DNA of 45,359 nt, from the sequence record MT496971.1. The stretch is one strand, 5' to 3'. The position numbers were made by a program, and so were the translations under genes. Numbering within the stretch: the first letter of the stretch is position 1; each line of letters begins with the position of its first letter. Under the pieces are notes generated by a model. That model made no database searches and was not told where the DNA came from. It was given only the letters and a program-made list of their open reading frames with translations. Positions 1-45,359 of this stretch are shown here, one piece after another. This DNA comes from Escherichia phage Mt1B1_P10.

Positions 1-267
1 TAGCCCACCCACGCCCACCCTGTCAAACGCTCAGGAATGGCCCTAAAACGGCCTGTGTAAGCCCTAAGCGGTTGCACTAAGGCAATCACCTTGTCCAATA
101 CTAAGGCGTGCCCTAGCGCTTCCTAGGCGTTCTCCTTGTGCAGCCACTAAGAGCAGACCTCGGCAAACCCTAGGCCACCCGTCGAAGACGTACCAGCCCA
201 GCCCAATTCCCAAGCCAACCGCAGCGCGGCCCCCATATGGGGAAAATCCGGCGAGGGCGAGGGCGAG
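1..267. repeat. Direct terminal repeat, copy at window start (genome right end)
   Basis: Bases 1-267 are identical to 45093-45359. Contains CCACCC and GGGCGAG short repeats and a CCCCATATGGGG palindrome. Confidence 0.9.
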
Positions 268-617
268 ACACCTCACACACGCCTATATCAAAATTTTGAC
301 TTTGGTTACTTTGTGAGCGACCTCCGTATCTTCTCGTCCCTTATTTGGTCTTCACTAAGAATGTACCTCTTACGACCTAGGACATCACTGAGTATACACA
401 ACAAAGATAACATACCTACACCCCCCCCCCTTTGATGGCACTAAGAGCAAACCTAGGTCTGCCCTTGTGTACACTAAGATATTAACCTGCTTAAGCAGAA
501 GATGCAGAAGGTTTCTTCAAGGCACGACGTTGTACATCCTTGGCAATGGCGTATGCCTGCTTAGGGTCACGTCCTGATTAAATAAGTTCTTCTGCGTTCT
601 GGCGTACAGCAGCTTGC

Positions 618-3053
618 TTAACTGATTTTATTAGCGGCATACATCTCCTCTAATTTATCAAGACGATGGCGAGTGTAGGCAGCCTCTAGGATTAGAACTT
701 CACTATATCTCACACCGTACCTACCTTCTTCGAAGGACACAATTCCATACTTAATGGCATCCAATCCTTCAGCTTCAAAAGCAGCTACAATATCCTGAGC
801 CAAGACACCGAAGTGTATGCTATCAAGATTCCTCTCTGCTTCACTATTCAAACCATACTGTTTAAAACCAACTCTACTCCAAGCCTTTAACACCTTGGTA
901 TTAATACTAGAGATGCCGTACTTGTGGTCAGCATCTGAAGTGGTAACGGGGTCACTGCCTAGGTAGATGGTAGTGAATCGGTTACTAGGTCCACCAGCAG
1001 CAAACTGGTTATCTACAGCAGGCATGATTGGTGCACCTTGGAATAGGTGCTCATTTCCGTTATAAGTGATACGATTAGCATTACTTGAATTAGAGCCGTG
1101 CAAAGTTATCTGTGCACCTGAAGATGACGAAGTCTTTTCTCCACCACAAATAATCAAACGTTGACCAGTTGGGTTGTCCTTTGGAACAGACTTGCCAATA
1201 AAGCCGTACTCACCCTCCATCTGCACTTCAGACCGTATATTGGCACTTGTGCTTGCTTTAAGTGTTAAGTGTCCAACTTTAGCATCCTCTGTAGCAATGT
1301 CATCTGAGAAATACAAAGGTGCAGGGATATTTCGTACTCCATCAGTACCCATGAAAGTGGGTATAGCCTGACCAGGAGTTGCACCATATGTGAACTTACG
1401 AGATACACGATTGTCATTTGCAATCTGCATCTTATAGCAGTATATATCAGTAGGGTGTCCGTGCCCTTTAAATGGGTCTTTATCTTTGTTGTCACCATAA
1501 GTCATTGGGTTGAAATGGTTTTCACCACCAAAGATATAGTAAATGTAGCTATCTTTAACTACCACCGAACCTACGCCTACACTTGAGTTAACAATGTCAC
1601 CCTGATAGATTTGGTCTGTGATGTTAACCCATTCAATATCATCTGCATTCCACTTGTTTACATTCAATCGTGCATAGAAGGTACGAGGATAAGATGCCTT
1701 GTAACGATCATCTGGTGCACCTGCTTCCCATTCATTTTCTGCACGTTCTGAACCAAACATAATAAGGTCATCTCCTACTTTAGCAAAAGGTAAGGTAGTA
1801 TGATGAACATTATGTGGAAATCTTAGTGACTCCCAAGTCTGACCTATATCTCTACTACGATGCAAAGAGCTTCCAAGTCTGTCCCCACGAGTACCACGAG
1901 TGATAAGGTATAACACACCGTCATAGTACTTGATGCATGGCTCTGACGCATCCGGTTCATACTCAGATGGTATCTGACGACGAACATAATTAGATGGGCT
2001 ATTGAAAGCATCAGGGAAGTAGAAAAGCCCAACTTCTCGTGGAGCTACATCGCCTTGATGATAGCCCATAACAAAGCCATTGTTATCAATAGTAGCAAAG
2101 CTATGCACCTCTGTGACACGAGGGATTAGACCAAGATCTGTCTTACGCCATGGAGACTTATGGAAAGAAGTACCCATGTGCCAACTCTTTCCAGCGTTAT
2201 TCAAATCTGAAGTCTGCTGGTTAGGTGTAAGAACCGTGAAGTTGTCCTTATCTATTACTGCTGCTACAGTCATATCACCTGATACGCCTGTTACCGCAGA
2301 ATTAGAGAAGTTAACAAAATCACCCACGAATAGTCCGTGATCTGGTACATGTATTGTTGCATATCGCTGATTTGCAGCTTTAGTGATACCACCAGTAAGA
2401 TGCAGGCTACGAGACATAGGGCGGTCCCACAATGCACAATTGGTTAGTGCGTTCTTGGCTAAAGTACGTGTTTCAATCATGGCAAACAGACGGTTGCGAC
2501 ATACACCCATGCTCATACAATGATAGTTCACTGTAGGGTAATCTGGATGTAGATCAGTTAACCACTCTGGAGTAGACCATGTTTGACCATCGTCACCAGA
2601 TTTAACCCATGATACATGCAGACGACTAACACCATGACGGTCGCTACCCATGTAAGGTGCATATATCACATTCTCATATACAAACGCTTTGTCTTGAGGC
2701 CAAGCATTGTAATAAGGGTTGTCCGTGATTTTATAGAGTTCACCATTGATAAAACCTTTACTCACATAGTAAAGAGGTTGACCTGCTAAACGTTCCCATA
2801 CGAAGCGGGTGTTATAGAATCGCTCCATATCAGGTAAAGATGATACTTTGTAAGTAGCACCAGCACCGTCAATTCTCTTACCTGAAGCCATCGCTGCATT
2901 TACTGCATCTTGGTCGTTTGTCTTACCATCACCTTTGGCTCCAAAGTCTTTAAGCGATACAACCTCGGTGAGCTTGTCATCCAAGTTACGCCAGATTGCA
3001 CCTGCTATTTTACTCTTGAATTTAACTAATGAAGAACCTAGTCTTTGAATCAT
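618..3053 (-). CDS. Tailspike: endosialidase (endo-N-acetylneuraminidase), 811 aa
   Basis: Two sialidase Asp-boxes (SGDDGQTW, SRDIGQTW); C-terminal region resembling the auto-cleaving intramolecular chaperone domain of endosialidases; N-terminal KDFGAKGDG motif. Start moved to ATG at 3053 (SD AAGGAGG); the track start at 3197 is an upstream extension. Confidence 0.8.
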   Translation of the reverse strand: MIQRLGSSLVKFKSKIAGAIWRNLDDKLTEVVSLKDFGAKGDGKTNDQDAVNAAMASGKRIDGAGATYKVSSLPDMERFYNTRFVWERLAGQPLYYVSKGFINGELYKITDNPYYNAWPQDKAFVYENVIYAPYMGSDRHGVSRLHVSWVKSGDDGQTWSTPEWLTDLHPDYPTVNYHCMSMGVCRNRLFAMIETRTLAKNALTNCALWDRPMSRSLHLTGGITKAANQRYATIHVPDHGLFVGDFVNFSNSAVTGVSGDMTVAAVIDKDNFTVLTPNQQTSDLNNAGKSWHMGTSFHKSPWRKTDLGLIPRVTEVHSFATIDNNGFVMGYHQGDVAPREVGLFYFPDAFNSPSNYVRRQIPSEYEPDASEPCIKYYDGVLYLITRGTRGDRLGSSLHRSRDIGQTWESLRFPHNVHHTTLPFAKVGDDLIMFGSERAENEWEAGAPDDRYKASYPRTFYARLNVNKWNADDIEWVNITDQIYQGDIVNSSVGVGSVVVKDSYIYYIFGGENHFNPMTYGDNKDKDPFKGHGHPTDIYCYKMQIANDNRVSRKFTYGATPGQAIPTFMGTDGVRNIPAPLYFSDDIATEDAKVGHLTLKASTSANIRSEVQMEGEYGFIGKSVPKDNPTGQRLIICGGEKTSSSSGAQITLHGSNSSNANRITYNGNEHLFQGAPIMPAVDNQFAAGGPSNRFTTIYLGSDPVTTSDADHKYGISSINTKVLKAWSRVGFKQYGLNSEAERNLDSIHFGVLAQDIVAAFEAEGLDAIKYGIVSFEEGRYGVRYSEVLILEAAYTRHRLDKLEEMYAANKIS

Positions 3054-3104
3054 GTAACCTCCTTTTTCTGAAAGGCTACCATCATGATAACCTTTAAGAA
3101 AAGT

Positions 3105-3132
3105 TGCGCGAAAAGCAGTGCTTACGCACTGC
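3105..3132 (-). terminator. Terminator-like hairpin between the two tailspike genes
   Basis: Minus-strand RNA GCAGUGC-GUAA-GCACUGC (7-bp stem, 4-nt loop) followed by UUUUCGCGCAACUUUUCUU, immediately after the upstream tailspike stop and before the endosialidase SD. Confidence 0.45.
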
Positions 3133-3138
3133 CTGTGA

Positions 3139-4578
3139 TTACCTACGAATTGCCTGTACGTGCAATATTCCGTTAAGTGTAACACTACTACCTGCACTTA
3201 GGTTTTTAATGTAAACATTACAACTATTATCACCTTGTGGCTTCAGAATAATAGCACATGATTGAACATCGAAAGTAGAACCATATGTAAGAACATCACC
3301 TTTATTTGGTTTATAGTCACCAACTAATTGTATAGTTCCTGCATTTAAATCTGCATTAGGTTCTAATGTTGTGTTTACAACTAGTGTCCCTTTAGCTACA
3401 ACACCATTATTACTGCACCAACCTACAGTAAGTGATGGGTTAAATACGGTATTGTCATATTCAATGAGACTATCTCCAACAGCAGCCATAGATGCACCAC
3501 CCTTAGCACCGACCCATGCCTTAAGTGCTGTAGTTCCTAGCTTAATTCTAGACTCACCAGAGGCCATAATTGGGTAGGTGAAGATACTAGTAGATTTAAG
3601 GTTCTCACCGAAGAAGATTCCATCTACATTGACCCTAGAGCTGTCGTGCGCTCTAAGAAAGTATGCTTCTTCACTTCCAGATGCTGGATCAACAACGACA
3701 TTATGCGAGTGTAAGGCATAACCGTTGATTGTTACTGTAGAATCTCCATGAATAAATATAGAAGCATTACCGCTATGATGGATCTCACAATTCTCACTAT
3801 ACATGCCATTTATCACAAGACCTTTGCAGTTTGTAATATCAAATGCCTGTAAACCTTGGATATCATTACATCCATCCATGGCGCAGTTATTCATTGTCAT
3901 ATTATAAACATTAGCCAGTCTATATGCTTGATAGCAATTAAGCGCATAGCATGTATCCATAAGGACTGTAGTTCCAGTGAACTTACGGAACCCCTCCCAG
4001 CAATTGATAGCAACCACATTGCGCATTGAGTATTGGAATGCTCCTGTTTCATCATGCAAACCAAAGTATGCACCACGGACAATGATGTTCTCCATGATAA
4101 ATTGAGAAGGCCATGCTTGTTGGTCGGCATCACCTAGATCTATGCCTTTTCTGCCTGCATAGTTATCTGGTTTGTTCTCTCCATAATCTATGAAGAACCC
4201 ACCTAAATAACCACCCATAGAGTAACCTGCGCTTTCATCATATTTCCATGCAGGCTCATTGTGTGAAGTTGCAAGGATTGTACCAAGACTAGGGACAGGT
4301 GCTATGCCGCCACCTTTTATAACCTGATTCTTAAAATACAAAGTCTCACTAATTATATAAATACCTACAGGGATATACACGTTCTTACCAGAAGCAAGTG
4401 CAGCTTTGAATGCAGCAGTATCATCGGCAGAGCCATCACCCTTAGCACCAAAATCTTTAACACTAACAAAGTAGTTATCAGCGTGTAAGGTGTTATCCCA
4501 TGCTTGTTTTAGATAATCTGACAGCAATCCACCTTCATGTATAATACCAGTTGTGACAGGTTTGGTAATTTTAGCCAT
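3139..4578 (-). CDS. Second tailspike / putative capsule depolymerase (pectate-lyase-like beta-helix), 479 aa
   Basis: N-terminal VSVKDFGAKGDGSADDTAAFKAALASGKNVYIPVGIY typical of pectate-lyase-fold depolymerases; Gly/Asn/Ser-rich beta-helix-like repeats. Start moved to ATG at 4578 (SD AGGAGG). Confidence 0.75.
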   Translation of the reverse strand: MAKITKPVTTGIIHEGGLLSDYLKQAWDNTLHADNYFVSVKDFGAKGDGSADDTAAFKAALASGKNVYIPVGIYIISETLYFKNQVIKGGGIAPVPSLGTILATSHNEPAWKYDESAGYSMGGYLGGFFIDYGENKPDNYAGRKGIDLGDADQQAWPSQFIMENIIVRGAYFGLHDETGAFQYSMRNVVAINCWEGFRKFTGTTVLMDTCYALNCYQAYRLANVYNMTMNNCAMDGCNDIQGLQAFDITNCKGLVINGMYSENCEIHHSGNASIFIHGDSTVTINGYALHSHNVVVDPASGSEEAYFLRAHDSSRVNVDGIFFGENLKSTSIFTYPIMASGESRIKLGTTALKAWVGAKGGASMAAVGDSLIEYDNTVFNPSLTVGWCSNNGVVAKGTLVVNTTLEPNADLNAGTIQLVGDYKPNKGDVLTYGSTFDVQSCAIILKPQGDNSCNVYIKNLSAGSSVTLNGILHVQAIRR

Positions 4579-4662
4579 TAGACCTCCTATTACTTCCCAA
4601 CCCTCCCTATGAAGATTGGCTAGTAATAGGCCGCTCAAAAGAACGGCACTATCTTATCTCTT

Positions 4663-4680
4663 CTATAGTGTCCAGTAAAT
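4663..4680 (-). promoter_or_regulatory. Phage RNAP promoter (SP6-type)
   Basis: Minus-strand ATTTACTGGACACTATAGAAG upstream of the 479-aa tailspike gene. Confidence 0.75.
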
Positions 4681-4709
4681 CGTAAGACACTGATACATAA
4701 AACTATGTA

Positions 4710-4907
4710 TTAATTATACCCGCGTTCTAGCGAAAGAATATACAAACCTAATTTTGTAGCGTCATGCTTACTAAAGCAGACCTTATCGTCCACCTCGTAA
4801 ACTGCCGTCAGCGTCGGCCCCAGAGGTTTCACCATTGCTTTCTCTGGTAACGCCTGCTGACACCCGGAAGTGGTCAGCGAACCAATCAGCAGGATTGTCG
4901 CTAGCAT
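4710..4907 (-). CDS. Candidate o-spanin (Rz1-like lipoprotein), 65 aa
   Basis: MLATILLIGSLTTSGCQQ... signal-like N-terminus with a Cys in lipobox-like context; starts inside the upstream overlapping ORF in another frame and extends beyond it (overlapped spanin architecture). Weak SD. Confidence 0.4.
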   Translation of the reverse strand: MLATILLIGSLTTSGCQQALPEKAMVKPLGPTLTAVYEVDDKVCFSKHDATKLGLYILSLERGYN

Positions 4908-5004
4908 GATTCGCTTCACTTTGTGCCTCCTTCTCTTCCTTCTTCTTCTTAGTGGCAAGCAGCAGGCCAATAAGACCTGCCACCACCTCAAGCACCTTAT
5001 TCAC
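4783..5004 (-). CDS. Candidate i-spanin (Rz-like), about 67-73 aa
   Basis: GTG start(s); N-terminal hydrophobic segment VLEVVAGLIGLLLA then a charged region; contains the embedded lipoprotein ORF. Shorter than typical i-spanins. Confidence 0.35.
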   Translation of the reverse strand: MNKVLEVVAGLIGLLLATKKKKEEKEAQSEANHASDNPADWFADHFRVSAGVTRESNGETSGADADGSLRGGR

Positions 5005-5146
5005 AGGTGATTACTTGGCATACCACGTCAGTGACGGAACCTTCCGTACCTTCACCTAGGTCTACGCCAAGACCTACAGAAACAAGAGCAATCACCAGTG
5101 CAACCAGTGCACCTACTACTTTCTTAGACTTAAACAGCTTTTTCAT
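4997..5146 (-). CDS. Small single-pass membrane protein, 49 aa (below track cutoff)
   Basis: ATG at 5146 with SD AAGGGAGA; MKKLFKSKKVVGALVALVIALVSVGLGVDLGEGTEGSVTDVVCQVITCE. Lies between the endolysin and the spanin candidates. Confidence 0.4.
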   Translation of the reverse strand: MKKLFKSKKVVGALVALVIALVSVGLGVDLGEGTEGSVTDVVCQVITCE

Positions 5147-5254
5147 TGCATCTCCCTTTCCATTGAGCTAACAAGTCAGAGTAATTCTTCCAGTCATCAT
5201 AGTTGCCACACTCGGCAGCTTGAGCAACCATGCGCTCGCACCATTCAATACATC

Positions 5255-5599
5255 TTACCATCGTGCACATCCATCTCTTACATCAATGTGGGTGAAATTA
5301 GGATAAGACCCAATGCCATATTTATTGGGGTAGCGTGCTGTAAGATAAGACCATACACGGTAAGGTGTAATGCCTTGTACCTTAATGTCAGCAGCCTTAC
5401 CAGTAAGATGCATGGAGTTCTTAGCTCCACCTACGTTGGCATTGTGCTTAGCACAGCGATGACCAGAGGTAATAACCACAGGGGCACCGAAATACTCACG
5501 CACATCTGTGACCACCTGTAGTAGCTCAGCATCAACTGTGGATGTACCGCACCCACAACGGCAAGCAAACTCTTTACGCTTGAAGTGTCTATTAAGCAT
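5255..5599 (-). CDS. Endolysin, peptidase M15-like zinc peptidase, 114 aa
   Basis: Motifs KEFACRCGCG, ITSGHRC...HNANVGGAKNSMHLTGKAADI resemble the M15 (D-Ala-D-Ala carboxypeptidase-like) fold. Start taken at the ATG with a GAGG SD (5599); the first ATG at 5611 is also possible. Confidence 0.8.
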   Translation of the reverse strand: MLNRHFKRKEFACRCGCGTSTVDAELLQVVTDVREYFGAPVVITSGHRCAKHNANVGGAKNSMHLTGKAADIKVQGITPYRVWSYLTARYPNKYGIGSYPNFTHIDVRDGCARW

Positions 5600-5620
5600 C
5601 ACCGACCTCATCTGTTACAA

Positions 5621-5908
5621 TTAAGCTACAGGGGTTACAGGTGTCTCCTCCATAGTGGTTGCATCCCAAGGGTCAGTTGGTTCACTACCACGTGCAATAG
5701 CGATGTACAAGGAGTTGTCTGCTTTCTCTACAGCAACCATGGAGCCTTTCTGTTTGCCAGATAAGTGTTTAATGTTGATAGGGTGATCTTTCTTCTTAAG
5801 GTCTGCTTCAGCAACAATAGGCAAAGGGATTGCCGTTGCAGTGGTTTGTACAGTTTTTACTCGAAAAGCTTGACCAGTAACAGTACCTGCGTTTCCATAA
5901 TTAGACAT
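5621..5908 (-). CDS. Hypothetical late protein, 95 aa; paralog of the next gene
   Basis: ATG with SD GAGGAG; shares MSN... N-terminus and an SGKQKG(S/A)MV...IAIA core with the 5921-6199 product. Confidence 0.6.
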   Translation of the reverse strand: MSNYGNAGTVTGQAFRVKTVQTTATAIPLPIVAEADLKKKDHPINIKHLSGKQKGSMVAVEKADNSLYIAIARGSEPTDPWDATTMEETPVTPVA

Positions 5909-5920
5909 GTAATTCTCCTC

Positions 5921-6199
5921 TTAAGCTGGGGTAATAGTTGTGACCGCTAATAACGTGGTCAGCCAATTGGAATCTTCTTTGCCATCAACTGCGATAGCAA
6001 TAACCAGTGTATCATGTGTATCAAGACACACCATGGCTCCTTTCTGCTTACCTGATTTGGTGGCATCATTAATAACATCACCTTTCTTCTCAACAGTGTC
6101 CTCGTAAACTACAGGAAGCATCAGGGCTTCACTCACAGGTTGTATCTGCTTACGAGCAGACTTACCGGTAAGGGGTTGTGTACTATAACTATTAGACAT
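5921..6199 (-). CDS. Hypothetical late protein, 92 aa; paralog of 5621-5908
   Basis: Start moved to ATG at 6199 (SD AGGAGA); the track start at 6259 is an upstream extension. Confidence 0.6.
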   Translation of the reverse strand: MSNSYSTQPLTGKSARKQIQPVSEALMLPVVYEDTVEKKGDVINDATKSGKQKGAMVCLDTHDTLVIAIAVDGKEDSNWLTTLLAVTTITPA

Positions 6200-6337
6200 T
6201 CTCTCTCCTATTGTGTAAGTATAGTAAGGAAGTAAGGAATAGGGTGTACAGGAGTACACCCATACTAAGGCATACCTATATAACCTAGGTTAACCTATAT
6301 TATCCTTGTTATTTCTCTTATTATCTGGGCCTTCCTT

Positions 6338-6355
6338 CTATAGTGTCCAGTAATT
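6338..6355 (-). promoter_or_regulatory. Phage RNAP promoter
   Basis: Minus-strand AATTACTGGACACTATAGAAGG overlapping the large terminase stop; upstream of the paralog pair and lysis genes. Confidence 0.7.
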
Positions 6356-8252
6356 AATAAGTCCTTGAAATCCTTGCAGAAAGTGTATTTCGATTTGCCG
6401 ATTTACTCCTGTAATTCTGACCGTACACTCTTTGCTGCATAGCCACGGAAGTGTTGGTTACTCTTCGCTCAGTGCCATAATCTCCATAGAGCATCGCCCT
6501 ACGGAGGTGAGGTGTGTTCATAGCATGGATGTAATCGCGCATCTCCTGCGCTCTGAGGCGATTAATCCGTGTAACCTCATCATAGTCTATCTGAGAAGTT
6601 AATTGCCGTATAGCGCCATACAGAGCGTCTAAGCGGTCATCGTGCCGGAGGCTGTTCTTCTCAATCGTGATGTTCGACATTTGATTGAAAAGGCTGTAGG
6701 ACATGCGTAGCTCAAGCGGATAGTTCTGTACCGAATCAAAGTCCGATTTCACCATCTCTGCGTTAAAGATGAGCCTGTGGGCCGCCATGAGTGGCTCTAG
6801 CGTCTCAATGATACGCAACTCTTTCTGTCCGGTGGCGTAATCCTCCTCCAGAGTCACAGGCCATTCTCGTTCAAAGTAAGGCTTAATTACCGCCTCAAAC
6901 GCGCCATGACCAAAGTTCTTTTCAATGAATACCTCTTTAACACCAGCCTGCTTTGCGGCCTGCACAATGCGATTCAGGGACGATTCGCGGTATCCGCCTG
7001 GCACGCCGAAGCACTGATACACGTAAATGAATGTGCCGTGCAGGAAGACAATCGCTACACCCGTTTCATCTCCATTCTTACCGCCGCCCGCTGGGTCGAT
7101 ATACATAATCTTGCGGGTAACAGCACCCCATTCATATGGGCGAGCCACAGGTCGATACATGAAGTCTGTAGGTTTATTGCCATACTTCGGTGCATCTCCA
7201 ATGATGTTGATGGAGTCGTTGCTCCACGTAGGCATCACAGGGACTTCCTCAGTACCGAATGAAGTGAAGATGAGATTGTTTAGACGAAGTGGGTATCTGT
7301 CAGCATCCATCATGCGAGTGTTAAGCATGAACTGAAGCTGGAACTTAGCCGCACCCTGAGAGATTTCCTTCTCAATCAGCACTTCATCGTCGTACATTTC
7401 AGGTGCGCAAGGTGCACCACTGTTACCGTCCAACCCATAACCAGAGCGAAGTGCGGGGTTGTCCTTCATATCCTGCACAATCATAGGTGCAAGGAAGTCA
7501 CCATAGCATTGCTCCTGCTCCACTGAAGGATAACGTGCAGTCCAGATACGAACAGAGTAACCACGAGCAGGTAAGTTATTGTAGATAGAGTTTACGTTCT
7601 GAGGTGTCCCAAGGTAGATGATGTCACCAAATTGGTTAATAGATTCAAATTCCTTGGTCAACTCCTCAAGCAATGCACGGCCTGCTGCTGTACGAGCATT
7701 CTGCATCGATTCAACGTCATCCGCTAGAATAATATCAGCACGAGCACCCTGCATACCTGCTTCGATTGAGTAACAGGATACAGAGGGGGACTTATCGCTA
7801 CCACGTAGGGTGTAATGAATCTCAAATGCTTTAACGGATGCACGGTCCCCTGCGTAGATATCCGGCAGCATAAACTCAAGGAAGTCTAGGCCACGGAAGA
7901 TTTTCACCACCCAACCAGCGATTTCCTCTGCTCGCTTAGCGTTTTGGGATACAACCATGATACGCTTATGCGGTTCGTGGATAATACGAAATACCGTATA
8001 GATTGCTGATAGTGTTGTCTTAGCGATACCACGAGGCGCTTCGATGAGGCGATACTTATGCCCGTAGAATAGGAACTTCAAGATATCAGCCTGCATACGA
8101 ATCAGATGAGGGTTGCCTGCAATCAAGTTATGGATAACTGTATCTGCAAAGAGAAGCAAACCTTCCGCTGTATATTTAAAAGTGTCTTGTAGTTCTTTAA
8201 GGTTTTCCCACCGCTTTAATGCCTCTGCCTGTGATTCTCTAGCCTTTGCCAT
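6354..8252 (-). CDS. Terminase large subunit (T7 gp19-like), 632 aa
   Basis: Walker-A-like RGIAKTT, LQFMLN motif and overall similarity to T7 gp19 as recalled. Start moved to ATG at 8252 (SD AAGGAG), which overlaps the HNH stop. Confidence 0.9.
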   Translation of the reverse strand: MAKARESQAEALKRWENLKELQDTFKYTAEGLLLFADTVIHNLIAGNPHLIRMQADILKFLFYGHKYRLIEAPRGIAKTTLSAIYTVFRIIHEPHKRIMVVSQNAKRAEEIAGWVVKIFRGLDFLEFMLPDIYAGDRASVKAFEIHYTLRGSDKSPSVSCYSIEAGMQGARADIILADDVESMQNARTAAGRALLEELTKEFESINQFGDIIYLGTPQNVNSIYNNLPARGYSVRIWTARYPSVEQEQCYGDFLAPMIVQDMKDNPALRSGYGLDGNSGAPCAPEMYDDEVLIEKEISQGAAKFQLQFMLNTRMMDADRYPLRLNNLIFTSFGTEEVPVMPTWSNDSINIIGDAPKYGNKPTDFMYRPVARPYEWGAVTRKIMYIDPAGGGKNGDETGVAIVFLHGTFIYVYQCFGVPGGYRESSLNRIVQAAKQAGVKEVFIEKNFGHGAFEAVIKPYFEREWPVTLEEDYATGQKELRIIETLEPLMAAHRLIFNAEMVKSDFDSVQNYPLELRMSYSLFNQMSNITIEKNSLRHDDRLDALYGAIRQLTSQIDYDEVTRINRLRAQEMRDYIHAMNTPHLRRAMLYGDYGTERRVTNTSVAMQQRVYGQNYRSKSANRNTLSARISRTY

Positions 8253-8682
8253 TTCGCCACTCCTTAAAGAGAGAAGAAACTCTTGGTTCACTTTTACCAG
8301 TAAGTCTAGCGGTTTCTGCTACACCCTTACCTTGCAAGAAGCAATCTTTTAATCTTGCTAAATAGCTATTTAAGGCACTCCTATCATTTCCATTGCATTT
8401 TAAATAGTTATTCTCGCTTCTTGTTACCCACTCCAAGTTGCTAACATCATTGTTGTGCTTATCGCCGTCTTTGTGGTTTACTTCATTATTAGTTTTAGGT
8501 AAATACTTATAAGCCACTAATTGATGAACATAGACATTACGCCATTTACCTTCTTTATTTTTAATTTTAACTGCTAAATAACCCCTACCCGCCTTGAATG
8601 GTTTGAGAGGGGTGCCACCCTTTGAAAGGATGACACCAGAAGGTAAGATGGTATAACCTTGAGATTCACACCATCTATGCAT
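8239..8682 (-). CDS. HNH homing endonuclease (NUMOD4-like N-terminus, HNH core, C-terminal HTH-like), 147 aa
   Basis: VNHKDGDKHNNDVSNLEW and HQLVAY motifs; paralog of the HNH at 38540-38896. ATG at 8682 uses the last two codons (GAGGAG) of the upstream gene as its SD; its 3' end overlaps the terminase start. Confidence 0.8.
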   Translation of the reverse strand: MHRWCESQGYTILPSGVILSKGGTPLKPFKAGRGYLAVKIKNKEGKWRNVYVHQLVAYKYLPKTNNEVNHKDGDKHNNDVSNLEWVTRSENNYLKCNGNDRSALNSYLARLKDCFLQGKGVAETARLTGKSEPRVSSLFKEWRNGKG

Positions 8683-8683
8683 A

Positions 8684-8983
8684 TCACTCCTCTTTTGTAA
8701 ACTGAATTATCTTACCACTGGATGCCTCTCGGATAGCCTTGAGGCGCTTAGATAACTTGGACTCTTCCTGCTGTGCAGCAGGTGTAGCGGTAATACCATT
8801 ATCAAGAACCCACTTACACATAGCTCCAATGTCTTTACCAGACACTAAATGCAATGCTGCATCAGGATCCCCTTCTATAGTGTCCAGTATTGCCTGTGCT
8901 TTCTTATTAAAGATTCTGGTAATAGCACCATGCAGAATGCCAACCTCATCCTCTGTAGCTGCATGTTTATTGTGTACGCTCAC
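8684..8983 (-). CDS. Putative terminase small subunit (gp18 position), about 99 aa
   Basis: Assigned by synteny (holin, this gene, large terminase). Only plausible in-frame start is GTG at 8983 with SD GGAGGG; the track's TTG start at 9028 is unlikely. No motif-level confirmation. Confidence 0.45.
   Translation of the reverse strand: MSVHNKHAATEDEVGILHGAITRIFNKKAQAILDTIEGDPDAALHLVSGKDIGAMCKWVLDNGITATPAAQQEESKLSKRLKAIREASSGKIIQFTKEE
8875..8892 (-). promoter_or_regulatory. Promoter-like sequence inside the small-terminase ORF
   Basis: Minus-strand CAATACTGGACACTATAGAAGGGG: core from -12 to +4 matches the consensus, upstream AT-rich part differs. About 190 nt upstream of the HNH start. Confidence 0.45.
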
Positions 8984-9161
8984 GCTTCTCCCTCCAAATC
9001 TTGAACTTATTATAAAACCAGTCCCCAATTTGCAACACGGTATAAATGAATGTTGCTATTAACACCCAATTATCCCAACTGATACCGAGGAAGTACCCAC
9101 CTGATACGAGTGCAGGTGGCGCAAGCTTCACACCACTATCTACCAGTTCGGAGTTAATCAT
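8967..9161 (-). CDS. Holin, class II (T7 gp17.5-like), 64 aa
   Basis: ATG with SD AAGGAGG; ...WVLIATFIYTVLQIGDWFYNKFKIWREKRE parallels T7 gp17.5 as recalled. Confidence 0.75.
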   Translation of the reverse strand: MINSELVDSGVKLAPPALVSGGYFLGISWDNWVLIATFIYTVLQIGDWFYNKFKIWREKRERTQ

Positions 9162-9170
9162 CCCACCTCC

Positions 9171-10133
9171 TTATGCTGTGATAATCTTAGCAGTCATCCG
9201 GCACTCTGGTACTCTTTCTGAGAAAGTAACAATGACACCGTCTACCTGATAAGCAAGTTTAGGTTGTAATAATCCATCAAGGTAGACCTCAATGTACTTA
9301 AATGCAGAGCCAATCTGTACTACTTGTTGGCCTTCTACTAAGTCAAAGTTCAACTCTAACTGAATATTAGGTTCAGATGTAGCCACACGACTGCCAATCA
9401 GCACATACACCTCTGTGCCAGCCACAAGTGGCTCTGCGAAAGTGATAGTGTTGCTGCTTATAGAGTATGCGCCTACGATTTGGTGTTGCAAGACCCCATT
9501 AAGGAAAACTAGTGCATCTTGAAATTCATAAGGAGGTTTTACGGAAACCTCACCTCCTTGGGCGATCGTGTACCAAGGGATAGTTCTGTGCGCAATACCA
9601 GAAGTCATACCTGCTTTAAGGCCAGCAATCTCAATATCCTGTTTGGTGTTCCAATCTGTATGCTTCTTGTCAATGGCATCAAGCTGCCCTTTATTTACTG
9701 CATCTCCCGGATTTGTGCCATCAGCCAAATCAGTAATCTTATTGCCGCCCCAGCTTACATTCTGTTTAATGAAGTACCCTTCTGGATAAAACCCGTCAAG
9801 TAACTCCTGTGTAATCTCCAGTATATGAATGAAAGAACCATTTAAAGACTTCATATCCAAGGTAACACCACGGTCAAACTCAGCGTATGGATATTCCTTT
9901 TGTACTTCCCTTCGAATACGGAACTTCAAACCTGCAACTGGTGCTACATCAAAAGTAATCTGGTGCGTGCCAGTTAGTTGCCAGCCAGATGTAACCTCAA
10001 TCCAAGTGTTACCTTGAAGAGATTCCACTATCACATCTGAGGCACGAAGATAACCTTTATCCCTACCAGCAAAGCTAAAGGGATAGGTTACTTGCGTACC
10101 GTTGGCTATATGTTCTGTGAAAGTATAACTCAT
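9171..10133 (-). CDS. Tail fiber-like adaptor (T7 gp17 N-terminal-domain-like), 320 aa
   Basis: Position after the internal virion proteins and before the holin; too short to be a fiber itself; likely docks the two tailspikes. Start is ATG at 10133, overlapping the upstream stop (ATGA). Confidence 0.65.
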   Translation of the reverse strand: MSYTFTEHIANGTQVTYPFSFAGRDKGYLRASDVIVESLQGNTWIEVTSGWQLTGTHQITFDVAPVAGLKFRIRREVQKEYPYAEFDRGVTLDMKSLNGSFIHILEITQELLDGFYPEGYFIKQNVSWGGNKITDLADGTNPGDAVNKGQLDAIDKKHTDWNTKQDIEIAGLKAGMTSGIAHRTIPWYTIAQGGEVSVKPPYEFQDALVFLNGVLQHQIVGAYSISSNTITFAEPLVAGTEVYVLIGSRVATSEPNIQLELNFDLVEGQQVVQIGSAFKYIEVYLDGLLQPKLAYQVDGVIVTFSERVPECRMTAKIITA

Positions 10134-13100
10134 CAATCCTCCAGTTCATCTAAGCCATAACGCAATGCGTTCTGGATTCCTATTACATTAGTTAGAGGCA
10201 CTAAGCGCAAAGCCCTACGTGCCACATCTACACCTTCTGTATCACCCTCTGCATATTTAGTTATAGAATCTGCTAAACGATATGCATCTTGACCAACACC
10301 TACTAGTGGTATTTGGTCTATCAAACCCTTAGTCTGAAAGCCAGCCTCATAACGGGATTGTACTAACTCAGAAGGGAGAACACCTAGGCCTCCTAAGAAG
10401 TCTCCACCTAAGCTAAACACAGCAGTTGTACTCATCATACCCATAGCACCAAAAGCCAACCCTTTAGGGGATAGTTTCTCTTCCAGATATTCATCTTGGT
10501 CTTCTCGTCCAATAGAGTTCACATAAGCTTTCGCTGCATACACTATTGAACCTAAAGCGAAACCATAGGCTGTCTTCTTAGCAAGACCAATCTTATCGTG
10601 GCGAATGCCTCGACCAAATTGCTTCTCACCAGATACCAAAGAGAAAGACTTAAGCTGTGCAAAAGTTTTACCAAGCGCTTTGTTCATCCAGATTCCTTCA
10701 TCACCAATGAAGTTACGTTGGATAATTAGACCTGACTTACGACGAATAGCATTAGCTAAAGTTTCACCCATGGCATAAGGCATTGTATCAAATCCAAGCA
10801 AGCCAGAACCTTTAGAGTTAGCATCATAGTGCTTCTGTAGGTTAGTCATGAACTCCTGAGTAAGACCAAGTTCCTCCAATTTCTTCTGAGGAATAACCTT
10901 CTTGCCTTCAAGGTGGTCAATGAAAGACAAAGCTATTTGCCTATTGGTCATTCGCTCCAGAGAACCCTGTGCCATGCGGAAGAGTGATAGGTTGGTCTGA
11001 GCACGACGTATTGAGTTCATGGATTGGTCAAAGTGAGCCATCATACCTTTTACTGTGGTTACATCACCAAACTCATCTGGACGTGCACCCTTAGTTGTTA
11101 GCCAGTTATCCTCACCAATGTAACCTACCATCCTCTCTACTTCTGCCAAGTTCTTATCTCGGAAGAAGCCATCACCACTCCGCAAAGCCTTAGATGTAAA
11201 GCGGAATTGCTTACCTAAAGCTAGGGTGGTTGCAGCAATACCAAACTCGCCCATGAAGTTAGCAAGTTCACCTAGCTGTGCGAACCCCATCTGGCCTAAG
11301 CGAAGTACACCTGTAATGTCACGACCACGACGCATCATTTTATTAGACAAAGTCTGTGGGTCTGCATCGATAGATTTACCCATAATTAAGCGAAGCCCTT
11401 CTCGCATCTGACGGATTTCTTCATCAACAGCCAGACCTGCTGCTTCATCTTTCTCTTTCAATTTAAGTCTCTTCTTTAACTCTTCAATCTTCTCTTGTGC
11501 CTTCTTGTAATCAGGCTCTGATTGACGAATCTTAGCAGACTCCGCTTCAAATTGTGCGTGTGCTTTTGTATCTTTAGCTGCATTTCGTGCATTTCGCTCT
11601 ACAAGGTCAATTGCACTAAGTGCAGCCTGATAGGTAGAGAAACCTTGACGAGCCAAGGCAGCACCACCTGCCGCTTCCTTCATGTAGTTATCTGTTAACT
11701 CTTCCACGTTAGTGTTCATAAAGTCACGCATACGAATGCCATTGTACTCTTGAGTAACATCTAAGCCTAAACTCATCTTAGCTCGGTTAGAGATATTATC
11801 TCTGGTTTCTTTATTATCCAGAGCTTCTACCATCTTTTCAATCTCTTCATCACTAAAGCCTGCTTTGCGCATGAGTGCTTCATATTCTGCTTTGGTTTGA
11901 CCAGACATAGCCTTTTCAAAGCTAAGCTGTCCGGTCAAGGTGGCATCAGCAACGCGGTTTACTTGTGCACGTGCAATATCATCAGCCACTTCCTTTGGAA
12001 TCTTACGAGAACCATTCTGGTATGCACGAGAGAATAGCTCAATGATGTCCTCTTTATCGTGCATACCTAATTGACGACGAGCCTTCATACTGTCAAAAAT
12101 ATCAGGCATGTACTTATCATCTGCTTTAACCTTTTCAAACCCAGCTTCACCAGAGCGTTGACGTAATGCTAATGCTTCACGATACATAGCTTGCTGCCCC
12201 TCTGCTGCCATACGGATAGACTTAGGCGTAGACTCATCCATACCGATGCGTACAGCTTCCCATACCTTCTCATTGTATTGCTGCACATAGTGAGAGTTAG
12301 TATGACCTGCAACCGGATTGATATTATTCTCTTTGAGCCATAAATCGAACCCATCGTTGAAACGATTCATATCAGCAGATTTCAGACGGTTCAAGTTAGT
12401 ATTCTGCATGAGACTAGCCGATGCCTTCTGTGCACCTAAGCCTTGCGGGGACTCAAACAGGCGAGCACCAAGACCGCGTACACTTGCATCCTGAGAGGAA
12501 TGTACGACAGTACCAAGGGCAGACAGAGTTCCGGCCCAGCGGCGAGGGGTCATGTCAATAGCGTTCCCTTCCCTCTGCAATGTTTTCAGCAAGTCTTCAC
12601 CTTTACTAGATATATCAAATACGCCCTCAGTGAGTACCTCTTCACCCTTAACACGCATCGCACCTATACTGTCATCGGCAACGGCACGAACATAGCGGTC
12701 CCCTGCGTCTGCACTGCGCACAACACTCGCAGCCCTGTCATCCCCTTGCTCGCTGAGCTTAGTGGCCCTACCACGCGCTACAGCGCCAATAACGCCACCC
12801 ATAGCCATACCGGAGCCTAGTGCTACCATAATGTCATCTAAATCACGAGTCATGTCGCCTTGTACTAACACGGATTCAATAGCGGCATTACTCACGCCAG
12901 CGGCGATAGCGCCACGCACGGCACGACCTACGAGGCCGACTTTGGCTGCACCGCCAGTTGGGATAGAGGCAACCCAACCCACTGGGTCAAGCACAGCAGC
13001 GCCAATCGTTGCCACAGAGCCAGCCCAGCCAGCCTGCGCAATACGTTTATTACGCTCAAGGTCTTCATCAGCGTTCTGAATACGGAAGTTTAATTCATCC

Positions 13101-13441
13101 TCAGACCTAACACCCTCAGTGATTGTCTGCATCATATCCGTTCCGTATTTGAAGCGAAGAGCTTCACGTTGCTCAGGTTGTATCTCAAAGTCTGGTTGAG
13201 GTGTGAAATCAGCAGTGGCACGGTCATACCACCGCTTGCCTCCGAATGCCAACCACTCATTCTGGAAGGCAGCACCTACAGCACCTAAAATATCAGCGTC
13301 AGCTTTAGCTTCAAGAACTTGCTCTTGTAACTCATTACGCTGGCGTATCGTAGGAGCCGATACCGGAGCCGCCTCAATAGAAAACGGCTCAGGAGTAGAC
13401 TGGACATATCCAGCCCAATTAGTCTTAATGTCTTGTTCCAT
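10133..13441 (-). CDS. Internal virion (ejection) protein, large (T7 gp16 position), 1102 aa
   Basis: Size, position and Ala/Gly-rich segments; ATG with SD GGAGG. Confidence 0.7.
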   Translation of the reverse strand: MEQDIKTNWAGYVQSTPEPFSIEAAPVSAPTIRQRNELQEQVLEAKADADILGAVGAAFQNEWLAFGGKRWYDRATADFTPQPDFEIQPEQREALRFKYGTDMMQTITEGVRSEDELNFRIQNADEDLERNKRIAQAGWAGSVATIGAAVLDPVGWVASIPTGGAAKVGLVGRAVRGAIAAGVSNAAIESVLVQGDMTRDLDDIMVALGSGMAMGGVIGAVARGRATKLSEQGDDRAASVVRSADAGDRYVRAVADDSIGAMRVKGEEVLTEGVFDISSKGEDLLKTLQREGNAIDMTPRRWAGTLSALGTVVHSSQDASVRGLGARLFESPQGLGAQKASASLMQNTNLNRLKSADMNRFNDGFDLWLKENNINPVAGHTNSHYVQQYNEKVWEAVRIGMDESTPKSIRMAAEGQQAMYREALALRQRSGEAGFEKVKADDKYMPDIFDSMKARRQLGMHDKEDIIELFSRAYQNGSRKIPKEVADDIARAQVNRVADATLTGQLSFEKAMSGQTKAEYEALMRKAGFSDEEIEKMVEALDNKETRDNISNRAKMSLGLDVTQEYNGIRMRDFMNTNVEELTDNYMKEAAGGAALARQGFSTYQAALSAIDLVERNARNAAKDTKAHAQFEAESAKIRQSEPDYKKAQEKIEELKKRLKLKEKDEAAGLAVDEEIRQMREGLRLIMGKSIDADPQTLSNKMMRRGRDITGVLRLGQMGFAQLGELANFMGEFGIAATTLALGKQFRFTSKALRSGDGFFRDKNLAEVERMVGYIGEDNWLTTKGARPDEFGDVTTVKGMMAHFDQSMNSIRRAQTNLSLFRMAQGSLERMTNRQIALSFIDHLEGKKVIPQKKLEELGLTQEFMTNLQKHYDANSKGSGLLGFDTMPYAMGETLANAIRRKSGLIIQRNFIGDEGIWMNKALGKTFAQLKSFSLVSGEKQFGRGIRHDKIGLAKKTAYGFALGSIVYAAKAYVNSIGREDQDEYLEEKLSPKGLAFGAMGMMSTTAVFSLGGDFLGGLGVLPSELVQSRYEAGFQTKGLIDQIPLVGVGQDAYRLADSITKYAEGDTEGVDVARRALRLVPLTNVIGIQNALRYGLDELED

Positions 13442-13472
13442 AGTTCCTCCATAGTGCCTATCATAAAGACCT

Positions 13473-13488
13473 GTCTCACATGTGAGAC
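13473..13488 (-). promoter_or_regulatory. Conserved 16-bp palindrome GTCTCAC-RY-GTGAGAC (copy 1)
   Basis: gtctcacatgtgagac between two internal virion protein genes; about 9-bp stem with flanks, followed by a U-rich tract on the transcript. Confidence 0.55.
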
Positions 13489-13505
13489 AAGCCTTGAGTT
13501 AGGTA

Positions 13506-16454
13506 CTACAACTTAACTTTACCTACCTTAGAGCCTTTAGCTAACTTGGTAGGTGCAGCCTCATAAACCTGATACCAGCCATCAGCGCCAATACGTTTAT
13601 GAGTCCATGCAGATACAGAACCTGCTGGCATAGGTCCGCCGAACTTAACCCACATAGACCCATCTTCGCGAGTCTCTACTTCGGTAATCTTAGGTACACC
13701 ACCGGCAGATGCCATATTGTAAGCCTCAGCGCGTCGCTTCAGTAAACCAGGAATACGCTTACCTTCACTGGATGCAGTACCCAGCATTTCGATAAAGCCT
13801 TCTGTAAGCTTACCTGCCTTGAATGCAGCAAGAGCACGCGGTGCATTCTGGATTCCACCTTTACCTAAGTTATAGGTTAAATCCATTAAACCGCGCTGCT
13901 GTGCCGGATGCATCTGGTCGAATGGGATTTTCCAATCACGAGTTGGAGGTACATGCTTCTTGGCATCTTGTTCCATAAGAGCACGGGCCTTACTCTCAGT
14001 GAGCTGAGACATAGAGCCGCGATACGGAACCAGTTCGTCGCCAATCTTAATGTACCCATTTCTCTTTTCTTCTTCCGTAAGGAAGTGACCGTAGCCTACC
14101 GACTCGCCATGTGCATCTTTGTACGGTGTGAAGGTTCCTGTGGCTTTGTTGAAGCCCAGCTTATCGCCATTCTCATCCATAGCTAGCTTGTCATAGAATT
14201 GTTGCATATTGCCTCTATAGTTAATCTCGAAGTTAGAAGGTAGATTCTCACCAGAAGCAAAGGCAGAAGACATGAGGAAATTAGCTAGTCCAAATTTACC
14301 AATATCCTTGGCAGTTGGCTTAGCTGGCATGGGTTCTTGTGCACCGATATCTGTACGATATGGGTGAACATATTCACCTTTATCTCGTTCTTCTACTTTC
14401 TTCTGATAGGCAGAGTCTAGCAGTGAAGTGGTATCTAAAGAAGTGACAGGGATTACTCCAGAAAGAGGGCGACCTGCTGCACCAGCACGAATCACGAAAG
14501 TACCTTTCTGTTCATTGTAATCAATGTATACATCATCCTTAGTTTCCCACTCTTGAAGTTCCTTCTTCAATTCTGGCATTTGTGTTTCTACATACCTACC
14601 AAGCGCCAGAGGTACATCGGTGGGGTTTACACCTTTCCCAACAGACATAAGCATGTCAGATGCAGAAGTGTAATCACCTTTAATGAAATAACCACCGGAA
14701 GTCTTTGCATCCTCTGATTGAGTGTAGCGTTTATTGCCCCAAGTAATTAAAGCCTTCTTGATGGAATCCATGTTACGCATACCGCTAGACCACAGCATAT
14801 TGGCCTTAGCTCGTAACTCTTCTTCTGCAATAGCTTTACCTAAGTCAGATACTTCGGTTTTACCATCAAACCAGCCAGCACCAGATACCTCATCCAGTGC
14901 ATCTCCAATAGCTGAGTTGAACTTCTTGGTTTCTTTCTCAGTACGAGAGAATTTCTGCTGTGCTTCACGGGCAAACCTTGCAGCCTGCAAAGGCGTCTCT
15001 CCCATTTGTAATGCAGTGTTGTAGTTATCCATATAGCCATTCACCGTATCACCAAAGACACCTCGGCTTTCTTCTGGTAACTGTTCCCACAACTGACGAA
15101 TAGTCATTAACTCCTGTGGTTCTCCTTTAGCGAAGTGCTCAGGTGATAGCATAGACTCCATGGCTTTGATACGAGACTCAAAGGTGTCATCCACTAAGCC
15201 TTTGGAGTTCATGAATTGCAGGCGCTGCACTTCCACTGCACCACGAATAGCTTCAGCCTCTTGACTGTAAGGGTCCAAGCCACGTTGTTTGATTTGCTGG
15301 TCTGCATATAGTTGGCTATCCTGTTTGATAACATCAATGTAGGCTTTCTTCTCTTTATCTGTCTTACCTTGGAAGCCAGTCATGCGATCGGAGTAAAGTT
15401 CACGTCGCATATCCTGCATTGCACCTAGCTCTGCATTCTGCTTAGCTCGTTGACGCATCAGTGCTTCTAGTTCTGGATTAGAGAAGACAGAGTTTCCTGT
15501 CAGACTATTAATATGCTGTGCTCGCTCCAGTAATTCTTCATCCGTCAAGTCACCTGCAAGATAGGATTCTTTGACTTCAAAAGACATGCGAGTCACATCA
15601 GCAACATTATTCCTAGCCCAAACTGCATTACCATTAGTGATAGCTGTGATAAGCTGCGGATTCTTAGCATAGACAGAAACACCCTTATCGTCCTTCACGT
15701 ACTTCAAGGCTTCAGCCATGCTAATATCACCACCCTGAGCAAGTGAAATAGCTCGCTCTACCAGCTTCTTATGCATCTGCTCAGGTAATAGTCCTTGAGT
15801 AAATCCCTCGCGGATTCGCTCCTGTAGGGCATAACCAGAAGCTTCGGGGTCAATACTAGAATCCCAAGTAGAAGCCACTCGCCCGTCAAAGGTATCCTCA
15901 CGGTCTGCCTGTTCGCGGTCAAGTTTATGCTGGGTTCGTGTAGCCCAAATCTGAGGCTGCTGTTCTTGGAAGACATTAGTGACCATACGCATAGTATCTT
16001 TGTCACCTTGCAACTCAGGGTATTGCTGGAACAGCTTATTCTGCATCTCATTACGAGAGTCAACCATAAGCTGTGTCCACTCGTCATCCGTTCCTTGGAA
16101 ACGAGTAGCCATGTCTTTCATTCGTGCTGCTTCATCATTAGCTAGCAGTTGAGCTTTGACAAGCATGTTAGCACGAGCGCCACCACGAGTTGCATCCTCA
16201 GAAGGCATTAATCCATTATATGCCCGTTCCATTTGAACAACCTTATCTTCCTCAATCTTTTGATTAAGGATACCAGTGGTTACATCAGCTACACTACTGG
16301 CTGCTCGAATAAGGTCTTCGATAAATCGACTACCGGAGGTAGAAGCTACGCCAGCCTCCACACCTCCAACTCGCTGAGGTGCAAAGGTCATGACATTAGG
16401 AGAAGTGGCCTGCACTTGTGGCAGACCTTGTACTGCTTGTCGCTCAATTGCCAT
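13506..16454 (-). CDS. Internal virion protein with C-terminal lysozyme-like domain, 982 aa
   Basis: YKDAHGESVGYGHFLT parallels the T4-lysozyme (GH24) YKDTEGYYTIGIGHLLT region; ATG start overlaps the upstream stop (TAATG). Confidence 0.7.
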   Translation of the reverse strand: MAIERQAVQGLPQVQATSPNVMTFAPQRVGGVEAGVASTSGSRFIEDLIRAASSVADVTTGILNQKIEEDKVVQMERAYNGLMPSEDATRGGARANMLVKAQLLANDEAARMKDMATRFQGTDDEWTQLMVDSRNEMQNKLFQQYPELQGDKDTMRMVTNVFQEQQPQIWATRTQHKLDREQADREDTFDGRVASTWDSSIDPEASGYALQERIREGFTQGLLPEQMHKKLVERAISLAQGGDISMAEALKYVKDDKGVSVYAKNPQLITAITNGNAVWARNNVADVTRMSFEVKESYLAGDLTDEELLERAQHINSLTGNSVFSNPELEALMRQRAKQNAELGAMQDMRRELYSDRMTGFQGKTDKEKKAYIDVIKQDSQLYADQQIKQRGLDPYSQEAEAIRGAVEVQRLQFMNSKGLVDDTFESRIKAMESMLSPEHFAKGEPQELMTIRQLWEQLPEESRGVFGDTVNGYMDNYNTALQMGETPLQAARFAREAQQKFSRTEKETKKFNSAIGDALDEVSGAGWFDGKTEVSDLGKAIAEEELRAKANMLWSSGMRNMDSIKKALITWGNKRYTQSEDAKTSGGYFIKGDYTSASDMLMSVGKGVNPTDVPLALGRYVETQMPELKKELQEWETKDDVYIDYNEQKGTFVIRAGAAGRPLSGVIPVTSLDTTSLLDSAYQKKVEERDKGEYVHPYRTDIGAQEPMPAKPTAKDIGKFGLANFLMSSAFASGENLPSNFEINYRGNMQQFYDKLAMDENGDKLGFNKATGTFTPYKDAHGESVGYGHFLTEEEKRNGYIKIGDELVPYRGSMSQLTESKARALMEQDAKKHVPPTRDWKIPFDQMHPAQQRGLMDLTYNLGKGGIQNAPRALAAFKAGKLTEGFIEMLGTASSEGKRIPGLLKRRAEAYNMASAGGVPKITEVETREDGSMWVKFGGPMPAGSVSAWTHKRIGADGWYQVYEAAPTKLAKGSKVGKVKL

Positions 16455-17200
16455 TAAATACCTCTTGTTCCAGATGAATATGTACGAGAATCAGTTAAAG
16501 CTTTACCTAAAGCCATGCCGGACTTACTACCTGTTACATAGGCAGATGCCAGACTCGGTATACCTTGCACCAAGGTGCTCACGGCAGAAGGTTTCTTAAA
16601 CTCACGCATCTGCATCTGACCACCACGTTGGATGGACTTAAGCTGGTTTGTGAAGTTAATCTTCTGATTCTCATAGTTATCGATAATTGTACTCTGGTTC
16701 CTTCCGCCTTCTGCTGCTAAGTCATTCAGCATAGAAGACACAGAGTTACCACCAGTACCAGTAGCACCAGCAAGCAATGCAACCTGTGCTCTCTGCTGCA
16801 GTAGTGAAGCCTGATTGCTTATTGCATCCGCATGATACTGTTTAGCAGCAGAGCGTTCTGCATCTGCCACTGTCTTATATGCTTCTTGTGTAGCAATTAA
16901 CTGCTGCCGCCATTGCTCCTCCTGAGCTTTCTTCATAGCTTTGGCTTCATCACTTCCACCAAAAAGATTGCCTAGAAGACCAAGACCTTGCATACCTGCA
17001 CTAAGCAGTCCTGCATTAGAGAAGCCAGCAGAAGAACCTCCTAAGAAACTACCAAGGGAGCCAAGCAAACCTCCGCCACCTGCGGCGGCTGTCCCTCCTG
17101 CTGCTGCGGCAGTACCACCAGCAGCGGCTGCTGCACCGCTACCTGCAAACATACTACCAATAGAAGACATACCAGCCATAACGGCTGAACCTATAGCCAT
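16454..17200 (-). CDS. Internal virion protein, Gly/Ala-rich, 248 aa
   Basis: Start moved to ATG at 17200 (SD AAGGAGGG); the track's GTG start at 17239 is an upstream extension. Confidence 0.6.
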   Translation of the reverse strand: MAIGSAVMAGMSSIGSMFAGSGAAAAAGGTAAAAGGTAAAGGGGLLGSLGSFLGGSSAGFSNAGLLSAGMQGLGLLGNLFGGSDEAKAMKKAQEEQWRQQLIATQEAYKTVADAERSAAKQYHADAISNQASLLQQRAQVALLAGATGTGGNSVSSMLNDLAAEGGRNQSTIIDNYENQKINFTNQLKSIQRGGQMQMREFKKPSAVSTLVQGIPSLASAYVTGSKSGMALGKALTDSRTYSSGTRGI

Positions 17201-19602
17201 TAGACCCTCCTTTTGGTTGGATTGTAGCTCCCTTCCCACTCAATATCGCGAAGCTGGAATGTATGAGGTGATTCTACAATAATACGATAAACAGCATCCG
17301 TGCTCTTGGCCCTCAGTGGGAATCTGAAGACACCCTCCCTTGGTTCAACATAACCTACTGTGTTGTTGAGAGCACCACCTATACGGTTTGACGCTAGCAC
17401 CCTGCGTACTTTACCACTCTTCACATTCTTAACTTCCACGGAGAAATCAGGATACATATCAAGATTAAGGTGAACCAACCCCACAACAGGTACATCAATA
17501 TAGGATACACGGTCTTGCCTATCTCTGATAACTACAGGTGTTGGTTCAAACTCTTGAGGGTAAATCTGACCAACAATAACCTTCGCTTTTACGTGGTTAT
17601 CATCATGCATGTCAAAGGTTGTAGACAAGGTGTTATCACTAGGGTTATATTTGAACAGGAAAGAACCTCCAATGTATGAATCCCACCCTTCTATTAAGAT
17701 GCAATCCAAAAGTTCTGGGTTAGTAGGAGTCCAAGGAAGTGGTTCAGATATCCATTCATCTTCTGCTTTAAAATGCTTGAAGATTAACTCTGCTTGCCTA
17801 TCCATTCTGATGCGGTCATTCAAACCGTAGGTTAGTGCATCACCCATGTCCATCTTCTCCAGATATACGCCATCTCCTCGCTCAAGGAGCAGGTAAAGTA
17901 ATTCACCAGAATAAAACATACCTCGCACCTTTGTACCTATAGGCCACTTCCATACATGCCATGCTGATTGTACACGGTCTGTTCCTTGCCATAACCAATC
18001 GTAGCAGTAGATTATGTTACGATACTTATCGGTAGTGACAAGTAACCTGTTGACATTGGTGCTTGCTGCCATGTTGGTAATGTTACCTTCGATGAGTTTA
18101 TTCACATGACTTGTGATTGCTTGTGCCTTCTTAGTGTCACTATAAGAGTCTGTATAGAACTCTCGTACACCAGAGTAAGAACCATCATTAGTGGCAAACA
18201 TTACCGATTCACCAGTTACTACTGGCTTCACTTTATTGTTCACTTCAAATGTTGTAACAGGCTTAAGCAGTGCATTTGACTTCTCTAAAGGCTTATCGCC
18301 TGGCAGTATGAATTGTGACTTATCAGAGAACAACACGGTAGCGCCATCTAAGGTCACTGCATGTTTTAGCTGGTAGACTTCACTAGCATCTGAGAAAATA
18401 TCAAATGGGTCAGTTGCCAATGCAGAGATAACCGTATAACGAAAGAAATCGAAGAAGTATGATGTACGAGAAGCAATAACCGCTTCACCTGCTGTAAAGC
18501 ATAGGCGGTTCTGCACCATGAACATTCCACCTATTGTCTGGGGTACTTCCTCATCAATAAAAGAGGGCATAGGGTTAGTCAAGTCATCCCCTACTTTACG
18601 ATCTTCCCAATCACCTTGTCTTATCTTGAATTGAGCTATGCCGTCAATGATACCTGTACGTTCAATGATGTAAGGCATTGTGCCTTTATCAAACCCAAGT
18701 AATACATCAGCAGCTATTGTTTCTTTCCAAGACACAAGGTTTCCCTCTTTCGGCTCAGCTTGCAGCCAGTAACGAGACTCAGGTTTGCTGCCAGTAGGCC
18801 ACACTTGCACTTTATAACCAGCAGGCGCACGAGAAGGGAGTAGGTCAGTAGAGCTAACTTTATTCTTGATAGCCACTAAATCCTTGCCTTTTGCACCATC
18901 GGTAGTTGTTACTGTGAAACTTTTACCATCGCGTCTCTCTATAAATATACTCGTACCATCTATTTGTATTTCATAGTCATTCACACCACTCCATTGCTGC
19001 AACTTGGAGTACAATTCAGAAGTGATACGTTCCGTTCGTATTTGTTCAACATGTTCTGCACTTCCCCCATCTGGTGTTTTAAAACTAGCAGCTGTAGTTC
19101 CATTAATTATGATAGAATAAGATGTACCGTATTGACCATATGCACAAAACACAATGGCTTTATCTCCAACTTTAGGTGACTTCCTATTACTAACTTTAAC
19201 CACTTTCCTACGGTTAAGCATAAAAGTAACATCAGCTATAGTCATGAATTGCACATCTTCCCTAGGGTTAACAACTTCAGAAAGGTAGGTCATAGGTGCA
19301 TCTTGAGAGATGACATTGCACTTGCGTCCATGCTTATCAAATATCTCTGGCACTTGCCCCTTCTTTAAGGTGAAGAAATACTCTTCATCTCCCTCACCCC
19401 TGCGATAATGGTGCGTTGCCATATTATCTGTACCTTCATCCAAGAGCTTAGCAATGTGAGTTGTACCCATGCGGGATTGAGTTCCATTCACTACATCAGG
19501 GACCATGTTCACCATAGTCGTACATTGACCATCAAGACGTACCGCTGGAGGTTGCTGGCTAATCCCTTGGATTTGCCTCCCTAATGAACCTTGTACTTCC
19601 AT
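17200..19602 (-). CDS. Tail tubular protein B (T7 gp12-like), 800 aa
   Basis: Size and position; start moved to ATG at 19602 (SD GGGAGG). Confidence 0.8.
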   Translation of the reverse strand: MEVQGSLGRQIQGISQQPPAVRLDGQCTTMVNMVPDVVNGTQSRMGTTHIAKLLDEGTDNMATHHYRRGEGDEEYFFTLKKGQVPEIFDKHGRKCNVISQDAPMTYLSEVVNPREDVQFMTIADVTFMLNRRKVVKVSNRKSPKVGDKAIVFCAYGQYGTSYSIIINGTTAASFKTPDGGSAEHVEQIRTERITSELYSKLQQWSGVNDYEIQIDGTSIFIERRDGKSFTVTTTDGAKGKDLVAIKNKVSSTDLLPSRAPAGYKVQVWPTGSKPESRYWLQAEPKEGNLVSWKETIAADVLLGFDKGTMPYIIERTGIIDGIAQFKIRQGDWEDRKVGDDLTNPMPSFIDEEVPQTIGGMFMVQNRLCFTAGEAVIASRTSYFFDFFRYTVISALATDPFDIFSDASEVYQLKHAVTLDGATVLFSDKSQFILPGDKPLEKSNALLKPVTTFEVNNKVKPVVTGESVMFATNDGSYSGVREFYTDSYSDTKKAQAITSHVNKLIEGNITNMAASTNVNRLLVTTDKYRNIIYCYDWLWQGTDRVQSAWHVWKWPIGTKVRGMFYSGELLYLLLERGDGVYLEKMDMGDALTYGLNDRIRMDRQAELIFKHFKAEDEWISEPLPWTPTNPELLDCILIEGWDSYIGGSFLFKYNPSDNTLSTTFDMHDDNHVKAKVIVGQIYPQEFEPTPVVIRDRQDRVSYIDVPVVGLVHLNLDMYPDFSVEVKNVKSGKVRRVLASNRIGGALNNTVGYVEPREGVFRFPLRAKSTDAVYRIIVESPHTFQLRDIEWEGSYNPTKRRV

Positions 19603-20339
19603 TAACGATCCTCCCACGGACGAAGTGCCCAACTGTCATATGGTGAATGAGAGTAAGCAGGTACATTCTGAGAGCCACCAGCCATGATACCAAACTGACG
19701 CTGAGTGGGGTTATGTACCAGCATGTTTAATCGCTTCTGTGACATTTGCTCAGATTGTACATCCATAAGAAGCTGAGTGGCTATCTGCTGCGCAGTGGCT
19801 AGCTTAGTCTGATCTGCATCCTTAGACACAATAAACTCTACAGCAGCTTGATAGGCAATAGCCTGCATTACACTAGTAGGTAGATGCTCATATGGAAGTA
19901 AGGTAAGTAAGGTAAGACGAATCATACCATTAGCATTCACATGCTTACGCATATCAAAGGTATGACTCCATGTAGAGTAGAGCTTACCTGCTCGCATAGT
20001 CATGGGTACTTTCTTCTCACCCAAAGCATAACACTGCAATACTGCTAGGCAGTTGTTAGGTAGATTGACTTCACCATTGGTATCAGGTGCAATCTGCCAG
20101 TTTGGTTCACGATTGAACCACCAGCCACCTCCTTTGTTGTACTGGAACCGCTGGGATACGATGTCGATCATCTTGCTTGCATCTTCTGCATCCAAGTCCC
20201 CTGAGTCGAGAGAATCCACACCCTCACGACCAATAGCTCGCATACACAGGTTGACCGCTTCAAGTTTACTATCAATAATCTGGAAGGCCACATCTTCCAT
20301 CATGTGTCCTACTTTACTGGTTTGTCTAATTACAGGCAT
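19602..20339 (-). CDS. Tail tubular protein A (T7 gp11-like), 245 aa
   Basis: Position after capsid; start moved to ATG at 20339 (SD AGGAGG). Confidence 0.75.
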   Translation of the reverse strand: MPVIRQTSKVGHMMEDVAFQIIDSKLEAVNLCMRAIGREGVDSLDSGDLDAEDASKMIDIVSQRFQYNKGGGWWFNREPNWQIAPDTNGEVNLPNNCLAVLQCYALGEKKVPMTMRAGKLYSTWSHTFDMRKHVNANGMIRLTLLTLLPYEHLPTSVMQAIAYQAAVEFIVSKDADQTKLATAQQIATQLLMDVQSEQMSQKRLNMLVHNPTQRQFGIMAGGSQNVPAYSHSPYDSWALRPWEDR

Positions 20340-20352
20340 GAATCCTCCTAAC

Positions 20353-20386
20353 AAAAAATAACCCTACCTACGCAAGGTAGATAGGG
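20353..20386 (-). terminator. Intrinsic terminator after the major capsid gene (T-phi analog)
   Basis: RNA CCCUAUCUAC-CUUGC-GUAGGUAGGG (10-bp stem with one G-U) followed by UUAUUUUUUG. Confidence 0.6.
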
Positions 20387-20394
20387 CATAGGTA

Positions 20395-21600
20395 TTACTC
20401 AGCAGGTTTCATTGCAGTCGGCTTGATGTCATTTGCCATTACAGCACGGACAGCAGCAACCAAGTCTTCAGCAGAAAGAGTAGCAGCAGCGGCATCACCT
20501 GCCGGAGCAGCATTCTTGACGTATACAGCTTTGCGCTGTGCACGGTTCAGAACCTGAGTATGCTGTGCAGCAGCGGTACTGTCAGCAGCACCAGTGGTGA
20601 CATTACGCTTAGTGGTCACAACAGAAACTGCTTCCCAACGATCAGGGATTGCACCCTCAGACATAAAGGTGTCGATGTAGTAGGTCTTCTCTTTCTTCTC
20701 ATAGAAGATATCGCCAGTAACATCAATAGAGCGTCCCACCAACAGTGCATCAGCAGTGAACAGTACAGCAATCGCGCCGTTCATTTCTGCAGTAGGGTCA
20801 TAGCGGTAGCCGTTGTCTTCGTTAGACAACAGGTGATGCTTCTGACCTTGAGCAAATTTCGGGAATCGGTTAGATGGGATAACTGGACAGTTGTAGGAAG
20901 ACAGTACGAAACCCTGAATGGTTGCACCAGACTGGCTAATGGTGTAGCTCTTGTCAACGATACGATCCGCATCACGCAGCACGTTGAAATAGCGCCAAGG
21001 CATCAGGATGGCTACATCGGAGATGTCAACTTCCTGCTCAAGCTGCTGTTCCAGAGCGAACTCTACAGCAGCCATTACATACTGCGGATTAACCAGCGCT
21101 TCCCCTTCATTGACCTCTACGTTGACAGAGAAGCCATGACCTTTCACACGAGGGTTAGTACGATTAGCCTGAGTGTTAGCAATACCGCCAAGCAGCATCT
21201 GCTGAATAAGCATTTCATCTTCCATCTTCTTCAGCTGCTTAGCTTGGTTAGTAGCCAGCTTCGGCTTCAGGCTATCAATGTCACCCTGTACGTCGTGCAG
21301 GTGAGCAACGGTGTTACGCGCGATAACAGTGGCATCAATTACCAGCTGGTTTTTATCGGCCTGAGTAGAGGTTGCAGCCGGAGACTGGCCCGGTGCTAGA
21401 ACCTGCAACTCGGTTTCACCCAAGTACTTGTTGCTTACAGTGTTAGTACCAGTAACAGTCTGAACATCAAAGTAGGACATGATGTTCTCACCTTTCAGGT
21501 ACTGCTCATTTACCTTACCATTGAATTTCTCAATGAGCAGGCTGTCTACCTCACCGGAAGCGGAGACTGCAACGTTGGTCAGGTTATTCGGCGTAGACAT
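20395..21600 (-). CDS. Major capsid protein, 401 aa
   Basis: ATG with SD AAGGAGG; follows the scaffold gene and its own promoter; followed by a terminator. Confidence 0.85.
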   Translation of the reverse strand: MSTPNNLTNVAVSASGEVDSLLIEKFNGKVNEQYLKGENIMSYFDVQTVTGTNTVSNKYLGETELQVLAPGQSPAATSTQADKNQLVIDATVIARNTVAHLHDVQGDIDSLKPKLATNQAKQLKKMEDEMLIQQMLLGGIANTQANRTNPRVKGHGFSVNVEVNEGEALVNPQYVMAAVEFALEQQLEQEVDISDVAILMPWRYFNVLRDADRIVDKSYTISQSGATIQGFVLSSYNCPVIPSNRFPKFAQGQKHHLLSNEDNGYRYDPTAEMNGAIAVLFTADALLVGRSIDVTGDIFYEKKEKTYYIDTFMSEGAIPDRWEAVSVVTTKRNVTTGAADSTAAAQHTQVLNRAQRKAVYVKNAAPAGDAAAATLSAEDLVAAVRAVMANDIKPTAMKPAE

Positions 21601-21653
21601 TAATAAACCTCCTTATAAATCAAATTGATAATTTAGGGAGACATTTCTCCCTT

Positions 21654-21671
21654 CTATAGTGTCCAGTAAAT
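21654..21671 (-). promoter_or_regulatory. Phage RNAP promoter upstream of the capsid gene
   Basis: Minus-strand ATTTACTGGACACTATAGAAGGG. Confidence 0.8.
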
Positions 21672-21676
21672 ACTGA

Positions 21677-22597
21677 TTATAATCCGCGAGCCATACCAGC
21701 GCGGCGGCGAGCATCCAGTTTAGCCTGATACTCAGCAGCAGCTTTCTTGTCTGTGCCGAAGCGAGAGCTAAGGGTCATCATCTCACGCAGGTATTGCTCA
21801 CGCGAGAGGGGGCCGTTATCTTCAGATGCAGCAGCAGGTGCAGAGGGTTCAATCAGGTTTGGCTTGTCATCACCTTGTGCAGCCTTACGGCGGCTCTCCA
21901 GTTCACGCACAGCATACTGCTGGAGGTACTGGTTGCCAGATTCCATCACCGCATTGAATGCCGTTAGTTCATCATCGGACAGCGCTTCAAGCGCCCATGC
22001 CTCAAGACGGGACCAGCCTTCTTCGCCACCAACTTCCTTAGAAACATCAGAGAAGCGCTGAGTATTAGCTGCTTCCAGTTCCTTAGCTGCGTTAGCTTCC
22101 TTCAGGAAGAAAGCTTCATTCTGTGCCTTAAGGCCAGACAGGTAGGCATCTACTGCAAACTTGCCAAAGGCATCATATAGCTTCTGCTTGGTTGCATCGG
22201 ACAGTTCAAACTTGCCATCTTTGGCATAGAGTTCCTTGGCAACCTGCTTAGCATCAATGCCTTTCTCTTTAAGACTATCAGTTACATCCTGTGGGATGTC
22301 TACTGTTACTTCATGCTCTCCGAAGAAGTATTGCACTTCCTCAGTGTCGGTCGCGGTATCATCTGGCTTAGATTCACCATTCTCTCCGCCATTGTCTCCT
22401 TCTTCTGAAGGCTGTCCAGAAGCTTCTCCTCCGGCGTCTTCAATAGGTTGTGCACCAGCATTGTCATCTTGTACATCAGTGCCAGCGTCAGCAGGAGCAT
22501 CAGTAGTAACAGCATTGGTTGTTACCTCCTTGGTTTCTGCCGGATTCTCTTCAGCAGTAGGGTGAGTGGTTGACGGTTCATTAAATGAGAAAGACAT
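21677..22597 (-). CDS. Scaffolding protein, 306 aa
   Basis: Highly acidic, low complexity; between portal and capsid; ATG with SD AAGGAGG overlaps the portal stop. Confidence 0.7.
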   Translation of the reverse strand: MSFSFNEPSTTHPTAEENPAETKEVTTNAVTTDAPADAGTDVQDDNAGAQPIEDAGGEASGQPSEEGDNGGENGESKPDDTATDTEEVQYFFGEHEVTVDIPQDVTDSLKEKGIDAKQVAKELYAKDGKFELSDATKQKLYDAFGKFAVDAYLSGLKAQNEAFFLKEANAAKELEAANTQRFSDVSKEVGGEEGWSRLEAWALEALSDDELTAFNAVMESGNQYLQQYAVRELESRRKAAQGDDKPNLIEPSAPAAASEDNGPLSREQYLREMMTLSSRFGTDKKAAAEYQAKLDARRRAGMARGL

Positions 22598-24147
22598 TAC
22601 GCCTCCTTAAGTTCTTGTTGAATTACACCCGGCACGGCCTTAGCCACACCTTCTTCAAGCATCTGTGCTTGCTGTGCTTGCATTTGTGCTTCCTGTTCTT
22701 GTTCCATCTCTTCAGCCGATTTAAGGAATGGCAGTTCAGCAGAGATTTGACCACGCACCCAATCCATATAGTCAGGCCATTTCACAGCAGCTAGGACAGG
22801 TTCAGGCCACTGGAGTGGCAGTGACATATACTGAGCAAAGTTTGCCAGCTTATCAAGTTCAGCCATGCGTCCTAGAGCTTCAATACCCGTGATAATCACA
22901 GGGTCCACTAGGTCACTAGTGAAGGATTCTCCTGCCTCCAGCAGACCCCACATCGCTACTGGCGATTGCATAGTAGTAGCAAAGAGGGAATATACACCGC
23001 CCATGTTCTGCTCAATCTCTAGCGCATCTCGCTGGATTTCTACAGCAGTAACACGTTCGGCGTCACGGCGTGTCATTGTCTCCATCATGAAGACGACACC
23101 GATACGGCGAGTGTACACCTCTAGAACCGCGCTAATAGGTGTGAGGTCTGCGTACTTACCTAACTGTACAATATGGATATCTTCTTCTACACCAGTGACA
23201 ACCTCACCAGTGCCAGAGTTAACAAAATGGTCAACATCAGTTTGAGCACCTGGACGAATCAGGTACTTGATATCTGCCATCAGTGCAGCACCACGGGCAA
23301 CCGCTTCAGATAAGAATTGGATAACGAATAAATCACCAGAGTAATCCTCTGCTAAAGGACGACCCCAATCTTCACCATAGCTTCGCTTCCAAGTCAGTGG
23401 GATAAATGGTAACTTTTCTGATTTGATTTTACTTACCTTACCAACAGGGATATCATCAGCAGATTGCTTGAGTTCCCAAAAACCATCACCAAGATACTTA
23501 GCATGTGTGTACAGCTTAATGCTGTCATCTTCCTTGCATTTCTTACCTTTCAAGCCGACCTCAACTACAGTACGTGTGGCTGGGTCAAAGGTGCGTAAGG
23601 CTTTCTCTTGCAGTAAGATAATGTCTAACAGGTCGCCATTGGTATCACGGTTAACTACATAGTGATGCATTGGGATAGCACTGATTGCACCTTTGCTCGG
23701 CTTGTATAGCATACAGCTACCAGCAACAATAAGATGCTTGAATGCTTCCACTACAGCAGGCCGGAATTGACGTTGCTCTAACTCTTTCATTGCCCGTGTT
23801 TCCACTTGAGCGAAGATAGTAGCTAGCTCTGTCTTCTTCAGGCCACGCTGATTAAGAACCTTCTCACCTTGTGCAGTTAAGTCTACACGGAAGAAGGAGC
23901 GCTGTGCAGGGAATAGCACTTGCGCTAGCTTGTTGGCTAGGTGGTTAGTTGCCTGAGCACCTACACCTTGCCATCCATTCTGCGAAGTCTCGTTATCACC
24001 TTTGTCATTCATCAGATAGGGCAAGGTTAATTTGGAGTAATGCTTCGCCCTATCAAGGAAAGAGCTACGTTTAGTGGAGAATTTCTCCCATAGCTTAGGT
24101 ATCTTAGACCGCTTACCTCCATACTCCAAATCTGTGCTCTGTTTCAT
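22597..24147 (-). CDS. Portal (head-tail connector, T7 gp8-like), 516 aa
   Basis: Size and position immediately upstream of scaffold. Confidence 0.85.
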   Translation of the reverse strand: MKQSTDLEYGGKRSKIPKLWEKFSTKRSSFLDRAKHYSKLTLPYLMNDKGDNETSQNGWQGVGAQATNHLANKLAQVLFPAQRSFFRVDLTAQGEKVLNQRGLKKTELATIFAQVETRAMKELEQRQFRPAVVEAFKHLIVAGSCMLYKPSKGAISAIPMHHYVVNRDTNGDLLDIILLQEKALRTFDPATRTVVEVGLKGKKCKEDDSIKLYTHAKYLGDGFWELKQSADDIPVGKVSKIKSEKLPFIPLTWKRSYGEDWGRPLAEDYSGDLFVIQFLSEAVARGAALMADIKYLIRPGAQTDVDHFVNSGTGEVVTGVEEDIHIVQLGKYADLTPISAVLEVYTRRIGVVFMMETMTRRDAERVTAVEIQRDALEIEQNMGGVYSLFATTMQSPVAMWGLLEAGESFTSDLVDPVIITGIEALGRMAELDKLANFAQYMSLPLQWPEPVLAAVKWPDYMDWVRGQISAELPFLKSAEEMEQEQEAQMQAQQAQMLEEGVAKAVPGVIQQELKEA

Positions 24148-24148
24148 A

Positions 24149-24358
24149 TTACACCTTCAAGCTAGAAGCTACCGGACGGACAAGGCCACGCTTACCTTTT
24201 GCAGATGCAGTCGCATCATCACCACCTGCACCAATCTGAATATCTTCAGCTTCAGTCTCAGGCTTACGCTCAAGCTGCTGCGCTGGTACTTTAGCTTCGA
24301 TACGTGGTGCATCTTGAGCAAGACCGATAGCCTTAAATGCTTTCTTTACAACACCCAT
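24149..24358 (-). CDS. Hypothetical protein, 69 aa
   Basis: ATG with SD AAGGAG; low complexity. Confidence 0.5.
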   Translation of the reverse strand: MGVVKKAFKAIGLAQDAPRIEAKVPAQQLERKPETEAEDIQIGAGGDDATASAKGKRGLVRPVASSLKV

Positions 24359-24367
24359 GTTATCTCC

Positions 24368-24829
24368 TTAGAACTTCAGGTTATACACAGTGCCAAACGG
24401 TTCAAAGCCAAGTAGCTTATACATACGTCCGACACGTTCTTCGTTAATACCAGAGGCGATGGACAGGCGAACCTCGGCACACTTGCTTTCACTAGCCCAT
24501 TGCTTAAGCGCTTTGACTAGACGCATACCAAGCAATGTCCCTCGCTTCTCTGGTACAATATAAAAGAGAATGTCAGATGCAACTCTTACAGGTGTCCAAG
24601 GGGCTAACTCGTGATAGCCAGCCCACAGAAAACCTACAATCTGCCCTTCATCTACAGCAACCCATAGGAATAAATCTTCTCTACTAAGAGATGCACAAAG
24701 GTTATGTGCGCTTTGTTCTGCATTCCATGAGGCTGAGTGGTGGGCTACAACCTTGACTTCCTCTTCCACATATTTATTCCCAAGGTTTATAATCTCAGGA
24801 ATATCTAGGAATGAAGCTGGACGTATCAT
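24368..24829 (-). CDS. GNAT-family N-acetyltransferase-like protein, 153 aa
   Basis: QIVGFLWAGY...RGTLLGMRLVKAL pattern resembles the GNAT acetyl-CoA-binding core; start overlaps the upstream stop (ATGA). Confidence 0.55.
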   Translation of the reverse strand: MIRPASFLDIPEIINLGNKYVEEEVKVVAHHSASWNAEQSAHNLCASLSREDLFLWVAVDEGQIVGFLWAGYHELAPWTPVRVASDILFYIVPEKRGTLLGMRLVKALKQWASESKCAEVRLSIASGINEERVGRMYKLLGFEPFGTVYNLKF

Positions 24830-24996
24830 TGGACCACCAGTTGTGCTCTAACACAATCCATAATGTAACGCTTCACTTCATCTACGATTAATTCTTCGTG
24901 AGTCTTAGTCACCTTCGGAGAAGAAGGCTTGAGAATCATCTCAAGCATCTCCATACCCTCAAATGAAATCGTCGGTTTCTTCTTCGTCTGTACCAT
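24826..24996 (-). CDS. Hypothetical small protein (start uncertain)
   Basis: Track start is TTG; first ATG at 24996 has a weak SD; ATGs at 24954 and 24948 are alternatives. Confidence 0.3.
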   Translation of the reverse strand: MVQTKKKPTISFEGMEMLEMILKPSSPKVTKTHEELIVDEVKRYIMDCVRAQLVVQ

Positions 24997-25174
24997 AGAG
25001 TTCTTCAACCTTCTCTTGGATAGCTTCTACAGAAAGACCAAGCTCTTCTGCATCAGCCAGTAAAGTATACGGCAATTCCATACCACAGGATAAAGTTTCA
25101 AAGATAGCTTCTGCTACCTCAACTGCACGAGTTGCCTTCATGCTATCAAAAGAAATCTGGTTCATCTTTGTCAT
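24959..25174 (-). CDS. Hypothetical acidic protein, 71 aa
   Basis: ATG with SD GGGAGA; acidic C-terminus (...EEETDDFI). Confidence 0.45.
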   Translation of the reverse strand: MTKMNQISFDSMKATRAVEVAEAIFETLSCGMELPYTLLADAEELGLSVEAIQEKVEELYGTDEEETDDFI

Positions 25175-26093
25175 GTCTTAATTCTCCCGCTTTGGGCAGA
25201 CGAATGTTGCCCTTGCTTGAATCCTGAAGACCTTTTACTTCAAAGATTTTACCAATGACATTCAATCGTCCACCATGTTTAATATCGTGGAACATCTGTT
25301 CTGCATCTGCATGAGTCCACCCTTTACCTAACATAGCTTTGATTGTCTTGCCTCCTTTCCATTTGAAAATGAGGTTAGCTACCTTACCTTTGTACTTACC
25401 TTTGCCTTCTTCAAAGCCAATACAAGTAAGGTCATAAGTTACCTTACGGACTTCTTTAGTCTGACGATAACCTTTGTGGCCTGCTTCATAATCACAGTCC
25501 AGTTTAAACACAGCACCCTCTCGGCCTGCGTCTATTTGCTCTTGCGCAAACGCTTCAACTTCTCGCTCATTATGGCAAGGAGTAATAGGAAGGATAGCGT
25601 TGTACCCGCTAAGATGAGCGCCGATGCGACGATGTAAAGCATCGTAACGTTTGAGATAAGAAACATCAGTGAATCCATCATGGAATGCCTTAATAGTTAA
25701 CATATCGAAGAAGTCAATATACAGGTTGTCTTTAATCTGCTGGCCTATGAAATCCAGTGGCTCAGTGCGGTTAGGGTTAACTACTCCAGAAAGTGCTTCA
25801 AGGTAGACATCAATAGCCATAGATTGCAACTCACCGAGATAAATGCCAGTAGGGAAAGCTGAATAAGATTCTTCCAAGGTTTCCGTGTTAGCCAGTTTCT
25901 TTCCAGTGCGTCCAAAGACACCAACGACACCATCGTTGCGAACAACCACAGCACTAAATATACCATCTCGTTTTACCTGTGCATAACATGGAAAAGTTAA
26001 TTTCTTCTCAGGTACTTCACCGCGATGTTTCACCAGCATGAATGGGTGATTGCGGTGATCTTCTGGAAGACCTAGGAATTGGAAGATATTCAT
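25146..26093 (-). CDS. ATP-dependent DNA ligase, 315 aa
   Basis: Adenylation motif KRDG (VKRDGIF); ATG with SD AAGGAGG. Confidence 0.8.
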   Translation of the reverse strand: MNIFQFLGLPEDHRNHPFMLVKHRGEVPEKKLTFPCYAQVKRDGIFSAVVVRNDGVVGVFGRTGKKLANTETLEESYSAFPTGIYLGELQSMAIDVYLEALSGVVNPNRTEPLDFIGQQIKDNLYIDFFDMLTIKAFHDGFTDVSYLKRYDALHRRIGAHLSGYNAILPITPCHNEREVEAFAQEQIDAGREGAVFKLDCDYEAGHKGYRQTKEVRKVTYDLTCIGFEEGKGKYKGKVANLIFKWKGGKTIKAMLGKGWTHADAEQMFHDIKHGGRLNVIGKIFEVKGLQDSSKGNIRLPKAGELRHDKDEPDFF

Positions 26094-26263
26094 TTCACCT
26101 CCTTCATCACACCTTTAACTATTGCCTCTTTAAAGTATGCTAAGTCAGAACCATAGGCACTTAGGAACCACATTGCACCTTCATCATTGGAGGTCAATAC
26201 AAAACCGAGAGGGCTTACTCTATATAAGTTACCGAAGTACCCTCTATATAGTTTACCTTCCAT
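26090..26263 (-). CDS. Hypothetical protein, 57 aa
   Basis: Start taken at ATG at 26263 (SD GAGGA) just after the upstream stop; the track start is TTG. Confidence 0.4.
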   Translation of the reverse strand: MEGKLYRGYFGNLYRVSPLGFVLTSNDEGAMWFLSAYGSDLAYFKEAIVKGVMKEVK

Positions 26264-26264
26264 A

Positions 26265-26735
26265 TTAAATATCCTCATCAATACATTCGTGACGATGCTT
26301 CTGGAATAGCTCTTTGTAGTAGTCTGCTTTCTTCAGATCTTCTTCCGTGTTGAATTTCTTCCCTGCACGCAGACGATACTTCAAAGCATTACCCATGCAA
26401 TATCCAGCAAATTGCTTCTCGGTCATACTACGAGCAATGATAGTGATTGCCTCTACCCCATCGAAGAACTCATAGTGCTTAGGCTTAGTAACCATATTGT
26501 TGTCCAACGTGCTAGGATCTTCATCTTGCAATGAGTCAACAACCTTGAAGTAAGGTGCATACCATTCGCGCTTCTCAACACCTTCTAACATAATAGAGTT
26601 ATAATTAGGTTCTGCACGGGATACTTTGAATACCCCATCTGGTTTCTTGTCTAGGCTTTCACACAGTTTATTCCAGATGGCATCTCGGTAAGCTGCACGG
26701 CGTACGACGTATTCGCCAATATAAATCTTTGACAT
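26265..26735 (-). CDS. DUF3310-like phage protein, 156 aa
   Basis: KPKHYEFFDGVEAITIIARSMTEKQFAGYCMGNALKYRLRAGKK resembles the DUF3310 signature. Start at ATG at 26735 (SD GGAGGA); ATG at 26750 also possible. Confidence 0.55.
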   Translation of the reverse strand: MSKIYIGEYVVRRAAYRDAIWNKLCESLDKKPDGVFKVSRAEPNYNSIMLEGVEKREWYAPYFKVVDSLQDEDPSTLDNNMVTKPKHYEFFDGVEAITIIARSMTEKQFAGYCMGNALKYRLRAGKKFNTEEDLKKADYYKELFQKHRHECIDEDI

Positions 26736-26791
26736 AATTAATTCCTCCATTCACTATACAATCAAGGGTAAGCTAATACCTACCCTTTGTT

Positions 26792-26809
26792 CTATAGTGT
26801 CAACTAAAT
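26792..26809 (-). promoter_or_regulatory. Phage RNAP promoter (variant)
   Basis: Minus-strand ATTTAGTTGACACTATAGAACAAAGG overlapping the phosphoesterase stop. Confidence 0.65.
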
Positions 26810-27838
26810 CTTACCAATCCAGCGATTGTCACTATTGGTCTGCATCGGGACAATGTGCGGCACACCCTCCAGAATAACCACACAACCTAATGCTGGCTTG
26901 TATTTGGACTCACGACCATAGGCAAATGCACGAGATGACTCATCAATCAAACAGCCGCCCTGCACAGCCCAATACTGTTCATGTGTATTACGTGCGTACT
27001 CCACAGACATCTTACCATGCAAGTGACCACACACAAGGTTCATACGCTCATGCGCTGCATCTGCTAAGACAGAGCCAGCAGGTTGATGCTTGAATGCTAC
27101 CTGTTCACCATTCGGCAACTCAAGTACGTGTGTATGTTGCCAATCCCACTGGTCGCCACCTCCATTTGGGAAGAAGACTTCACGGTATGTACGAAGATAT
27201 TGCACTGGAATACCCTTGGCGCTTGCCTTACGGAAGTGCATAGAGCCGTGATTAGAATGACACAGGCGCATCACAGGAAACATCTTGTGCAACTTGTGCA
27301 TGAAGACACGAGCCTTCTCTAATTCCATACCAGCACTGTCCAGATTTGGGTCCGAATCGTGAAATGACAAGGCATGTTTGTCTGCCTCATCTCCAAGATG
27401 AACCACCGTATCAGGACGGTAACGTGCTGCCACTGCTGCAAGGAACTCTAAGGTATCTGGGTGCTCATACGGTGCATGGGTATCAGGGATTACCAGTACA
27501 CTTCGATGAGGCGAGTCAGGCAATGGTACAATAGCCAAATCCTCGTAGCGGTCAGGAGTCCTGAGCTTACGCTCTTCCTTGATACGCTTATCCTCTTGCA
27601 GAAGGGTCTGGTAGTAATCACCATTCTTCTTGGTCTTCTTGAATTGACCATGCCAGTATCGAGCCAACTGGCGGGTAATCTTCTTACCCACAGGGTGGCA
27701 CGATAATATCCGTGCCATCTCATTGTAATTAACATTACCTTTCTCGTCGGTAGCTTGCTCGATTGCATCAAGTACCTCGGAGTCTTTGTACAAGCTGCGA
27801 AGCTTACCCAACTTTAACCTCCTTCTTCTTTCTTGCAT
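26804..27838 (-). CDS. Calcineurin-like metallophosphoesterase, 344 aa
   Basis: Metal-binding motifs VIPDTHAPYEHPD, HLGDEAD, GHLHG. Start ATG at 27838 (weak SD); track start is TTG. Confidence 0.75.
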   Translation of the reverse strand: MQERRRRLKLGKLRSLYKDSEVLDAIEQATDEKGNVNYNEMARILSCHPVGKKITRQLARYWHGQFKKTKKNGDYYQTLLQEDKRIKEERKLRTPDRYEDLAIVPLPDSPHRSVLVIPDTHAPYEHPDTLEFLAAVAARYRPDTVVHLGDEADKHALSFHDSDPNLDSAGMELEKARVFMHKLHKMFPVMRLCHSNHGSMHFRKASAKGIPVQYLRTYREVFFPNGGGDQWDWQHTHVLELPNGEQVAFKHQPAGSVLADAAHERMNLVCGHLHGKMSVEYARNTHEQYWAVQGGCLIDESSRAFAYGRESKYKPALGCVVILEGVPHIVPMQTNSDNRWIGKI

Positions 27839-28217
27839 AAGCAAGGCGTGCCTTACGGTTCTTAGCCTCGCGCTTCTCTGCCTCCGTTTGATGTTTATGA
27901 TAAATCTTATCAGTCTGAGGCTTACTATGTAAGTCTAGATAATCTGCAATGTTTCGCAATGTCTTGATAATGAAATACTCATTATCCCCAGCCTTACAAT
28001 AAGTCTTTACTAGGTTTTCTATCTTCCCGATACCGCCATTGCACCCACGACAGAGTACCGCTCTACAGTAACCTCTGCGATGGCAATGGTCTAGTACTCG
28101 GTTAATCTCGGCTACTGCTTTAAGAGGCGCTCCACAAATAGGACATTTCCAGCCCTGCTTCTCTAGCAACTCTTTCTTATAAGCAGCAACTTCAGATGCT
28201 TTTAACTTTGTAGCCAT
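27804..28217 (-). CDS. Endonuclease VII-like Holliday-junction resolvase, 137 aa
   Basis: GWKCPICGAPL...VLDHCHRRGYCRAVLCRGCNGGIGKIENL matches the T4 endonuclease VII zinc/His-metal pattern. Confidence 0.8.
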   Translation of the reverse strand: MATKLKASEVAAYKKELLEKQGWKCPICGAPLKAVAEINRVLDHCHRRGYCRAVLCRGCNGGIGKIENLVKTYCKAGDNEYFIIKTLRNIADYLDLHSKPQTDKIYHKHQTEAEKREAKNRKARLAYARKKKEVKVG

Positions 28218-29227
28218 CCTTCATCTCCCCACAAGATTGGGTTCTTATCGGCCCGCCATATATCACCCTTGAATCTTGCCATGTGAGCTAAGCGACCACA
28301 CTCAAGCATTAGGTCAAAGGCTTTGCCGATACGATAACCACCTCGGTAATTCTTAATTTTAACTTGTCCATGCCCGAACTTAGCCTTGTAAGCACCCAGC
28401 ACTGCCATGTACAACTCTTTCTCTGTCTTACAATCTTTGAGAAGATCATAGGCATATTTAGCACCACGACCTGGTATGCCAGCATAGTTATCAATATCAT
28501 CACCGATAATCATCTGTGCATAGTGGAACATGAGGCCAGCACCTTTTAGATCTTTGACTTGCCCATTAGCCTTACGGCGTAGCTCAAGCCAGCCCATAGG
28601 CTCTACCCACTTCTTCTCTTGACCCGGCTGTAGATGCCAACCGGGAACAATCATCAAATCCTTATCCAAGGAAACGATGCAAGTATCAGAGAATGCTTTA
28701 TGCTCTGGACTACCGATAGGGAACTCGTTACCTGTATCTTGCTGGAAGCGGCGGTGGCTGTCCCATTGTGCGATGCTCATGAGGTCATCAGCTTCTTCTC
28801 CATCTGCCAAGATTGCACCATGAACCTCTAAGAGATGCTCTCGCAATTCATAGAAGAATGGAGGCTTCTCGGTCTTACGTTGACCCTTATAAGGCTTGGT
28901 GAATGCTAGGCGAACACGGAAGTTAGCTTCTGATTTCGTCATGAATAACTTAGCTGCATCACATTCTGCTGCATACACCCAAGAGTTAAGCAAGGAGTTC
29001 ACACGGTCACATGCTTGCTTACACTCAGGTGTATCTTTGATTGATGGGACTTGTCCTGACTTAACACGAGTTGTGGCTCGTACATAAGTCATGTCACTGA
29101 TAGTATACCCTACGATGTAAGGTAACATATCAGCATCTATTAAAGCGATTCGATTACCTTCAGTCGGCCACAGCAGCAGGTTATTGTCTTCCGATACTGT
29201 AGCTCCGAAGTCGAAGTTTGGTCGCAT
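28202..29227 (-). CDS. 5'-3' exonuclease (T7 gp6-like), 341 aa
   Basis: DGEEADDLMSIAQ and DKDLMIVPG resemble T7 gp6 as recalled. Start moved to ATG at 29227 (SD AGAGGAG). Confidence 0.8.
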   Translation of the reverse strand: MRPNFDFGATVSEDNNLLLWPTEGNRIALIDADMLPYIVGYTISDMTYVRATTRVKSGQVPSIKDTPECKQACDRVNSLLNSWVYAAECDAAKLFMTKSEANFRVRLAFTKPYKGQRKTEKPPFFYELREHLLEVHGAILADGEEADDLMSIAQWDSHRRFQQDTGNEFPIGSPEHKAFSDTCIVSLDKDLMIVPGWHLQPGQEKKWVEPMGWLELRRKANGQVKDLKGAGLMFHYAQMIIGDDIDNYAGIPGRGAKYAYDLLKDCKTEKELYMAVLGAYKAKFGHGQVKIKNYRGGYRIGKAFDLMLECGRLAHMARFKGDIWRADKNPILWGDEGWLQS

Positions 29228-29445
29228 GTAGGCCACTCCTCTAATACACTGAGTAGCACCTTGTCTGCTATGGCCTGATATGTATAACCCCAATAGCCTA
29301 AATCAAACAATTCAGGAAGGGTGAATGTTTTAGTGTGAAACACTTCTCCATCCAGCAGGATGATTACTTTAAAATAATCTTGCATTAACTTTAAGTCACG
29401 ACCATAAACATAGTCTGCTACTAAACGAGATTCAATAGTCGGCAT
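29140..29445 (-). CDS. Hypothetical protein, 101 aa
   Basis: ATG with SD GGAGA; its 3' end overlaps the exonuclease start by about 88 nt. Confidence 0.45.
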   Translation of the reverse strand: MPTIESRLVADYVYGRDLKLMQDYFKVIILLDGEVFHTKTFTLPELFDLGYWGYTYQAIADKVLLSVLEEWPTCDQTSTSELQYRKTITCCCGRLKVIESL

Positions 29446-29562
29446 AATTCATTCTCCAATAACTATTACGCAAAAGACCCTGCCTACACTAAGGCAGACA
29501 GGGCATTAGATGAGGTGAGCGTGATAGTCAACTAGGACTAACAGAGGCAACACCTGCTATTA

Positions 29563-29934
29563 TCAAAACTCTTCCTCTTCGCTAACCGGAGCTTCCGGTG
29601 CAGACACTTCTACTGCCGGAGCTTCAGCTTCTTCAGCAGCTTTAACTTCTTTCACTGGTTTACCAGCAGCAATCCAATCCAGATATTCAGCTACGATGTT
29701 AGCCTTACCGATCTGGGCTTTGTCAGCCTGCTCAGGGAAGCAAGCACGAGCGAACTCCAGACCAGCAGCGAAGTTACCCATGCTGTCAATCTTAGCCTGA
29801 GCTTCTTCACGGGTATCGTAAGCCTTAGTACCAGCTACCAGTTGATCAGCTTCATCGACGATAATGAAAGACTCAACGGATACCAGAGCAGCACCTTTAA
29901 CAACACGGTTTACGATAGTTTCAATCTTGAACAT
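29563..29934 (-). CDS. Hypothetical acidic protein with C-terminal ...SEEEEF tail, 123 aa
   Basis: ATG with SD AAGGAGA, 56 nt downstream of a promoter. Confidence 0.55.
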   Translation of the reverse strand: MFKIETIVNRVVKGAALVSVESFIIVDEADQLVAGTKAYDTREEAQAKIDSMGNFAAGLEFARACFPEQADKAQIGKANIVAEYLDWIAAGKPVKEVKAAEEAEAPAVEVSAPEAPVSEEEEF

Positions 29935-29989
29935 ATTAAATTCTCCTTTTGTTGGTTATGGCATTATCGCCGATTAAAATTCTTCTCTT

Positions 29990-30007
29990 CTATAGTGTCC
30001 AGTAAAT
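29990..30007 (-). promoter_or_regulatory. Phage RNAP promoter
   Basis: Minus-strand ATTTACTGGACACTATAGAAGAG. Confidence 0.75.
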
Positions 30008-30022
30008 ACCGGACACCGATTT

Positions 30023-30038
30023 GTCTCACACGTGAGAC
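30023..30038 (-). promoter_or_regulatory. Conserved 16-bp palindrome GTCTCAC-RY-GTGAGAC (copy 2)
   Basis: gtctcacacgtgagac directly after the stop at 30040 and just upstream of the promoter. Confidence 0.55.
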
Positions 30039-30039
30039 T

Positions 30040-30258
30040 TTATAAAACTGTGTTCACCTGAGCAATGTCATGCGCCGGAAGCGATACGCCGTGGCGTTTC
30101 CCCGTAGCTGGGTCGCTGTAGTTCACCACGTGCTGTCCGTCGCGCCAGATGTAGTGCAGGTCGGCATATGTGTCCCCTTCAGAGAAGGAGTGAAAAGTGT
30201 TGCCGCCAAGAGTTGTAATTCCTTTCTTGCAGTGCAGGGTTACGATTTGTACTTTCAT
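30040..30258 (-). CDS. Hypothetical protein, 72 aa
   Basis: ATG with SD AAGGAG. Confidence 0.5.
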   Translation of the reverse strand: MKVQIVTLHCKKGITTLGGNTFHSFSEGDTYADLHYIWRDGQHVVNYSDPATGKRHGVSLPAHDIAQVNTVL

Positions 30259-30267
30259 CCTTTCTCC

Positions 30268-31074
30268 TTAATATTCCGCGTCCTCATCCATCTCCGGTGC
30301 AGGAGTATCTTCTGCTTCAGGTACTTCCTGTGGAACAGACTCACCAGTATCCATAGATTTACGATTAGCTGGGGTAGCATCTTCCTCGTCTTTCTTCTTA
30401 GCCTTCTTCCATTCAGGGTCTTCTTCACGAGCAGCTTTGATAATAGCTTCTACGTGAGAGCCAGCAACAGACAGGTTCTTACCACGAGGTGTCTCGTTCA
30501 GGAAGTATTGACGTACCAAGTTAGCTGGGATGTCATCAAGGATTTCTTTGGTCAGCTTGTCGAAGGTGATATGACCTGTCATAGACAGACCTTCCTCTTC
30601 TACCTGAGCCAGTACAAGCTTCTTCAACTTATCAGGCATACCGCCAAAGCCTTTCCAGTTAACATACTTGAAAGTACCATCATCATTCTTGTCGCCAGAG
30701 CCAACCATAGTTGCAGTCAGACATTCACCGATAAAATCATCGAAGCCACCCAGCAACTCTTTAGGGTCAACTGCATTCAGGAACTTAGTCAGTGTTGCCT
30801 TATCACCAGACTTCAGAGGCACAGCCATCCATTGTTCCATGCGAGAATCATCTTCATTCTTATCGTCGTCACCCATCAGGATAATCTTAACAAGAACAAA
30901 GTTTGCTGGCTTCTTAACTTCAGTGGTATTACCTTTCTTAAAGATATCTTGGAAGGAACCAACATGAATGATGCCAGAGATTACTGCTTCATGATCACCA
31001 ACTTCAGGGTTCTTAAATACTTTACCTTCAGCTTTAGTAACCTGAGCACCAAAATCAAAATCACCACGTGCCAT
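30268..31074 (-). CDS. Hypothetical acidic-tailed protein, possible ssDNA-binding protein, 268 aa
   Basis: ATG with SD AGGAGA downstream of a promoter; acidic C-terminal tail ending ...EMDEDAEY, reminiscent of T7 gp2.5. SSB assignment is inference only. Confidence 0.45.
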   Translation of the reverse strand: MARGDFDFGAQVTKAEGKVFKNPEVGDHEAVISGIIHVGSFQDIFKKGNTTEVKKPANFVLVKIILMGDDDKNEDDSRMEQWMAVPLKSGDKATLTKFLNAVDPKELLGGFDDFIGECLTATMVGSGDKNDDGTFKYVNWKGFGGMPDKLKKLVLAQVEEEGLSMTGHITFDKLTKEILDDIPANLVRQYFLNETPRGKNLSVAGSHVEAIIKAAREEDPEWKKAKKKDEEDATPANRKSMDTGESVPQEVPEAEDTPAPEMDEDAEY

Positions 31075-31135
31075 TTATTTAGTCTCCTATTGTTACACTA
31101 CACAATCATAGGCCGAACTAAGCCGACCTATTGTT

Positions 31136-31153
31136 CTATAGTGTCCAGTAATT
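31136..31153 (-). promoter_or_regulatory. Phage RNAP promoter
   Basis: Minus-strand AATTACTGGACACTATAGAACAATAGG. Confidence 0.7.
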
Positions 31154-31448
31154 ACTTATGAACTACCTTAATACGTGCAATAGTATCTAGAGGGTAGACA
31201 TAACTAACACATTCACCATCTTCAACCTCTTGTACATTTACACTAGCCATAGTGTCACAAAGTGAAAGGCTCAATTGATGACAAGTTTCACCTTGAGTAA
31301 ACTCTGGACCACGATATGCATCTGCTTGTTCCACAGTAGTGATTGCTGTATCGTCTTCTTTAGCCAGACGAGTGTGACCTGCAACTTTACGCTGCTCTAG
31401 ATCACGAAAGATGATACCTACATGTTTAGCTTGAATCACTTCTTCCAT
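31152..31448 (-). CDS. Hypothetical protein, 98 aa
   Basis: ATG with SD AAGGGG. Confidence 0.45.
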   Translation of the reverse strand: MEEVIQAKHVGIIFRDLEQRKVAGHTRLAKEDDTAITTVEQADAYRGPEFTQGETCHQLSLSLCDTMASVNVQEVEDGECVSYVYPLDTIARIKVVHK

Positions 31449-31457
31449 CATAACCCC

Positions 31458-31835
31458 TTATTTAGTCAAGTTGTCCAGTTCTATTTCCAGCATAACAATC
31501 TCTTTCTTCAGGCTGTCAGATGCAGCTTGATTTACAAGAGCAATTGATGCCTTGTTCTCTTCAAATTCAGCTTTCAGGCTGTCACGCTCTTGCTGGTGAC
31601 GTGCCAGCATATCTTCTACCTCTTTGACTTGACGTGCATTTAGTTCATCACGAGATGCATAGTAGCGGTTATGGCAGTCAATCATTTGAGAACTACGATG
31701 TTCTTCAACTTTAACTTGCTCTGCCTGTACTGCTTCGATGCGAGCCTCAATAGCTTTGATAGCCTTGGACTTGAACTTATTAGCAAGACCACGAAAGTAT
31801 TGAGCCACGAATACCAGAGTAGTTACCATAGACAT
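31458..31835 (-). CDS. Hypothetical coiled-coil protein, 125 aa
   Basis: ATG with SD AGGAGA downstream of a promoter; heptad-like charged repeats. Confidence 0.5.
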   Translation of the reverse strand: MSMVTTLVFVAQYFRGLANKFKSKAIKAIEARIEAVQAEQVKVEEHRSSQMIDCHNRYYASRDELNARQVKEVEDMLARHQQERDSLKAEFEENKASIALVNQAASDSLKKEIVMLEIELDNLTK

Positions 31836-31904
31836 ATTTATATCTCCTATATTTACTTAATTACCTATACTACCTTATAAACCTAGATTACCTAGGCTTT
31901 CCTT

Positions 31905-31922
31905 CTATAGTGTCCAGTAAAT
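31905..31922 (-). promoter_or_regulatory. Phage RNAP promoter
   Basis: Minus-strand ATTTACTGGACACTATAGAAGGAAAG. Confidence 0.75.
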
Positions 31923-32204
31923 CATGTTAGACAAAATAAGTAGGAATAAGTTATTCATAAAGGCCACCCGTAAGTGACCTTGAGTATAACTCAGTCGTAG
32001 TTACCATCACAATCTGGGTCAATGCCAGAGAAAGCCCAGAATACTACCATAAATAATATGATCCCAAGAATGATAAAAGCAGTTTGCATCAATCGTAACC
32101 CTACTCTTCATCAGGTATATCTAATCGCATACTTCCATAGCAAGCAAGCATAAGGAATATAAGAAAGAAGATAGAGAATAGGCAAACAACATCAAACCTG
32201 TCCA

Positions 32205-34751
32205 TCAGTGTGTTTCCTTCCAGCTTGCACCAATCTTATACTCACCTGCCATCGGACAACGCATCTTCAAATAATGACCAGCCCAAGTCATTGCATCGGC
32301 AATGATATGCCCTGCACGGTGATAACGACGCTGGCAATGAAGTACACCAGCATCAGCATCAACGCTAACGAGATTTGCAGCAGACCACATACGTCCTTCA
32401 GAATCCACATGAACACGTTTCTCCTCTGCATCGAACACTGCTTTCACAGCAGCCTTCTCTGTTTCGAACCCTTCTAAGGTGAAAGGCAAGTCGTAGTTGA
32501 GATACAAGACCTCATCTTCAGGGACTTCCATCTGGATTTCATCGTGCACGTTAGCCACACCGCAAGGGTTTCCCATACTATCTAGAGCCACACCCTCCTT
32601 GCGCATCACTGCAAACGCTCTGACCAATGCGTATTTCATACACAAAGAGCCAGTCATCTGGAGTAATACGTTGAGCATAGTGTGCTCTTTAAGTTCACCA
32701 CCAGACATACGGATGCGACCCCAATGCCCATCAGGTGCTTGTAGATAGCCAAACTTGTTACCTTGTGCGATAACACTCTCACGAAGACGTGCAAGAGATG
32801 GTAGTTCAATCTCAAATCTTGCCACAACTTCCTTCATTTCTCCCTCAGTAACACCGCATACTGCTGCAAGGTTAGCTATACCAGATCCATAGAGGAAGGC
32901 ATATATAAATGTCTTCGCCATGTCACGCTTGGGAAGACCAGCCTTCATCTGGTTATGAGTATGTATATCGCCATGCAGTACAATATCTTGATACTCAGGG
33001 TCATTCATGAAGTGAGATAGTACACGTAGTTCAAGACCAGCACCATCACAACCAAGGATTAGCTTACCTTTACCTGCTATGAATAAATCACGTAAAGGAT
33101 ACAAGCCACGGGCAGGAATATTAACCACGTTACGATGACGCATACGGAACGTAGAAGTACCAATGCTAATAGCAATAGCTGGAACACGCCACTCTCCGTC
33201 ATCTTTGTCAGACGTAGGCCAACACCCGTACCTCTCGTAGTATTGCTGCGCATTGATTCCTAGCTCCTTGTTGAATGCTACAGGTACAAGGCCGCGACAC
33301 TTTCGTACACCAGCCTGCGAGGGCCACGCTCCCTTCTGATTGAAGGCTTCAACGTCACCACGGTTGAGTATCTGACCGCGACGGGATACGAGTATGTACC
33401 ATGCAGCGATACCCAAGCACCAATCAGGGACTGTTTTACCTTCACGTGCGGATCTTTCCTGCCATAAAGTAAGGGACTTCTCATTTATCTTACCACTCCA
33501 AGGCTGAGGTAGGACACCATTTTCATCAAGATAGGCTTGCTCTTTATCGTTGAACTCCACACCTCTCCAGCCATAGTCGTAGAGTACTTGCTTAACGGTG
33601 TCACGGTTTCCCAAGGGAATCTCTTCAAACGTAACGGGAGAGTAAGCGCCAATCCACTTGATACTTGGCGTGTCATTACGGTTTCCTCTAAGGTGAGGAA
33701 AGTCTTTCTTGACGCTAGCCGACCAATCACCAGACTTAGTAGTGACACTCCATACTGTCTTGCGATCTCCTCGTCTCTCTGCGTGAAGAAAGTGAGAGGG
33801 GTCAAGGACAGTAGGTATATTGTTGCTAGCTCCATACTCATTTGCGCGTTGGCATACTTCATTCTTTTCTTCCGGTTTAAAAGGTTTAGACTTGATACGC
33901 ATAGGCATGTGCGGACGGAACGCTGCGACTGTCTCATCAATCTTAGCGTCCAATTCCTCGCATCGTGCTAATGCTTTATCTATATCCAGACGGAATCCAC
34001 GCTCGGCCTGACGGCTCATCTCCAGCGCCACAATGGACTCCATGTGGAAGGCTGTCTCAATACCTAGGCCAGTGCGTTTATTCACGCCACGGCGTTTGTG
34101 CTCCGTCCATTCTCCGTTAAATAGCCAGAGGAATAGGTCACGGCCTATCGCCACGTCCTCGCGTACACGATGTACCATGTGGTCAGTTAGTTTAGACCAA
34201 TCCTCGTTCTCCGGCTTATAACGGCCTATACGAATGCCGTGCGCCTCAATTGAGTGAGGGGCTACGTTACCCATGCCTTTGGCGTATGCTTGCGGAGGGA
34301 GGCGTCTATCGGGGTTTAACAGGCGACTCATGACCAGCGTATCCATGACGCGTACCGGACACAGGTCAGCGCGGAGTCTGCCCTTGCCGCGTCTCTCGGT
34401 ATAGTTAAAGCCTTTCCAGATATCAGGGAATGCTTTCTCAAATAGAAGGCCGTCGTACCCTAGGAAGTTCTGCGACACAATAGCTTCACAGTGCTTCAGG
34501 AAGTTAACACCATCAACCAAGTCACCATCTTGATGACCTTCCCATTCCTTCAGGTGTTCTCTTGCTTCAGGGTCACGCATCTCATATGGGTCGAAGAAGA
34601 GGAACTCCTCAGTGGTGAGCAAGTCCATGCAGCAAATGATGTGTACATCTTCGCGATGACCGTAGCGGATAGCATCCAGCAGACCTTTAGCTTCCGCATC
34701 CATTACTAAGATACGCCCTTCTGCTTCCTTCTTCCAATCAATTGATTTCAT
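32205..34751 (-). CDS. DNA polymerase, family A (T7 gp5-like), 848 aa
   Basis: 3'-5' exonuclease motif VMDAEAKGL; Pol A motif B RDMAKTFIYAFLYGSG; motif C VHDEIQ. Start moved to ATG at 34751 (SD GGAG). Confidence 0.9.
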   Translation of the reverse strand: MKSIDWKKEAEGRILVMDAEAKGLLDAIRYGHREDVHIICCMDLLTTEEFLFFDPYEMRDPEAREHLKEWEGHQDGDLVDGVNFLKHCEAIVSQNFLGYDGLLFEKAFPDIWKGFNYTERRGKGRLRADLCPVRVMDTLVMSRLLNPDRRLPPQAYAKGMGNVAPHSIEAHGIRIGRYKPENEDWSKLTDHMVHRVREDVAIGRDLFLWLFNGEWTEHKRRGVNKRTGLGIETAFHMESIVALEMSRQAERGFRLDIDKALARCEELDAKIDETVAAFRPHMPMRIKSKPFKPEEKNEVCQRANEYGASNNIPTVLDPSHFLHAERRGDRKTVWSVTTKSGDWSASVKKDFPHLRGNRNDTPSIKWIGAYSPVTFEEIPLGNRDTVKQVLYDYGWRGVEFNDKEQAYLDENGVLPQPWSGKINEKSLTLWQERSAREGKTVPDWCLGIAAWYILVSRRGQILNRGDVEAFNQKGAWPSQAGVRKCRGLVPVAFNKELGINAQQYYERYGCWPTSDKDDGEWRVPAIAISIGTSTFRMRHRNVVNIPARGLYPLRDLFIAGKGKLILGCDGAGLELRVLSHFMNDPEYQDIVLHGDIHTHNQMKAGLPKRDMAKTFIYAFLYGSGIANLAAVCGVTEGEMKEVVARFEIELPSLARLRESVIAQGNKFGYLQAPDGHWGRIRMSGGELKEHTMLNVLLQMTGSLCMKYALVRAFAVMRKEGVALDSMGNPCGVANVHDEIQMEVPEDEVLYLNYDLPFTLEGFETEKAAVKAVFDAEEKRVHVDSEGRMWSAANLVSVDADAGVLHCQRRYHRAGHIIADAMTWAGHYLKMRCPMAGEYKIGASWKETH

Positions 34752-34956
34752 AGATTGCTCCAAAGTATTTAACTCTAAGACTTTTACCTAATACAGAATC
34801 AGGTGTAGCTTTAAGATCAAGATACATTAAGTGCATGTGGTATTTATTATTGTGATCTCTCTGCCTTTTAGTGCGGCAGTTTTCACACTTACCATCAACA
34901 CGACTGCGATAGCCTTTACCGCAAGAGCAAACCTTGCTTAATTTAATAGTCTTCAT
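34738..34956 (-). CDS. Zinc-ribbon protein, 72 aa
   Basis: CxC...CxxC (VCSCGKGYRSRVDGKCENC); start taken at ATG at 34956 (SD AGAGG). Confidence 0.5.
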   Translation of the reverse strand: MKTIKLSKVCSCGKGYRSRVDGKCENCRTKRQRDHNNKYHMHLMYLDLKATPDSVLGKSLRVKYFGAIYEIN

Positions 34957-35081
34957 ACATTGCCTCTGTTTCGTAGTAATCATCTGAACGTTCTGGTTTT
35001 GGATTCATTGAGTCATAGTAATTCCAATCAGAATCATAATCACTTGGCATAATGCACCTCCAATCAATATGATGAAAGGCT

Positions 35082-35097
35082 GTCTCACGTGTGAGAC
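35082..35097 (-). promoter_or_regulatory. Conserved 16-bp palindrome GTCTCAC-RY-GTGAGAC (copy 3)
   Basis: gtctcacgtgtgagac; extended stem of about 9-10 bp, then a U-rich tract. Confidence 0.55.
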
Positions 35098-35273
35098 AAC
35101 CCTCGACTTATCGACTGCGAATCTTACGTTTCACTCCACCTTCCTTGATAACCTGCTCACGCGTCAGGCTGTTCTTCTTTGCTTCAGCTATAGTTAACTG
35201 TGCAAACAGGAAGGCTTGGTTAGTAATTTGTGCTTGCAGGTCTTCGTGACCATCGAACATCTTAAGGCTGTGT

Positions 35274-35528
35274 TTAGACATAAGAGATTGCCACCTCTAC
35301 TTTGCTACCTACCCAATGACCGTGACCACCACGATTACCTAGTGCAGCGCCTACGCCCCAGCCAATACCCTTATCGTTTACATAAATAGTTCGACCTTCT
35401 TGATAAGATCTAACAAAGACCATACCTTTAGCATTAAAACTTACAATACGCATACGGCCTTTAAATGTACCACGACGTAATTGTTTCTGAGCACGCTTGA
35501 TGCAGCGTTTGATTGCACGTTGTTTCAT
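35274..35528 (-). CDS. Hypothetical basic protein, 84 aa
   Basis: ATG with SD GGAGA overlapping the upstream stop (TAATG). Confidence 0.5.
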   Translation of the reverse strand: MKQRAIKRCIKRAQKQLRRGTFKGRMRIVSFNAKGMVFVRSYQEGRTIYVNDKGIGWGVGAALGNRGGHGHWVGSKVEVAISYV

Positions 35529-35743
35529 TACTTAGTCTCCACCATAAAAGAGCCAATAACTTTAAAATCTTTACGGAACTCTTTTTCAGTCCAATGACCG
35601 AAAAGTTCCCTCTGAAAACTTACACTACGACTGGCACCTATTAATGCCAACCCCTTTGAAGTACCATATGGCTTGACACCATCTGGTGCTACAACTGCAT
35701 AGCATTTATGAGGTCCACGCATATAAATTAATACCTTAGTCAT
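35528..35743 (-). CDS. Hypothetical protein, 71 aa
   Basis: ATG with SD AAGGGG. Confidence 0.5.
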   Translation of the reverse strand: MTKVLIYMRGPHKCYAVVAPDGVKPYGTSKGLALIGASRSVSFQRELFGHWTEKEFRKDFKVIGSFMVETK

Positions 35744-35753
35744 GATTAACCCC

Positions 35754-36476
35754 TTAGATATTCACGTATGTTTCTTCAGTAACGATAGGTAGATACAGTA
35801 ATTCTTCACCATTTAAGATGTGAAGACCTTTCAACCCTTGCTTACGAATAATACCTTCTATAGTGTCGGCAAAATGCTTATTAATTACACGTCGTTGCGT
35901 ACCTTGTTCTGTGATTGCATGGTCAACATCCATGATTCGCACAGGTACATTTGGATGCATCATGGCTTCTCCAATCTTTACCATAGCTTGTCCTGTGGAT
36001 TTACCCAATGCACGAGTATTAAACTGTGTAACACCTAATGCAGTGCCACATTGCTTAATCATCTCACTTTGAGTCTTACCAGTGATTACATTGCGGCGCT
36101 CTTTCTTAAGTGTGGTACGTCGTCCATTTGAGCGCTCAAACTGCAATGTCTTCCAAGCTGCTTCTGCAATGGTCTTGTGACCAGCACCATACATAGAGCC
36201 ATAGCGTTGAGCAAAGGTAAAGGCTTTAATTGCCTGACGTTTGCACTTATCGCAAACCTCATCATGTATGCACTTACATTGATTGTTTACCTCTACAATC
36301 TTTTCAAGATATTTATGTGCTGTCTTCTTGTGGTAATACTGCTTAACACCACTGTGATATTCTACATAATACAGGTTCTCACCTACAAAGGTTACAACAC
36401 CACGGCAAAGATAGCGACTTGAATCTTTCTTGATGTTGCGTACAAAGTCACCTACATTCAACACTAAGTTATACAT
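35754..36476 (-). CDS. Hypothetical protein with Cys cluster, 240 aa
   Basis: Start moved to ATG at 36476 (SD GGAGA) downstream of a promoter and hairpin; CKCIHDEVCDKCK cluster; no recognisable catalytic motif. Confidence 0.55.
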   Translation of the reverse strand: MYNLVLNVGDFVRNIKKDSSRYLCRGVVTFVGENLYYVEYHSGVKQYYHKKTAHKYLEKIVEVNNQCKCIHDEVCDKCKRQAIKAFTFAQRYGSMYGAGHKTIAEAAWKTLQFERSNGRRTTLKKERRNVITGKTQSEMIKQCGTALGVTQFNTRALGKSTGQAMVKIGEAMMHPNVPVRIMDVDHAITEQGTQRRVINKHFADTIEGIIRKQGLKGLHILNGEELLYLPIVTEETYVNI

Positions 36477-36515
36477 AATCAATCTCCAGTTATTTAATGT
36501 ACTTAATAAGAGCCT

Positions 36516-36531
36516 GTCTCACACGTGAGAC
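36516..36531 (-). promoter_or_regulatory. Conserved 16-bp palindrome GTCTCAC-RY-GTGAGAC (copy 4)
   Basis: gtctcacacgtgagac just after the primase stop, in the 5' leader of the next gene. Confidence 0.55.
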
Positions 36532-36552
36532 AAGCCCTGATAAATACACTAA

Positions 36553-38538
36553 TCAGAACTCACTTTCTTCATCGAAGTTAGTCTCTTCTATAGTGTCCGG
36601 TAAATCAGGCACCTCTTGCTGCCTTGCTTCACCTGTATCAAATGACTTAGTACGGGCTTGTGGTTCCATCAAACGTCCGGTCTGAATGTCACCTTTAAGC
36701 ATGACCTTGGTTCCAGTCCAGATACCTTGGTCGCGGTCTTTGACACATGAGATGTACGTGGTAGTCCTTTCGTCAAGCGTTTCAGCTCTTGTATTACGCT
36801 CAATCCCCAAGGCGTAAGATGCCCAGAATCCGATAGCGCCTGAGCCTCGGAAGTCAGAAAGGATAACTTCGCCACCTTCTTCGTGTTGGGTACGGTTTGC
36901 CGGAGGACGTGTAAGGTGTGATACAAGGAATATAGTAACCGGGTGTCGGTCTTTGATAGTACCAATCCGCTTGACGCATTCATCAAGTGCACCAACCTTC
37001 CCACCAAAAGCACGCTCATCTAATTTAATCCCCGTTAAGTTATCAATGATGATATTAGAAATGCCCATAGCCTCAAACTCTAGGCAAGTTTGCTCTACCT
37101 TTTCCATCGAATAGTCACCCTCTAGGTCAGCCACAAACAGCTTACCTGTATCAGCTACATAATCAATGGCGGCGTTAGCTTCTTCCTCGGTGTAGTCGAA
37201 CACCTCACGGTATCCATCTTCTTTCGGGTCGTTGGTTGGCGGTAACTCAATACGCTTATCAATCCACTTGCCGATAAAAGCACGGGACACCTTGACCATC
37301 GGGTCTTCTGTAGAAATGATGCCTACAGATTCACCGTGTTCTTCAATGAGGTGCTTAACTACTTCACGAAGGAACTCAGTCTTACCTACACCAGACCCTG
37401 CACCTACAATGATAAGCTGGTTCTTACGAATACCTAGCGTTACCTTGTTCAGCTTAGGCCAAGGCCATGATAGCCCTTGCTCTGGACGTGCAGCCTTGAG
37501 CTTATCCCTTTGAGATGCGATAGATTTAATCTGGCTACCAAAGACTTCATCAGATGACTTGGCATTAAACCAAGCATCAACAAACTCTTTAGCCTTGCCA
37601 GCCATCAATGCCTTGTTAGCATCTTTGCAACCAGAAGGGTATTCAAGGATATAGGATTTGCCAGGAAACAGGCGAGCCGCTTGCTGATTCTGCTTCTGCC
37701 CTACCTCATCTCCATCAAAACCCCATATAATCTTCTTAAATTGGGCGATGTGTTCACGGTTCTGTACTATCTCTTCAAGGCAAGACTCACCTTTATTGAC
37801 AGACCATACATGGTAAGGCTGGCCTTCCCACTTAGTACCCTTGGCAGAATCAAGGAGCATTTGCTGTGCTGCTAGTGCATCCAGTTCGCCGCCCACAATA
37901 AGCAAGCAATCCTTTCGTCTTCCCTTGTCTAACACGTGAGACAAAGTATTCATACCGAAAAGATCTTGCATACCAAAGAGTTTACCTAAATGACCAAACT
38001 TAAAGTCTTTAGGTAATGTGCGACACTTAGCGCCTACTAGCTCACCTTTCTCGAATCGTGGATAGTAATGCCGTGAGACTCTACCATCTTCATCGTGTCC
38101 GACACGTACATCGTACAATGCGCAAATGTCGCCGCGAATGTGTCGGGAAACAAGATTCTTACGCTTAAGCGTGAGGAACCATTCAACATCAAGTTTCCAC
38201 TCTGTTTCTTGGTCTGTCCTTTCTTGCTCATTCATGACCTCCCAACGGTCTTTCATACGCATGGCACCTAATGCCAATGCGCGGTCTTCTGTTGTCTTAA
38301 TCTTCCCTTCTTTAATGAGGTCTTGGAACTGACTAACAGTCCACTTAGTTGCCCCAAGAGGTAGGTCTAGAATATTAGAAGACTCTCCAGCTTTCTCATA
38401 ATAAGGCTTACCATTACTATGAAAATGTGCACGGTTGCAATATTTACCGCCGTCATCAAACCAGATTAAATGATTTTGGCTACGATCGTGACCATTGCGA
38501 GCACATTCGGGGCACACAGAATTATTTATAATAGCCAT
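36553..38538 (-). CDS. DNA primase/helicase (T7 gp4-like), 661 aa
   Basis: N-terminal zinc ribbon CPECARNGHD...CNRAH; Walker A GAGSGVGKT; acidic C-terminus ending ...NFDEESEF. Confidence 0.9.
   Translation of the reverse strand: MAIINNSVCPECARNGHDRSQNHLIWFDDGGKYCNRAHFHSNGKPYYEKAGESSNILDLPLGATKWTVSQFQDLIKEGKIKTTEDRALALGAMRMKDRWEVMNEQERTDQETEWKLDVEWFLTLKRKNLVSRHIRGDICALYDVRVGHDEDGRVSRHYYPRFEKGELVGAKCRTLPKDFKFGHLGKLFGMQDLFGMNTLSHVLDKGRRKDCLLIVGGELDALAAQQMLLDSAKGTKWEGQPYHVWSVNKGESCLEEIVQNREHIAQFKKIIWGFDGDEVGQKQNQQAARLFPGKSYILEYPSGCKDANKALMAGKAKEFVDAWFNAKSSDEVFGSQIKSIASQRDKLKAARPEQGLSWPWPKLNKVTLGIRKNQLIIVGAGSGVGKTEFLREVVKHLIEEHGESVGIISTEDPMVKVSRAFIGKWIDKRIELPPTNDPKEDGYREVFDYTEEEANAAIDYVADTGKLFVADLEGDYSMEKVEQTCLEFEAMGISNIIIDNLTGIKLDERAFGGKVGALDECVKRIGTIKDRHPVTIFLVSHLTRPPANRTQHEEGGEVILSDFRGSGAIGFWASYALGIERNTRAETLDERTTTYISCVKDRDQGIWTGTKVMLKGDIQTGRLMEPQARTKSFDTGEARQQEVPDLPDTIEETNFDEESEF
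36588..36605 (-). promoter_or_regulatory. Phage RNAP promoter (within primase 3' end)
   Basis: Minus-strand ATTTACCGGACACTATAGAAGAGAC. Confidence 0.7.
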
Positions 38539-38539
38539 G

Positions 38540-38896
38540 TTATTTCCTTAGTAAACAGCCGTGATAAGTATTGTATGCAACTGACACCCACTCTAGGTTA
38601 TCCGCATTGTTGTTCAACTTGTTACCATCTTTATGATTTACAATATCAAAACTGGTAAGATTAGGGACGAAAGCAAGTGCAACCAATCGGTGTACTTTCT
38701 CAGTTCTAGGCGGGAAGTAGCTAAAGTCACCATGCTTTCTCATAGACAGACGAAGATAGCCATCTTTATCTGGGCTTCCCTTCATAATTTTAGGTGTCTT
38801 ACGCTTATGCTTGCCCCAATAGGCATTTGCCACTCTGCCCTTGTTAGATACTAGATATTTACCATCATAGCCTTTTACTGGTTTCCATATTTCCAT
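38540..38896 (-). CDS. HNH homing endonuclease (NUMOD4-like plus HNH), 118 aa
   Basis: WKPVKGYDGKYLVSNKGRV, HRLVALAF and VNHKDGNKLNNNADNLEW motifs; paralog of the HNH at 8239-8682. Confidence 0.8.
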   Translation of the reverse strand: MEIWKPVKGYDGKYLVSNKGRVANAYWGKHKRKTPKIMKGSPDKDGYLRLSMRKHGDFSYFPPRTEKVHRLVALAFVPNLTSFDIVNHKDGNKLNNNADNLEWVSVAYNTYHGCLLRK

Positions 38897-38899
38897 AAC

Positions 38900-39028
38900 T
38901 TAGAACTCCAACGCAGCGCGTTTAGATGCACGGTCACGGATAGGTTTATTCAGCTTCTTGCCTTTCTTCTGCCCTTCTTCCATGTCAAAACGGTTAGCTT
39001 TACGGGTCATCTTCTCAAAGTTACGCAT
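38900..39028 (-). CDS. T7 gp1.1-like small basic protein, 42 aa (below track cutoff)
   Basis: ATG at 39028 with SD GGAGA; MRNFEKMTRKANRFDMEEGQKKGKKLNKPIRDRASKRAALEF, strongly reminiscent of T7 gene 1.1 (MRNFEKMT...) as recalled. Confidence 0.55.
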   Translation of the reverse strand: MRNFEKMTRKANRFDMEEGQKKGKKLNKPIRDRASKRAALEF

Positions 39029-39058
39029 GGTTAAATCTCCAAAGTGAGTTAGTCTTAT

Positions 39059-39076
39059 CTATACTGTCCGGTAAAT
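39059..39076 (-). promoter_or_regulatory. Phage RNAP promoter (variant with G at -5)
   Basis: Minus-strand ATTTACCGGACAGTATAGATAAGAC, 31 nt upstream of the gp1.1-like ORF. Confidence 0.5.
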
Positions 39077-39081
39077 ACGAA

Positions 39082-39097
39082 GTCTCACATGTGAGAC
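39082..39097 (-). promoter_or_regulatory. Conserved 16-bp palindrome GTCTCAC-RY-GTGAGAC (copy 5)
   Basis: gtctcacatgtgagac immediately upstream of the promoter at 39059-39076. Confidence 0.55.
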
Positions 39098-39244
39098 AGC
39101 TTAGGTCTGCCCTTCCTCTAAATAGTAATAAGAGGAAGGAAGGAGGTAATAGGTACCCCTAGATAACTTATATAACCTTTAATACCTATTACTTCCTTTT
39201 ATATCCTTTTATCTTCCCCTTCTTTCCCGTCTCCGACGGCTATC

Positions 39245-39262
39245 CTATAGTGTCCGGTAAAT
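39245..39262 (-). promoter_or_regulatory. Phage RNAP promoter
   Basis: Minus-strand ATTTACCGGACACTATAGGATAG; the following ~150 nt have no ORF and end at palindrome copy 5. Confidence 0.65.
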
Positions 39263-39264
39263 AA

Positions 39265-39280
39265 GTCTCACATGTGAGAC
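39265..39280 (-). promoter_or_regulatory. Conserved 16-bp palindrome GTCTCAC-RY-GTGAGAC (copy 6)
   Basis: gtctcacatgtgagac between the RNAP gene end and the promoter at 39245. Confidence 0.55.
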
Positions 39281-39354
39281 ACGTTTATGTTAATGGAATG
39301 TTACATGTAGTAGGTAAAAGAAAAGGCCACTCCCGAAGGAATGGCCTATTAATA

Positions 39355-41982
39355 TTATGCGAAGCAATAGTCAGATACTAAGATTTCGTTAAGGTCAAAC
39401 TCTCCTTGCTCTGGCACTTGGATTCCGGTGTCTACTAACCAGCGCTCTTCATGCTCATCTAACAGGCTTTGCAGAGCGTTACGGCCTTGATACATCTTCA
39501 CCATTTCTGCCCTTAGACTATCACGTAGGTCTGCGGTGCGGCCTGCATGAGTACCGAAAGAGTCATGGATAACTGCAATGGAGGTAATACCTTTATCCAC
39601 TAGGTCGCACACCGTTAGAATCAGGTGGCTAGCATCATGGCCGTGCACGAAGTTAGGAGCAGCAGCGCCCATCATAGCCGTTTCATCCACTACGTCCGTT
39701 TCAATCTGTAGACTCATCTTGATTTCTCCCATCAGGCAAGTGGATACGCGGAGCATATCAGTAGCCATAATCTTTTGTTGCAGAATGAAGCCTGTGGGCA
39801 AGGTATACTCTAAGCCTTCATTTCTTTTAGCTGCGAAACGGGCAAGTTGACGAATCATTTTCATTGCCACTATAGGAGCTTTAACCACTTCCGAAATAGA
39901 AGGCCAGATTAAAGCTGTCATATAGTTATAAGCTGCGCTAGGTGTCAGGCTGTCTTTGCGGTCATTATCAAAAGGATGTACAGGATTGGCGGTACGCCCT
40001 TCCGCAATAGCCCGTTGGGCCTCTTTTTCTTCCAAATCAACGATATAATCAATCACTGACTCACGGCAGGTTAGACGTGTGCTGCCGTAAGGTAGTGTCA
40101 TTACGGGCTTTTTGGTCAGGCCGCGAGTGATTCCTATCATATCCCACGCACTAGCCATGCTACGCAGTTCCGCACCTGTTAAAGTCACGCTGCCAGAAGT
40201 GAAGGTTTCCGCATCCTCTGCATTCATGTATGCATAATTCTTCTGAATTACTACCTGCGCAACGGCACCATAAATATCTTGAGGGGAGTCAGAGGGCTTA
40301 AGGTTTACCGCTTTCGCACCTACTGCATCGCGTAGCATAGCACTGTAGTGCTGGATACCAGAACAACTACCATCTTGATGGACGGGGAGGTGCGTCATGA
40401 ATTGGTCTTGCGTGCCTTCATCCAGTGCATCCAGATAACGCGCATATTCAAAGCACCAAGCAAGGAAGCCGTAAGGGGAGTCGGCATTTACCCATTGAGT
40501 GAAAGTAAGCGGATCCGCTGCAATGTCGCGGCACATGTCTTGAAATTCACTATCCAGCACGTTAGCGGTGCGCACGTCAAAAGTCTTCTTATCCCAACCC
40601 CAGTTATTAGCCCCGTTCACCAAAAACCATTTAAGCGCCTCAGCGCTATCAAGGCGCTGCCCTTCGGTAAAACGGAGCAATGCCTTGCCTAAGTCGTTTG
40701 ATTGCGGAGAGAGCGTGCTAGATTGCGCGTAGACGCGGCTGCGGCTGTCCAGTGCATACACGAAGTAGATGGCGTCAAACTGGCTGTATTTACGTGCCTG
40801 CCCGACCATGCGGACGGTCGCCGCCGATTTGCTGCCGCGCTTAGTTTCAGCGGTATACAGCTTGGTACATTCGCCTTTCCAGTTGATGAAGGCTTGCCAT
40901 TGTTCCGGCGTTAGCATCTCTTTAAGTTCACGGCCTCGCAGGTGCTGGAACTCTAACGGCACTGGATTAGCTGGCTTGTTCTCACGGTCGATGAGCGGTT
41001 TAAAGGAAGGCACACCATAGCCGAGGTCTAGACGTATAACGTCCTCCACAACCTGTAAAACCTCTTTATTAACCTGCCACTTAGTTGCCTGCAAAGCGTT
41101 AACAGCCTTATAAACGGCTGGCATTTGCTTTTTGGTCAGCTTGCGGACGTGCTCACGATTGCCTTTTACCAGACGAATACGGCTTGCTACTTTCTCAGTA
41201 TGAAACCCACCGTTAAAAGGTGATACCCAAGGGCGGGGAGGTATAACGCAAGGTGCATAGGCAGGGCTGAGCTGCGCTACATGTTCCTTAAATGCAGTTA
41301 TCCACTCTCCAACATGTTCACTGGTCTGTAAATAGTAAACACCATGCTTTCCGCCGTTAGTGCGCAAGGTACGAAGGAAGACAGGTTGACCATTGAAGAA
41401 TACACTATTCTCCAATATTTCGAGCAAGGTCATACCGATTTGCAGCAAGGTGTCTTTAGGCCATGCCTCCCAACGGGAGAAATCCGCGTCACGGTCAGCA
41501 ACAGATTTCTCAGCTACTACCGCTACGTTGTGCGCATGACGATAAGATTTAGTCTTGCTAGCCTTAAGTGACTTCTTCACTTTCTCAAAGTACTTAGCTG
41601 CGTGACCTTCCAGCTTGCTAAAACGTACTTGGTCTTCGATGCGGTCCGCTACATTCATAGCGATTGCTTGTAAGGTAACGTCTGTATTCAGCATATCCAT
41701 AACGATTTTCATGGTGATATATGCTGCCACTTCGTTTCCTACGCAGTTAATGAAAGCTAATGCACGTGGTGCACGACCTCTCTTGCCTTCGTATTCTTCC
41801 TTGTAAGCCTGAATACCTTCCGCCATAGGTGCGATTAGTTCGGACAATAAGCGGCGATTCCATGCCGTGTCTGATTCATTACCGGATGCAATCTGGCGTT
41901 GTTGGTCCGCTTCAAAGCGACGGATGCCGCCGTTAAACATTTCTTCTTCAAGTTGAAGTTGAATAGCGTGTAGGTCTTGCAT
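39355..41982 (-). CDS. Single-subunit DNA-directed RNA polymerase (SP6-type), 875 aa
   Basis: N-terminus [32 protein letters not shown] matches SP6 RNAP as recalled; catalytic motifs [16 protein letters not shown] and [11 protein letters not shown]; ATG with SD AGGAG. Confidence 0.95.
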
Positions 41983-42045
41983 CTTGTTTACTCCTAGTGA
42001 AAGAAACCTTAATAGGTGACACCTAAGAAGATGCCACCGATAAGG

Positions 42046-42930
42046 TTACTTAGTCAACTCTTCTACTGCCTCAGAGATTAAGGGCCATGCTTCATGGCCT
42101 TCACCGTAGCCTAGCTTAACCAGTTCGCGGCGTGCCTTGTTAACTGCTGTTTTCTTCGTTGCCTCCTCGGCGCTTAAACCTAAGCGAGCATAGAAGCAGG
42201 AAGATTTGAATTGCGGCAGCATAGGCGCGGCTGCCTTCTTGCTTTCGCGTGCGCTACTTAAGGAGGCGATGCGGTCATTAGCTGCCTGTAATTGCTCAGT
42301 CAGTGCCTTAATTTGTGCCAGCAGACCGGCAATAGCGGCATTCTCAGTATTAGCCGTGTTATCCAGCGGCGCTGACTTCGGTGCTTCCGGCTTGCTTTCC
42401 TCTTCCCACGGTGCTGATTCGTCGGCCTCCTGCTCGCTCGCGGGTGGCACTACCTGCGGCGCTTGCATTTCCTGTGATTCTGCGGCCCCCGTCGCGTTCT
42501 CCTGTGGTTTTACTGTCTCAGCCTTAGATTGTACCGTCTCAGCCTTTGTCTCTTTCTTAGGATCAATCAGGGCGTTTACGGCGTTAGTGTCCAGCTTGCC
42601 CTCTGCGGCGAGTTCTGCGGCCTTCTCCATGATTATATTTTCATCAGCGAAAGGAACAAGCGCCAGCATTACCCTCATAGCCACACCTTTAAAGCGTTCG
42701 TCTCCTTCAAAGACACGGGCTACACTCATCAGCTTGTAGCATTGTGCCTTCTTGATGCCGAACTCTGATTCTACATAAGCTAAAAAGTCTTTTTGACCTT
42801 CGAAATCACCGCGTAATTCATTCAGACAAGCGCCAACTTTGATGTAAGAAGTGCCGATATTGTCTAAGTGCTGCTTGATTTCAGCGGTTGCAGCTTCACG
42901 AACAGACAGGAGGACGTTTTCAGTAGTCAT
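42046..42930 (-). CDS. Hypothetical early protein with acidic/Pro-rich low-complexity linker, 294 aa
   Basis: Start moved to ATG at 42930 (SD AAGGTGA); track start is GTG; no recognisable catalytic motifs. Confidence 0.6.
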   Translation of the reverse strand: MTTENVLLSVREAATAEIKQHLDNIGTSYIKVGACLNELRGDFEGQKDFLAYVESEFGIKKAQCYKLMSVARVFEGDERFKGVAMRVMLALVPFADENIIMEKAAELAAEGKLDTNAVNALIDPKKETKAETVQSKAETVKPQENATGAAESQEMQAPQVVPPASEQEADESAPWEEESKPEAPKSAPLDNTANTENAAIAGLLAQIKALTEQLQAANDRIASLSSARESKKAAAPMLPQFKSSCFYARLGLSAEEATKKTAVNKARRELVKLGYGEGHEAWPLISEAVEELTK

Positions 42931-42993
42931 AGTAATCACCTTATATAGTGTAAGTAAATATCACATAGCCCACGTAGATAGGCTATAGGATAA

Positions 42994-43179
42994 TTACTCT
43001 CTCCAAAGGTGTTTTAATGCCTTATTGCAGTACTCATAAGTATGACTCTTACTGCATAAGGTGTATTTCTCAGCCCACTTTTGCTGAGCTTGTTCTATCT
43101 TGTAAGCGTCATAGCCAGCCTTTGCAGCAAAAGCAAGGACAAGTGAAGACAACAACAGGCATCCAATCAAGGTTTTCAT
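42994..43179 (-). CDS. Small early protein with predicted signal peptide, 61 aa
   Basis: ATG with SD AGGAG; MKTLIGCLLLSSLVLAFAAKAG hydrophobic N-terminus then a Cys-containing soluble part. Confidence 0.5.
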   Translation of the reverse strand: MKTLIGCLLLSSLVLAFAAKAGYDAYKIEQAQQKWAEKYTLCSKSHTYEYCNKALKHLWRE

Positions 43180-43247
43180 AATCTCAACTCCTAATAAATG
43201 AAAGTTTAATCAGGCGCTACCGTAGTAACGCCTTGTTAAGCCTTCTC

Positions 43248-43265
43248 TTATAGTGTCAGCTAAAT
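43248..43265 (-). promoter_or_regulatory. Phage RNAP promoter, outlier variant
   Basis: Minus-strand ATTTAGCTGACACTATAAGAGAAGG: closer to the canonical SP6 promoter (ATTTAGGTGACACTATAG) than the other copies, with A at +1. Confidence 0.5.
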
Positions 43266-43370
43266 AGTTTGTATGTAGTACCTAGCACTTCCTCACGAAT
43301 CTGCGCAAATCGTAAGGAACATTTCAGGGTTACACCGTCTGAGAAGATGAAGTTATATTGCCTTTCCATC

Positions 43371-43703
43371 TTATTTTTCCTCTTCTTCGTCTTCATACCA
43401 AACTACATCGCTGTCATTTGGTACATCATTATAAAGAGCTTCATAGATGCGAGCTTGAAGAATCATGGTTACATCCTTCGTATCAGGAATCAAACCAGCG
43501 TCTTCAAACTCAACATCAATACCATCCGCAGCCATCACAGTAAAGATTTCGCTGTAATAAACTGGAACATGACTATCTACAACCTCATGCAGTGCATCAG
43601 AGTAATCATCATCTTCACGAATCTCATCGTACTTGATGCGCTCGTTGAATGCTTCAACAGTTGCAGCCAGAAGGTTGTAGTAAGCGTTAGCGTTGCGTTC
43701 CAT
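43371..43703 (-). CDS. ocr: Ocr-like DNA-mimic anti-restriction protein (T7 gp0.3 homolog), 110 aa
   Basis: ERIKYDEIREDDD...VPVYYSEIFTVMAADGIDVEFEDAGLIPDTKDVTMILQARIYEAL parallels T7 Ocr as recalled; highly acidic, ends in EEEEK; ATG with SD GAGGA. Confidence 0.85.
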   Translation of the reverse strand: MERNANAYYNLLAATVEAFNERIKYDEIREDDDYSDALHEVVDSHVPVYYSEIFTVMAADGIDVEFEDAGLIPDTKDVTMILQARIYEALYNDVPNDSDVVWYEDEEEEK

Positions 43704-43852
43704 GATTTAATCCTCATTAGTTAGTTAGGTTACATTATAGGGCACTCAAAAGAATACCCTAGGTTTAACCTATCCAGACTAAGAAGCGACTACCCATATT
43801 GTTAAAGAGCGTGGCTTGTGCCTTGATAGGCTGGCTAGTGCCAGCAACTATC

Positions 43853-44017
43853 TTATAAGATACTATTCACAAGTTTATCTATTTTAGCATTAATTGCAAC
43901 TACTTTACTATAAAGTTTATCGTGCTTGCTCTTGTCTGTGTTAGCTTGCCAAGCGGCATAAGCAACAGCAAGTTTCTCTTGCAATGCATCATAGCGTTTA
44001 CGTTGTGCGTTAGTCAT
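43853..44017 (-). CDS. Hypothetical small early protein, 54 aa (below track cutoff)
   Basis: ATG at 44017 with SD AAAGGTGA; MTNAQRKRYDALQEKLAVAYAAWQANTDKSKHDKLYSKVVAINAKIDKLVNSIL. Confidence 0.4.
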   Translation of the reverse strand: MTNAQRKRYDALQEKLAVAYAAWQANTDKSKHDKLYSKVVAINAKIDKLVNSIL

Positions 44018-44143
44018 GATAGTTCACCTTTGTTAGTAAGCCTATCAAGGCACTAGCCAGATTGTTAAAGAGCGGGATGTTTAAAGACGTCGCCGTCTTG
44101 ATGCTTAATGTAACCTTGTATGCCGTGGTTGTCAATAGTTAAT

Positions 44144-44368
44144 TTAGAGATTTGTCGTGATTACTTCATCGTAATCGTAATCTTCACTGCCTAGATACTC
44201 AGTAATGACTTGGTTGTCATACTCAGATACTAAGGTAACTCGGTGATATTCAGTGTCGTAATCTATCAAATAGTGATACACATCAACGCCTACACCAGCT
44301 TGCATCATATCATCACGGAAGCGAATAGCTTCGCTAGCTGATTCAAAGAATACCTCATGTTGATACAT
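44144..44368 (-). CDS. Hypothetical acidic early protein, 74 aa
   Basis: ATG with SD GAGGGAGGG overlapping the upstream stop; D/E/Y-rich (...EYLGSEDYDYDEVITTNL). Confidence 0.55.
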   Translation of the reverse strand: MYQHEVFFESASEAIRFRDDMMQAGVGVDVYHYLIDYDTEYHRVTLVSEYDNQVITEYLGSEDYDYDEVITTNL

Positions 44369-44547
44369 TATTTACCCTCCCTCAACTCATCTATCATGTT
44401 ACGGTATTGATTAACTGTATCGGTCCAACCTTCGTTAAGAAAGCGGTGATACAAGGCTAACTCATCATCTGTAAGTAATTCATTGTTACGAATCATGTAG
44501 CACAACAGAGTGAAGAGAACGGACAGTTCACGGTTATTTAATGTCAT
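44368..44547 (-). CDS. Hypothetical early protein, first gene of the genome (start uncertain), about 59 aa
   Basis: ATG at 44547 has SD GAGGT; the upstream ATG at 44589 (73 aa) lacks an SD. Confidence 0.45.
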   Translation of the reverse strand: MTLNNRELSVLFTLLCYMIRNNELLTDDELALYHRFLNEGWTDTVNQYRNMIDELREGK

Positions 44548-45092
44548 AGTTAATACCTCATTCAATAAGTAGTTAACCACGGCATACATAGGTTACACTA
44601 AGCAAATTGTTAAAGAGCAATGTAAGCGCTAGTCTCTTCGTATGCCTTACTAGCTGGCTACTAGGTGCCTCAGCACCGCCTACGTGATGCATAGTATTAC
44701 ACTAAGATTATCTTGTCAACACTAAGTTACCATCACTAAGAATAAGATAGGTTGTCTAACGTGTTAGACTAAGGAAAAGCAATAGATACAGAGATAGGAT
44801 AGGCTAGGTTGGCTAGGTTTCTGGTGTTCCTCCTACTGCATCTTATTACTATTACCTACTCTTAGCGGTCTACCGACCGCGACCTAATTGCATCTTATAG
44901 CTTTAGCTATGCAATCACTAAGAGAAGACACTAAGACTTACTAAGGTACACTACTAAGTTGATACTAAGCTAAGCACTAAGGCTTTAACTAAGGTAGCCC
45001 ACTAAGTCTAACCTAAGCCATCCATCAGGATTATACCAAGGATACACAAGCGCGGTGAGTGTAGCGTAACGCAGTGGAGCGAAACGAACAGA

Positions 45093-45359
45093 TAGCCCAC
45101 CCACGCCCACCCTGTCAAACGCTCAGGAATGGCCCTAAAACGGCCTGTGTAAGCCCTAAGCGGTTGCACTAAGGCAATCACCTTGTCCAATACTAAGGCG
45201 TGCCCTAGCGCTTCCTAGGCGTTCTCCTTGTGCAGCCACTAAGAGCAGACCTCGGCAAACCCTAGGCCACCCGTCGAAGACGTACCAGCCCAGCCCAATT
45301 CCCAAGCCAACCGCAGCGCGGCCCCCATATGGGGAAAATCCGGCGAGGGCGAGGGCGAG
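45093..45359. repeat. Direct terminal repeat, copy at window end (genome left end)
   Basis: Identical to bases 1-267. Confidence 0.9.

What the first reader, a model, noticed from the sequence alone, without database searches (positions are those of the whole stretch)
31991..32205. Two tandem small membrane peptides just downstream of the DNA polymerase gene
Two ORFs below the track cutoff: 32101-32205 (34 aa, MDRFDVVCLFSIFFLIFLMLACYGSMRLDIPDEE, ATG overlapping the polymerase stop) and 31991-32089 (32 aa, MQTAFIILGIILFMVVFWAFSGIDPDCDGNYD). Both have one hydrophobic segment and a short acidic tail. Such peptides could act in superinfection exclusion or membrane remodelling.
Basis: seen in the sequence. 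Interest (0 to 1): 0.5.

Follow-up and report, generated by a model that had tools for sequence, protein, structure and literature searches.

The report
Two small phage membrane-peptide genes
The two tiny ORFs after the DNA polymerase gene are real, conserved genes (13.5 and 14 of K1E/K1-5/SP6-type phages), already annotated in public records, that encode single-helix membrane peptides with acidic tails and unknown function; this genome's copy of 13.5 has a private premature stop.

Summary
The window is a K1E-like Vectrevirus with its genes on the minus strand. The two ORFs are the annotated genes 13.5 and 14 of K1E/K1-5 (gene 14 is SP6 gp15), in PHROGs 15860 and 4539, both of unknown function. 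Both are under purifying selection: pN/pS is 0.22, against 0.77-0.89 in shifted frames, 0.20 for the DNAP 3' end and 0.25 for gene 15. The acidic tails are the most constrained part (about 0.1). Each peptide is predicted as one strong transmembrane helix followed by a flexible acidic tail. The genes are the last cistrons of the DNA-metabolism operon, coupled through TGATG overlaps and followed by a conserved hairpin and an exact phage promoter. They are dispensable modules: natural genomes carry both genes, either one, or neither. New here: in this genome a private G-to-T change at 32103 cuts off the otherwise invariant EGYD end of gp13.5 (34 aa instead of 38) and destroys the GGAGG ribosome-binding site of gene 14. 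Function remains unknown. Superinfection exclusion is possible but untested. No homology was found to any characterised protein. The genes are already known and of low-to-moderate interest.

The parts
32205..34763 (-). DNA polymerase gene (K1E gene 13). Its TGA stop (32205-32207) overlaps the gene 13.5 ATG. Context only.
32215..32219 (-). Shine-Dalgarno-like AAGGA, 9 nt upstream of the gene 13.5 ATG, lying inside the last polymerase codons. SP6-type genomes use the same site for gene 14.
   Evidence: alignment A1
32101..32205 (-). Gene 13.5, truncated allele: 34 aa MDRFDVVCLFSIFFLIFLMLACYGSMRLDIPDEE plus TAG. One TM helix followed by an acidic tail. PHROG 15860.
32101..32103 (-). Private TAG stop at codon 35; all relatives have GAG. 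The G-to-T change at 32103 also converts the GGAGG Shine-Dalgarno of gene 14 to GTAGG.
32089..32100 (-). Ancestral 3' end of gene 13.5 (codons G-Y-D plus a TGA that overlaps the gene 14 ATG). It is untranslated in this genome.
31991..32089 (-). Gene 14 (SP6 gp15): 32 aa MQTAFIILGIILFMVVFWAFSGIDPDCDGNYD plus TGA. One TM helix, no basic residues, and the tail motif DPDxDGNYD is conserved in all 11 variants. PHROG 4539.
31944..31996 (-). Conserved hairpin directly after gene 14. Core stem AAGGUCACU/GGUGGCCUU lies at 31960-31981; the extended stem includes the gene 14 stop. It is a putative terminator or processing site closing the polymerase transcription unit, and is kept even in genomes that lack both peptides.
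   Evidence: dG -18.6 kcal/mol, z -3.5, 0 of 200 shuffles as stable
31901..31922 (-). Exact copy of the phage RNA-polymerase promoter consensus ATTTACTGGACACTATAGAAGG. It starts the next unit (gene 15).
   Evidence: 8 copies, all on the minus strand, 0 expected by chance

Best explanation
Genes 13.5 and 14 are genuine, lineage-restricted accessory genes of K1E/K1-5/SP6-type phages. Each encodes a roughly 32-38 aa bitopic inner-membrane micro-protein. The layout is a very short N-terminus, one transmembrane helix of about 19 residues, a conserved small-aromatic-small interface (ACYGS in gp13.5, WAFSG in gp14) and an invariant acidic tail ending in YD. SHOWN: they are the last cistrons of the phage-RNAP-driven DNA-metabolism operon. 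They are chained to the polymerase gene by TGATG stop/start overlaps, with each ribosome-binding site inside the preceding gene, and are followed by a conserved hairpin and the next phage promoter. Purifying selection is as strong as on the neighbouring polymerase 3' end and is strongest on the tails. The genes behave as dispensable modules: natural genomes carry both, only 13.5, only 14, or neither, with junctions at the short repeats that end each module. INFERRED: the peptides insert into the host inner membrane in mid-infection. The membrane-anchored acidic tail, together with the C-terminal half of the helix, is the working part, and it binds and modulates a host or phage membrane-proximal partner. 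That would make them a conditional fitness or host-interaction factor, with superinfection exclusion or defence/transport modulation as candidates, rather than a core replication or lysis function. In this genome a single G-to-T change removes the invariant EGYD end of gp13.5 and weakens the Shine-Dalgarno of gene 14, so both are probably hypomorphic here.
For: Identity: the window is 96-99% identical to K1E/K1-5-like Vectrevirus genomes, whose records annotate genes 13.5 and 14 at this position. PHROG 15860 matches at E 2.9e-25 and PHROG 4539 at E 2.9e-17. Distribution: gp14 is in 68 phage records and gp13.5 in 67. Selection: pN/pS is 0.22 for both against 0.77-0.89 in shifted frames; tails 0.12 and 0.09, N-terminus plus TM 0.37 and 0.31; controls are DNAP 0.20 and gene 15 0.25. 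The tail EEEGYD is kept through synonymous changes in 13.5-only genomes, where it no longer serves as an SD. Membrane character: KD19 is 2.68; AlphaFold2 gives single helices with pLDDT about 87-96 and low-confidence tails. Expression signals: AAGGA lies 9 nt before the 13.5 ATG, and GGAGG lies 10 nt before the gene 14 ATG in relatives. Operon boundaries: hairpin z -3.5 and the promoter family. Dispensability: all four architectures exist, and there are independent lesions (window TAG; frameshift variant P0003; 4-nt insertion in ULINTec6; broken gp14 in L014). Not lysis genes: K1E has its own holins, endolysin and spanin in the late region.
Against: There is no direct evidence of translation, membrane insertion or any phenotype, and no published functional data were found. 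Topology cannot be predicted: gp14 has no K, R or H at all, and gp13.5 has one Arg on each side of the helix. No homology to any characterised protein. gp14 forms a single 50%-identity cluster among 1.84 billion representatives. The partner-binding step is inference from the conservation pattern only. The pooled pairwise pN/pS is not corrected for phylogeny. Part of the constraint on gp13.5 codons 34-36 could come from their second role as the gene 14 SD.
Confidence: 0.75

Rival explanations
1. These are chance ORFs in a T-rich spacer or terminator region between the polymerase gene and the next promoter. They would not be translated genes.
For: They are very short. Annotation is inconsistent between records, and some omit one or both. 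Other overlapping small ORFs exist in the same stretch.
Against: Frame-specific purifying selection (0.22 against 0.77-0.89) equals that of neighbouring genes. Tails are kept invariant through synonymous changes. Start/stop overlaps and SD sites are conserved. No Rfam element is present.
Confidence: 0.03
2. Superinfection exclusion. The peptides sit in the inner membrane of the infected cell and block DNA ejection or channel formation by a second phage. This would resemble small membrane exclusion proteins such as T4 Imm/Sp or HK97 gp15 (recalled from the literature).
For: They have the size and single-pass membrane architecture. They are expressed with middle genes. They are dispensable and variably present, as accessory exclusion genes often are.
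Against: No sequence relationship to any exclusion protein. For a strictly lytic phage with a short cycle, the benefit of exclusion is less obvious. No experimental data were found.
Confidence: 0.15
3. Membrane-anchored mimics of replisome acidic tails. If the tails face the cytoplasm, the acidic tyrosine-containing ends (DEEEGYD, DCDGNYD) would bind the same basic patches of the DNA polymerase that receive the acidic C-terminal tails of the helicase and SSB in T7. That would dock or titrate the polymerase at the membrane.
For: The genes are translationally coupled to the polymerase gene. The phage's own primase-helicase ends in an acidic tail with a terminal aromatic residue...NFDEESEF, and gp16 ends in ...EMDEDAEY. 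In T7 the acidic SSB tail anchors to the front basic patch of the polymerase (bioRxiv 10.1101/2025.03.07.642097).
Against: The last residue is Asp, not an aromatic residue. Topology is unknown, and a short, strongly acidic tail may equally be exported. gp16 is not confirmed as an SSB (phrog_862 is 'unknown', and there is no PDB relative). SP6-like relatives replicate without one or both peptides.
Confidence: 0.07
4. Membrane-perturbing peptides. They would depolarise or permeabilise the inner membrane, giving host shut-off or lysis-timing help, in the manner of a holin or type I toxin.
For: The peptides are extremely hydrophobic and short. Two occur in tandem.
Against: They lie in the DNA-metabolism operon, not the lysis cassette, and the phage has its own holins, endolysin and spanin. 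The tails are acidic rather than basic. The strongest constraint is on a specific tail motif rather than on bulk hydrophobicity, which points to specific recognition.
Confidence: 0.1
5. Divalent-cation binding. The gp14 tail D24-P-D26-C-D28-G29-N-Y-D matches positions 1-9 of a DxDxDG/EF-hand-type calcium loop (motif recalled from the literature) and would bind Ca2+ or Mg2+ at the membrane surface.
For: The pattern D-P-D-x-D-G-N-Y-D is conserved in all 11 gp14 variants.
Against: The peptide ends at loop position 9, so the position-12 acidic ligand is missing. There is no Pfam EF-hand hit. gp13.5 does not fit the motif. A short acidic motif can match by chance.
Confidence: 0.05

Closest known systems
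K1E genes 13.5 (YP_424989) and 14 (YP_424990); K1-5 genes 13.5 and 14; SP6 gp15 in the Dobbins numbering; UAB_Phi78 orf21
   Same: These are the same genes. They have the same position after the DNA polymerase, the same stop/start overlaps, and 90-100% identity for gp14 and 68-100% for gp13.5. Public annotation says 'hypothetical protein' or 'Unknown' (PMC4837284).
   Different: The gp13.5 of this genome stops 4 codons early (34 aa against 38) through a private G-to-T change, which also damages the gene 14 Shine-Dalgarno.
PHROG families phrog_15860 and phrog_4539
   Same: Strong profile matches, at E 2.9e-25 and 2.9e-17.
   Different: Both families are labelled 'unknown function', so membership gives no mechanism.
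Small membrane superinfection-exclusion proteins (T4 Imm and Sp, HK97 gp15, P22 SieA; recalled from the literature)
   Same: Small phage-encoded inner-membrane proteins that are accessory and variably present.
   Different: No sequence similarity. Those proteins are larger, and no exclusion phenotype is known here.
E. coli MgtS and similar single-helix regulators of membrane transporters
   Same: About 31 aa with one TM helix and an acidic C-terminus. mgtS is also followed by a second small gene (mgtT) with a stop/start overlap. It shares the hexapeptide LGIILF with gp14.
   Different: The similarity is limited to a hydrophobic run (shuffle p 0.018, noticed post hoc, so not significant). MgtT is not a membrane peptide. 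This is not evidence of homology.
Acidic C-terminal tails of T7-type replisome proteins (gp4 helicase, gp2.5 SSB)
   Same: Short, strongly acidic tail with an aromatic residue near the end. The genes are linked to the polymerase gene, and the phage's own helicase has such a tail.
   Different: The aromatic residue is penultimate, not terminal. The tail is attached to a transmembrane helix, its topology is unknown, and no binding has been shown.

Membership tests
K1E gene 13.5 family (phrog_15860) | Sequence match to the family profile or its members | tested here: met
   E 2.9e-25 over residues 1-34; 100% identical to several K1E-like copies over the first 34 residues
K1E gene 13.5 family (phrog_15860) | Start codon overlapping the DNA polymerase stop codon | tested here: met
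   TGATG at 32203-32207; TAGTG with a GTG start in the R4596 type
K1E gene 13.5 family (phrog_15860) | Full length of 38 aa with the invariant C-terminus DEEEGYD and a stop overlapping the gene 14 ATG | tested here: not met
   TAG at codon 35 gives 34 aa, while all 23 other distinct variants keep DEEEGYD. This copy is a truncated allele of a family member.
K1E gene 14 / SP6 gp15 family (phrog_4539) | Sequence match, 32 aa length and the tail DPDxDGNYD | tested here: met
   E 2.9e-17; 100% identical to 17 records; tail conserved in all variants
K1E gene 14 / SP6 gp15 family (phrog_4539) | Position as the last cistron before the conserved hairpin and phage promoter | tested here: met
Superinfection-exclusion membrane proteins | Homology to a characterised exclusion protein | tested here: not met
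   No Pfam hit. The only PHROG hits are the two unknown-function families, plus phrog_1625 at a non-significant E 0.38. There is a single cluster in the exhaustive search.
Superinfection-exclusion membrane proteins | Blocks entry of a second phage when expressed | not testable with these tools
   Requires plating or DNA-entry assays.
Holins and lysis-cassette proteins | Located in the late lysis cassette next to the endolysin and spanin | tested here: not met
   The genes lie in the polymerase operon. K1E holins are genes 38 and 44, the endolysin is 43 and the spanin is 45.
Holins and lysis-cassette proteins | Charged, typically basic, C-terminal domain | tested here: not met
   The tails are net acidic, and gp14 has no basic residue. 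The feature itself is recalled from the literature.
EF-hand / DxDxDG calcium-binding loop | D-x-D-x-D-G at loop positions 1-6 | tested here: met
   gp14 D24-P-D26-C-D28-G29 (read directly from the sequence). gp13.5 does not fit.
EF-hand / DxDxDG calcium-binding loop | Acidic ligand at loop position 12, or a profile match | tested here: not met
   The peptide ends at loop position 9, and there is no Pfam hit.
MgtS-type small transporter regulators | Significant sequence similarity | tested here: not met
   Local score 33, z 2.85, shuffle p 0.018 for a comparison chosen post hoc, limited to LGIILF
T7-type replisome acidic C-terminal tails | Acidic tail whose last residue is aromatic | tested here: not met
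   The tails end in Y-D, whereas the phage's own helicase ends in ...EF and gp16 in ...EY.
T7-type replisome acidic C-terminal tails | Cytoplasmic exposure and binding to the DNA polymerase | not testable with these tools
   Topology cannot be determined from the charge distribution. Binding needs biochemistry.

The most novel reading that the evidence does not exclude
The two peptides are membrane-anchored decoys of the replisome's acidic C-terminal tails. They would be made in step with the polymerase through translational coupling and would present a cytoplasmic acidic, tyrosine-containing tail that docks the phage DNA polymerase at the inner membrane, or competes with the helicase and SSB tails. 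This would give SP6-type phages an optional membrane-tethered replication mode. A broader version is that a 'small membrane peptide slot' fused to the polymerase stop codon recurs in several unrelated SP6-like lineages (L034/L054, L035-L037, L056).
Probability: 0.06. Interest if true: 0.65.

Novelty: already known. Interest (0 to 1): 0.2.

Why it matters
As it stands, this is a confirmation. Two sub-40-aa ORFs that annotation pipelines often drop are real genes, under the same purifying selection as their neighbours. The result is useful for consistent annotation of Vectrevirus and Zindervirus therapeutic phages; several public records omit one or both genes. It also flags this isolate as carrying a probable double hypomorph, with a truncated gp13.5 and a damaged gene 14 ribosome-binding site. 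The natural both/either/neither variants and the invariant tails give a ready experimental design for finding the function of a phage micro-protein pair. If the function proved to be exclusion, defence evasion or membrane docking of replication, it would add a new small-protein mechanism. Nothing here shows that yet.

Tried and rejected
The workarounds were degenerate DNA patterns and a concatenated 70-aa query, which returned only gp13.5 clusters.

(2) The exhaustive representative search with gp14 found only its own cluster, so no remote relatives are detectable.

(3) MgtS resemblance: my recalled sequence was verified from the MG1655 record, but the similarity is not significant, so this lead was rejected.

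(4) Paralogy of gp13.5 and gp14: the pairwise shuffle gives p 0.03. hhalign aligns only the last 8 residues (PDEEEGYD against PDCDGNYD) at probability 4.5%. The HMMs do not cross-hit. Paralogy is unproven, and a shared tail motif xxPDx[DE]xxYD is all that can be said.

(5) Relationship to the small TM ORFs after the polymerase in distant lineages (L027, L056, L054, L035): no significant profile hits.

(6) The enrichment of small TM ORFs at the polymerase stop (12 of 58 loci against a background of 0.026) is inflated by relatedness. Only about 3-4 lineages are independent, so it is reported only as a passing observation.

(7) The metagenome scan for the gp13.5 tail returned 37 loci. Of these, 35 are unrelated proteins that match the short motif by chance.

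(8) There is no Rfam family in the stretch.

(9) gp16 could not be confirmed as the SSB, which weakens the tail-mimic idea.

(10) A polymerase-peptide fusion by frameshift or readthrough was considered. There is no slippery heptamer before the stop, and the readthrough frame is a different, unconserved ORF, so it was rejected by inspection only.
Full report
WHAT THE WINDOW IS. The stretch 31400-32700 is 96-99% identical to K1E/K1-5-like Escherichia phages (Vectrevirus, Molineuxvirinae, Autographiviridae), with SP6-type Salmonella phages as more distant relatives. All genes run on the minus strand.

THE OBSERVATION. On the minus strand the polymerase ORF ends ...AAG GAA ACA CAC TGA. The A of that TGA is the first base of ATG GAC AGG..., which opens a 34-codon ORF (32205 down to 32101, ending in TAG). 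Eleven bases later, ATG CAA ACT... opens a 32-codon ORF (32089 down to 31991, ending in TGA).

THE GENES ARE ALREADY ANNOTATED.
- K1E (NC_007637) and K1-5 (NC_008152) list genes 13.5 (117 nt) and 14 (99 nt) at exactly this position, as 'hypothetical protein'. Other records do the same.
- SP6 and UAB_Phi78 carry only the 32-aa gene, which is SP6 gp15 in the Dobbins numbering. A published annotation table lists it as 'Unknown' (PMC4837284).
- PHROGs place the peptides in phrog_15860 (E 2.9e-25) and phrog_4539 (E 2.9e-17), both of unknown function. Pfam has nothing.
- Annotation is inconsistent. Several records omit one or both genes although the sequence is present.

DISTRIBUTION.
- tblastn finds gp14 in 68 phage records (Vectrevirus and Zindervirus) and gp13.5 in 67 (Vectrevirus plus Citrobacter and Raoultella phages).
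- IMG/VR holds 9 and 7 copies respectively.
- JGI metagenomes hold only two phage-like copies.
- An exhaustive HMMER pass over 1.84 billion cluster representatives finds a single cluster for gp14.
- The large word-indexed collection returns only seven gp13.5 clusters.
- Both are therefore narrow, lineage-restricted orphans.

ARE THEY CODING? I extracted both ORFs from about 28 genomes (22 distinct gp13.5 and 13 distinct gp14 nucleotide sequences).
- Pooled Nei-Gojobori pN/pS is 0.22 for each gene in the annotated frame, against 0.77-0.89 in the two shifted frames.
- The last 150 polymerase codons give 0.20 and gene 15 gives 0.25 in the same genomes.
- Constraint is uneven. The acidic tails give 0.12 (gp13.5) and 0.09 (gp14), while the N-terminus plus helix give 0.37 and 0.31.
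- Column conservation agrees. In gp13.5, LM-ACYGS and DEEEGYD are invariant. In gp14, W-FSG-DPD-DGNYD is invariant or nearly so. The N-terminal half of each helix varies, but conservatively.
- In genomes that lack gene 14, the gp13.5 tail codons change synonymously (GAG to GAA, GGT to GGA) yet still encode EEEGYD. The constraint is therefore on the protein.
- These pooled pairwise figures are not corrected for phylogeny, but the shifted-frame control uses the same sequences.

WHAT THE PEPTIDES LOOK LIKE.
- Each has one 19-residue segment with a Kyte-Doolittle mean of 2.68, far above the usual 1.6 threshold.
- AlphaFold2 predicts one helix and a low-confidence tail. For gp14 the helix is residues 2-20 (pLDDT about 87-90) and the tail scores 57-62. 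For gp13.5 the helix is residues 3-28 with mean pLDDT 85.
- gp14 has no Lys, Arg or His. gp13.5 has one Arg on each side of the helix. The positive-inside rule therefore gives no orientation, and topology is open.
- The two tails share the pattern xxPDx[DE]xxYD at the C-terminus. Profile comparison aligns only those eight residues (hhalign probability 4.5%), and the HMMs do not cross-hit. A common origin is possible but unproven.

EXPRESSION CONTEXT.
- The phage promoter consensus ATTTACTGGACACTATAGAAGG occurs eight times, all on the minus strand (0 expected by chance). One copy lies at 36584-36605, upstream of the polymerase block. An exact copy lies at 31901-31922, just downstream of gene 14.
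- Between gene 14 and that promoter lies a hairpin (core 31960-31981, dG -18.6 kcal/mol, z -3.5) that no shuffle matches. It is nearly invariant in relatives, including those without the peptides.
- Genes 13, 13.5 and 14 therefore close the DNA-metabolism transcription unit.
- AAGGA lies 9 nt before the 13.5 ATG, inside the last polymerase codons.
- In relatives, GGAGG, formed by gp13.5 codons 34-36, lies 10 nt before the gene 14 ATG, and the 13.5 TGA overlaps that ATG.
- This is a classic translationally coupled chain.

THE PRIVATE MUTATION.
- In this genome codon 35 of gene 13.5 is TAG, where every other sampled copy has GAG.
- No phage record matches the surrounding 70 nt exactly. The best hits differ by one base.
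- Both phage-like metagenome copies have GAG.
- The change removes the invariant EGYD end and turns GGAGG into GTAGG, so it probably lowers gene 14 initiation. Re-initiation 11 nt after the new stop remains possible; this is inference.
- Whether it is a genuine variant or a sequencing error cannot be decided here.
- Other lesions exist. A 61-aa frameshift product arises at the same GAGGAGGG spot in another genome (P0003). ULINTec6 has a 4-nt insertion in the T/C-rich tract of gene 13.5. L014 has a frame-broken gene 14.

A MODULAR, DISPENSABLE CASSETTE. The three junctions end in similar short sequences:
- ...CACAC TGATG (DNAP to 13.5)
- ...TACGAT TGATG (13.5 to 14)
- ...TACGAC TGA GTTATAC (14 to the hairpin)

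Natural genomes show every combination:
- both genes (K1E type)
- only gene 14, fused to the polymerase stop (SP6, UAB_Phi78, Kenya-K30, L008)
- only gene 13.5, fused to the gene 14 stop and hairpin (CrRp3, R4596, Raoultella P3a and others)
- neither gene, with the polymerase stop fused to the hairpin (L007)

Each variant keeps the polymerase stop, the hairpin and the promoter. This is consistent with loss or gain by recombination at the 5-9 nt microhomologies, but the direction of events was not established. Other relatives carry different genes at this site: a homing endonuclease before gene 13.5, an 86-aa ORF after the hairpin, or a 177-194-aa nucleotidyltransferase-like ORF. The site is thus a plasticity hot spot, and the peptides are accessory rather than core.

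FUNCTION.
- Nothing characterised is related to them, and I found no functional literature.
- They are not the lysis genes. K1E has holins (38, 44), an endolysin (43) and a spanin (45) in the late region.
- The conservation pattern, with an invariant tail and interface and a variable helix, argues for specific recognition by the membrane-anchored tail rather than bulk membrane damage. I therefore favour a modulator of a membrane-proximal partner as the working model. Superinfection exclusion is one candidate within it.
- Two more specific leads were examined.
  - gp14's DPDCDGNYD fits positions 1-9 of a DxDxDG calcium loop but lacks the position-12 ligand and any profile support.
  - The phage helicase ends in an acidic tail with a terminal aromatic residue (...NFDEESEF), like T7 gp4. 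The T7 SSB tail docks on a basic patch of the polymerase (bioRxiv 10.1101/2025.03.07.642097). The polymerase-coupled acidic tails could therefore be mimics. Against this, the last residue is Asp, topology is unknown, and gp16 could not be confirmed as an SSB.
- A resemblance to E. coli MgtS (shared LGIILF, and a tandem overlapped small-gene layout with mgtT) did not survive a shuffle test.

VERDICT. However, they are the known, annotated genes 13.5 and 14 of this phage group, with unknown function. New points from this analysis are the selection statistics, the tail-centred conservation, the modular four-state architecture, and the private nonsense and SD-destroying mutation in this genome. 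Novelty is 'already known' and interest is low to moderate.

Noticed in passing
L034/L054 (-13 relative to the DNAP stop), L035-L037 (+10 and +106), L056 (ATG on the DNAP stop): Other SP6-like lineages, with 43-59% identity in the polymerase C-terminus, also have one or two 28-42 aa strongly hydrophobic ORFs abutting the polymerase stop. Examples are MTPTNLLLLASFLLIIYSLLDDWNKPKY, MSIWFYIQATVLISVTLFIWVFIIVATFQK and MLGNIILYTLATIGGLMLGLLILLWLLATFISIDVEPFYDKD. They are not detectably related to gp13.5 or gp14. Only about 3-4 lineages are independent, so a recurrent 'membrane-peptide slot' is suggestive only.
   Followed up: partly
downstream of the DNAP stop in L009-L011, L016, L020, L030; L102 186-614; L006/L022/L097/L111 after the hairpin: The site after the polymerase gene is a plasticity hot spot. 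Some relatives carry a 177-194 aa ORF with a GGAVRDxLYG...PKDYD motif (which looks like a nucleotidyltransferase). NTNC80A has a homing endonuclease inserted between the polymerase gene and gene 13.5. Others have an 86-95 aa ORF between the hairpin and the promoter.
   Followed up: no
window 31458-31835 (-): RefSeq and PHROG 7450 name gene 15 (125 aa) 'polysaccharide chain length determinant protein'. Here it only gives sub-threshold Pfam hits, the best being UPF0242 at 17.8 bits against a cut-off of 33.5. It looks like a short coiled-coil protein with a mildly hydrophobic N-terminus, so the name seems unsupported.
   Followed up: partly
window 31836-31900 (-): The 65-nt leader between the promoter at 31901-31922 and the gene 15 ATG is AT-rich. 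It contains repeated TAGGT motifs and a small palindrome, CCTAGGTAATCTAGG (31882-31896), probably a 5' stem-loop of the transcript.
   Followed up: no
window 30268-31074 (-) and 36553-38538 (-): gp16 (268 aa, phrog_862, unknown function) ends in an acidic tail...PEMDEDAEY. The primase-helicase ends in ...NFDEESEF. These are T7-style acidic C-termini with a terminal aromatic residue. gp16 may be the phage SSB, but neither PHROGs nor a PDB sequence search confirms it.
   Followed up: partly
L001 339-923 (K1E genes 13.1 and 13.2); window 33485-33940 (-): The K1E record annotates two ORFs (13.1 and 13.2) inside the polymerase gene in another frame. The window has a corresponding 151-aa out-of-frame ORF. 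These are likely spurious overlapping ORFs, but this was not tested.
   Followed up: no
L003 1207-1296 (UTI89UKE2_014); window about 31905-31994 (-): One public record annotates a third 29-aa ORF that overlaps the end of gene 14 and runs through the hairpin. It has no hydrophobic segment and covers the conserved terminator-like structure, so it is probably an annotation artefact.
   Followed up: no
L116, L118, L121, L130, L133, L138, L143-L145 (metagenome contigs): The degenerate pattern for IPDEExGYD also hit a recurrent but unrelated protein family of about 270 aa. It contains ...AIVIPDEERGYDGRGDWHFDDFTPTPGEDEE and occurs in several metagenomes. This is a chance motif match with no link to the phage genes.
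   Followed up: no

Follow-up and report, generated by a model that had tools for sequence, protein, structure and literature searches.

The free-standing HNH homing endonucleases form a well-known group of enzymes, and in other phages homing endonuclease genes (HEGs) have been described beside essential genes and at the boundaries of recombination (Barth, Dunham & Seed 2023, PMC10448857; PMC12724721). In phage T4, the free-standing HNH gene mobE lies between nrdA and nrdB and is dependent on upstream promoters; MobE nicks the 5' end of the downstream, essential nrdB gene at nucleotides 122-126 in phage that lack mobE, with co-conversion of flanking markers, and the Mob proteins are described as combining an HNH domain at the N terminus with a C-terminal domain specific to each protein (PMC2790892). 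A second point of reference is I-HmuI, the HNH nicking homing endonuclease encoded within the DNA polymerase intron of Bacillus phage SPO1 (PDB 1U3E). For SP6/K1-5-like phages, a literature search for HNH genes at the junction considered here returned annotations and a genome announcement, with no analysis; the announcement of the phD2B genome lists an HNH endonuclease beside the primase/helicase (PMC4246154).

The gene examined here, referred to as HNH-A, resembles T4 mobE in being an intergenic, free-standing HNH gene situated between two conserved genes, served by upstream promoters and associated with the same genomic footprint. Whereas the nick site of MobE and its dependence on the HNH motif have been mapped experimentally, the target of HNH-A is proposed by analogy, and HNH-A differs from the T4 Mob proteins in lacking a C-terminal domain. 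HNH-A shares with I-HmuI a NUMOD4 beta-sheet domain followed by an HNH beta-beta-alpha-metal core, with 38% identity over 114 aligned columns and with the catalytic His and a metal-binding Asn conserved in both. However, I-HmuI is intron-encoded and 174 aa in length, whereas HNH-A is free-standing and, at 118 aa, is devoid of the two C-terminal helices and the helix-turn-helix. Asp74 of I-HmuI is replaced in HNH-A by Asn (N87), a residue that is invariant among the close homologues of HNH-A, and, while I-HmuI is an established nicking enzyme, HNH-A is known here from its sequence and predicted fold. As in the HEG-bounded blocks of other phages (PMC10448857), including those of the I-HmuI-like HNH enzymes of Skunavirus (PMC12724721), the nuclease gene neighbours an essential gene and borders a highly identical block shared by phages that are otherwise diverged, and one location can be occupied by several distinct HNH genes. 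The HNH-A block is unlike the >10-kb island of other phages in that it spans 634 bp and exchanges a single primase zinc-binding domain.

Organisation of the gp8/primase junction

The window, that is, the whole 45,359-nt stretch of DNA that was analysed, is from Escherichia phage Mt1B1_P10 (MT496971.1). All of the window's genes in this region lie on the minus strand, in the order RNA polymerase (39355-41982), the 42-aa gp8 (38900-39028), the 118-aa HNH-A (38540-38896) and primase/helicase (36553-38538), with the HNH and gp8 ORFs together accounting for positions 38540-39028. The T7 gp1.1-like gp8, which forms the upstream flank of the insertion site, matches the Pfam family Phage_1_1 (E = 5e-14). 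HNH-A, a putative free-standing HNH homing endonuclease gene, starts 3 nt past gp8 and stops 1 nt ahead of the primase/helicase gene, and its product contains NUMOD4 (PF07463; residues 2-51, E = 6e-12, 46 bits) and HNH_3 (PF13392; residues 67-110, E = 2e-10, 40.6 bits against a cut-off of 24.8) domains. The Pfam E-values of HNH-A and of the 42-aa ORF are far beyond chance. HNH-A additionally matches phrog_59, "HNH endonuclease" (E = 1e-37), and an exact-sequence match identified the protein as QNR52635.1, deposited under the name "HNH homing endonuclease". A previous reading of the region, made from the sequence only, had placed an HNH gene between a gp1.1-like gene and the primase; the ORFs and the NUMOD4, HNH_3 and Phage_1_1 matches bear this out, and that reading was right in its main thrust.

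The closest phage records to the window are those of the genus Vectrevirus (K1-5/K1E group, Molineuxvirinae). In K1-5 and KMB47 the junction is empty and reads ...GGGAGTTCTAA GTT ATGGCT..., comprising the gp8 stop, 3 nt and the primase start. Alignment revealed that the empty-site sequence ...GAGTTCTAAGTT runs directly into ATGGCT... in these phages, and that it is at this join that the window carries the insert ATGGAA...TAAC; the 358 bp of inserted DNA (ATGGAA...AGGAAATAA C) are thus placed exactly between GTT and the primase ATG. In the window the gp8 stop codon TAA occupies 38900-38902 and the HNH-A ATG 38894-38896, with 3 nt between them, and gp8 and the primase are both full-length beside the insertion.

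The insertion has also rearranged the translation signals. A GGAG Shine-Dalgarno sequence (38906-38909, minus strand) is located within the 3' end of gp8, 9 nt upstream of the HNH-A ATG, and in the empty-site phages K1-5 and KMB47 the primase ATG is served by the same GGAG at the same spacing; the alignment shows, then, that HNH-A has taken over the ribosome-binding site used by the primase of those phages. A new site for the primase, AAGGA (38545-38549, minus strand), is present within the last HNH-A codons, CTA AGG AAA (L-R-K), and the 78% and 71% identical orthologues of HNH-A described below retain TAAGGAA at this position, showing that the last codons of HNH-A itself, as read from the sequence, supply the primase ribosome-binding site. 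The proposal that HNH-A is translationally coupled to gp8 stands in part: the 3-nt spacing is compatible with coupling, while coupling as such is only plausible.

Perfect matches to the phage RNA polymerase promoter were identified directly upstream of gp8 (ATTTACCGGACAGTATAG, 39059-39076, minus strand) and again at 39245-39262 (minus strand), upstream of the gp8-HNH-primase operon. Since promoter matching of the region revealed these two upstream promoters and no phage promoter between gp8 and primase, HNH-A is co-transcribed with gp8 and primase. A group I intron context, such as that of I-HmuI, was considered and rejected: a scan of positions 37800-39500 against Rfam (E <= 1) gave no intron match, the three matches obtained being sub-threshold, unrelated and confined to the intergenic region between the RNA polymerase gene and gp8. 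On the strength of this negative result for group I introns, HNH-A is considered free-standing.

Distribution and the transferred block

Examination of gene coverage revealed HNH-A in none of 84 related phage records (0/84). The gene is thus far from being present in all relatives, and the empty site that the sequence-only reading had proposed to look for in related genomes is the one found in K1-5 and KMB47. A tblastn search of 50,697 phage records returned no full-length match to HNH-A at >49% identity. Among the 60 relatives listed, approximately 35 have a span of ~1243-1255 bp at the junction, corresponding to the empty site, and approximately 20 have a span of ~1460-1470 bp, corresponding to a 72-aa gene like K1E gp8.5. 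The gp8.5 gene at the K1E junction is unrelated to HNH genes, and the idea that it represents a decayed HNH was rejected, since it has no similarity to any HNH. LL11 and the unannotated PhiNW-E1 have a span of ~1670 bp, the extra DNA in LL11 encoding a different 145-aa HNH, 41% identical to HNH-A, at the same junction; VEc3, by contrast, carries its 138-aa HNH on the upstream side of gp8. Further HNH lineages are located immediately upstream of the primase in the Zindervirus BP12B and in the Acadevirus phages PM85 and PM93.

LL11 gp12, BP12B gp09 and PM85 gp03 share with HNH-A the position upstream of the primase start and the N-terminal NUMOD4+HNH architecture, and the LL11 and BP12B genes, like HNH-A, are linked to a distinct primase 5' allele. 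However, these three proteins are only 35-44% identical to HNH-A, are 145-194 aa in length as annotated, and have a related C-terminal end (...HKGW...) that is missing in HNH-A; they are separate lineages at the same hot spot. Taken as a whole, the occupancy of the gp8/primase junction marks it as a recurrently invaded hot spot.

Besides the window, the HNH-A lineage itself was seen only in assemblies of public sequencing runs, the carriers having been obtained from Logan/ENA assemblies indexed by exact protein; no member at >50% identity was found in IMG/VR or in JGI/ENA metagenome contigs. A 98% identical copy is present in a Zindervirus-like metagenomic contig (L005/L006), orthologues of 78% and 71% identity in two unclassified Molineuxvirinae (L007-L011 and L012), and copies of >=90% identity in five or six Vectrevirus-like metagenomic contigs (L180-L185). 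In all carriers the gene lies between the gp1.1-like gene and the primase.

The window was compared with KMB47, its closest relative, and L005, using sliding 60-nt windows and informative sites. KMB47 is 93-100% identical to the window from RNA polymerase through gp8 and, beyond 38260, over the remainder of the primase, whereas between these segments it has no HNH gene and its identity drops to only 50-65% per 60-nt window (~55%) along the opening ~276 nt of the primase. Conversely, L005 is 48-82% identical upstream, 95-100% (about 98%) identical across 38896-38263 and ~70-97% identical downstream; in summary, its identity is 97-100% per 60-nt window in the block and 60-90% in the flanks. These comparisons delimit a 634-bp transferred block (38263-38896, minus strand), a putative co-conversion tract that consists of the 358-bp insertion and the first ~276 nt of the primase. 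Within it the window and L005 agree at 351/357 nt of the HNH gene and at 267/276 nt of the primase (nt 1-276), as against 86% in the rest of the primase (binomial P = 3e-9 for the comparison with 267/276). The nearest relatives of L005 (BP12B, 83%) are also without the block; therefore, the cassette is foreign to both backbones.

The left crossover interval (38897-38915) is bounded by the last site of KMB47 type (38915) and the first of L005 type (38896) and falls in the last nucleotides of gp8, which are conserved in all lineages; indeed, the last ~35 nt of gp8 are conserved in donor and recipient lineages alike. The right crossover interval (38251-38263) is defined by informative sites at which homology between donor and recipient resumes. 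The primase is consequently divided by an identity break: codons 1-92 (38263-38538, minus strand), which cover the Cys/His zinc-binding domain and linker, represent a foreign allele that is 54-59% identical to Vectrevirus primases at the amino acid level, as against 96-99% for residues 93-310. The nearest known alleles of the first segment are those of Klebsiella and Proteus Molineuxvirinae, at 69.5%. A comparable arrangement was observed in LL11 (Vectrevirus) and BP12B (Zindervirus), which have in common a distinct primase 5' allele (~130 nt, 88-94% identity) beside their own HNH genes.

Five further Vectrevirus-like carriers have an identical right boundary, while the tract in L185 falls ~20 nt short of it. 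Counting independent homing events from variable tract ends was attempted and abandoned: because the right boundary is set by the resumption of homology, a single difference of ~20 nt is too little for the purpose, and the Vectrevirus carriers could descend from one acquisition.

Two positions were considered as possible traces of immunity or repair. A W41L change in gp8 (38910), which falls within the left crossover interval, is carried by the window alone; being absent from every other carrier and from IMG/VR, it was rejected as an HNH-linked immunity or repair scar. Codon 11 of the primase is GAA or GAG (CPEC) in six HNH-linked alleles and GCC (CPAC) in four HNH-less Vectrevirus alleles, three of them empty and one with gp8.5, and is the only nucleotide difference that separates all of the HNH-linked from the HNH-less alleles examined. 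The HNH-less phages KPN7 (Klebsiella) and PmP19 (Proteus) also have CPEC, for which reason codon 11 was set aside as an immunity polymorphism; the GCC to GAR change is retained as a candidate resistance position, and as a weak lead.

The explanation that accounts best for these data, and which is considered probable, is that HNH-A is a free-standing I-HmuI-like HEG, inserted exactly between the gp8 stop and the primase start, that is mobilised by homing with co-conversion. Several properties of a HEG are present: a precise empty site, a sporadic distribution, the absence of an intron and transfer with flanking sequence. Upon co-infection, by analogy with MobE, HNH-A would nick or cut the allele that lacks the HEG, at the gp8/primase junction or close to it and most likely where the 5' end of the primase gene encodes the zinc finger; recombination with the HEG-carrying genome would then repair the break. 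Of the two crossovers, one would be resolved in the final ~20 nt of gp8, which are conserved, and the other only where homology resumes, ~276 nt into the primase, such that the HEG and the linked, presumably cleavage-resistant, primase 5' allele would be copied together to give a chimeric primase. The length of the hitch-hiking segment (276 nt) and the near-constant right boundary follow from the fact that the primase 5' ends of donor and recipient are only ~55% identical; since the right boundary coincides with the resumption of homology, the position of the cut is not revealed by the tract. The cleavage activity of HNH-A and its target site are what we infer from the analogy. As judged from the sequences, HNH-A has evidently jumped between phages, carrying the first 92 primase codons along, and the block has the pattern that would be expected as the footprint of homing with co-conversion.

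HNH-A is, in these respects, an ordinary, textbook free-standing homing endonuclease, and one already annotated as an HNH homing endonuclease. What the locus adds is a well-resolved natural co-conversion tract, in the form of a 634-bp cassette with defined crossover intervals at a recurrently invaded junction, together with a chimeric primase, in a phage group of therapeutic relevance. Matched donor (Mt1B1_P10) and recipient (K1-5 or KMB47) phages are now identified. Cassettes of this type explain local mosaicism in Vectrevirus genomes, which is of relevance when phages are mixed in cocktails.

Protein conservation and competing explanations

The best solved relative of HNH-A by sequence is I-HmuI (phmmer, E = 3e-15, residues 4-110). 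An AlphaFold (AF2) model of HNH-A predicts a confident, compact fold (pLDDT 93, pTM 0.85) in which six beta-strands precede the first helix, and a Foldseek search with this model retrieved 1U3E (E = 1.4e-8, probability 1.00, TMq 0.73, rmsd 2.9, 114 columns), the runner-up having an E-value of 0.07. H88, N100 and N109 of HNH-A align to H75, N87 and N96 of I-HmuI. Residues N87, H88, D90, N95, N100, L101, E102 and W103 are invariant across 48 homologues, and N109 is >=90% conserved in the same set. Sequence and model together, then, place HNH-A in the HNH_3 family, with an N-terminal and catalytic architecture like that of I-HmuI. Its homologues at E <= 1e-10 number at least 986 among database proteins.

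An explanation that dispenses with homing altogether is that HNH-A is an inactive, C-terminally truncated relic, spread as a passenger inside a mosaic block by general homologous recombination. In support of this view, HNH-A ends at residue 118, equivalent to approximately residue 105 of I-HmuI, where the DNA-binding helices and helix-turn-helix of the latter begin; sequence alignment revealed that the C-terminal minor-groove helices and helix-turn-helix are missing from HNH-A and from its 118-126-aa orthologues, whereas most homologues are 160-200 aa in length and have C-terminal NUMOD or I-HmuI-like domains. There is no room for a separate DNA-binding ORF, because the HNH-A stop lies 1 nt from the primase ATG. 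The missing helices and helix-turn-helix, to which I-HmuI owes much of its target length, leave the length and specificity of the predicted target uncertain. The block boundaries also coincide with the limits of homology, and the same footprint would be left, without the action of a nuclease, by the exchange of a mosaic block through ordinary homologous recombination.

Despite this, the state of the ORF argues against decay. The short architecture is kept in the 98%, 78% and 71% orthologues (118-126 aa) and is therefore a stable minimal form as opposed to a fresh truncation; other short NUMOD4-HNH proteins (112-141 aa) occur in unrelated genomes. In comparisons of HNH-A with the 78% and 71% orthologues, synonymous divergence is saturated (pS 0.79-0.93) and non-synonymous divergence is low (pN 0.19-0.23), the dN/dS ratio with L005 is 0.13, and an intact HNH-A ORF of 118 aa is kept by all carriers; on the basis of these codon comparisons the ORF is under purifying selection. 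Every catalytic and family-invariant residue is retained, and the predicted compact fold points the same way. The relic explanation is accordingly regarded as unlikely, by comparison with homing.

Purifying selection would also fit with an accessory nuclease that benefits the phage, whether by exclusion of competitor markers, by damage to host or competitor DNA or by assistance to replication or recombination, and that is maintained by selection at the level of the phage. HNH-A is driven by the promoters of the DNA-metabolism operon and adjoins the primase, and I-HmuI-like HNH enzymes of Skunavirus show marker exclusion against a related phage (PMC12724721). However, the 84 related records from which HNH-A is absent are all of viable isolates, and the gp8/primase junction is occupied, in one phage or another, by several unrelated HNH lineages or a non-HNH gene, such that an accessory function as the main reason for the presence of HNH-A appears quite improbable. 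Marker exclusion is, in any case, a population-level outcome of homing, and this explanation is not truly exclusive of it.

A more far-reaching form of the homing explanation would have HNH-A and the primase zinc-binding segment constitute one co-adapted mobile cassette, which swaps the template-recognition domain of an essential enzyme. Were this so, homing would introduce an allele 54-59% identical to the resident one, with a change in priming-site preference or primase-helicase function, and homing endonucleases would drive functional domain swapping in phage replisomes. More speculatively still, the minimal HNH-A, which is without a C-terminal DNA-binding domain, might be targeted through the primase domain linked to it. 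The sequence data on the cassette show co-transfer only, for which the non-homology inside the block is explanation enough, and co-adaptation is considered distinctly unlikely.

The HNH gene at the terminase site

The other HNH gene of the genome, HNH-T (8239-8682, minus strand), encodes a 147-aa protein with an HNH_3 domain only (E = 3e-11), also matches phrog_59, and is located between the genes for the small terminase (8684-9028, DNA_Packaging_2) and the large terminase. The sequence-only reading had described HNH-A and HNH-T as paralogous homing endonucleases at two insertion sites, on the strength of shared motifs. The motifs are present in both proteins, as VHRLVA...VNHKDGNKLNNNADNLEW and VHQLVA...VNHKDGDKHNNDVSNLEW, and similarity extends beyond the minimal motif, protein alignment giving ~70 alignable residues (BLASTP: 41% identity over 70 aa, E = 2e-12, 46.6 bits). 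The motifs common to the two proteins are, however, the family-wide invariant positions listed above (N87 to W103). That a homing-type HNH gene occupies a second insertion site was also upheld, by the family match and by the empty site in relatives.

Neither gene has the fixed position of a terminase-associated packaging HNH of the HK97 gp74 or GVE2 type: HNH-A is part of the replication module, and HNH-T, although between terS and terL, is missing from most relatives. It is present at 96-98% nucleotide identity in ~17/85 relatives, including VEc3, KMB47 and AAPEc6, none of which has HNH-A, and is absent from K1-5 and LL11.

Paralogy in the sense of duplication within the genome did not survive comparison with other phages. 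The LL11 HNH matches HNH-A at 60.8 bits, unrelated metagenomic proteins match it at 81-104 bits, and the VEc3 HNH, whose gene lies upstream of gp8, matches HNH-T at 76.3 bits; the two proteins have only the HNH_3 core in common, HNH-A consisting of NUMOD4 and HNH without a tail and HNH-T of HNH with a C-terminal tail. That one gene arose from the other by duplication in this phage lineage is exceedingly improbable and is already contradicted by the sequence data, for although the two share a Pfam family, a PHROG, 41% identity over those 70 residues and a low GC content (HNH-A 39.8%, HNH-T 38.1%, genome 45.1%), each is more closely related to proteins of other phages than to its counterpart in the genome, their N- and C-terminal architectures differ, HNH-T occurs without HNH-A in KMB47, VEc3 and AAPEc6, and HNH-A came within a block shared with a Zindervirus-like phage. 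Their closer relatives elsewhere and their independent distributions indicate, therefore, that HNH-A and HNH-T are independent acquisitions from one large family.

The junction between gp8 and the primase gene

The junction between gp8 (38900-39028, minus strand) and the primase gene, occupied in the window by the HNH gene at 38540-38896, is used by a different gene in some other phages. In K1E the 72-aa gp8.5 gene (942-1160 in L002) lies at exactly this junction, and gp8.5 is carried by approximately one-third of the relatives, namely K1E, PDP21P6 (L014) and some 20 further records of Vectrevirus. Comparison of K1E gp8.5 with the HNH proteins revealed no similarity; the 3' end of gp8.5 also provides an AAGG ribosome-binding site for the primase. 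Codon 41 of gp8 is TTG (Leu) in the window (position 38910). Every other phage and contig compared has TGG (Trp) there, the remaining carriers of the HNH gene among them. The substitution, whose exact 24-mer was not found in IMG/VR, is private to the window and falls inside the left crossover interval (38897-38915), the gp8-side end of the transferred HNH and primase block.

HNH genes at other sites

The second HNH gene of the window (8239-8682), flanked by terS and terL, is carried by only about 17 of the 85 relatives, with the terminase-site span being 432 bp shorter in K1-5 and LL11. This gene is a second presence/absence HEG polymorphism. The closest relative found for its product (47% over 90 aa) is the HNH protein of the Vectrevirus VEc3, which represents a third lineage. 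The VEc3 gene (1080-1496 in L004) is flanked by the genes for the RNA polymerase and the gp1.1-like protein, a site that differs from the primase-side junction, and a visibly similar HNH protein is encoded after the RNA polymerase gene in the Acadevirus PM93 (312-725 in L099).

Promoters and palindromes upstream of gp8

The intergenic region between the RNA polymerase gene and gp8 (39029-39354) contains two phage promoters in tandem, with a palindrome in front of each; an A/T- and AGG-rich repeat stretch lies between them, immediately 5' of the gp1.1-like gene. In phage T7, the primary replication origin has an AT-rich region together with promoters in tandem ahead of gene 1.1, and the window region resembles it in layout. 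An Rfam scan of the region returned sub-threshold matches only. The palindrome, GTCTCACATGTGAGAC, is perfect over 16 bp and occurs seven times in the window at ≤2 mismatches versus zero expected by chance (13473, 30023, 35082, 36516, 37927, 39082 and 39265). Three copies (39082-39097, 39265-39280 and 30023-30038) lie 2-15 nt upstream of phage RNA polymerase promoters. Since equivalent positions in other SP6-like contigs carry different palindromes (GTCCAACGTGTTGGAC in the Zindervirus-like L005, GTCCAACACGTTGGAC and GTCCAACGCGTTGGAC in the unclassified Molineuxvirinae L007 and L012, respectively), the palindrome may be a protein operator or an RNA hairpin that is conserved in position.

Overlapping reading frames

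A 363-aa ORF on the plus strand (30070-31161) overlaps a 268-aa ORF on the minus strand (30268-31074), and neither has a Pfam match. All other genes of the window are on the minus strand, and the plus-strand ORF is probably spurious.

Follow-up and report, generated by a model that had tools for sequence, protein, structure and literature searches.

The intergenic interval between gene 1 and gene 1.1 of phage T7 is a known phage control region. Two tandem promoters, phi1.1A (at 5848) and phi1.1B (at 5923), are located there, and the intervening RNA forms a predicted hairpin, the R1.1 RNase III site (Dunn and Studier 1983). T7 replication also starts at phi1.1A/phi1.1B; the secondary origins of this phage are likewise promoters, and no T7 origin works without a T7 promoter (PMC8373140). 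The phi1.1B leader, which forms the A+T-rich region of the origin, displays ~8 TTAAG-type units with a spacing of roughly 5–13 nt. Two other described systems involve reiterated or isolated purine-rich motifs in RNA. Bacillus STAB-SD is an SD-like mRNA stabiliser, and CsrB/RsmZ are multi-site sponge RNAs with GGA in hairpin loops.

The window analyzed here is the complete 45,359-nt stretch deposited for Escherichia phage Mt1B1_P10 (MT496971.1). Judging from its sequence, it is a Vectrevirus genome (K1E/K1-5-like, SP6 supergroup) in minus-strand reading. BLAST of the region retrieved >100 matching phage records, with Vectrevirus (K1E, K1-5, and relatives) forming a group at 90–96% identity and a second group, at 60–80% identity, including SP6-type Zindervirus and unclassified Klebsiella Molineuxvirinae. 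Between the RNA polymerase (RNAP) gene and the gene 1.1 homologue, the window contains a noncoding segment, referred to here as the leader. To judge from the folding and comparative results described below, it is a real, conserved feature and the most structured RNA candidate in the genome, and not a new kind of element. By analogy, it is best filed with the T7 gene 1/gene 1.1 interval, and the array of decamers that it contains is a sub-feature deserving separate attention. Our preferred reading, with a probability of roughly 40%, is that the segment is a structured leader processed by RNase III and corresponds, in the SP6 group, to the phi1.1A–R1.1–phi1.1B interval of T7.

The interval marks the start of transcription by the phage's own polymerase, and its T7 equivalent also starts DNA replication. 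Phage therapy makes use of K1E, K1-5, and SP6-type phages, and biotechnology of their polymerases; a literature search found no transcript or origin maps for these phages. A conserved leader element offers a handle on the processing of middle-gene messages, on the retention of a T7-like origin, and on the role of the recurrent AGGTA arrays. If the leader is only an R1.1 equivalent, the finding is confirmatory and not surprising.

Genomic Setting of the Leader

The upstream neighbor of the leader in the ORF list is the gene for a phage single-subunit RNAP (875 aa; 39355–41982, minus strand), the homologue of which is annotated as RNA polymerase in K1E, K1-5, and SP6. A terminator scan placed a rho-independent terminator after this gene (39314–39347, minus strand), with a 10-bp stem followed by TTTCTTTT. 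It is annotated as such in phage R4596, and its hairpin is kept in all relatives with varying stem sequence. A ~30-nt block between the terminator and the first palindrome (39283–39313, minus strand), containing CCTACTACATGTAACATTCCATTAACATAAAC, is strongly conserved in Vectrevirus, Zindervirus, and cp4-type Klebsiella phages and absent in the KPN7 lineage. Judged by eye, this block is more conserved than the leader.

A promoter at 39245 had been proposed in the first-pass annotation, and the site proved to be a perfect match to the 17-nt phage promoter pattern (promoter A, TTTACCGGACACTATAG; 39245–39261, minus strand; 0 mismatches) with the +1 G at 39245. It is one of two perfect matches in the window, where the pattern with ≤3 mismatches matches 15 times versus 0.3 expected by chance. 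Promoter A is 100% identical in K1E, and its position is occupied in each relative by the promoter type of that relative's own lineage. We infer that the region with the hairpin is transcribed from promoter A. A second promoter (promoter B, TTTACCGGACAGTATAG; 39059–39075, minus strand; +1 at 39059), located with the promoter pattern and a repeat finder, lies 186 nt from the first.

Downstream, gene 8 (38900–39028, minus strand) encodes a 42-aa basic protein homologous to T7 gp1.1 (Pfam PF08200, Phage_1_1; E = 5.3e-14). The "gene 9" of one SP6 record was set aside as an extended call of this gene 1.1 homologue, with overlap into the promoter B region. A NUMOD4/HNH homing endonuclease gene (38540–38896, minus strand) is situated between gene 8 and the primase/helicase gene, in a slot with varying content: gene 8.5 in K1E, nothing in K1-5, and HNH genes in UAB_Phi78 and BP12B.

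Palindromes flank the leader. The palindrome count and the repeat finder identified GTCTCAC-AT-GTGAGAC (39265–39280) directly upstream of promoter A, and the 19-nt module at this palindrome recurs identically at 39080–39098. There, the palindrome GTCTCACATGTGAGAC (39082–39097), also detected in the terminator scan, closes the leader as a weak terminator-like hairpin followed by UUCGUAUUU. The segment had been annotated as ending at a palindrome copy, and this copy is perfect. The palindrome occurs in 7 copies in the window versus 0 expected. Members of the GTCTCAC-NN-GTGAGAC family are located at 13473–13488, 30023–30038, 35082–35097, 36516–36531, 37927–37942, 39082–39097, and 39265–39280; six of the seven are intergenic, and three are directly upstream of phage promoters. 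Those at 13473, 35082, and 36516 extend to 12–13-bp hairpins with U-rich tails after genes, in the manner of terminators or 3′-end stabilizers. Each relative lineage has its own palindrome variant, and the symmetric variants include GTCCAAC..GTTGGAC in SP6 and Klebsiella phages, GTCTAACGCGTTAGAC in Vibrio BD1, and GTCTCACACTGTGAGAC in Pseudomonas Alpheus.

Leader intervals were gathered from annotated phages and from pattern scans of viral and metagenome contigs, yielding ~35 distinct leaders. All relatives share a common order of terminator, palindrome, promoter A, leader, promoter B, and Phage_1_1 gene. Most also possess a second palindrome ahead of promoter B; the KPN7 lineage has none between the promoters.

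The leader spans 148 nt (39098–39245, minus strand). It had been described as ~150 nt without ATG, which is correct and extends to GTG, TTG, and CTG. A coding role was rejected given that there is no start codon and that stops are present in all three frames, and the small ORFs annotated in the interval in SE29 and pKP-M186-2.1 were dismissed as gene-caller output lacking conservation. The leader contains zero TG dinucleotides, whereas ~8 NTG are expected from composition (P < 0.0005). Homologous leaders in relatives have 0 or 1 TG. CA is also scarce, with one occurrence (by eye and with no shuffle comparison), and pyrimidine–purine steps are nearly all TpA. The absence of TG may be a by-product of the repeat unit, since neither the unit nor its complement has TG, or it may reflect selection against start codons beside SD-like motifs. 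An Rfam scan of 38800–39500 (E ≤ 10) reached no family, with the best match at 23.9 bits versus a gathering threshold of 70. The top sub-threshold matches were generic long-hairpin families, mainly sRNA and miRNA-precursor models.

The Decamer Array

An array of AGG(T/A)A-type decamers (39171–39224, minus strand; unit consensus WWATAGGTAAT) was detected by Tandem Repeats Finder with a period of 10, a feature that the first-pass annotation had overlooked. Six units are present in the window, with AGG starts at +26, +39, +49, +59, and +68 and a further one at +86. Across 10 lineages, 41 of 53 intervals between AGG starts measure 9–10 nt, and the array starts at ~+26 to +31. The 5′ arm of the long hairpin described below belongs to this array. 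The CU-rich arm, consisting of inverted copies, is not regular (spacings 3–11 nt). Across the leaders compared, the array is evidently more deeply conserved than the hairpin. Vibrio phage BD1 displays six AGG units plus one degenerate unit and no CU-rich arm, with a gene starting directly after the last unit.

Further TAGGT(A/T) arrays occur just downstream of phage promoters at 31834–31905 and 6196–6338 (both minus strand). The array after promoter 31905 has units at +13, +22, +31, and +40, a degenerate unit at +49, and a real ribosome-binding site at +58, with which it is in register; it lacks a complementary arm. This array is conserved in the Zindervirus contig L053 (11562–11601). Behind the array at promoter 6338 come a GGGUGUAC hairpin and a CU-rich tract. 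The leader there shows no significant structure overall (z = −0.39), and a family of leader hairpins was rejected on this result despite the shared array and tract. Phages of other subfamilies (Edwardsiella, Pseudomonas, Vibrio) also have an array directly behind the first phage promoter that follows the RNAP gene, built on different units of ~10 nt: AGTAAGCT in Edwardsiella DT115P1, ACCAGTAGTG in Pseudomonas Alpheus, and TAGAGnnA in Vibrio Vp670. The loci of these other arrays, including that of T7, are L071 ~1750–1830, L073 ~1375–1450, L072 ~1650–1710, and L070 224–307.

The decamer unit AATAGGTA resembles the phage's own ribosome-binding site AATAGGAG; the AGGUA core of the leader is a weaker anti-SD match than the phage's own ribosome-binding sites. 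Like Bacillus STAB-SD, the leader has SD-like motifs without start codons. The difference is that STAB-SD has one unit, whereas the leader has six phased units, most of them sequestered in the predicted helix. Similarly, the leader resembles CsrB/RsmZ as a noncoding RNA with a reiterated short purine motif but differs in its core (AGG + U/A + A), in that GGA units occur only in Vectrevirus, and in having no Rfam match. CsrA, Hfq, and TRAP-like motifs, judged from the leader sequences, were rejected for misfit of spacing or core or for not being conserved. A promoter decoy was also considered, as the decamers are like the upstream half of the SP6 promoter (TTAGGTGAC). The unit remains TAGGTA despite differing promoters in K1E (ACCGGACA), KPN7 (GTGGCGAG), BD1 (ACAGGACC), and L195 (AAGACCAC); therefore, it does not track polymerase specificity and is not a promoter mimic.

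Predicted Fold of the Leader

The leader comprises four parts: a 5′ stem-loop, the AGG(T/A)A decamer array, a long imperfect hairpin, and a second hairpin of 9 bp. In the predicted folds, the 5′-proximal stem-loop CCGUC-GGA-GACGG occupies +7 to +19 (39227–39239, minus strand). The long hairpin (39140–39198, minus strand), recovered by folding, the repeat finder, and a genome-wide window scan, is composed of 5 bp, an A·C 1×1 loop, 12 bp, an internal loop, 4 bp, and an apical loop. It is predicted to pair the last decamers with the CU-rich tract UACCUAUUACCUCCUU. The repeat finder returned arms at 39140–39155 and 39183–39198 that are 15/16 complementary (94%) and 27 nt apart. A 14-nt stem had previously been noted here; its 13/14 pairing and ~27-nt spacing were borne out, but both arms had been placed one base off, the corrected positions being 39196→39183 for GGAAGTAATAGGTA and 39155→39142 for TACCTATTACCTCC. 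The second hairpin (CCUUCCUCU/AGAGGAAGG; 39111–39139, minus strand), found by folding and the repeat finder, has a 9-bp stem and an 11-nt loop.

The 161-nt transcript folds at −47.1 kcal/mol, with z = −2.7 against dinucleotide shuffles, and the 90-nt core of the leader gives z = −2.9 against the same type of control. Whole-sequence shuffling is a weak null here because any mix of purine-rich and pyrimidine-rich sequence folds well. When only the 3′ half was shuffled, which preserves the purine-rich/pyrimidine-rich asymmetry, the window leader reached z = −4.3, with 0 of 300 shuffles as stable. In the GC-corrected scan of 9,054 overlapping 90-nt sense-strand windows, 39110–39199 ranks first (z = −4.74). 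Sense and antisense folding energies were mixed (4 to 3), with antisense equal or better in three of seven comparisons.

Conservation in Relatives and Covariation

The first-pass annotation had named a lack of structural conservation in relatives as a result that would speak against it. Such conservation is present, with the three-hairpin layout occurring in Vectrevirus, Zindervirus, and two Klebsiella-phage lineages. It is predicted for the leaders of Vectrevirus, SP6, BP12B, SE29, L063, L117, cp4, KPN7, and L195. The arm sequences differ by lineage, as seen in the window (GUAAUAGGUAUU/GGUACCUAUUAC), L117 (AAGGAGAGGUAAU/GUUACCUCUCCUU), cp4 (AAUAAAGGGAAG/CUUCCUUUAUU), and KPN7 (AUAGGUAUACCU/AGGUAUACCUAU). 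In all 15 lineage representatives, the native leader is more stable than its 3′-half shuffles, with z between −2.2 and −7.8. Counted manually on predicted structures, the main hairpin domain comprises ~21 bp in the window; the counts for relatives run from roughly 20 to 41 bp.

Between the window and SP6, the leader is 63% identical and RNAP third codon positions are 38% identical. The corresponding comparison with K1E gives 92.6% for the leader and 90.9% for synonymous sites, with promoters and palindromes at 98–100%. At the K1E distance, the leader thus appears to evolve about like synonymous sites.

A covariance model (R1) built from the Vectrevirus alignment matched over its full length in every Molineuxvirinae lineage searched, whereas T7, Vibrio BD1, Edwardsiella, Vp670, and Alpheus gave no match. 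In the model-guided alignment of 33 distinct sequences, 91.6% of cells are paired, versus 81.8% for column shuffles (0 of 500 reach the native value) and 43–54% for slid controls. Double changes are found in 27 of 38 pairs, in an alignment that was fitted to the structure and in which the SP6 and Klebsiella rows lose much of the long helix. The 5′ stem-loop is paired in 33 of 33 sequences, five of which show a clean G–C to U–A double change. For the second hairpin, the model-fitted alignment has double changes in eight of nine pairs. In L032, two substitutions in this hairpin would permit a shifted 7-bp stem when drawn by hand; the predicted fold is without such a stem. On the sense strand, G·U cells number 74 and A·C cells 36.

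The unambiguous Vectrevirus-only alignment contains no pair with a compensatory double change, and its single changes keep pairing at 7 sites versus breaking it at 4, approximately the chance ratio. A chimera test for lineage-specific co-evolution of the arms was negative: 5′ halves joined to the 3′ halves of other lineages fold nearly as stably (−14.4 kcal/mol) as natives (−17.3 kcal/mol). The pairing may thus be a simple consequence of a single motif that occurs in either orientation. Since one motif family, with its complement, makes up both arms, base-pair covariation is weak. That the architecture is conserved is well supported; this support does not extend to selection for individual base pairs.

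Functional Readings of the Leader

Under the preferred reading, the segment would be the noncoding 5′ leader of the transcription unit that the phage RNAP reads first. The first 19 nt of the RNA from promoter A would form a small protective stem-loop. The SD-like AGG(U/A)A decamers would then pair with the CU-rich tract to give an interrupted helix of ~21 bp, followed by the 9-bp hairpin. Host RNase III would cut the transcribed helix, as in T7 R1.1, separating the leader from the gene 8–primase/helicase message and leaving hairpin-protected ends. Promoter B, situated downstream, would be the source of an unprocessed, short-leader version of the same message.

Several observations are consistent with this proposal. 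A helix of at least 21 bp in an abundant transcript of an enterobacterial host is an expected RNase III substrate, and the main-hairpin range of the relatives is sufficient for a substrate of this enzyme. As in an RNase III site, a promoter lies upstream on the same strand, and the hairpin is interrupted and comprises at least ~20 bp (5 + 12 + 4 bp). As for the R1.1 context, the hairpin lies between tandem promoters, after gene 1 and before gene 1.1. The positional parallel with T7 that had been drawn earlier holds, in that two tandem phage promoters follow the RNAP gene and a Phage_1_1 gene lies downstream; the interval is at ~15% of the genome in K1E and likewise in T7. Both hairpins have about two helical turns with internal loops. 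The lack of any start codon, the top rank of the leader in the genome-wide structure scan, the shuffle results for the 15 representatives, the shared three-hairpin layout, the paired-cell excess and double changes in the 33-sequence alignment, the surplus of G·U over A·C, the higher identity to SP6 than at RNAP third codon positions, and the T7-like hairpins of the early region also speak for the proposal. The small stem-loop at +7 to +19 resembles the 5′-terminal stem-loops of T7-group transcripts.

The two loci also differ. The promoters are 75 nt apart in T7 and 186 nt apart here, and R1.1 has no decamer array, whereas the 5′ arm lies in the array here; given the array, the "stem" may partly reflect one motif in both orientations. 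A host terminator precedes the hairpin here and stands upstream of promoter A; therefore, unlike at T7 R1.1, the early RNAP message would not be processed at this site. Searches for homology to R1.1 gave no support: the covariance model had no match in the T7 locus at E ≤ 1, and the longest word shared by the window and T7 is not significant. A 10-mer shared with T7 (ACCTTCTTCC) was discarded as evidence of homology, being limited to K1E-type sequences (P ~0.03, uncorrected) and missing from the window. The lack of an Rfam match, the missing compensatory changes within Vectrevirus, the chimera result, the antisense folds, the fitting of the 33-sequence alignment to the structure, and the arrays that have no complementary arm in BD1 and after promoter 31905 also weigh against the proposal. 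Overall, the comparison with T7 is strong in position and weak in sequence, and the first-pass interpretation is partly supported. A literature search found no transcript data for SP6-group phages.

A rather unlikely alternative, which also draws on the T7 analogy, is a replication origin at which RNAs started at promoter A serve as primers for leading-strand DNA synthesis, on the model of the T7 primary origin with phi1.1A/phi1.1B and a downstream A+T-rich stretch. The hybrid of the purine-rich array RNA with DNA would be stable, and the TpA-rich sequence of the array would help unwinding and the loading of helicase. The position matches T7, in that the gene 1.1 homologue is separated from the RNAP gene by tandem promoters at ~15% of the genome, and the promoters that every T7 origin needs are present as A and B. 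The phased 9–10-nt repeats are iteron-like, the arrays after two other promoters could mark secondary origins, and the T7 phi1.1B leader also has its TTAAG-type units. Both loci combine tandem promoters with an A+T-enriched, TpA-rich repeat stretch downstream of a promoter. In T7, however, this stretch follows the second promoter, whereas here it lies between the two. The leader has 60% A+T versus ~55% for the genome, an enrichment in the direction of an origin but modest next to the T7 origin, which is reportedly ~79% A+T (a value attributed to Saito et al. 1980).

The best single GC-skew breakpoint of the whole window falls at 39250 (block-permutation P ~0.04), as an origin might produce. 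The sense-strand excess of G over C is ~0.13 downstream and ~0.04 upstream of ~39250. The breakpoint coincides with the switch from host to phage polymerase transcription and is therefore nondiscriminating. The CU-rich arm, with its irregular spacings, does not resemble an iteron array, and at two loci (after promoter 31905 and in BD1) the final decamer serves as a gene's ribosome-binding site, which points to a role at the RNA level. A literature search found no mapped origin in any SP6-group phage. Roles in replication and in RNA processing can coexist by analogy with T7, where both are present.

We consider it improbable that the span from promoter A to the palindrome at 39082–39097 is a self-contained small RNA, a ~165-nt noncoding unit acting in trans through binding of its SD-like decamers or its CU-rich, anti-SD-like ACCUCCUU tract to 30S subunits, mRNAs, or an RNA-binding protein. 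A separate unit of this kind would account for the second promoter straight after the leader. The unit has its own promoter and no coding potential, lacks start codons despite six SD-like motifs, and is flanked on either side by identical palindrome-plus-promoter modules. The similarity of AATAGGTA to the ribosome-binding site AATAGGAG would suit 30S binding, as would the presence of ACCUCCUU, which equals the 3′ end of 16S rRNA, in the window, SP6, and SE29. This octamer is not conserved, however, being replaced by ACCUUCUU in K1E and ACUUCCUU in BP12B, and the arrays of distant phages at the equivalent position use non-SD units (AGTAAGCT, CCAGTAGTG). The lack of start codons loses weight in that a repeat unit and complement without TG can produce the TG deficit as a side effect. 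As for the 3′ end, the closing palindrome, the only terminator candidate, scored as terminator-like (6-bp stem, T-rich tail), and its longer versions (12–13 bp with a U-rich tail) follow genes at 13473, 35082, and 36516. Its own stem is limited to 6 bp with 3 G–C pairs and an interrupted U tail, which makes a poor terminator for T7-type polymerases, and the KPN7 lineage has no palindrome between the promoters at all.

Little likelihood is also given to a bolder proposal, in which the WWATAGGTAAT array, a phased series of crippled ribosome-binding sites with one unit per 9–10 nt from about +27 to +31 onward, would be a cis-element in its own right, hitherto undescribed, in phages of the SP6 group and related ones. 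It would recruit a factor acting in trans, which could be the 30S subunit or a nucleic-acid-binding protein of the phage, for example the basic gp1.1 homologue of the adjacent gene. At the RNAP-proximal locus, the helix with the CU-rich, anti-SD-like tract would hold or release the array, so that the leader would serve as a switchable decoy or loading pad instead of a simple processing site.

Least likely of all is that the array acts as DNA, with a phage or host protein binding the phased TAGGTA decamers downstream of promoters 39245, 31905, and 6338 as a roadblock or regulator of phage-polymerase transcription and the inverted copies in the 3′ arm being extra sites and not part of an RNA helix: the regular 9–10-bp phasing, the near-fixed distance of the array from +1 in all lineages, the constancy of the unit across phages with different promoters, the recurrence after three promoters (one array being conserved in a Zindervirus contig), and the interchangeability of halves from different lineages would fit, but no candidate binding protein was identified, the inverted copies are irregularly spaced, G·U exceeds A·C on the sense strand, the 5′ stem-loop covaries like an RNA helix, and the last unit is a real ribosome-binding site at two loci.

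Other Structured Regions in the Window

The second most structured 90-nt sense window (37520–37609, minus strand) contains a ~30-bp hairpin inside the primase/helicase coding sequence. Long interrupted hairpins at 43705–43794, 42930–43019, and 43430–43519 (all minus strand) also rank high for structure within the genome; the first two fall in gaps between early genes, and the third is inside an ORF. The early region of the window has long intergenic hairpins like those of T7 and of similar size, and those at 43705–43794 and 42930–43019 look like T7-type early RNase III sites.

Follow-up and report, generated by a model that had tools for sequence, protein, structure and literature searches.

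Gene content of the early region

The window, the whole 45,359-nucleotide stretch of Escherichia phage Mt1B1_P10 (MT496971.1) that was analysed, contains the entire genome of a Vectrevirus (K1-5/K1E-like). The early locus shares 92-97% nucleotide identity with Vectrevirus genomes. Four small genes on the minus strand, gp1, gp2, gp2.8 and the gene for Ocr, are followed downstream by gp4, gp5, gp6 and then the phage RNA polymerase gene, in the gene order of K1E, K1-5 and vB_EcoP_C (Table 1). The region is a class I early operon, transcribed by the host RNA polymerase and first to enter the cell. The initial annotation, made from the sequence alone, had rightly taken it for an early region, here the first-entering part of a T7-supergroup phage, and the three proteins that it named are all present where it had placed them, on the minus strand. 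Its heading of further small acidic proteins besides Ocr fits gp2 strongly (pI 4.05) and gp1 mildly (pI 4.7), and does not fit gp2.8, which is basic.

The right edge drawn at that time, 44589, was that of an over-extended ORF. The likely start of gp1 is the ATG at 44547, which is preceded by a GAGG Shine-Dalgarno sequence, so that the 73-aa ORF is really the 59-aa gp1; SP6 gp3 starts at the equivalent Met, the 59-aa form is also that of K1-5 gp1, and PHROG 9275 matches residues 15-72 of the 73-aa ORF. The stop codon of gp1 overlaps the start of gp2 (TAATG). The long forms of gp1 (73 aa) and gp4 (46 aa) were both rejected. A 41-aa TTG ORF (44010-44135) was also rejected as a gene: it is without a Shine-Dalgarno sequence, lies over the promoter/boxA spacer and belongs to no conserved cluster. 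The 118 clusters in which gp1 was found are all on Vectrevirus-size contigs, and its PDB sequence match to designed PPR repeats was dismissed as compositional.

As a set, these genes are ordinary: Ocr is a textbook protein, and gp1, gp2 and gp2.8 are known from published relatives, being listed in GenBank as hypothetical proteins of K1-5, K1E and SP6. Searches of Pfam, PHROGs and NCBIfam assigned these three to no family of known function, no anti-defence link was found for them by fold, family or literature search, and the literature search returned no functional study of them. A search of IMG/VR yielded only five loci, which are near-identical.

Table 1. Features of the early region, in coordinates of the window
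Feature	Coordinates	Strand	Description	Evidence
Ocr (K1-5 gp3)	43371..43703	-	110 aa, anti-restriction DNA mimic	Pfam, PHROG, PDB, T7 identity
Ocr leader	43704..43797	-	Long irregular hairpin including ribosome-binding site	RNA fold, leader alignment
boxA copy 3	43798..43811	-	CGCTCTTTAACAAT, before Ocr leader	Exact 13-mer
3' arm, gp2.8 cassette stem	43812..43842	-		Inverted repeats I2, I6; duplex
gp2.8 (K1E numbering)	43853..44017	-	54 aa, predicted basic helical hairpin, accessory gene	AF2, clusters, K30 module
5' arm, gp2.8 cassette stem	44034..44060	-	Directly after boxA copy 2	Inverted repeats; duplex
boxA copy 2	44061..44074	-	CGCTCTTTAACAAT	Exact 13-mer
3' arm, gp1-gp2 cassette stem	44102..44135	-	Stem at 44102-44130, overlaps P2	Inverted repeats I4, I5; duplex
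P2, sigma-70-like promoter	44135-44107	-	TTGACA-17-TACATT	Consensus match only
gp2 (K1-5 numbering; SP6 gp4 family)	44144..44368	-	74 aa, early protein conserved in Molineuxvirinae	
gp1 (K1-5 numbering; SP6 gp3 family)	44368..44547	-	59 aa	PHROG, upstream sequence, SP6 start
5' arm, gp1-gp2 cassette stem	44574..44604	-	Directly after boxA copy 1	Inverted repeats I4, I5
boxA copy 1	44606..44619	-	TGCTCTTTAACAAT TT	16/17 identical to E. coli rrn boxA-spacer
P1, sigma-70-like early promoter	44691..44719	-	TTGACA-17-TACTAT	Consensus match only

Ocr and its leader

The product of the Ocr gene matches the Pfam family PF08684 ('DNA mimic ocr') with an E-value of 9.6e-32 and 109.9 bits (cut-off 25) over profile positions 5-97 of 101, and also matches PHROG 2568 ('ocr-like anti-restriction') and the PDB structure of T7 Ocr, 1s7z (E 3e-27). 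It is 52% identical to T7 gp0.3 over 98 residues and contains 30 D+E against 7 K+R (net charge -23, pI 4.05). The gene follows a boxA and a T7-like leader and precedes the gene for the phage RNA polymerase. Judged by its sequence, the protein can be regarded with confidence as a true T7-type DNA mimic, and the earlier recognition of a clear Ocr homolog stands on the PF08684 match and the identity to T7 gp0.3. Proteins of the Ocr family form a dimer that mimics bent B-DNA and inhibit Type I restriction-modification as well as BREX. The leader was calculated to fold at -55.1 kcal/mol, against -33.8 ± 3.9 kcal/mol for shuffled sequences (z -5.5). It aligns with the leaders of T7, SP6 and K1-5 and is homologous to that of T7 gene 0.3, where the RNase III site R0.3 of T7 is located.

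The gp2 family

The gp2 protein is 100% identical to K1-5 gp2 and was described beforehand as strongly acidic and rich in Tyr and Asp, in agreement with its pI of 4.05, its 17 D+E against 3 K+R (net charge -14) and its 9 Tyr (12%). Of the 68 ORFs on the coding strand that reach 50 aa, none is more acidic, and only Ocr and one other ORF equal it. Fold prediction (pLDDT 84, pTM 0.71) gave the element order E-H-E-E-H-E, a predicted ferredoxin-like beta-alpha-beta-beta-alpha-beta fold and not a helical, Ocr-like one; this modelled fold is generic and speaks neither for nor against any target.

Over its full length gp2 matches PHROG 6403 (E 2e-29). A local hmmsearch found PP1 gp04 (8e-31), VLCpiA2a (5e-17), phD2B (2e-15) and SP6 gp4 (8e-13), whereas none of the T7 early proteins in the searched set was hit. 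A profile search of 1.84 billion representatives with the gp2 alignment raised the number of true relatives by just three; its long multi-stretch hits are repeat proteins and were disregarded. Homologues are located upstream of Ocr or of a SAM hydrolase in SP6, PP1, phD2B, VLCpiA2a and a 43.5-kb metagenomic phage, and the gene belongs to the backbone across phages of five host genera. This distribution shows gp2 to be a conserved backbone gene of the Molineuxvirinae and not a variable one.

Values of dN/dS were 0.02-0.48 overall and at most 0.15 in the C-terminal half, indicating purifying selection, with the strongest constraint on residues 43-74. The variable N-terminal half gave 0.14-0.45, which is relaxed and not positive, and exists in three divergent allelic versions, which intragenic recombination has shuffled. 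Residues M1, H4, F7, L46, L59, I70 and T71 are conserved in the family; E5 is invariant in the family alignment but is replaced by Thr in SP6 gp4. The net charge of the distant homologues is -9 in P0050 (C-terminal domain), -8 in P0054, -7 in SP6 gp4, -6 in both P0048 and PP1 gp04, -3 in Lelliottia phD2B and -2 in Klebsiella VLCpiA2a. Because some homologues thus carry only -2 to -9, the extreme acidity of gp2 is lineage-specific and not a family trait.

Several candidate relatives of gp2 were rejected: T7 Gp2 (hhalign probability 0.5%, 11 aligned columns), PII/CutA, where the likeness is at fold level only, and a PDB sequence match to fibronectin, which is compositional with weak or zero significant stretches. 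In the literature JSS1_004 had looked promising, but it is an unrelated T7 gp0.7-type kinase. The 124-aa 'gp2' of Vectrevirus LF31P3 contains a long proline run derived from a homopolymer stretch and is a probable assembly artefact.

The accessory gene gp2.8

The 54-aa protein encoded between gp2 and Ocr is 100% identical to K1E gp2.8 and is basic (pI 9.76, net charge +5). Its AF2 model consists of two helices, H3-25 and H29-53, at a mean pLDDT of 94, consistent with the helical protein that had been expected here; PDB sequence matches to TPR-like and kinesin light chain repeats were dismissed as compositional. Only 4 clusters among 5.8 billion proteins contain gp2.8, and its gene occurs in 22 phage records, among them those of Przondovirus K30 and of Klebsiella phages. 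From boxA to boxA, the gp2.8 module has 94% nucleotide identity to its counterpart in the T7-like K30, against about 38% in the flanks, and in two phage subfamilies the insertion point lies just upstream of the anti-restriction slot. These comparisons show gp2.8 to be a sporadic cassette that moves horizontally between phage subfamilies.

boxA copies, promoter-like sites and predicted long-range stems

Three exact 13-mer copies of boxA GCTCTTTAACAAT occur in the window, where 0.09 would be expected, and every Molineuxvirinae early region that was fetched contains 2-4 copies. The boxA-spacer of rrn operons is ugcucuuuaacaauuua (PMC2724277), and the boxA bound by NusB/NusE is ugcucuuua plus spacer (PMC2724277). 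Sigma-70-like hexamers lie 72 nt upstream of boxA copy 1 and 33 nt upstream of copy 2; the promoter scan found 3 sites in the region against 5.7 expected from shuffles, and such sites are therefore not enriched. Copy 3, which lacks a separate promoter, would be transcribed by read-through. Rfam contained no known RNA family matching the region, and a literature search whose scope did not extend to the original SP6, K1-5 and K1E genome papers turned up nothing on boxA or on RNase III sites for SP6 or K1-5.

Each cassette is built in the same order: boxA comes first, then the 5' stem strand and a ribosome-binding site, next a single small ORF or a pair of them, and last the 3' stem strand. The two strands of the gp1-gp2 cassette form a calculated duplex of -48.1 kcal/mol (shuffles -16.0 ± 3.4), and those of the gp2.8 cassette one of -47.2 kcal/mol (shuffles -19.0 ± 3.6). 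The sequence shared by the 3' arm of the former and P2 is invariant in K1-5, K1E and vB_EcoP_C. Complementary arms of 26-32 bp were present in 30 of 32 distinct cassettes, many of them from closely related phages and hence not independent observations, with duplex energies of -40 to -53 kcal/mol against about -17 ± 3.5 for shuffles. In PP1, VLCpiA2a and phD2B, the arms are of unrelated sequence and are still complementary. RNAalifold predicted 27 pairs, of which 16 showed compensatory change, on hairpin constructs whose arms had been picked by duplex search, a choice that biases these counts in favour of pairing. Owing to G-U pairs, the sense strand is the more stable one in 20 of 30 cassettes, the antisense strand being so in 5. 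A local hairpin around boxA was rejected as the main structure, as the arms co-vary across the ORF and not across boxA (VLCpiA2a).

A boxA combined with an RNase III leader-trailer helix has a precedent in rrn operons (PMC10250234). The predicted duplexes, formed by sequences on either side of the cargo, reach the length of some two helical turns or above that is expected of such a helix, and by this analogy the cassette stems, long-range and about 30 bp each, are plausible candidate RNase III substrates.

Comparison with known systems

The early regions of K1-5 (gp1-gp3), K1E (gp1-gp3 with gp2.5 and gp2.8) and SP6 (gp3-gp5) have the same genes in the same order, SP6 gp3 belonging to the gp1 family, gp4 to the gp2 family and gp5 being Ocr. 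Differences are found in the slot between gp2 and Ocr, which holds gp2.8 alone in this phage, gp2.5 as well in K1E and vB_EcoP_C and another, unannotated ORF of 34-36 aa in K1-5, and which is empty in several relatives. The class I region of T7 is alike in its early operon driven by host promoters, in its boxA CGCTCTTTAACAATCTGG, which is the same in the T7 leader, in its homologous hairpin leader and Ocr, and in the small host-interfering proteins encoded after Ocr. The T7 operon opens with Ocr, has a single boxA and carries its RNase III sites as local hairpins, whereas here 2-3 genes precede Ocr, each cassette has its own boxA and the stems are long-range, enclosing ORFs. The leader of E. 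coli rrn operons resembles this arrangement in a boxA with 16 of 17 identical positions and in a pairing of about 30 bp between a 5' strand that follows this boxA and a 3' strand on the far side of the cargo; unlike in rrn, however, the cargo consists of small protein-coding ORFs of 0.2-0.8 kb instead of rRNA, and no boxB/boxC was identified. Vectrevirus gp2 has its small size, early expression and negative charge in common with Ocr, T7 Gp2, T7 gp5.9, Arn and AcrIIA4, and the matches listed include none of these, whether by sequence or by fold. With CutA, PII-like and ACT domains it shares 8-17% identity, gp2 being shorter, and a fold-level likeness that is common to 506 PDB chains and is not evidence of homology.

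Proposed function and expression of the early genes

Most likely, gp2 would be a host-takeover factor that binds a host protein conserved among the Enterobacterales and inhibits it stoichiometrically. Its binding surface may comprise the conserved strands beta1 and beta4 together with a loop pole rich in acidic and aromatic residues, as placed from the secondary-structure order. To reason from a conserved gene to a conserved target in the host is to argue from distribution only, and Ocr, also widespread, is yet an anti-defence protein. In SP6/K1-5-like phages, recognisable counterparts of the T7 kinase and of Gp2 appear to be lacking; in a PHROG scan, a weak check given that about 87% of the families have no function assigned, none of 20 small class II ORFs matched a family annotated as a homologue of T7 gp0.7, gp2 or gp5.9. 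The better candidate for an accessory role specific to a host or a defence system seems to be gp2.8, because it is sporadic and mobile.

Transcripts of the operon would start at the sigma-70 promoters P1 and P2. The boxA at the head of each cassette would recruit NusB/NusE and make the host polymerase resistant to termination, and the leader-trailer stem of about 30 bp around each cassette would be cut by RNase III; together, boxA and stems may thus give rise to stable, separately processed early mRNAs, and the repeated boxA copies could serve as crossover points for cassette exchange. The overall explanation, in which the early operon and its gene identities are combined with gp2 as a host-takeover inhibitor, gp2.8 as an accessory protein and expression governed by boxA and stems, is offered tentatively, at slightly under an even chance of being right. 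A wider version is more doubtful, though it may hold: Molineuxvirinae early operons would be sets of exchangeable cassettes that copy the logic of rRNA operons, boxA crossovers would shuttle genes between Vectrevirus and Przondovirus, gp2.8 would be counter-defence cargo and gp2 would found a family of ferredoxin-like inhibitors.

The non-coding frame of boxA and stems is a more interesting result than the list of genes, and it points to a way in which early accessory genes may be expressed and exchanged by T7-supergroup phages; a boxA with a complementary arm is also a simple signature by which cargo genes could be found in other Autographiviridae. Both gp2, conserved and first-entering, and gp2.8, mobile and always placed just before the anti-restriction slot, are short and cheaply testable candidates for host silencing or defence evasion beyond the targets of Ocr. 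Phages of the K1-5 type are used therapeutically against K1 E. coli.

Alternative explanations

The small ORFs are real genes and not chance ORFs, because the dN/dS of gp2 is low. Their shortness and the lack of family annotation could suggest that they are not functional, a reading that can hardly be right in view of the purifying selection on gp2, the conservation of ORF length and position in dozens of phages, the Shine-Dalgarno sequences of gp1, gp2 and gp2.8 and the confident fold predictions for gp2 and gp2.8. The initial annotation had favoured anti-defence functions, and it is plausible, if on balance unlikely, that gp2, and perhaps gp1 and gp2.8, act in this way, with gp2 as an acidic nucleic-acid mimic directed against a restriction, BREX-like or other DNA-sensing system beyond the reach of Ocr. 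In this phage gp2 equals Ocr in acidity and is encoded less than 1 kb from it in the first-entering DNA, the homologues of gp2 are always upstream of the anti-restriction slot (Ocr or SAM hydrolase), the three shuffled types of its N-terminal half could reflect an arms race, and gp2.8 shares its mobility and sporadic occurrence with many counter-defence genes. The DNA mimicry proposed for gp2 fares poorly, however, when its net charge of -14 is set against -2 and -3 in VLCpiA2a and phD2B, strong charge not being a trait of the family, and the structure prediction put forward as a check gave a compact ferredoxin-like domain with no DNA mimic or other anti-defence protein among the PDB and viral-structure matches listed. 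The variable half of gp2 is not under positive selection, its gene belongs to the backbone of phages from five host genera, gp2.8 is basic, and support for anti-defence was not found in the literature. The argument from position is stronger for gp2.8, because it is a mobile cassette just upstream of the anti-restriction slot, and weaker for gp2, because it is a conserved backbone gene.

Inhibition of a host protein by gp2 is also to be weighed against an action on the phage's own nucleic acids or expression, for example as an RRM-like RNA-binding or a Nus-factor-binding regulator of early transcripts. An invariant F7 in beta1, a nearly invariant Y41 in beta3 and the location of the gene in a boxA-rich operon agree with such a role, but direct RNA binding is unlikely at a net charge of -14, the matches to uS10 (10-13% identity) are no better than those to hundreds of ferredoxin-like chains, and gp2 has no sequence relationship to any RNA-binding family; this makes the idea very improbable. 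As to the inverted repeats of the cassettes, they might be features of the DNA, such as terminal inverted repeats of mini-elements or recombination sites, with no role in RNA. The transfer of the gp2.8 module between subfamilies shows sharp boundaries, close relatives carry different cassettes at the same slot, and a promoter-like sequence is found at the 3' arm of cassette 1. We nevertheless consider this improbable and prefer stems that act in the RNA, since the exchanged module ends at boxA copies and not at the arms, no transposase or integrase was detected in the region by Pfam and PHROG scans, arms of unrelated sequence remain complementary, and the G-U pairs stabilise the sense strand in the larger share of the cassettes.

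Genome identity and early gene set

The final 2.2 kb of the window share 92-97% identity with Vectrevirus left ends (K1E, K1-5, vB_EcoP_C and the T145P2 group). This identity, together with the length of 45.4 kb, a negative GC skew in each 1-kb window across the 45.4 kb, and early genes on the minus strand, arranged as in annotated relatives, shows the window to be an entire K1-5/K1E-like phage genome (Molineuxvirinae, Autographiviridae) in reverse orientation. The region studied here is the first-entering, host-transcribed early part, upstream of the phage RNA polymerase gene (39355-41982). It carries the same genes as K1-5, K1E and SP6, an ordinary set that is already public in genomes as hypothetical proteins. 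The region follows the logic of T7 class I and departs from it in three respects: other genes precede Ocr, boxA is present in several copies, and the stems span long distances instead of being local. Numbering follows K1-5 for gp1 and gp2 and K1E for gp2.8; gp3 is Ocr. The initial annotation had described a clear Ocr homolog and proposed two further early proteins, of 74 and 54 aa, as candidate anti-defence factors (DNA mimics or inhibitors of host defence) beyond Ocr, and all three are encoded where it placed them.

Features of the early region
Feature	Coordinates	Strand	Characteristics
gp1, 59 aa	ATG at 44547	minus	GAGG upstream; equals the K1-5 gp1 and SP6 gp3 annotation
gp2, 74 aa	44144-44368	minus	pI 4.05; 17 acidic versus 3 basic residues; 9 Tyr
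gp2.8, 54 aa	43853-44017	minus	two predicted helices, pLDDT 94; pI 9.76
Ocr (gp3), 110 aa	43371-43703	minus	Pfam PF08684, 109.9 bits versus a cut-off of 25
gp1-gp2 arm pair	44574-44604 with 44102-44130	minus	inverted repeats
gp2.8 arm pair	44034-44060 with 43812-43842	minus	inverted repeats
boxA copies	43798-43811, 44061-44074, 44606-44619	minus	one before each early cassette
Sigma-70-like hexamers (P1 and P2)	44719-44691 and 44135-44107	minus	consensus matches only, not enriched versus shuffles

Cassette framework

The early genes are organized in cassettes, each consisting of a boxA, a 5' stem arm, one or more small ORFs and a 3' stem arm, and this framework is the feature most deserving follow-up. 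The 13-mer GCTCTTTAACAAT occurs in three exact copies in the window versus 0.09 expected, all on the coding strand and in early intergenic spacers. It is identical to the boxA plus spacer of E. coli rrn, ugcucuuuaacaauuua (reference sequence in PMC2724277), and to the boxA-like element of the T7 early leader GACGCTCTTTAACAATCTGG (T7 sequence in PMC11863960). All Molineuxvirinae early regions compared (loci L001-L018) carry 2-4 boxA copies, one per cassette, and the T7 leader carries one.

The stretch of ~30 nt directly after each boxA is complementary to a stretch past the stop codon(s) of the enclosed ORF(s), which immediately precedes the following boxA or promoter. The long-range stems predicted in the window reach -47 to -48 kcal/mol, and 30 of the 32 distinct cassettes collected from 19 phage loci are predicted to form 26-32-bp duplexes with energies from -40 to -53 kcal/mol, versus about -17±3.5 kcal/mol for shuffled partners. 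Arm sequences differ in PP1, VLCpiA2a and phD2B, with complementarity kept inside each cassette. RNAalifold predicted 27 pairs from 11 arm pairs, 16 of them with compensatory changes, the arms having been picked by duplex search and so being biased towards pairing; the stems are predicted to be kept by compensatory change in SP6, PP1, phD2B and VLCpiA2a. Counting G-U pairs, the sense strand is more stable in 20 of 30 cassettes and the antisense strand in 5, a bias which favours the arms acting as RNA. Their layout resembles that of the rRNA leader-trailer helices.

Ocr and its leader

The Ocr homologue claimed initially is genuine. In addition to its Pfam match, it matches PHROG 2568, T7 Ocr in the PDB (E 3e-27) and T7 gp0.3, with 52% identity across 98 residues. 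A long hairpin (z -5.5) is predicted in the spacer preceding Ocr, and the T7 gene 0.3 leader, within which the RNase III site R0.3 lies, aligns with this spacer.

The mobile gp2.8 cassette

The 54-aa product is predicted to be helical, as first described, but it is basic rather than acidic. A search of 5.8 billion proteins returned just four clusters of gp2.8, and the gene was found in 22 phage records. Some Vectreviruses carry it and others lack it. Its slot in K1-5 (L003, between gp2 and gp3) and several relatives holds an unrelated, unannotated 34-36-aa ORF (MKGLICVERMVNGKLEILPLENQSSFKEWYGCFSL) within an identical frame of boxA and arms; K1E and vB_EcoP_C have an additional gp2.5 cassette, and four relatives have an empty slot. 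T7-like phages of another subfamily, namely Przondovirus K30 and Klebsiella phages, encode gp2.8 at 92-96% amino acid identity, and in K30 it is the first gene, directly upstream of Ocr. The module of 276 nt from boxA to the next boxA (43798-44074) was compared with K30 (L025) and Klebsiella phage P3a (L026). Since the module is 94% identical to that of K30 at the nucleotide level and both flanks only ~38%, gp2.8 is a mobile accessory cassette that has passed from one subfamily to another and is bordered by boxA.

The gp1-gp2 cassette

gp1 ends in a stop codon that overlaps the start codon of gp2 (TAATG). All 118 clusters of gp1 come from Vectrevirus-size contigs, SP6 gp3 is a homologue, and searches of family libraries and PDB sequences gave no meaningful family or structure match. 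A 73-aa ORF (right edge 44589) was rejected as over-extended, its first ATG having no Shine-Dalgarno sequence and lying inside the putative RNA arm.

The acidic, Tyr/Asp-rich composition claimed for the 74-aa product was borne out; gp2 is the most acidic of 68 coding-strand ORFs, tied with Ocr and one further ORF. It is 100% identical to K1-5 gp2. Searching 5.8 billion proteins gave 46 clusters; nearly all have 74 aa, each is at least 66% identical, and most come from ~44-kb contigs. Just three more true relatives, all distant, emerged when a profile was run against 1.84 billion representatives. By local profile search the family also takes in SP6 gp4, Pectobacterium phage PP1 gp04, Lelliottia phD2B gp004 and one Klebsiella phage protein. 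Because its homologues are, without exception, early genes located upstream of the anti-restriction slot, whether that slot holds Ocr or, as in PP1 and phD2B, a SAM hydrolase, gp2 is a backbone gene of the subfamily and not a variable one.

Purifying selection acts on gp2: dN/dS is 0.02-0.48 over the whole gene and no higher than 0.15 at residues 43-74. The gene is a mosaic, in which three divergent allelic types of the N-terminal half (codons 1-42) are joined to a near-invariant C-terminal half (codons 43-74). The window phage and ULINTec6 have identical C-terminal halves and N-terminal halves with a dS of 0.72, which implies intragenic recombination. Residues M1, H4, F7, L46, L59, I70 and T71 are conserved in the family, and the beta2-beta3 hairpin and alpha2-beta4 loop both keep a D/E-plus-aromatic pattern; E5 does not vary in one family alignment, yet is Thr in SP6 gp4. 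In Vectrevirus the net charge lies between -14 and -11; it is -6 to -9 in SP6, PP1 and metagenomic relatives, and amounts to just -2 in the Klebsiella phage homologue and -3 in that of the Lelliottia phage, and extreme charge is therefore not a family trait. In Vectrevirus LF31P3 (L010, OZ035776.1, 2561-2935) the gp2 ORF is recorded with 124 aa, containing a partial duplication and many consecutive proline codons from a homopolymer, probably an assembly artefact of that record.

Proposed mechanism and function

Host polymerase would initiate at P1 and P2, and each boxA would load Nus factors, allowing the polymerase to read through to the phage RNA polymerase gene. RNase III may cut the stems, or the stems may at least keep the mRNA ends together; in either case early messages would be stable. 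Cassettes may be exchanged through short-homology recombination between the repeated boxA sequences.

gp2 belongs to the backbone of phages of Escherichia, Salmonella, Klebsiella, Pectobacterium and Lelliottia, a distribution which weakly suggests a host-takeover role: this small protein would act stoichiometrically to inhibit a host protein that is conserved throughout Enterobacterales. The charge, which varies across the family, and a predicted fold that is not mimic-like point the same way and leave the DNA-mimic idea unsupported. An anti-defence role of gp2 retains a minor share of the probability, about a quarter, since Ocr, itself an anti-defence protein, is likewise widespread and wide distribution is compatible with such a role. 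The more likely role for gp2.8 is an accessory one, specific to a host or a defence, given that the gene is mobile and keeps a fixed position immediately upstream of the anti-restriction slot; the predicted basic helical hairpin gives no clue to the target.

When 20 class II small ORFs were compared with PHROG, none matched a family annotated as a homologue of T7 gp0.7, Gp2 or gp5.9, a weak negative as most PHROG families are unannotated. Kinase-bearing Autographiviridae are reported to have early proteins depleted in Ser, Thr and Tyr (2026 study, PMC13645617). An early protein with 12% Tyr, such as gp2, is compatible with a phage in which the PHROG scan found no such kinase.

Other features of the window

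A third very acidic small protein (24959-25174, minus strand; 71 aa, pI 4.05, 25% D+E, C-terminal EEETDDFI) belongs to PHROG 5860, a family without assigned function, and adjoins a gene at 25146-26093 which we take to be an exonuclease; it could add a candidate inhibitor or mimic from beyond the early region. The hexamer ACTAAG (59 copies in the whole window versus 31 expected) forms arrays on the plus strand only, with 15 copies in 540 nt at 44701-45243 and 6 copies in 400 nt at 76-478, which are probably terminal-region repeats beside the genome ends. The window terminus reads GGCGAGGGCGAGGGCGAG. A strong hairpin is predicted between gp4 and gp5 (43180-43256, minus strand; -25.9 kcal/mol, z -5.5), and gp5 (61 aa) has an N-terminal hydrophobic, signal- or membrane-like segment. 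Finally, the RNA polymerase and primase/helicase genes are separated by an HNH homing-endonuclease-like ORF (38540-38896, minus strand; 118 aa, PHROG 59).

Follow-up and report, generated by a model that had tools for sequence, protein, structure and literature searches.

A K1E/SP6-like Escherichia phage appears to have copied the layout of rRNA operons for its first messages

In textbooks, boxA and the Nus factors belong to rRNA operons and to lambdoid phages, the boxA of lambda being the shorter CGCUCUUA; reviews of the T7 group reportedly mention a boxA in T7. The R0.3 site of T7 was reportedly described by Dunn and Studier in 1983 as an RNase III site, cleaved near nt 890. According to published models, rRNA maturation is assisted by SuhB and boxA-bound Nus factors, which keep the RNA looped to the polymerase, and the RNase III sites lie in the leader-trailer helices (PMC4807359, PMC10250234). 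The use of boxA, whose consensus has been given as GYTCTTTAANA (Baniulyte 2017, PMC5725501), was recently extended to suhB (PMC5725501) and to CRISPR arrays (PMC7665894). GenBank records of T7 have their promoters annotated and neither boxA nor RNase III sites, and a full-text literature search, with the SP6 genome paper (Dobbins 2004) and Scholl 2004 outside its reach, returned no paper linking boxA to T7-, SP6- or K1-like phages.

The window analysed here, i.e. the whole stretch of 45,359 nucleotides from Escherichia phage Mt1B1_P10 (MT496971.1), belongs to a K1E/K1-5-like Vectrevirus, a K1E/SP6-like podophage. It is given in reverse complement, so that its early genes are found on the minus strand. 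In its early, leftmost region, the original prediction had pointed to a motif repeated in three intergenic regions and accompanied by shared blocks in rearranged order, and had proposed RNase III sites, host promoters or operators. The genes, predicted promoters and motif copies of this region are the following:

43371..43703, minus strand: ocr, a DNA-mimic anti-restriction gene (ATG 43703; Pfam PF08684, 9.6e-32; PHROG 2568)
43798..43810, minus strand: boxA copy 1, upstream of ocr, at the same position as the T7 boxA before gene 0.3
43853..44017, minus strand: early gene of 54 aa, K1E gp2.8 family (ATG 44017; PHROG 16783), enclosed by helix A
44061..44073, minus strand: boxA copy 2, exact copy
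44107..44135, minus strand: P2, predicted sigma70-like promoter (TTGACA-17-TACATT), overlapping the 3' strand of helix B
44144-44368, minus strand: gene 2, ORF of 74 aa, enclosed by helix B
44368-44547, minus strand: gene 1, ORF of 59 aa (ATG 44547), enclosed by helix B
44606..44618, minus strand: boxA copy 3, exact copy, predicted probability of being unpaired 0.71
44691..44719, minus strand: P1, predicted sigma70-like early promoter (TTGACA-17-TACTAT; consensus scan 10/12)

Genes 1 and 2 correspond to PHROG 9275 and 6403, of unknown function, and are annotated gp1 and gp2 in K1E and K1-5; the 54-aa gene is annotated 2.8 in K1E and K30. A Pfam search of the early proteins matched ocr only, with no hit to an N family.

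On the plus strand, the 13-mer ATTGTTAAAGAGC was found exactly three times in the whole window (43798-43810, 44061-44073 and 44606-44618). No fourth copy appeared in the window even when 2 mismatches were allowed, and 100 dinucleotide-preserving shuffles yielded no exact match (0 expected vs 3 observed). The repetition seen in the original prediction was borne out, with exact copies starting at 43798, 44061 and 44606 as it had given, its ends being 1 nt too long; each copy also lies, as claimed, upstream of an early gene (minus-strand gene 1, the 54-aa gene and ocr). A binding site for NusB/NusE had not been considered. Read on the minus strand, all three copies are GCTCTTTAACAAT, an exact rrn-type boxA that fits the gamma-proteobacterial consensus GYTCTTTAANA and the rrn form GCUCUUUAACAA, and that is identical to the boxA of the E. 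coli rrn leader (GCUCUUUAACAAU) as recovered from E. coli genomes, where 5426/5426 genomes have it upstream of 16S, the median being 7 places in each. For copy 3 the identity with the rrn leader extends over 15 nt when the next two bases are included (GCTCTTTAACAATTT), and the region of copy 2 (CGCTCTTTAACAATCTGG) is identical to T7 nt 811-828 at 18/18 positions. T7 itself has one exact GCTCTTTAACAA between promoter A3 and gene 0.3 (ocr), its boxA-like sequence lying at nt 813-824.

Within the window the motif is restricted to the early region, and all copies share the strand of every early ORF (minus). Consensus boxA was further retrieved from 26 early regions of at least 6 genera (Vectrevirus, Zindervirus, Acadevirus, Tuodvirus, Przondovirus, Phimunavirus, Gajwadongvirus and others), and all 60 matches fell on the sense strand (antisense: 0); these relatives were gathered by similarity to the early region of the window, and the counts describe that set, not prevalence among Autographiviridae. 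Perfect rrn-type copies numbered 1-4 per phage, and 2-4 between close relatives. In the relatives, the motif is fixed and the bases upstream of it vary; the alignment proposed as a check in the original prediction found the elements kept in related phages. A pattern scan of IMG/VR (boxA + TGATAGG) gave 9 loci, mostly from the same phage groups or unrelated single matches. An Rfam scan of positions 42900-45359 (E <= 1) gave only three chance-level matches, to miRNA and snoRNA families.

The first suggestion, in which the 13-mer would in its own right be an RNase III site, an operator or part of a host promoter, now seems highly improbable. Sigma70-like promoters and probable RNase III stems do occur in the same intergenic regions, and the strand bias of the motif would also be expected of a promoter element. 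However, the motif is identical to a known protein-binding site that acts at the RNA level, and thermodynamic prediction on a 1001-nt early RNA leaves the three copies single-stranded (mean unpaired probability 0.71-0.74), outside both helices described below; it was the accompanying blocks, as strands of covarying helices of 19-30 bp, that fitted the proposal of RNase III sites. As to a promoter, conservation is lacking in the 8 nt that precede the motif, and no -35 hexamer stands at a suitable distance. A sigma70 promoter at the motif (-35/-10, spacing of 16-18 bp) was accordingly rejected: the promoter scan left the motif unflagged and called 44719..44691 and 44135..44107 instead, P1 being 73 nt upstream of boxA copy 3 and P2 34 nt upstream of copy 2, so that two copies lie downstream of predicted promoters, as boxA does in the rrn leader. 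These promoters are consensus predictions, the scan having found fewer promoter-like sites than shuffles (3 vs 6.6). Their presence on the coding (minus) strand of an SP6/K1E-like early region supports the earlier proposal that the region is transcribed by the host RNA polymerase.

The shared blocks that had been noticed next to the motif (CCTTGATAGG / CTGGCTAGTGCC) are real; what had been taken for rearrangement is inverted repetition, the blocks forming the arms of long-range helices. The corresponding strands are:

43813..43831, minus strand: 3' strand of helix A (GCCUAUCAAGGCACAAGCC), ending 2 nt before boxA copy 1
43830..43845, minus strand: local hairpin GCUGGC-ACUA-GCCAGC, directly 5' of the helix A 3' strand with a 2-nt overlap, assessed by eye
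44040..44058, minus strand: 5' strand of helix A, 19 nt (GGCUAGUGCCUUGAUAGGC)
44102..44130, minus strand: 3' strand of helix B, 29 nt
44575..44604, minus strand: 5' strand of helix B, 30 nt, one bulged A at 44589

Helix A (19 bp, around the 54-aa gene) reached -42.9 kcal/mol with RNAduplex (z = -5.7 vs shuffles); as inverted repeats, its arms were found at 43812-43837 / 44034-44059 (I1, 88% complementary) and 43831-43842 / 44049-44060 (I5, 100%). Helix B (29 bp and one bulge, around genes 1-2) reached -48.1 kcal/mol (z = -10.2); it corresponds to a second inverted pair (I3 and I4, 44102-44130 / 44575-44604), located after copy 3 and before copy 2, which the original prediction had missed. The 5' strand of helix A begins 3 nt past boxA copy 2, and that of helix B 2 nt past copy 3, upstream of the Shine-Dalgarno sequences of the 54-aa gene and of gene 1, respectively. 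The 3' strand of helix B starts 14 nt past the stop codon of gene 2, and 28 nt separate its end from boxA copy 2. Neither helix reaches into an ORF: the 5' arms precede a Shine-Dalgarno sequence and the 3' arms follow a stop codon. The MFE fold of the 1001-nt early RNA and its centroid fold both contained the two helices, with predicted pairing probabilities of 0.92 for the 5' strand of helix B and 0.82 for that of helix A. The local hairpin at 43830..43845 could provide a stable 3' end after processing; inspection by eye of its counterparts in relatives gave GCUGGC/GCCGGC in K30 and GCCAGC/GCUGGC in PST_H2 and K1E (G·U pairs or flipped stems).

The same arrangement was found in the relatives. 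In a duplex scan run on all phages without shuffles (shuffle z-scores being for the window only), the 42 nt 3' of boxA found a distal partner at -40 to -54 kcal/mol. The end of this partner was separated from the next boxA by 1-3 nt in the helix A type and by 11-29 nt in the helix B type. When long-range 5' arms were located without using boxA, 37 of 40 had a boxA (<=1 mismatch) just upstream.

This coupling bears on the idea that the copies are decoys, i.e. that abundant early RNA titrates NusB/NusE/SuhB off rrn operons and so aids host shut-off. Overexpressed nut RNA has been reported to titrate Nus factors and to lower rRNA expression (cited in PMC4807359), the copies are perfect rrn-type sites present 1-4 times per phage, and RNase III cleavage would free boxA fragments. 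Titration would nevertheless leave the fixed position of boxA immediately 5' of helix arms unexplained, and T7 has one copy only; we regard this idea as improbable.

Pairing was assessed from covariation among the related sequences. For helix A, 94.3% of cells were paired vs 31-41% with partners slid, and 6 pairs showed double changes; for helix B, the corresponding values were 95.5%, 27-38% and 11 pairs. None of 500 shuffles reached the percentage paired or the covariation score of either helix, a significance that is inflated because many sequences are closely related; the slid-partner control is free of this weakness. The G·U:A·C ratio in the helices (49:9) points to pairing in the sense RNA. 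In all class-B relatives, the TTGACA of P2 and its -10-like hexamer are kept despite the covariation of the helix that they overlap.

Compensatory changes with such a G·U bias would not be expected if the 13-mer and its flanks were mainly recombination linkers that move early gene cassettes between phages, the resemblance to boxA being secondary. Linkers would need neither identity to the host rrn boxA nor sense-only placement (60 vs 0) in a region transcribed by the host polymerase. What speaks for linkers is that K30, a T7-like phage of a different subfamily, has a boxA-helix A-gp2.8-helix A'-boxA block of 93.5% identity in which homology begins and ends at the boxAs, and that the number of cassettes varies among close relatives (2 to 4 boxAs). 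The exchange of cassettes more plausibly follows from functional boundaries that the phages share, and linkers as the main role of these elements appear very unlikely.

The geometry was then compared with that of the E. coli rrn operon. As a positive control, the same script recovered the 16S leader-trailer helix, which starts 2 nt past boxA, vs 2-4 nt for the 5' arms of the phages. For 23S, an unrestricted duplex search gave a spurious partner within 23S; once restricted to the 23S trailer, it recovered the known helix, the main paired part of which begins ~80 nt past the spacer boxA, so that the phage layout matches the 16S leader, not 23S. The phage 3' arm moreover lies just past the enclosed unit and is followed by a second boxA, as in the 16S-23S spacer, and the phage helices (19-30 bp) are in the range of rrn helices, which measure 27-44 bp (PMC10250234). 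In contrast to rrn operons, the phage helices enclose small protein-coding genes (165-400 nt) instead of rRNA, boxC (UGUGUGGG) is absent, up to four modules are carried in tandem and one 3' arm doubles as a predicted promoter. The rrn leader is acted on by an antitermination complex that comprises NusA, NusB, NusE, NusG, SuhB and S4.

The match to the 16S leader and the 37 of 40 helix arms right after boxA would also be left without explanation if boxA served mainly as a translational or Rho-dependent repressor of the following gene, as in E. coli suhB, where Nus factors on a 5'-UTR boxA located within ~50 nt of the start codon occlude the Shine-Dalgarno sequence (Baniulyte 2017, PMC5725501). 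Copies 2 and 3 do end 43 and 58 nt before their respective ATG; copy 1, however, sits 94 nt from the ATG of ocr, and it is difficult to see why a lytic phage would repress genes required within minutes. We consider repression unlikely. The suhB 5' UTR and the leaders of CRISPR arrays resemble the phage sites in having a consensus boxA outside rRNA operons, shortly downstream of a promoter (PMC5725501, PMC7665894), but they are single sites without coupled long-range helices; the boxA of suhB is repressive and that of CRISPR arrays shields untranslated RNA from Rho.

The early transcripts of lambdoid phages, made by the host polymerase, likewise carry a boxA that recruits NusB/NusE (PMC4807359, PMC10250234), as would be the case here. 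The boxA of the window differs from lambdoid nut sites in being the full rrn consensus and in being followed by a long-range arm or an R0.3-like hairpin, not by a boxB hairpin of 15 nt. A lambdoid nut site (boxA, boxB within ~10 nt and N protein) was rejected as a candidate, there being no boxB hairpin 3' of boxA and no Pfam match to N; boxB-like hairpins upstream of copies 3 and 2 were no better than shuffles (z = 0.24 and -0.41).

BoxA copy 1 differs from the two others in that no long-range partner was found for the arm that follows it (z = -0.9). Instead, a local structure occupies this position:

43701..43798, minus strand: long, irregular hairpin formed locally, between boxA copy 1 and the start codon of ocr (-37 kcal/mol, z = -5.9)

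This hairpin, with a conserved core at 43726-43772 and an upper stem UAGGGUAUU...GUGCCCUA, is the positional counterpart of the R0.3 region of T7, with which the window shares the order of boxA, a local hairpin with a GGGUAU...GUGCCC top, and ocr, in the window the first gene past the third boxA. RNAalifold on the post-boxA/ocr leader gave only the lower stem (AGGUUA/UAACCU, conserved), because MAFFT misaligned the variable upper stem; covariation of the latter was therefore judged by eye only, with the compensatory variants UAGGAGA/UCUCCUA, UAGGAGG/CCUCCUA and CUAGCUUCUC/GAGAGGCUAG. T7 has a single boxA and local hairpin sites only, whereas the window has three boxAs, two of which are coupled to long-range helices that bracket genes.

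Taken together, we consider it likely that the 13-mers are rrn-type boxAs, i.e. NusB/NusE loading sites for an rrn-type elongation complex, and that the adjacent helices are RNase III stems. From the identity, strand, position and helix coupling of these boxAs, the covariation of the helices and the matching geometry of the E. coli 16S leader we infer Nus factor binding, antitermination or speed-up of the polymerase, tethering and RNase III cleavage. The host RNA polymerase would start early transcripts at the sigma70-like sequences 44719..44691 and 44135..44107 (minus strand), and ~35-70 nt further on the nascent RNA would present GCUCUUUAACAAU. NusB-NusE(S10) would bind this boxA and, with NusA, NusG and SuhB, would make the polymerase fast and Rho-resistant as on rRNA operons. 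Like the 16S leader, the RNA would then supply, directly 3' of boxA, the first strand (5' arm) of a long-range helix. With boxA still tethered to the polymerase, this arm would remain close to the RNA exit while a further 220-470 nt are transcribed, at which point its 3' partner, located immediately beyond the stop codon of the gene or genes enclosed, would appear. The resulting duplex of 19-30 bp would be an RNase III substrate, and its cleavage would yield gene-sized mRNAs and release boxA, the next boxA reloading the factors. The third boxA (copy 1) would be followed by the local T7 R0.3-like hairpin and then by ocr. Against this explanation stand the low number of promoter-like sites in the scan, the lack of a conserved boxB-like hairpin upstream of boxA, and the fact that the early ORFs are translated, so that the need for protection from Rho is not obvious.

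A broader proposal, which we put forward tentatively and hold to be possible though not probable, is that the processing logic of rRNA operons was taken over as a whole, for protein-coding early genes, by SP6/K1E-like phages and by several more of the enterobacterial Autographiviridae. The boxA-tethered Nus complex would act as a co-transcriptional RNA chaperone that travels with the 5' arm until the 3' arm has been made and then reloads at the following boxA, RNase III would cut out the cassettes at the sites so created, and the fast, Rho-resistant polymerase would pull the genome in. From work on T7, transcription by the host polymerase is thought to draw in the genome early in infection.

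In short, phages of a strictly lytic group carry rrn-type boxAs, perfect in sequence and up to four per phage, in 16S-leader placement together with covarying helices around small protein-coding genes. If functional, these elements would name host factors that the phages need in the first minutes of infection, account for the cutting of early polycistronic RNA into units and offer a reason why early genes are exchanged between subfamilies in cassette-like fashion. They would also provide a practical annotation rule for the early regions of enterobacterial Autographiviridae, as well as a small, mutable system (loops of 200-500 nt) for testing the role of boxA-tethered Nus factors in the formation of long-range helices, which is still debated for rRNA. 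Should the proposed chaperoning prove true, these phages would offer the first case in which mRNAs undergo rrn-type chaperoning, and the looping model of boxA could be tested in a compact natural system.

The motif ATTGTTAAAGAGC, noted originally as recurring in three early intergenic regions, was confirmed in exactly three copies (copies 1, 2 and 3, at 43798-43810, 44061-44073 and 44606-44618), with no further copy in the window even at two mismatches and none in 100 dinucleotide-preserving shuffles. The rightmost 2.4 kb of the window match the left ends of K1E, K1-5, mutPK1A2 and many other Vectrevirus genomes (SP6-like Autographiviridae) at 90-96 % identity in reverse orientation, which puts the early genes on the minus strand; the transcribed-strand form of the motif is GCTCTTTAACAAT. 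The leader of the E. coli rrn operons served as a comparison and was checked against genomes: each of the 5426 complete E. coli genomes has it (median seven occurrences), and in the one record inspected it precedes a 16S rRNA gene by about 140 nt. Since this leader contains TGCTCTTTAACAATTT, the phage motif is, by sequence, an exact rrn boxA; copy 3 is identical to the leader across 15 nt. It also satisfies the boxA consensus that Baniulyte et al. 2017 (PMC5725501) derived, GYTCTTTAANA. NusB-NusE binds RNA at boxA, and this complex nucleates assembly of Nus factors and SuhB on RNA polymerase (PMC4807359; PMC10250234). In a predicted fold of 1001 nt of early RNA, the boxA copies are about 70 % unpaired.

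Early genes, predicted promoters and long-range RNA helices
44719..44691, minus strand: P1, predicted sigma70-like promoter (consensus scan), TTGACA-17-TACTAT, 73 nt before boxA copy 3
44575-44604 / 44102-44130, minus strand: helix B, surrounding genes 1 and 2; -48.1 kcal/mol, z = -10.2
44547..44368, minus strand: gene 1
44368..44144, minus strand: gene 2
44135..44107, minus strand: P2, predicted sigma70-like promoter (consensus scan), TTGACA-17-TACATT, 34 nt before boxA copy 2
44040-44058 / 43813-43831, minus strand: helix A, surrounding the 54-aa gene; -42.9 kcal/mol, z = -5.7
44017..43853, minus strand: 54-aa gene of the K1E gp2.8 family
43703..43371, minus strand: ocr (DNA-mimic anti-restriction gene)
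41982..39355, minus strand: phage RNA polymerase gene, after ocr and further small genes

The ACTAAG hexamer (59 copies in the window vs 31 +/- 6 expected) is clustered on the plus strand at both genome ends, with 15 copies in 44701-45243 (eight of them at 10-13 nt spacing in 44917-45006) and 6 in 76-478; these probably correspond to the short-repeat arrays found beside the terminal repeats of T7-type genomes. On the minus strand, GCTGACACTATAAGAGA (43244-43260), in the gap that separates the small gene following ocr from the next one, resembles an SP6-type phage RNA polymerase promoter and is followed by the GC-rich hairpin GGCGTTACTACGGTAGCGCC; this 17-mer has no second copy at three or fewer mismatches.

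The shared blocks described as lying in rearranged order around the motif do exist, though as inverted repeats and not as rearranged direct blocks, and a second inverted pair (44575-44604 with 44102-44130) had been missed. When the 42 nt after each boxA were paired against the next 1000 nt, the best partner in almost every phage was a near-perfect duplex (-40 to -54 kcal/mol), whose 3' arm ends 1-3 nt (helix A type) or 11-29 nt (helix B type) before the next boxA. Folding the 1001-nt early RNA yields both helices in the minimum-free-energy as well as the centroid structure, with predicted pairing probabilities of 0.92 (helix B) and 0.82 (helix A), and their arms lie outside ORFs, the 5' arm before the Shine-Dalgarno sequence and the 3' arm after the stop codon. 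5' arms were also located independently of boxA, via conserved cores and a downstream complement, and boxA (at most one mismatch) was directly upstream of 37 of these 40 arms.

As a positive control, the identical script was applied to one E. coli rrn operon. It recovered a leader boxA and a second one in the 16S-23S spacer, together with the 16S leader-trailer helix (5' arm 2 nt after boxA, 3' arm just past 16S). For 23S, with the search restricted to the trailer, the main paired part of the helix begins some 80 nt downstream of the spacer boxA. It is therefore the 16S leader geometry that the phage modules reproduce, i.e. boxA, 5' arm, cargo, 3' arm, next boxA. RNase III sites sit in the rrn leader-trailer helices, and boxA-bound Nus factors and SuhB have been proposed to loop the RNA to polymerase, helping long-range folding (PMC4807359; PMC10250234).

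For comparison, 25 related early regions were retrieved (Vectrevirus, Zindervirus, Acadevirus, Tuodvirus, Ulipvirus, Przondovirus K30, T7, Phimunavirus CB5, Gajwadongvirus ECBP5 and PP99, Cronobacter phage Peggy and others) and pooled with the window. The boxA consensus had 60 sense-strand and 0 antisense matches (1-4 per phage), counts that describe loci chosen by similarity to the window's early region and not a family-wide frequency. Across relatives, the motif is fixed while the eight bases upstream vary. At the place of copy 1, before ocr, the K1E record has GCTCTTTTAACAAT, with one extra T, and SP6 has GATCTTTAACAAT; each is a degenerate site or else a sequencing error.

Covariation was assessed on distinct modules (17 for helix A, 16 for helix B), with the two arms joined through an artificial N8 linker. 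Standard pairs filled 94.3 % (helix A) and 95.5 % (helix B) of cells, vs 31-41 % and 27-38 % when partners were slid by 1-3 columns; 6 and 11 pairs, respectively, had changed on both sides, and for each helix 0 of 500 shuffles reached the value seen for percentage paired or for covariation score. Compensated variants (5' arm / 3' arm) include phD2B (GUGUCGUGAUAGGC / GCCUAUCACGACAC), ECBP5 (AAUCUACCUGAUAGGC / GCCUAUCAGGUAGAUU) and SP6 (GUAAGCC / GGCUUAC vs GUAUGCC / GGCAUAC in the window). The wobble asymmetry, 49 G·U vs 9 A·C, is expected only if the helices form in sense RNA. What the analysis shows is the sequence identity, strand, position, helix coupling, covariation and rrn-like geometry.

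Helix A has an inner 8-bp segment (UGAUAGGC / GCCUAUCA; 44040-44047 / 43824-43831) that does not vary in any of the 17 distinct modules, which come from many genera. This invariance exceeds pairing needs, and the segment may serve for recognition by a protein or by RNase III; its GAUAGG reappears in the hairpin before ocr (GGAUAGGUUA; 43766-43775). Between helix arm and next boxA, there are two small minus-strand hairpins, possible analogues of boxB or stabilisers of 3' ends: AAGACG-GCGA-CGUCUU (44084-44099), not significant by itself, and GCUGGC-ACUA-GCCAGC (43830-43845), retained in relatives via G·U pairs or flipped stems.

Within 44102-44135 (minus strand), P2 is embedded in the helix B 3' arm, and its homologous site was annotated as a host promoter by the Pm5460 authors. 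Its -35 and -10-like hexamers are kept in all helix-B-class relatives despite covariation of the helix, so the same DNA may serve as predicted promoter and as RNA helix arm. The suggestion that the motif itself is a promoter, operator or RNase III site found no support: it is predicted to be mostly unpaired, its upstream bases vary and promoters were called elsewhere.

In the window, a shuffle-controlled search found no long-range partner for copy 1 (z = -0.9). Downstream of this copy, a local hairpin, long and irregular, extends to the start codon of ocr (-37 kcal/mol, z = -5.9), with a conserved lower stem (AGGUUA/UAACCU) and, by eye, compensatory variants in the upper stem among relatives. 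After promoter A3, T7 has the same order: one exact GCTCTTTAACAA (nt 813-824), then a hairpin with a GGGUAU...GUGCCC top (the R0.3 RNase III site), and then gene 0.3 (ocr).

In K30, which is T7-like and belongs to another subfamily (Przondovirus), nt 667-957 correspond to 44074-43785 of the window at 93.5 % identity, a boxA-helix arm-gp2.8-helix arm-boxA block with homology bounded by boxAs at both ends. This suggests, from sequence comparison, that early gene cassettes have been swapped between subfamilies with boxA at their borders, and prompts the idea of a recombination linker as a possible side role of boxA; suhB-like repression and Nus-factor titration are also possible side roles. All three leave the fixed boxA-helix geometry unexplained.

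BoxA itself, rrn leader-trailer helices and RNase III processing of T7 early RNA are already known, as presumably is the single T7 boxA. A full-text literature search found nothing linking boxA to T7-, SP6- or K1-like phages, an earlier mention in SP6/K1-5 genome papers being possible, and nothing on boxA-coupled long-range helices around phage genes.

We infer Nus factor binding, antitermination, tethering and RNase III cleavage. Host polymerase would initiate at the early promoters, and boxA in the nascent RNA would draw NusB-NusE, forming an rrn-type complex with NusA, NusG and SuhB. The tethered boxA would hold the neighbouring 5' arm close to polymerase until the 3' arm is synthesised; RNase III would then cut the duplex, freeing gene-sized mRNAs, and the next boxA would reload the complex. 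T7-type genomes are pulled into the cell by host transcription, and a fast, Rho-resistant polymerase would by this reasoning secure genome entry.

Follow-up and report, generated by a model that had tools for sequence, protein, structure and literature searches.

The genome of Escherichia phage Mt1B1_P10 (MT496971.1) carries many copies of the heptamer CACTAAG close to both of its ends. This raises the question of what these repeats are and whether they serve concatemer processing, packaging, or replication priming, the roles that an earlier note had proposed from their clustering at the termini. The window analyzed here is the entire record, 45,359 nt in length. It has a terminal repeat of exactly 267 bp (positions 1–267 are identical to 45093–45359) and encodes an RNA polymerase of 875 aa (39355–41982, − strand) that is 99.7% identical to the enzyme of coliphage K1-5; its DNA is approximately 95% identical to that of Vectrevirus T145P2, K1E, and mutPK1A2. 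Therefore, the record represents the complete genome of a K1E/K1-5-like coliphage, which by its sequence is assigned to the SP6 supergroup (Autographiviridae, Molineuxvirinae, Vectrevirus). Every long ORF is on the − strand and the record is the reverse complement of the conventional orientation; the region 44690–45010 is the conventional left end (early and first ejected), and on the gene-sense strand the motif reads CTTAGTG. Both terminase subunits are encoded (small, 8684–9028, − strand; large, 6354–8291, − strand). An ORF of 147 aa for an HNH endonuclease (8239–8682, − strand; PHROG E=1e-29) is situated between the small and large terminase genes, which in SP6 and Pm5460 are adjacent, with no HNH ORF between them. 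The terminal features, in the coordinates of the record, are as follows.

1–267, no strand assigned: terminal repeat copy at the conventional right end, with heptamers at 75, 99, and 145.
268–318, − strand: conserved stretch of approximately 50 bp that, in a concatemer, directly precedes the repeat at its outer edge; the sense strand reads CACAAAGTAACCAAAGTCAAAATTTTGATATAGGCGTGTGT, then the repeat.
353–478, − strand: right-end copies of CACTAAG at 353, 439, and 472, very probably a weak counterpart of T7 SRR.
44596–44602, − strand: isolated CACTAAG adjoining GCTCTTTAACAAT.
44691–44719, − strand: early host-RNA-polymerase promoter-like site, TTGACA-17-TACTAT, with 10 of 12 consensus matches, within array B.
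44700–44773, − strand: array B, with CACTAAG at 44700, 44720, and 44734 and GACTAAG at 44767.
44838–44915, − strand: conserved element separating array A from array B; the direct repeat TGCATCTTA (at 44838 and 44889) flanks its two inverted repeats.
44916–45018, − strand: array A, very probably the counterpart of T7 SRL, with 10–11 CTTAG(T) cores spaced 10–13 bp apart, 75 bp internal to the conventional-left repeat.
45087–45093, − strand: ATCTGTT spanning the boundary between repeat and unique DNA; the motif occurs just twice on the sense strand of the genome.
45093–45359, no strand assigned: terminal repeat copy at the conventional left end, with heptamers at 45167, 45191, and 45237, one CCTAAG, the palindrome CCCCATATGGGG, and a terminal (GGCGAG)3.

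Frequency and orientation of the heptamers

The genome-wide count, which the earlier note had suggested comparing with expectation, was clearly in excess: YACTAAG occurred 43 times on both strands, against 15.9 ± 4.1 in shuffled sequences, and 43 copies were reached in 0 of 100 shuffles. The copies were also found where they had been reported, with ten YACTAAG in 44700–45006, three inside the left repeat copy of the record (75, 99, and 145), and three beside the same copy (353, 439, and 472). The right-hand region additionally holds the variants GACTAAG at 44767, AACTAAG at 44987, and CTAAG variants at 44970 and 45013, and each of the two repeat copies carries three heptamers. An unbiased scan covered every hexamer and heptamer after removal of one repeat copy. 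The most strongly end-enriched hexamer was ACTAAG (CTTAGT in the sense direction): 19 of its 33 + strand copies fell in the 1150 bp of non-coding DNA at the termini (binomial P=3e-22), where no − strand copy occurred. Against the possibility, also raised at the outset, that the ends might be no richer than the rest of the genome, ACTAAG was found at 16.4 versus 0.32 per kb, a difference of approximately 50-fold. In the interior, YACTAAG was near chance (approximately 23 copies on both strands, with approximately 15 expected).

All 19 terminal copies are in the sense orientation and none is antisense, and the same was observed in Salmonella phage SP6 (14/0) and Proteus phage Pm5460 (12/0), where the end enrichment of CTTAGT gave P=5e-18 and 5e-16, respectively. 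When a position matrix was built from 22 terminal CTTAG copies, the information was confined to CTTAGTg (6–7 bp), and the flanks were random. Meanwhile, interior CTTAGT was rarer in the sense than in the antisense direction in all three genomes (14/23 here, 8/17 in SP6, and 8/25 in Pm5460); because all genes are on one strand, this deficit probably reflects coding-strand bias or codon usage and not avoidance of the motif.

Array layout and conservation in the SP6 group

The heptamers at 44690–45010 had been described as directly internal to the right-hand repeat. They are internal to it but do not abut it, as the array ends 75 bp from the repeat, and they form two separate clusters (44916–45018 and 44700–44773) with a different conserved element between them. 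Tandem Repeats Finder reported array A at 44917–45018 with a period of 48, that is, 4 × 12. The copies of array B flank the first sigma-70-type early promoter and occupy its spacer. The site equivalent to this promoter is annotated as a putative host promoter in the Pm5460 record; the array B arrangement is also found in K1-5, Pm5460 retains the copy in the promoter spacer, and SP6 has two copies immediately upstream of the −35. Farther inward, the sequence GCTCTTTAACAAT beside the isolated heptamer resembles the sequence upstream of T7 gene 0.3 and was taken, by this resemblance, as a putative R0.3 RNase III-like site; R0.3 is annotated at the corresponding location in the T3 record.

At the right end, the heptamers at 439 and 472 enclose a conserved hairpin-forming segment just past the last small ORF, and this unit of CTTAGTG, hairpin, and CTTAGTG is kept in nearly all relatives (K1-5, SP6, Pm5460, and metagenomic relatives). 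The enclosed segment is AAGGGCAGACCTAGGTTTGCTC (439–478); its stem is kept in relatives. The changes within it are compatible with G:U pairs in the sense direction but not in the antisense one, a pattern suggestive of a hairpin formed in RNA, at the 3' end of the late transcript. The right-end unique segment of Mt1B1_P10 also differs from that of K1-5 and SP6, which have a small ORF in place of its G10 segment and extra heptamer. The run concerned (C10 at 421–430, G10 in the sense direction) is absent from relatives and may be prone to assembly or sequencing error, and only one metagenomic relative (L010) shares the surrounding segment with its extra heptamer at 353.

The element between arrays A and B contains the inverted repeats ATAGCTTTAGCTAT (44897–44910) and GCGGTCTACCGACCGC (44865–44880). 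Three pairs of the first stem keep their pairing through two-sided changes in 4 of 11 sequences, and in relatives the stem reads ACATGC..GCATGT or ACAAGC..GCTTGT with pairing retained; in Pm5460, the second stem is replaced by a different one. An Rfam scan of 44000–45359, which includes this element, returned nothing meaningful, and the element has neither an adjacent promoter nor a terminator-like tail. It may act as a DNA hairpin or be an element of the origin type. Another palindrome, GTCTAACGTGTTAGAC (44754–44769), lies approximately 35–40 bp upstream of the −35 of the early promoter and overlaps the GACTAAG at 44767. Over 23 bp (91%), it can still be aligned with Erwinia phage Era103, as can no other stretch of the left end; it changes symmetrically to GTCCAACATGTTGGAC in Pm5460 and could be an operator or a hairpin.

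A comparison with the ends of related phages, another of the checks proposed earlier, revealed the same arrays at the same places in K1-5, SP6, and Pm5460, and 13 metagenomic junctions agreed with these in array position. In K1-5, K1E, and SP6, the heptamer, its position, spacing, and orientation are as in Mt1B1_P10; the repeat differs in length (267 bp in Mt1B1_P10 versus 174 bp in SP6). An IMG/VR search with the RNA polymerase supplied close relatives only, and distant lineages were taken from GenBank records. We aligned 16 distinct SP6-group junctions, namely those of this genome, K1-5, SP6, Pm5460, and 12 IMG/VR contigs. Across these junctions, the cores of array A were 90% identical to Mt1B1_P10, whereas the spacers were 63% identical (Mann-Whitney P=2e-10). 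Furthermore, the spacing of 10–13 bp was held while the copy number ranged from 6 to 11, and one relative (L007) lacked two of the units. The array region as a whole is 82–92% identical to other Vectrevirus genomes. The arrays of the SP6 group were already present in genomes published in 2004, and no description of them was found in the literature searched, which excluded the primary SP6 and K1-5 genome papers.

Likeness to the terminal arrays of T7 and other lineages

Arrays of short repeats in T7 were reportedly described by Dunn and Studier (1983). In the T7 sequence, arrays of CCTAAAG are located inside the repeat, right after ATCTGTT, and before the right repeat copy, and we take those at the two ends to be the SRL and SRR of these authors. 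Mt1B1_P10 resembles T7 in many respects. Its linear genome has an exact short terminal repeat, a T7-like RNA polymerase, and a terminase; cores of approximately 7 bp, here 10–13 bp apart (12–13 bp in T7), lie internal to the repeat, with copies also inside it, as in T7; the copies have a single orientation at both ends; and the array starts just after the ATCTGTT on the repeat boundary. The two genomes also share a CCCCATAGGGG-type palindrome toward the repeat's outer end, as well as heptamer-like copies near the first early promoters. In contrast, the core itself differs (CTTAGTG versus CCTAAAG, with only C-Y-T-A-n-n-G in common), the right-end set of three copies is much smaller than T7 SRR, and no phage promoter equivalent to phiOL or phiOR stands beside the arrays; instead, a conserved double-hairpin element fills the stretch from the array to the early promoters. 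The left-end cores of the other phages compared are as follows.

T7: CCTAAAG.
T3: CYTAAAG.
K1F: CCTACAG and CATAAG.
BA14 and Kvp1: CTTATG(G/T).
Era103: CTTATGG plus other repeats.
gh-1: CCATAGG.
phiKMV and LKA1: CCCTGG.
Syn5: no array, with ATCTGT on the repeat boundary.

The cores of the enterobacterial arrays mostly fit CYTANNG on the sense strand, and the Pseudomonas and cyanophage relatives have other motifs or none. The core sequence varies by lineage, so that identity of the core is not required of a T7-type array. Taken together, the CACTAAG arrays very probably correspond, in the SP6/K1-5 group, to the SRL and SRR arrays on either side of the T7 terminal repeat; they are ordinary for the family and represent no new kind of system.

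Two further observations concern the ends of these genomes. In Era103, the left end carries CTTATGG together with a unit of 35–41 bp that contains GCAAGGTAATGGCTAGGCTA and occurs in three copies (L026, 1–830), and the right end carries CCAAGGTA 4–5 times at a spacing of 12–13 bp (L027); because its repeat families differ between left and right, the two ends of a genome need not share a motif. Within the terminal repeat of Mt1B1_P10, the palindrome CCCCATATGGGG lies approximately 25 bp from the physical left end (232–243 and 45324–45335), and (GGCGAG)3 occupies the very end (250–267 and 45342–45359). A CCCCATAGGG-type palindrome is found at the same position in most Autographiviridae examined (T7, SP6, Pm5460, Era103, K1F, and gh-1), is weaker in T3, BA14, and Kvp1, and is merely a C-rich stretch in phiKMV, LKA1, and Syn5.

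The concatemer junction and the possible role of the arrays

The motif ATCTGTT is the core of a class II pause/termination signal for T7 RNA polymerase at the concatemer junction (bioRxiv 10.1101/2021.01.11.426313). We found ATCTGT on the same boundary in T7, T3, K1F, BA14, Kvp1, gh-1, Syn5, SP6, K1-5, and Pm5460, with ATCTATC instead in Era103, and the BA14 record annotates a "concatemeric junction" at the ATCTGT boundary. In Mt1B1_P10, the main array starts just past this motif. The best-conserved sequences of the junction are the two repeat boundaries, not the heptamers. At the inner edge, the conserved sequence is TTGACAG...GGGCGTGGGCTA followed across the boundary by TCTGTT. At the outer edge, the stretch at 268–318 is nearly invariant across 15 SP6-group junctions and recognizable in Era103. 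As a candidate for the sequence that is cut or recognized when the left genome end is made, it is preferable to the heptamers.

In a concatemer, replicated genomes would be joined head to tail with one copy of the repeat between them, and the junction would consist, in order, of the right-end heptamers, the repeat with its three heptamers, ATCTGTT, and the main array, with all copies in the same direction. Maturation of a T7-type genome requires that the repeat be duplicated (PMC5000459, PMC10438801). In T3 and T7, packaging specificity maps to the terminal 5% of the genome, and gp19 is involved in it (PMC3276506). We put slightly below an even chance on the proposition that the cores of 6–7 bp, approximately 12 bp apart, are iterated sites read by a phage-encoded protein or complex that marks the junction. 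The obvious candidate for the reader would be the terminase or its small subunit. Such a complex could assemble on both sides of the repeat, act beside the polymerase pause at ATCTGTT and the conserved repeat boundaries, and mark the junction for cutting, for duplication of the repeat, and for the start or end of packaging; cut-site specificity is probably carried by the boundaries. A phage-encoded reader is favored because the motif is constant across the hosts of the SP6 group (E. coli, Salmonella, and Proteus) and differs among lineages of E. coli phages (K1-5, T7, K1F, and BA14 have differing heptamers).

Short boxes around a cut site have precedents in other phages. At lambda cosB and SPP1 pacL/pacR, the cut site has short repeated boxes to either side, and these are bound by the small terminases. 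The heptamers of Mt1B1_P10 likewise lie on both sides of the repeat and within it, and by analogy with the cosB R sites and pacL-pacR they could organize a multimeric small terminase. The copies here are more numerous (10–11) and the cores shorter than in those systems, and maturation in the T7 group, unlike that at cosB or pac, also needs a pause of the phage RNA polymerase and duplication of the repeat. The terminase genes themselves gave mixed indications. The TerS/TerL identity ratio was 0.91–1.01 where the heptamer was the same and 0.77–0.90 where it was different, a small drop that is confounded by overall divergence, and Era103 and BA14 have CTTATG in common with unrelated small terminases. 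The right-end set of only 2–3 copies counts against a packaging role, and Chung and Hinkle (1990) reportedly did not find most of SRL to be essential in T7 plasmid-packaging assays. Moreover, array B overlaps the early promoter, and some copies adjoin ribosome-binding sites and the RNase III-like site, so that some copies may serve another purpose. The role in concatemer processing or packaging put forward in the earlier note is therefore upheld only in part: layout, orientation, core conservation, and likeness to T7 speak for it, but the best-conserved cut-site sequences are the repeat boundaries. As an overall explanation, an SP6-group counterpart of SRL/SRR with a presumed role in concatemer processing or packaging is the best available, and we would give it an even chance of being correct.

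Replication priming, the third role proposed, was not supported. The primase sites are GTC in T7 and GCA in SP6, and CTTAGTG/CACTAAG contains neither on either strand; nor is there a promoter-type origin near the ends, since all 11 exact sense copies of the phage promoter core ACACTATAG are interior (4663–39253), none is terminal, and the nearest is more than 4 kb from either end. Two other identities were considered and rejected. CACTAAG resembles ACACTATAG minus one base, as a relic of a promoter might, but it is on the wrong strand, the preceding base is unconserved, and no promoter lies near the ends. The sequence TGGTATAAT upstream of array A, a possible promoter transcribing the array, occurs only in this genome and is absent from K1-5 and SP6. 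An iteron-type origin, in which iterons of 17–22 bp adjoin an AT-rich unwinding element and an initiator gene, does not match either, as only 6–7 bp are conserved per unit and the spacers are random. The records of the relatives annotate no initiator gene at this left end: SP6 has small unnamed ORFs there, and Pm5460 has small hypothetical ORFs and host promoters.

Other roles of the arrays have to be weighed against the one preferred here. The heptamers could bind a phage protein or act in RNA to modulate the first host-polymerase promoter and the processing of early and late mRNA, their association with the ends being secondary. This would account for array B bracketing and filling the spacer of TTGACA-17-TACTAT, for the conservation of "(CTT)AGTG-TTGACA" across the SP6 group, for the isolated copy that follows the RNase III-like GCTCTTTAACAAT site, for the right-end CTTAGTGTAA that often stands just upstream of a Shine-Dalgarno sequence and ATG of small ORFs, and for CTTAAAG in and near phiOL and A1 of T7. 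We nevertheless consider it unlikely, because the largest array, with its 10–11 copies, lies upstream of the early promoter and is not itself preceded by a conserved promoter (the TATAAT seen here is absent from K1-5 and SP6), copies occur inside the repeat too, and a second early promoter (44135–44107) has no heptamer. An aid to replication or recombination, whether in duplication of the repeat, in repeat-mediated formation of concatemers, or in an end-proximal origin with the hairpin element, would fit the position of the arrays next to the repeat and to the double inverted-repeat element with its compensatory stem changes, as well as the repeat duplication required in T7-type maturation (PMC5000459, PMC10438801). 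The heptamer's lack of the T7 and SP6 primase trinucleotides, the absence of a phage promoter, the origin element of T7-type phages, within approximately 4 kb of either end, the inability of direct 7-bp repeats to form hairpins, and the lack of an evident initiator gene make this improbable as well.

A physical role of the first-ejected, last-packaged end, with phased flexible TA cores shaping or gripping the DNA in the portal or tail channel or during entry, is very unlikely in our estimation. The big array is indeed at the leading (conventional left) end, and a regular spacing of approximately 12 bp would make the sites spiral around the helix; but copies are also present at the other end and within the repeat, lineages differ in motif composition (e.g., CCCTGG in phiKMV and LKA1), and it is the exact core that is conserved rather than composition, which argues for a reader protein. 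Finally, the arrays could be without function, a slippage-derived or hitch-hiking simple repeat in non-coding DNA, as the variation of copy number among relatives, including the two units missing from one of them, might suggest. Against this stand the difference in conservation between cores and spacers given above, the fixed orientation, the retention of the motif across genera that are only approximately 77% identical in terminase, and the analogous arrays across two subfamilies. With cores conserved over spacers and the spacing held, a neutral repeat is so strongly disfavored that we regard it as practically ruled out.

For the preferred reading, a role in concatemer processing or packaging, the wider distribution of the arrays allows a tentative extension, which we consider possible but doubtful. 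The enterobacterial T7- and SP6-like arrays may all be forms of one ancient C-Y-T-A-n-n-G signal with a pitch of approximately 12 bp, read by a conserved phage packaging or maturation protein; positions 5–6 would then be a lineage code, and the right and left sets, one to each side of the repeat, would resemble lambda cosB (initiation) and cosQ (termination).

The arrays, together with ATCTGTT at the boundary and the conserved flanks of the cut site, mark out the concatemer junction of phages of the K1-5/K1E/SP6 type. These phages are used in therapy and engineering, and rebooting, trimming, or assembling their genomes should leave the parts of the junction undisturbed; the same parts help to locate the true ends when an assembly is circularly permuted. 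Furthermore, the conserved cores, free spacers, pitch of approximately 12 bp, and lineage-specific heptamers of the form CYTANNG provide a handle on the function of T7-type arrays. If the reading as one ancient signal is true, the 40-year-old question of the T7 arrays would become testable by swapping heptamers among K1-5, SP6, and T7.
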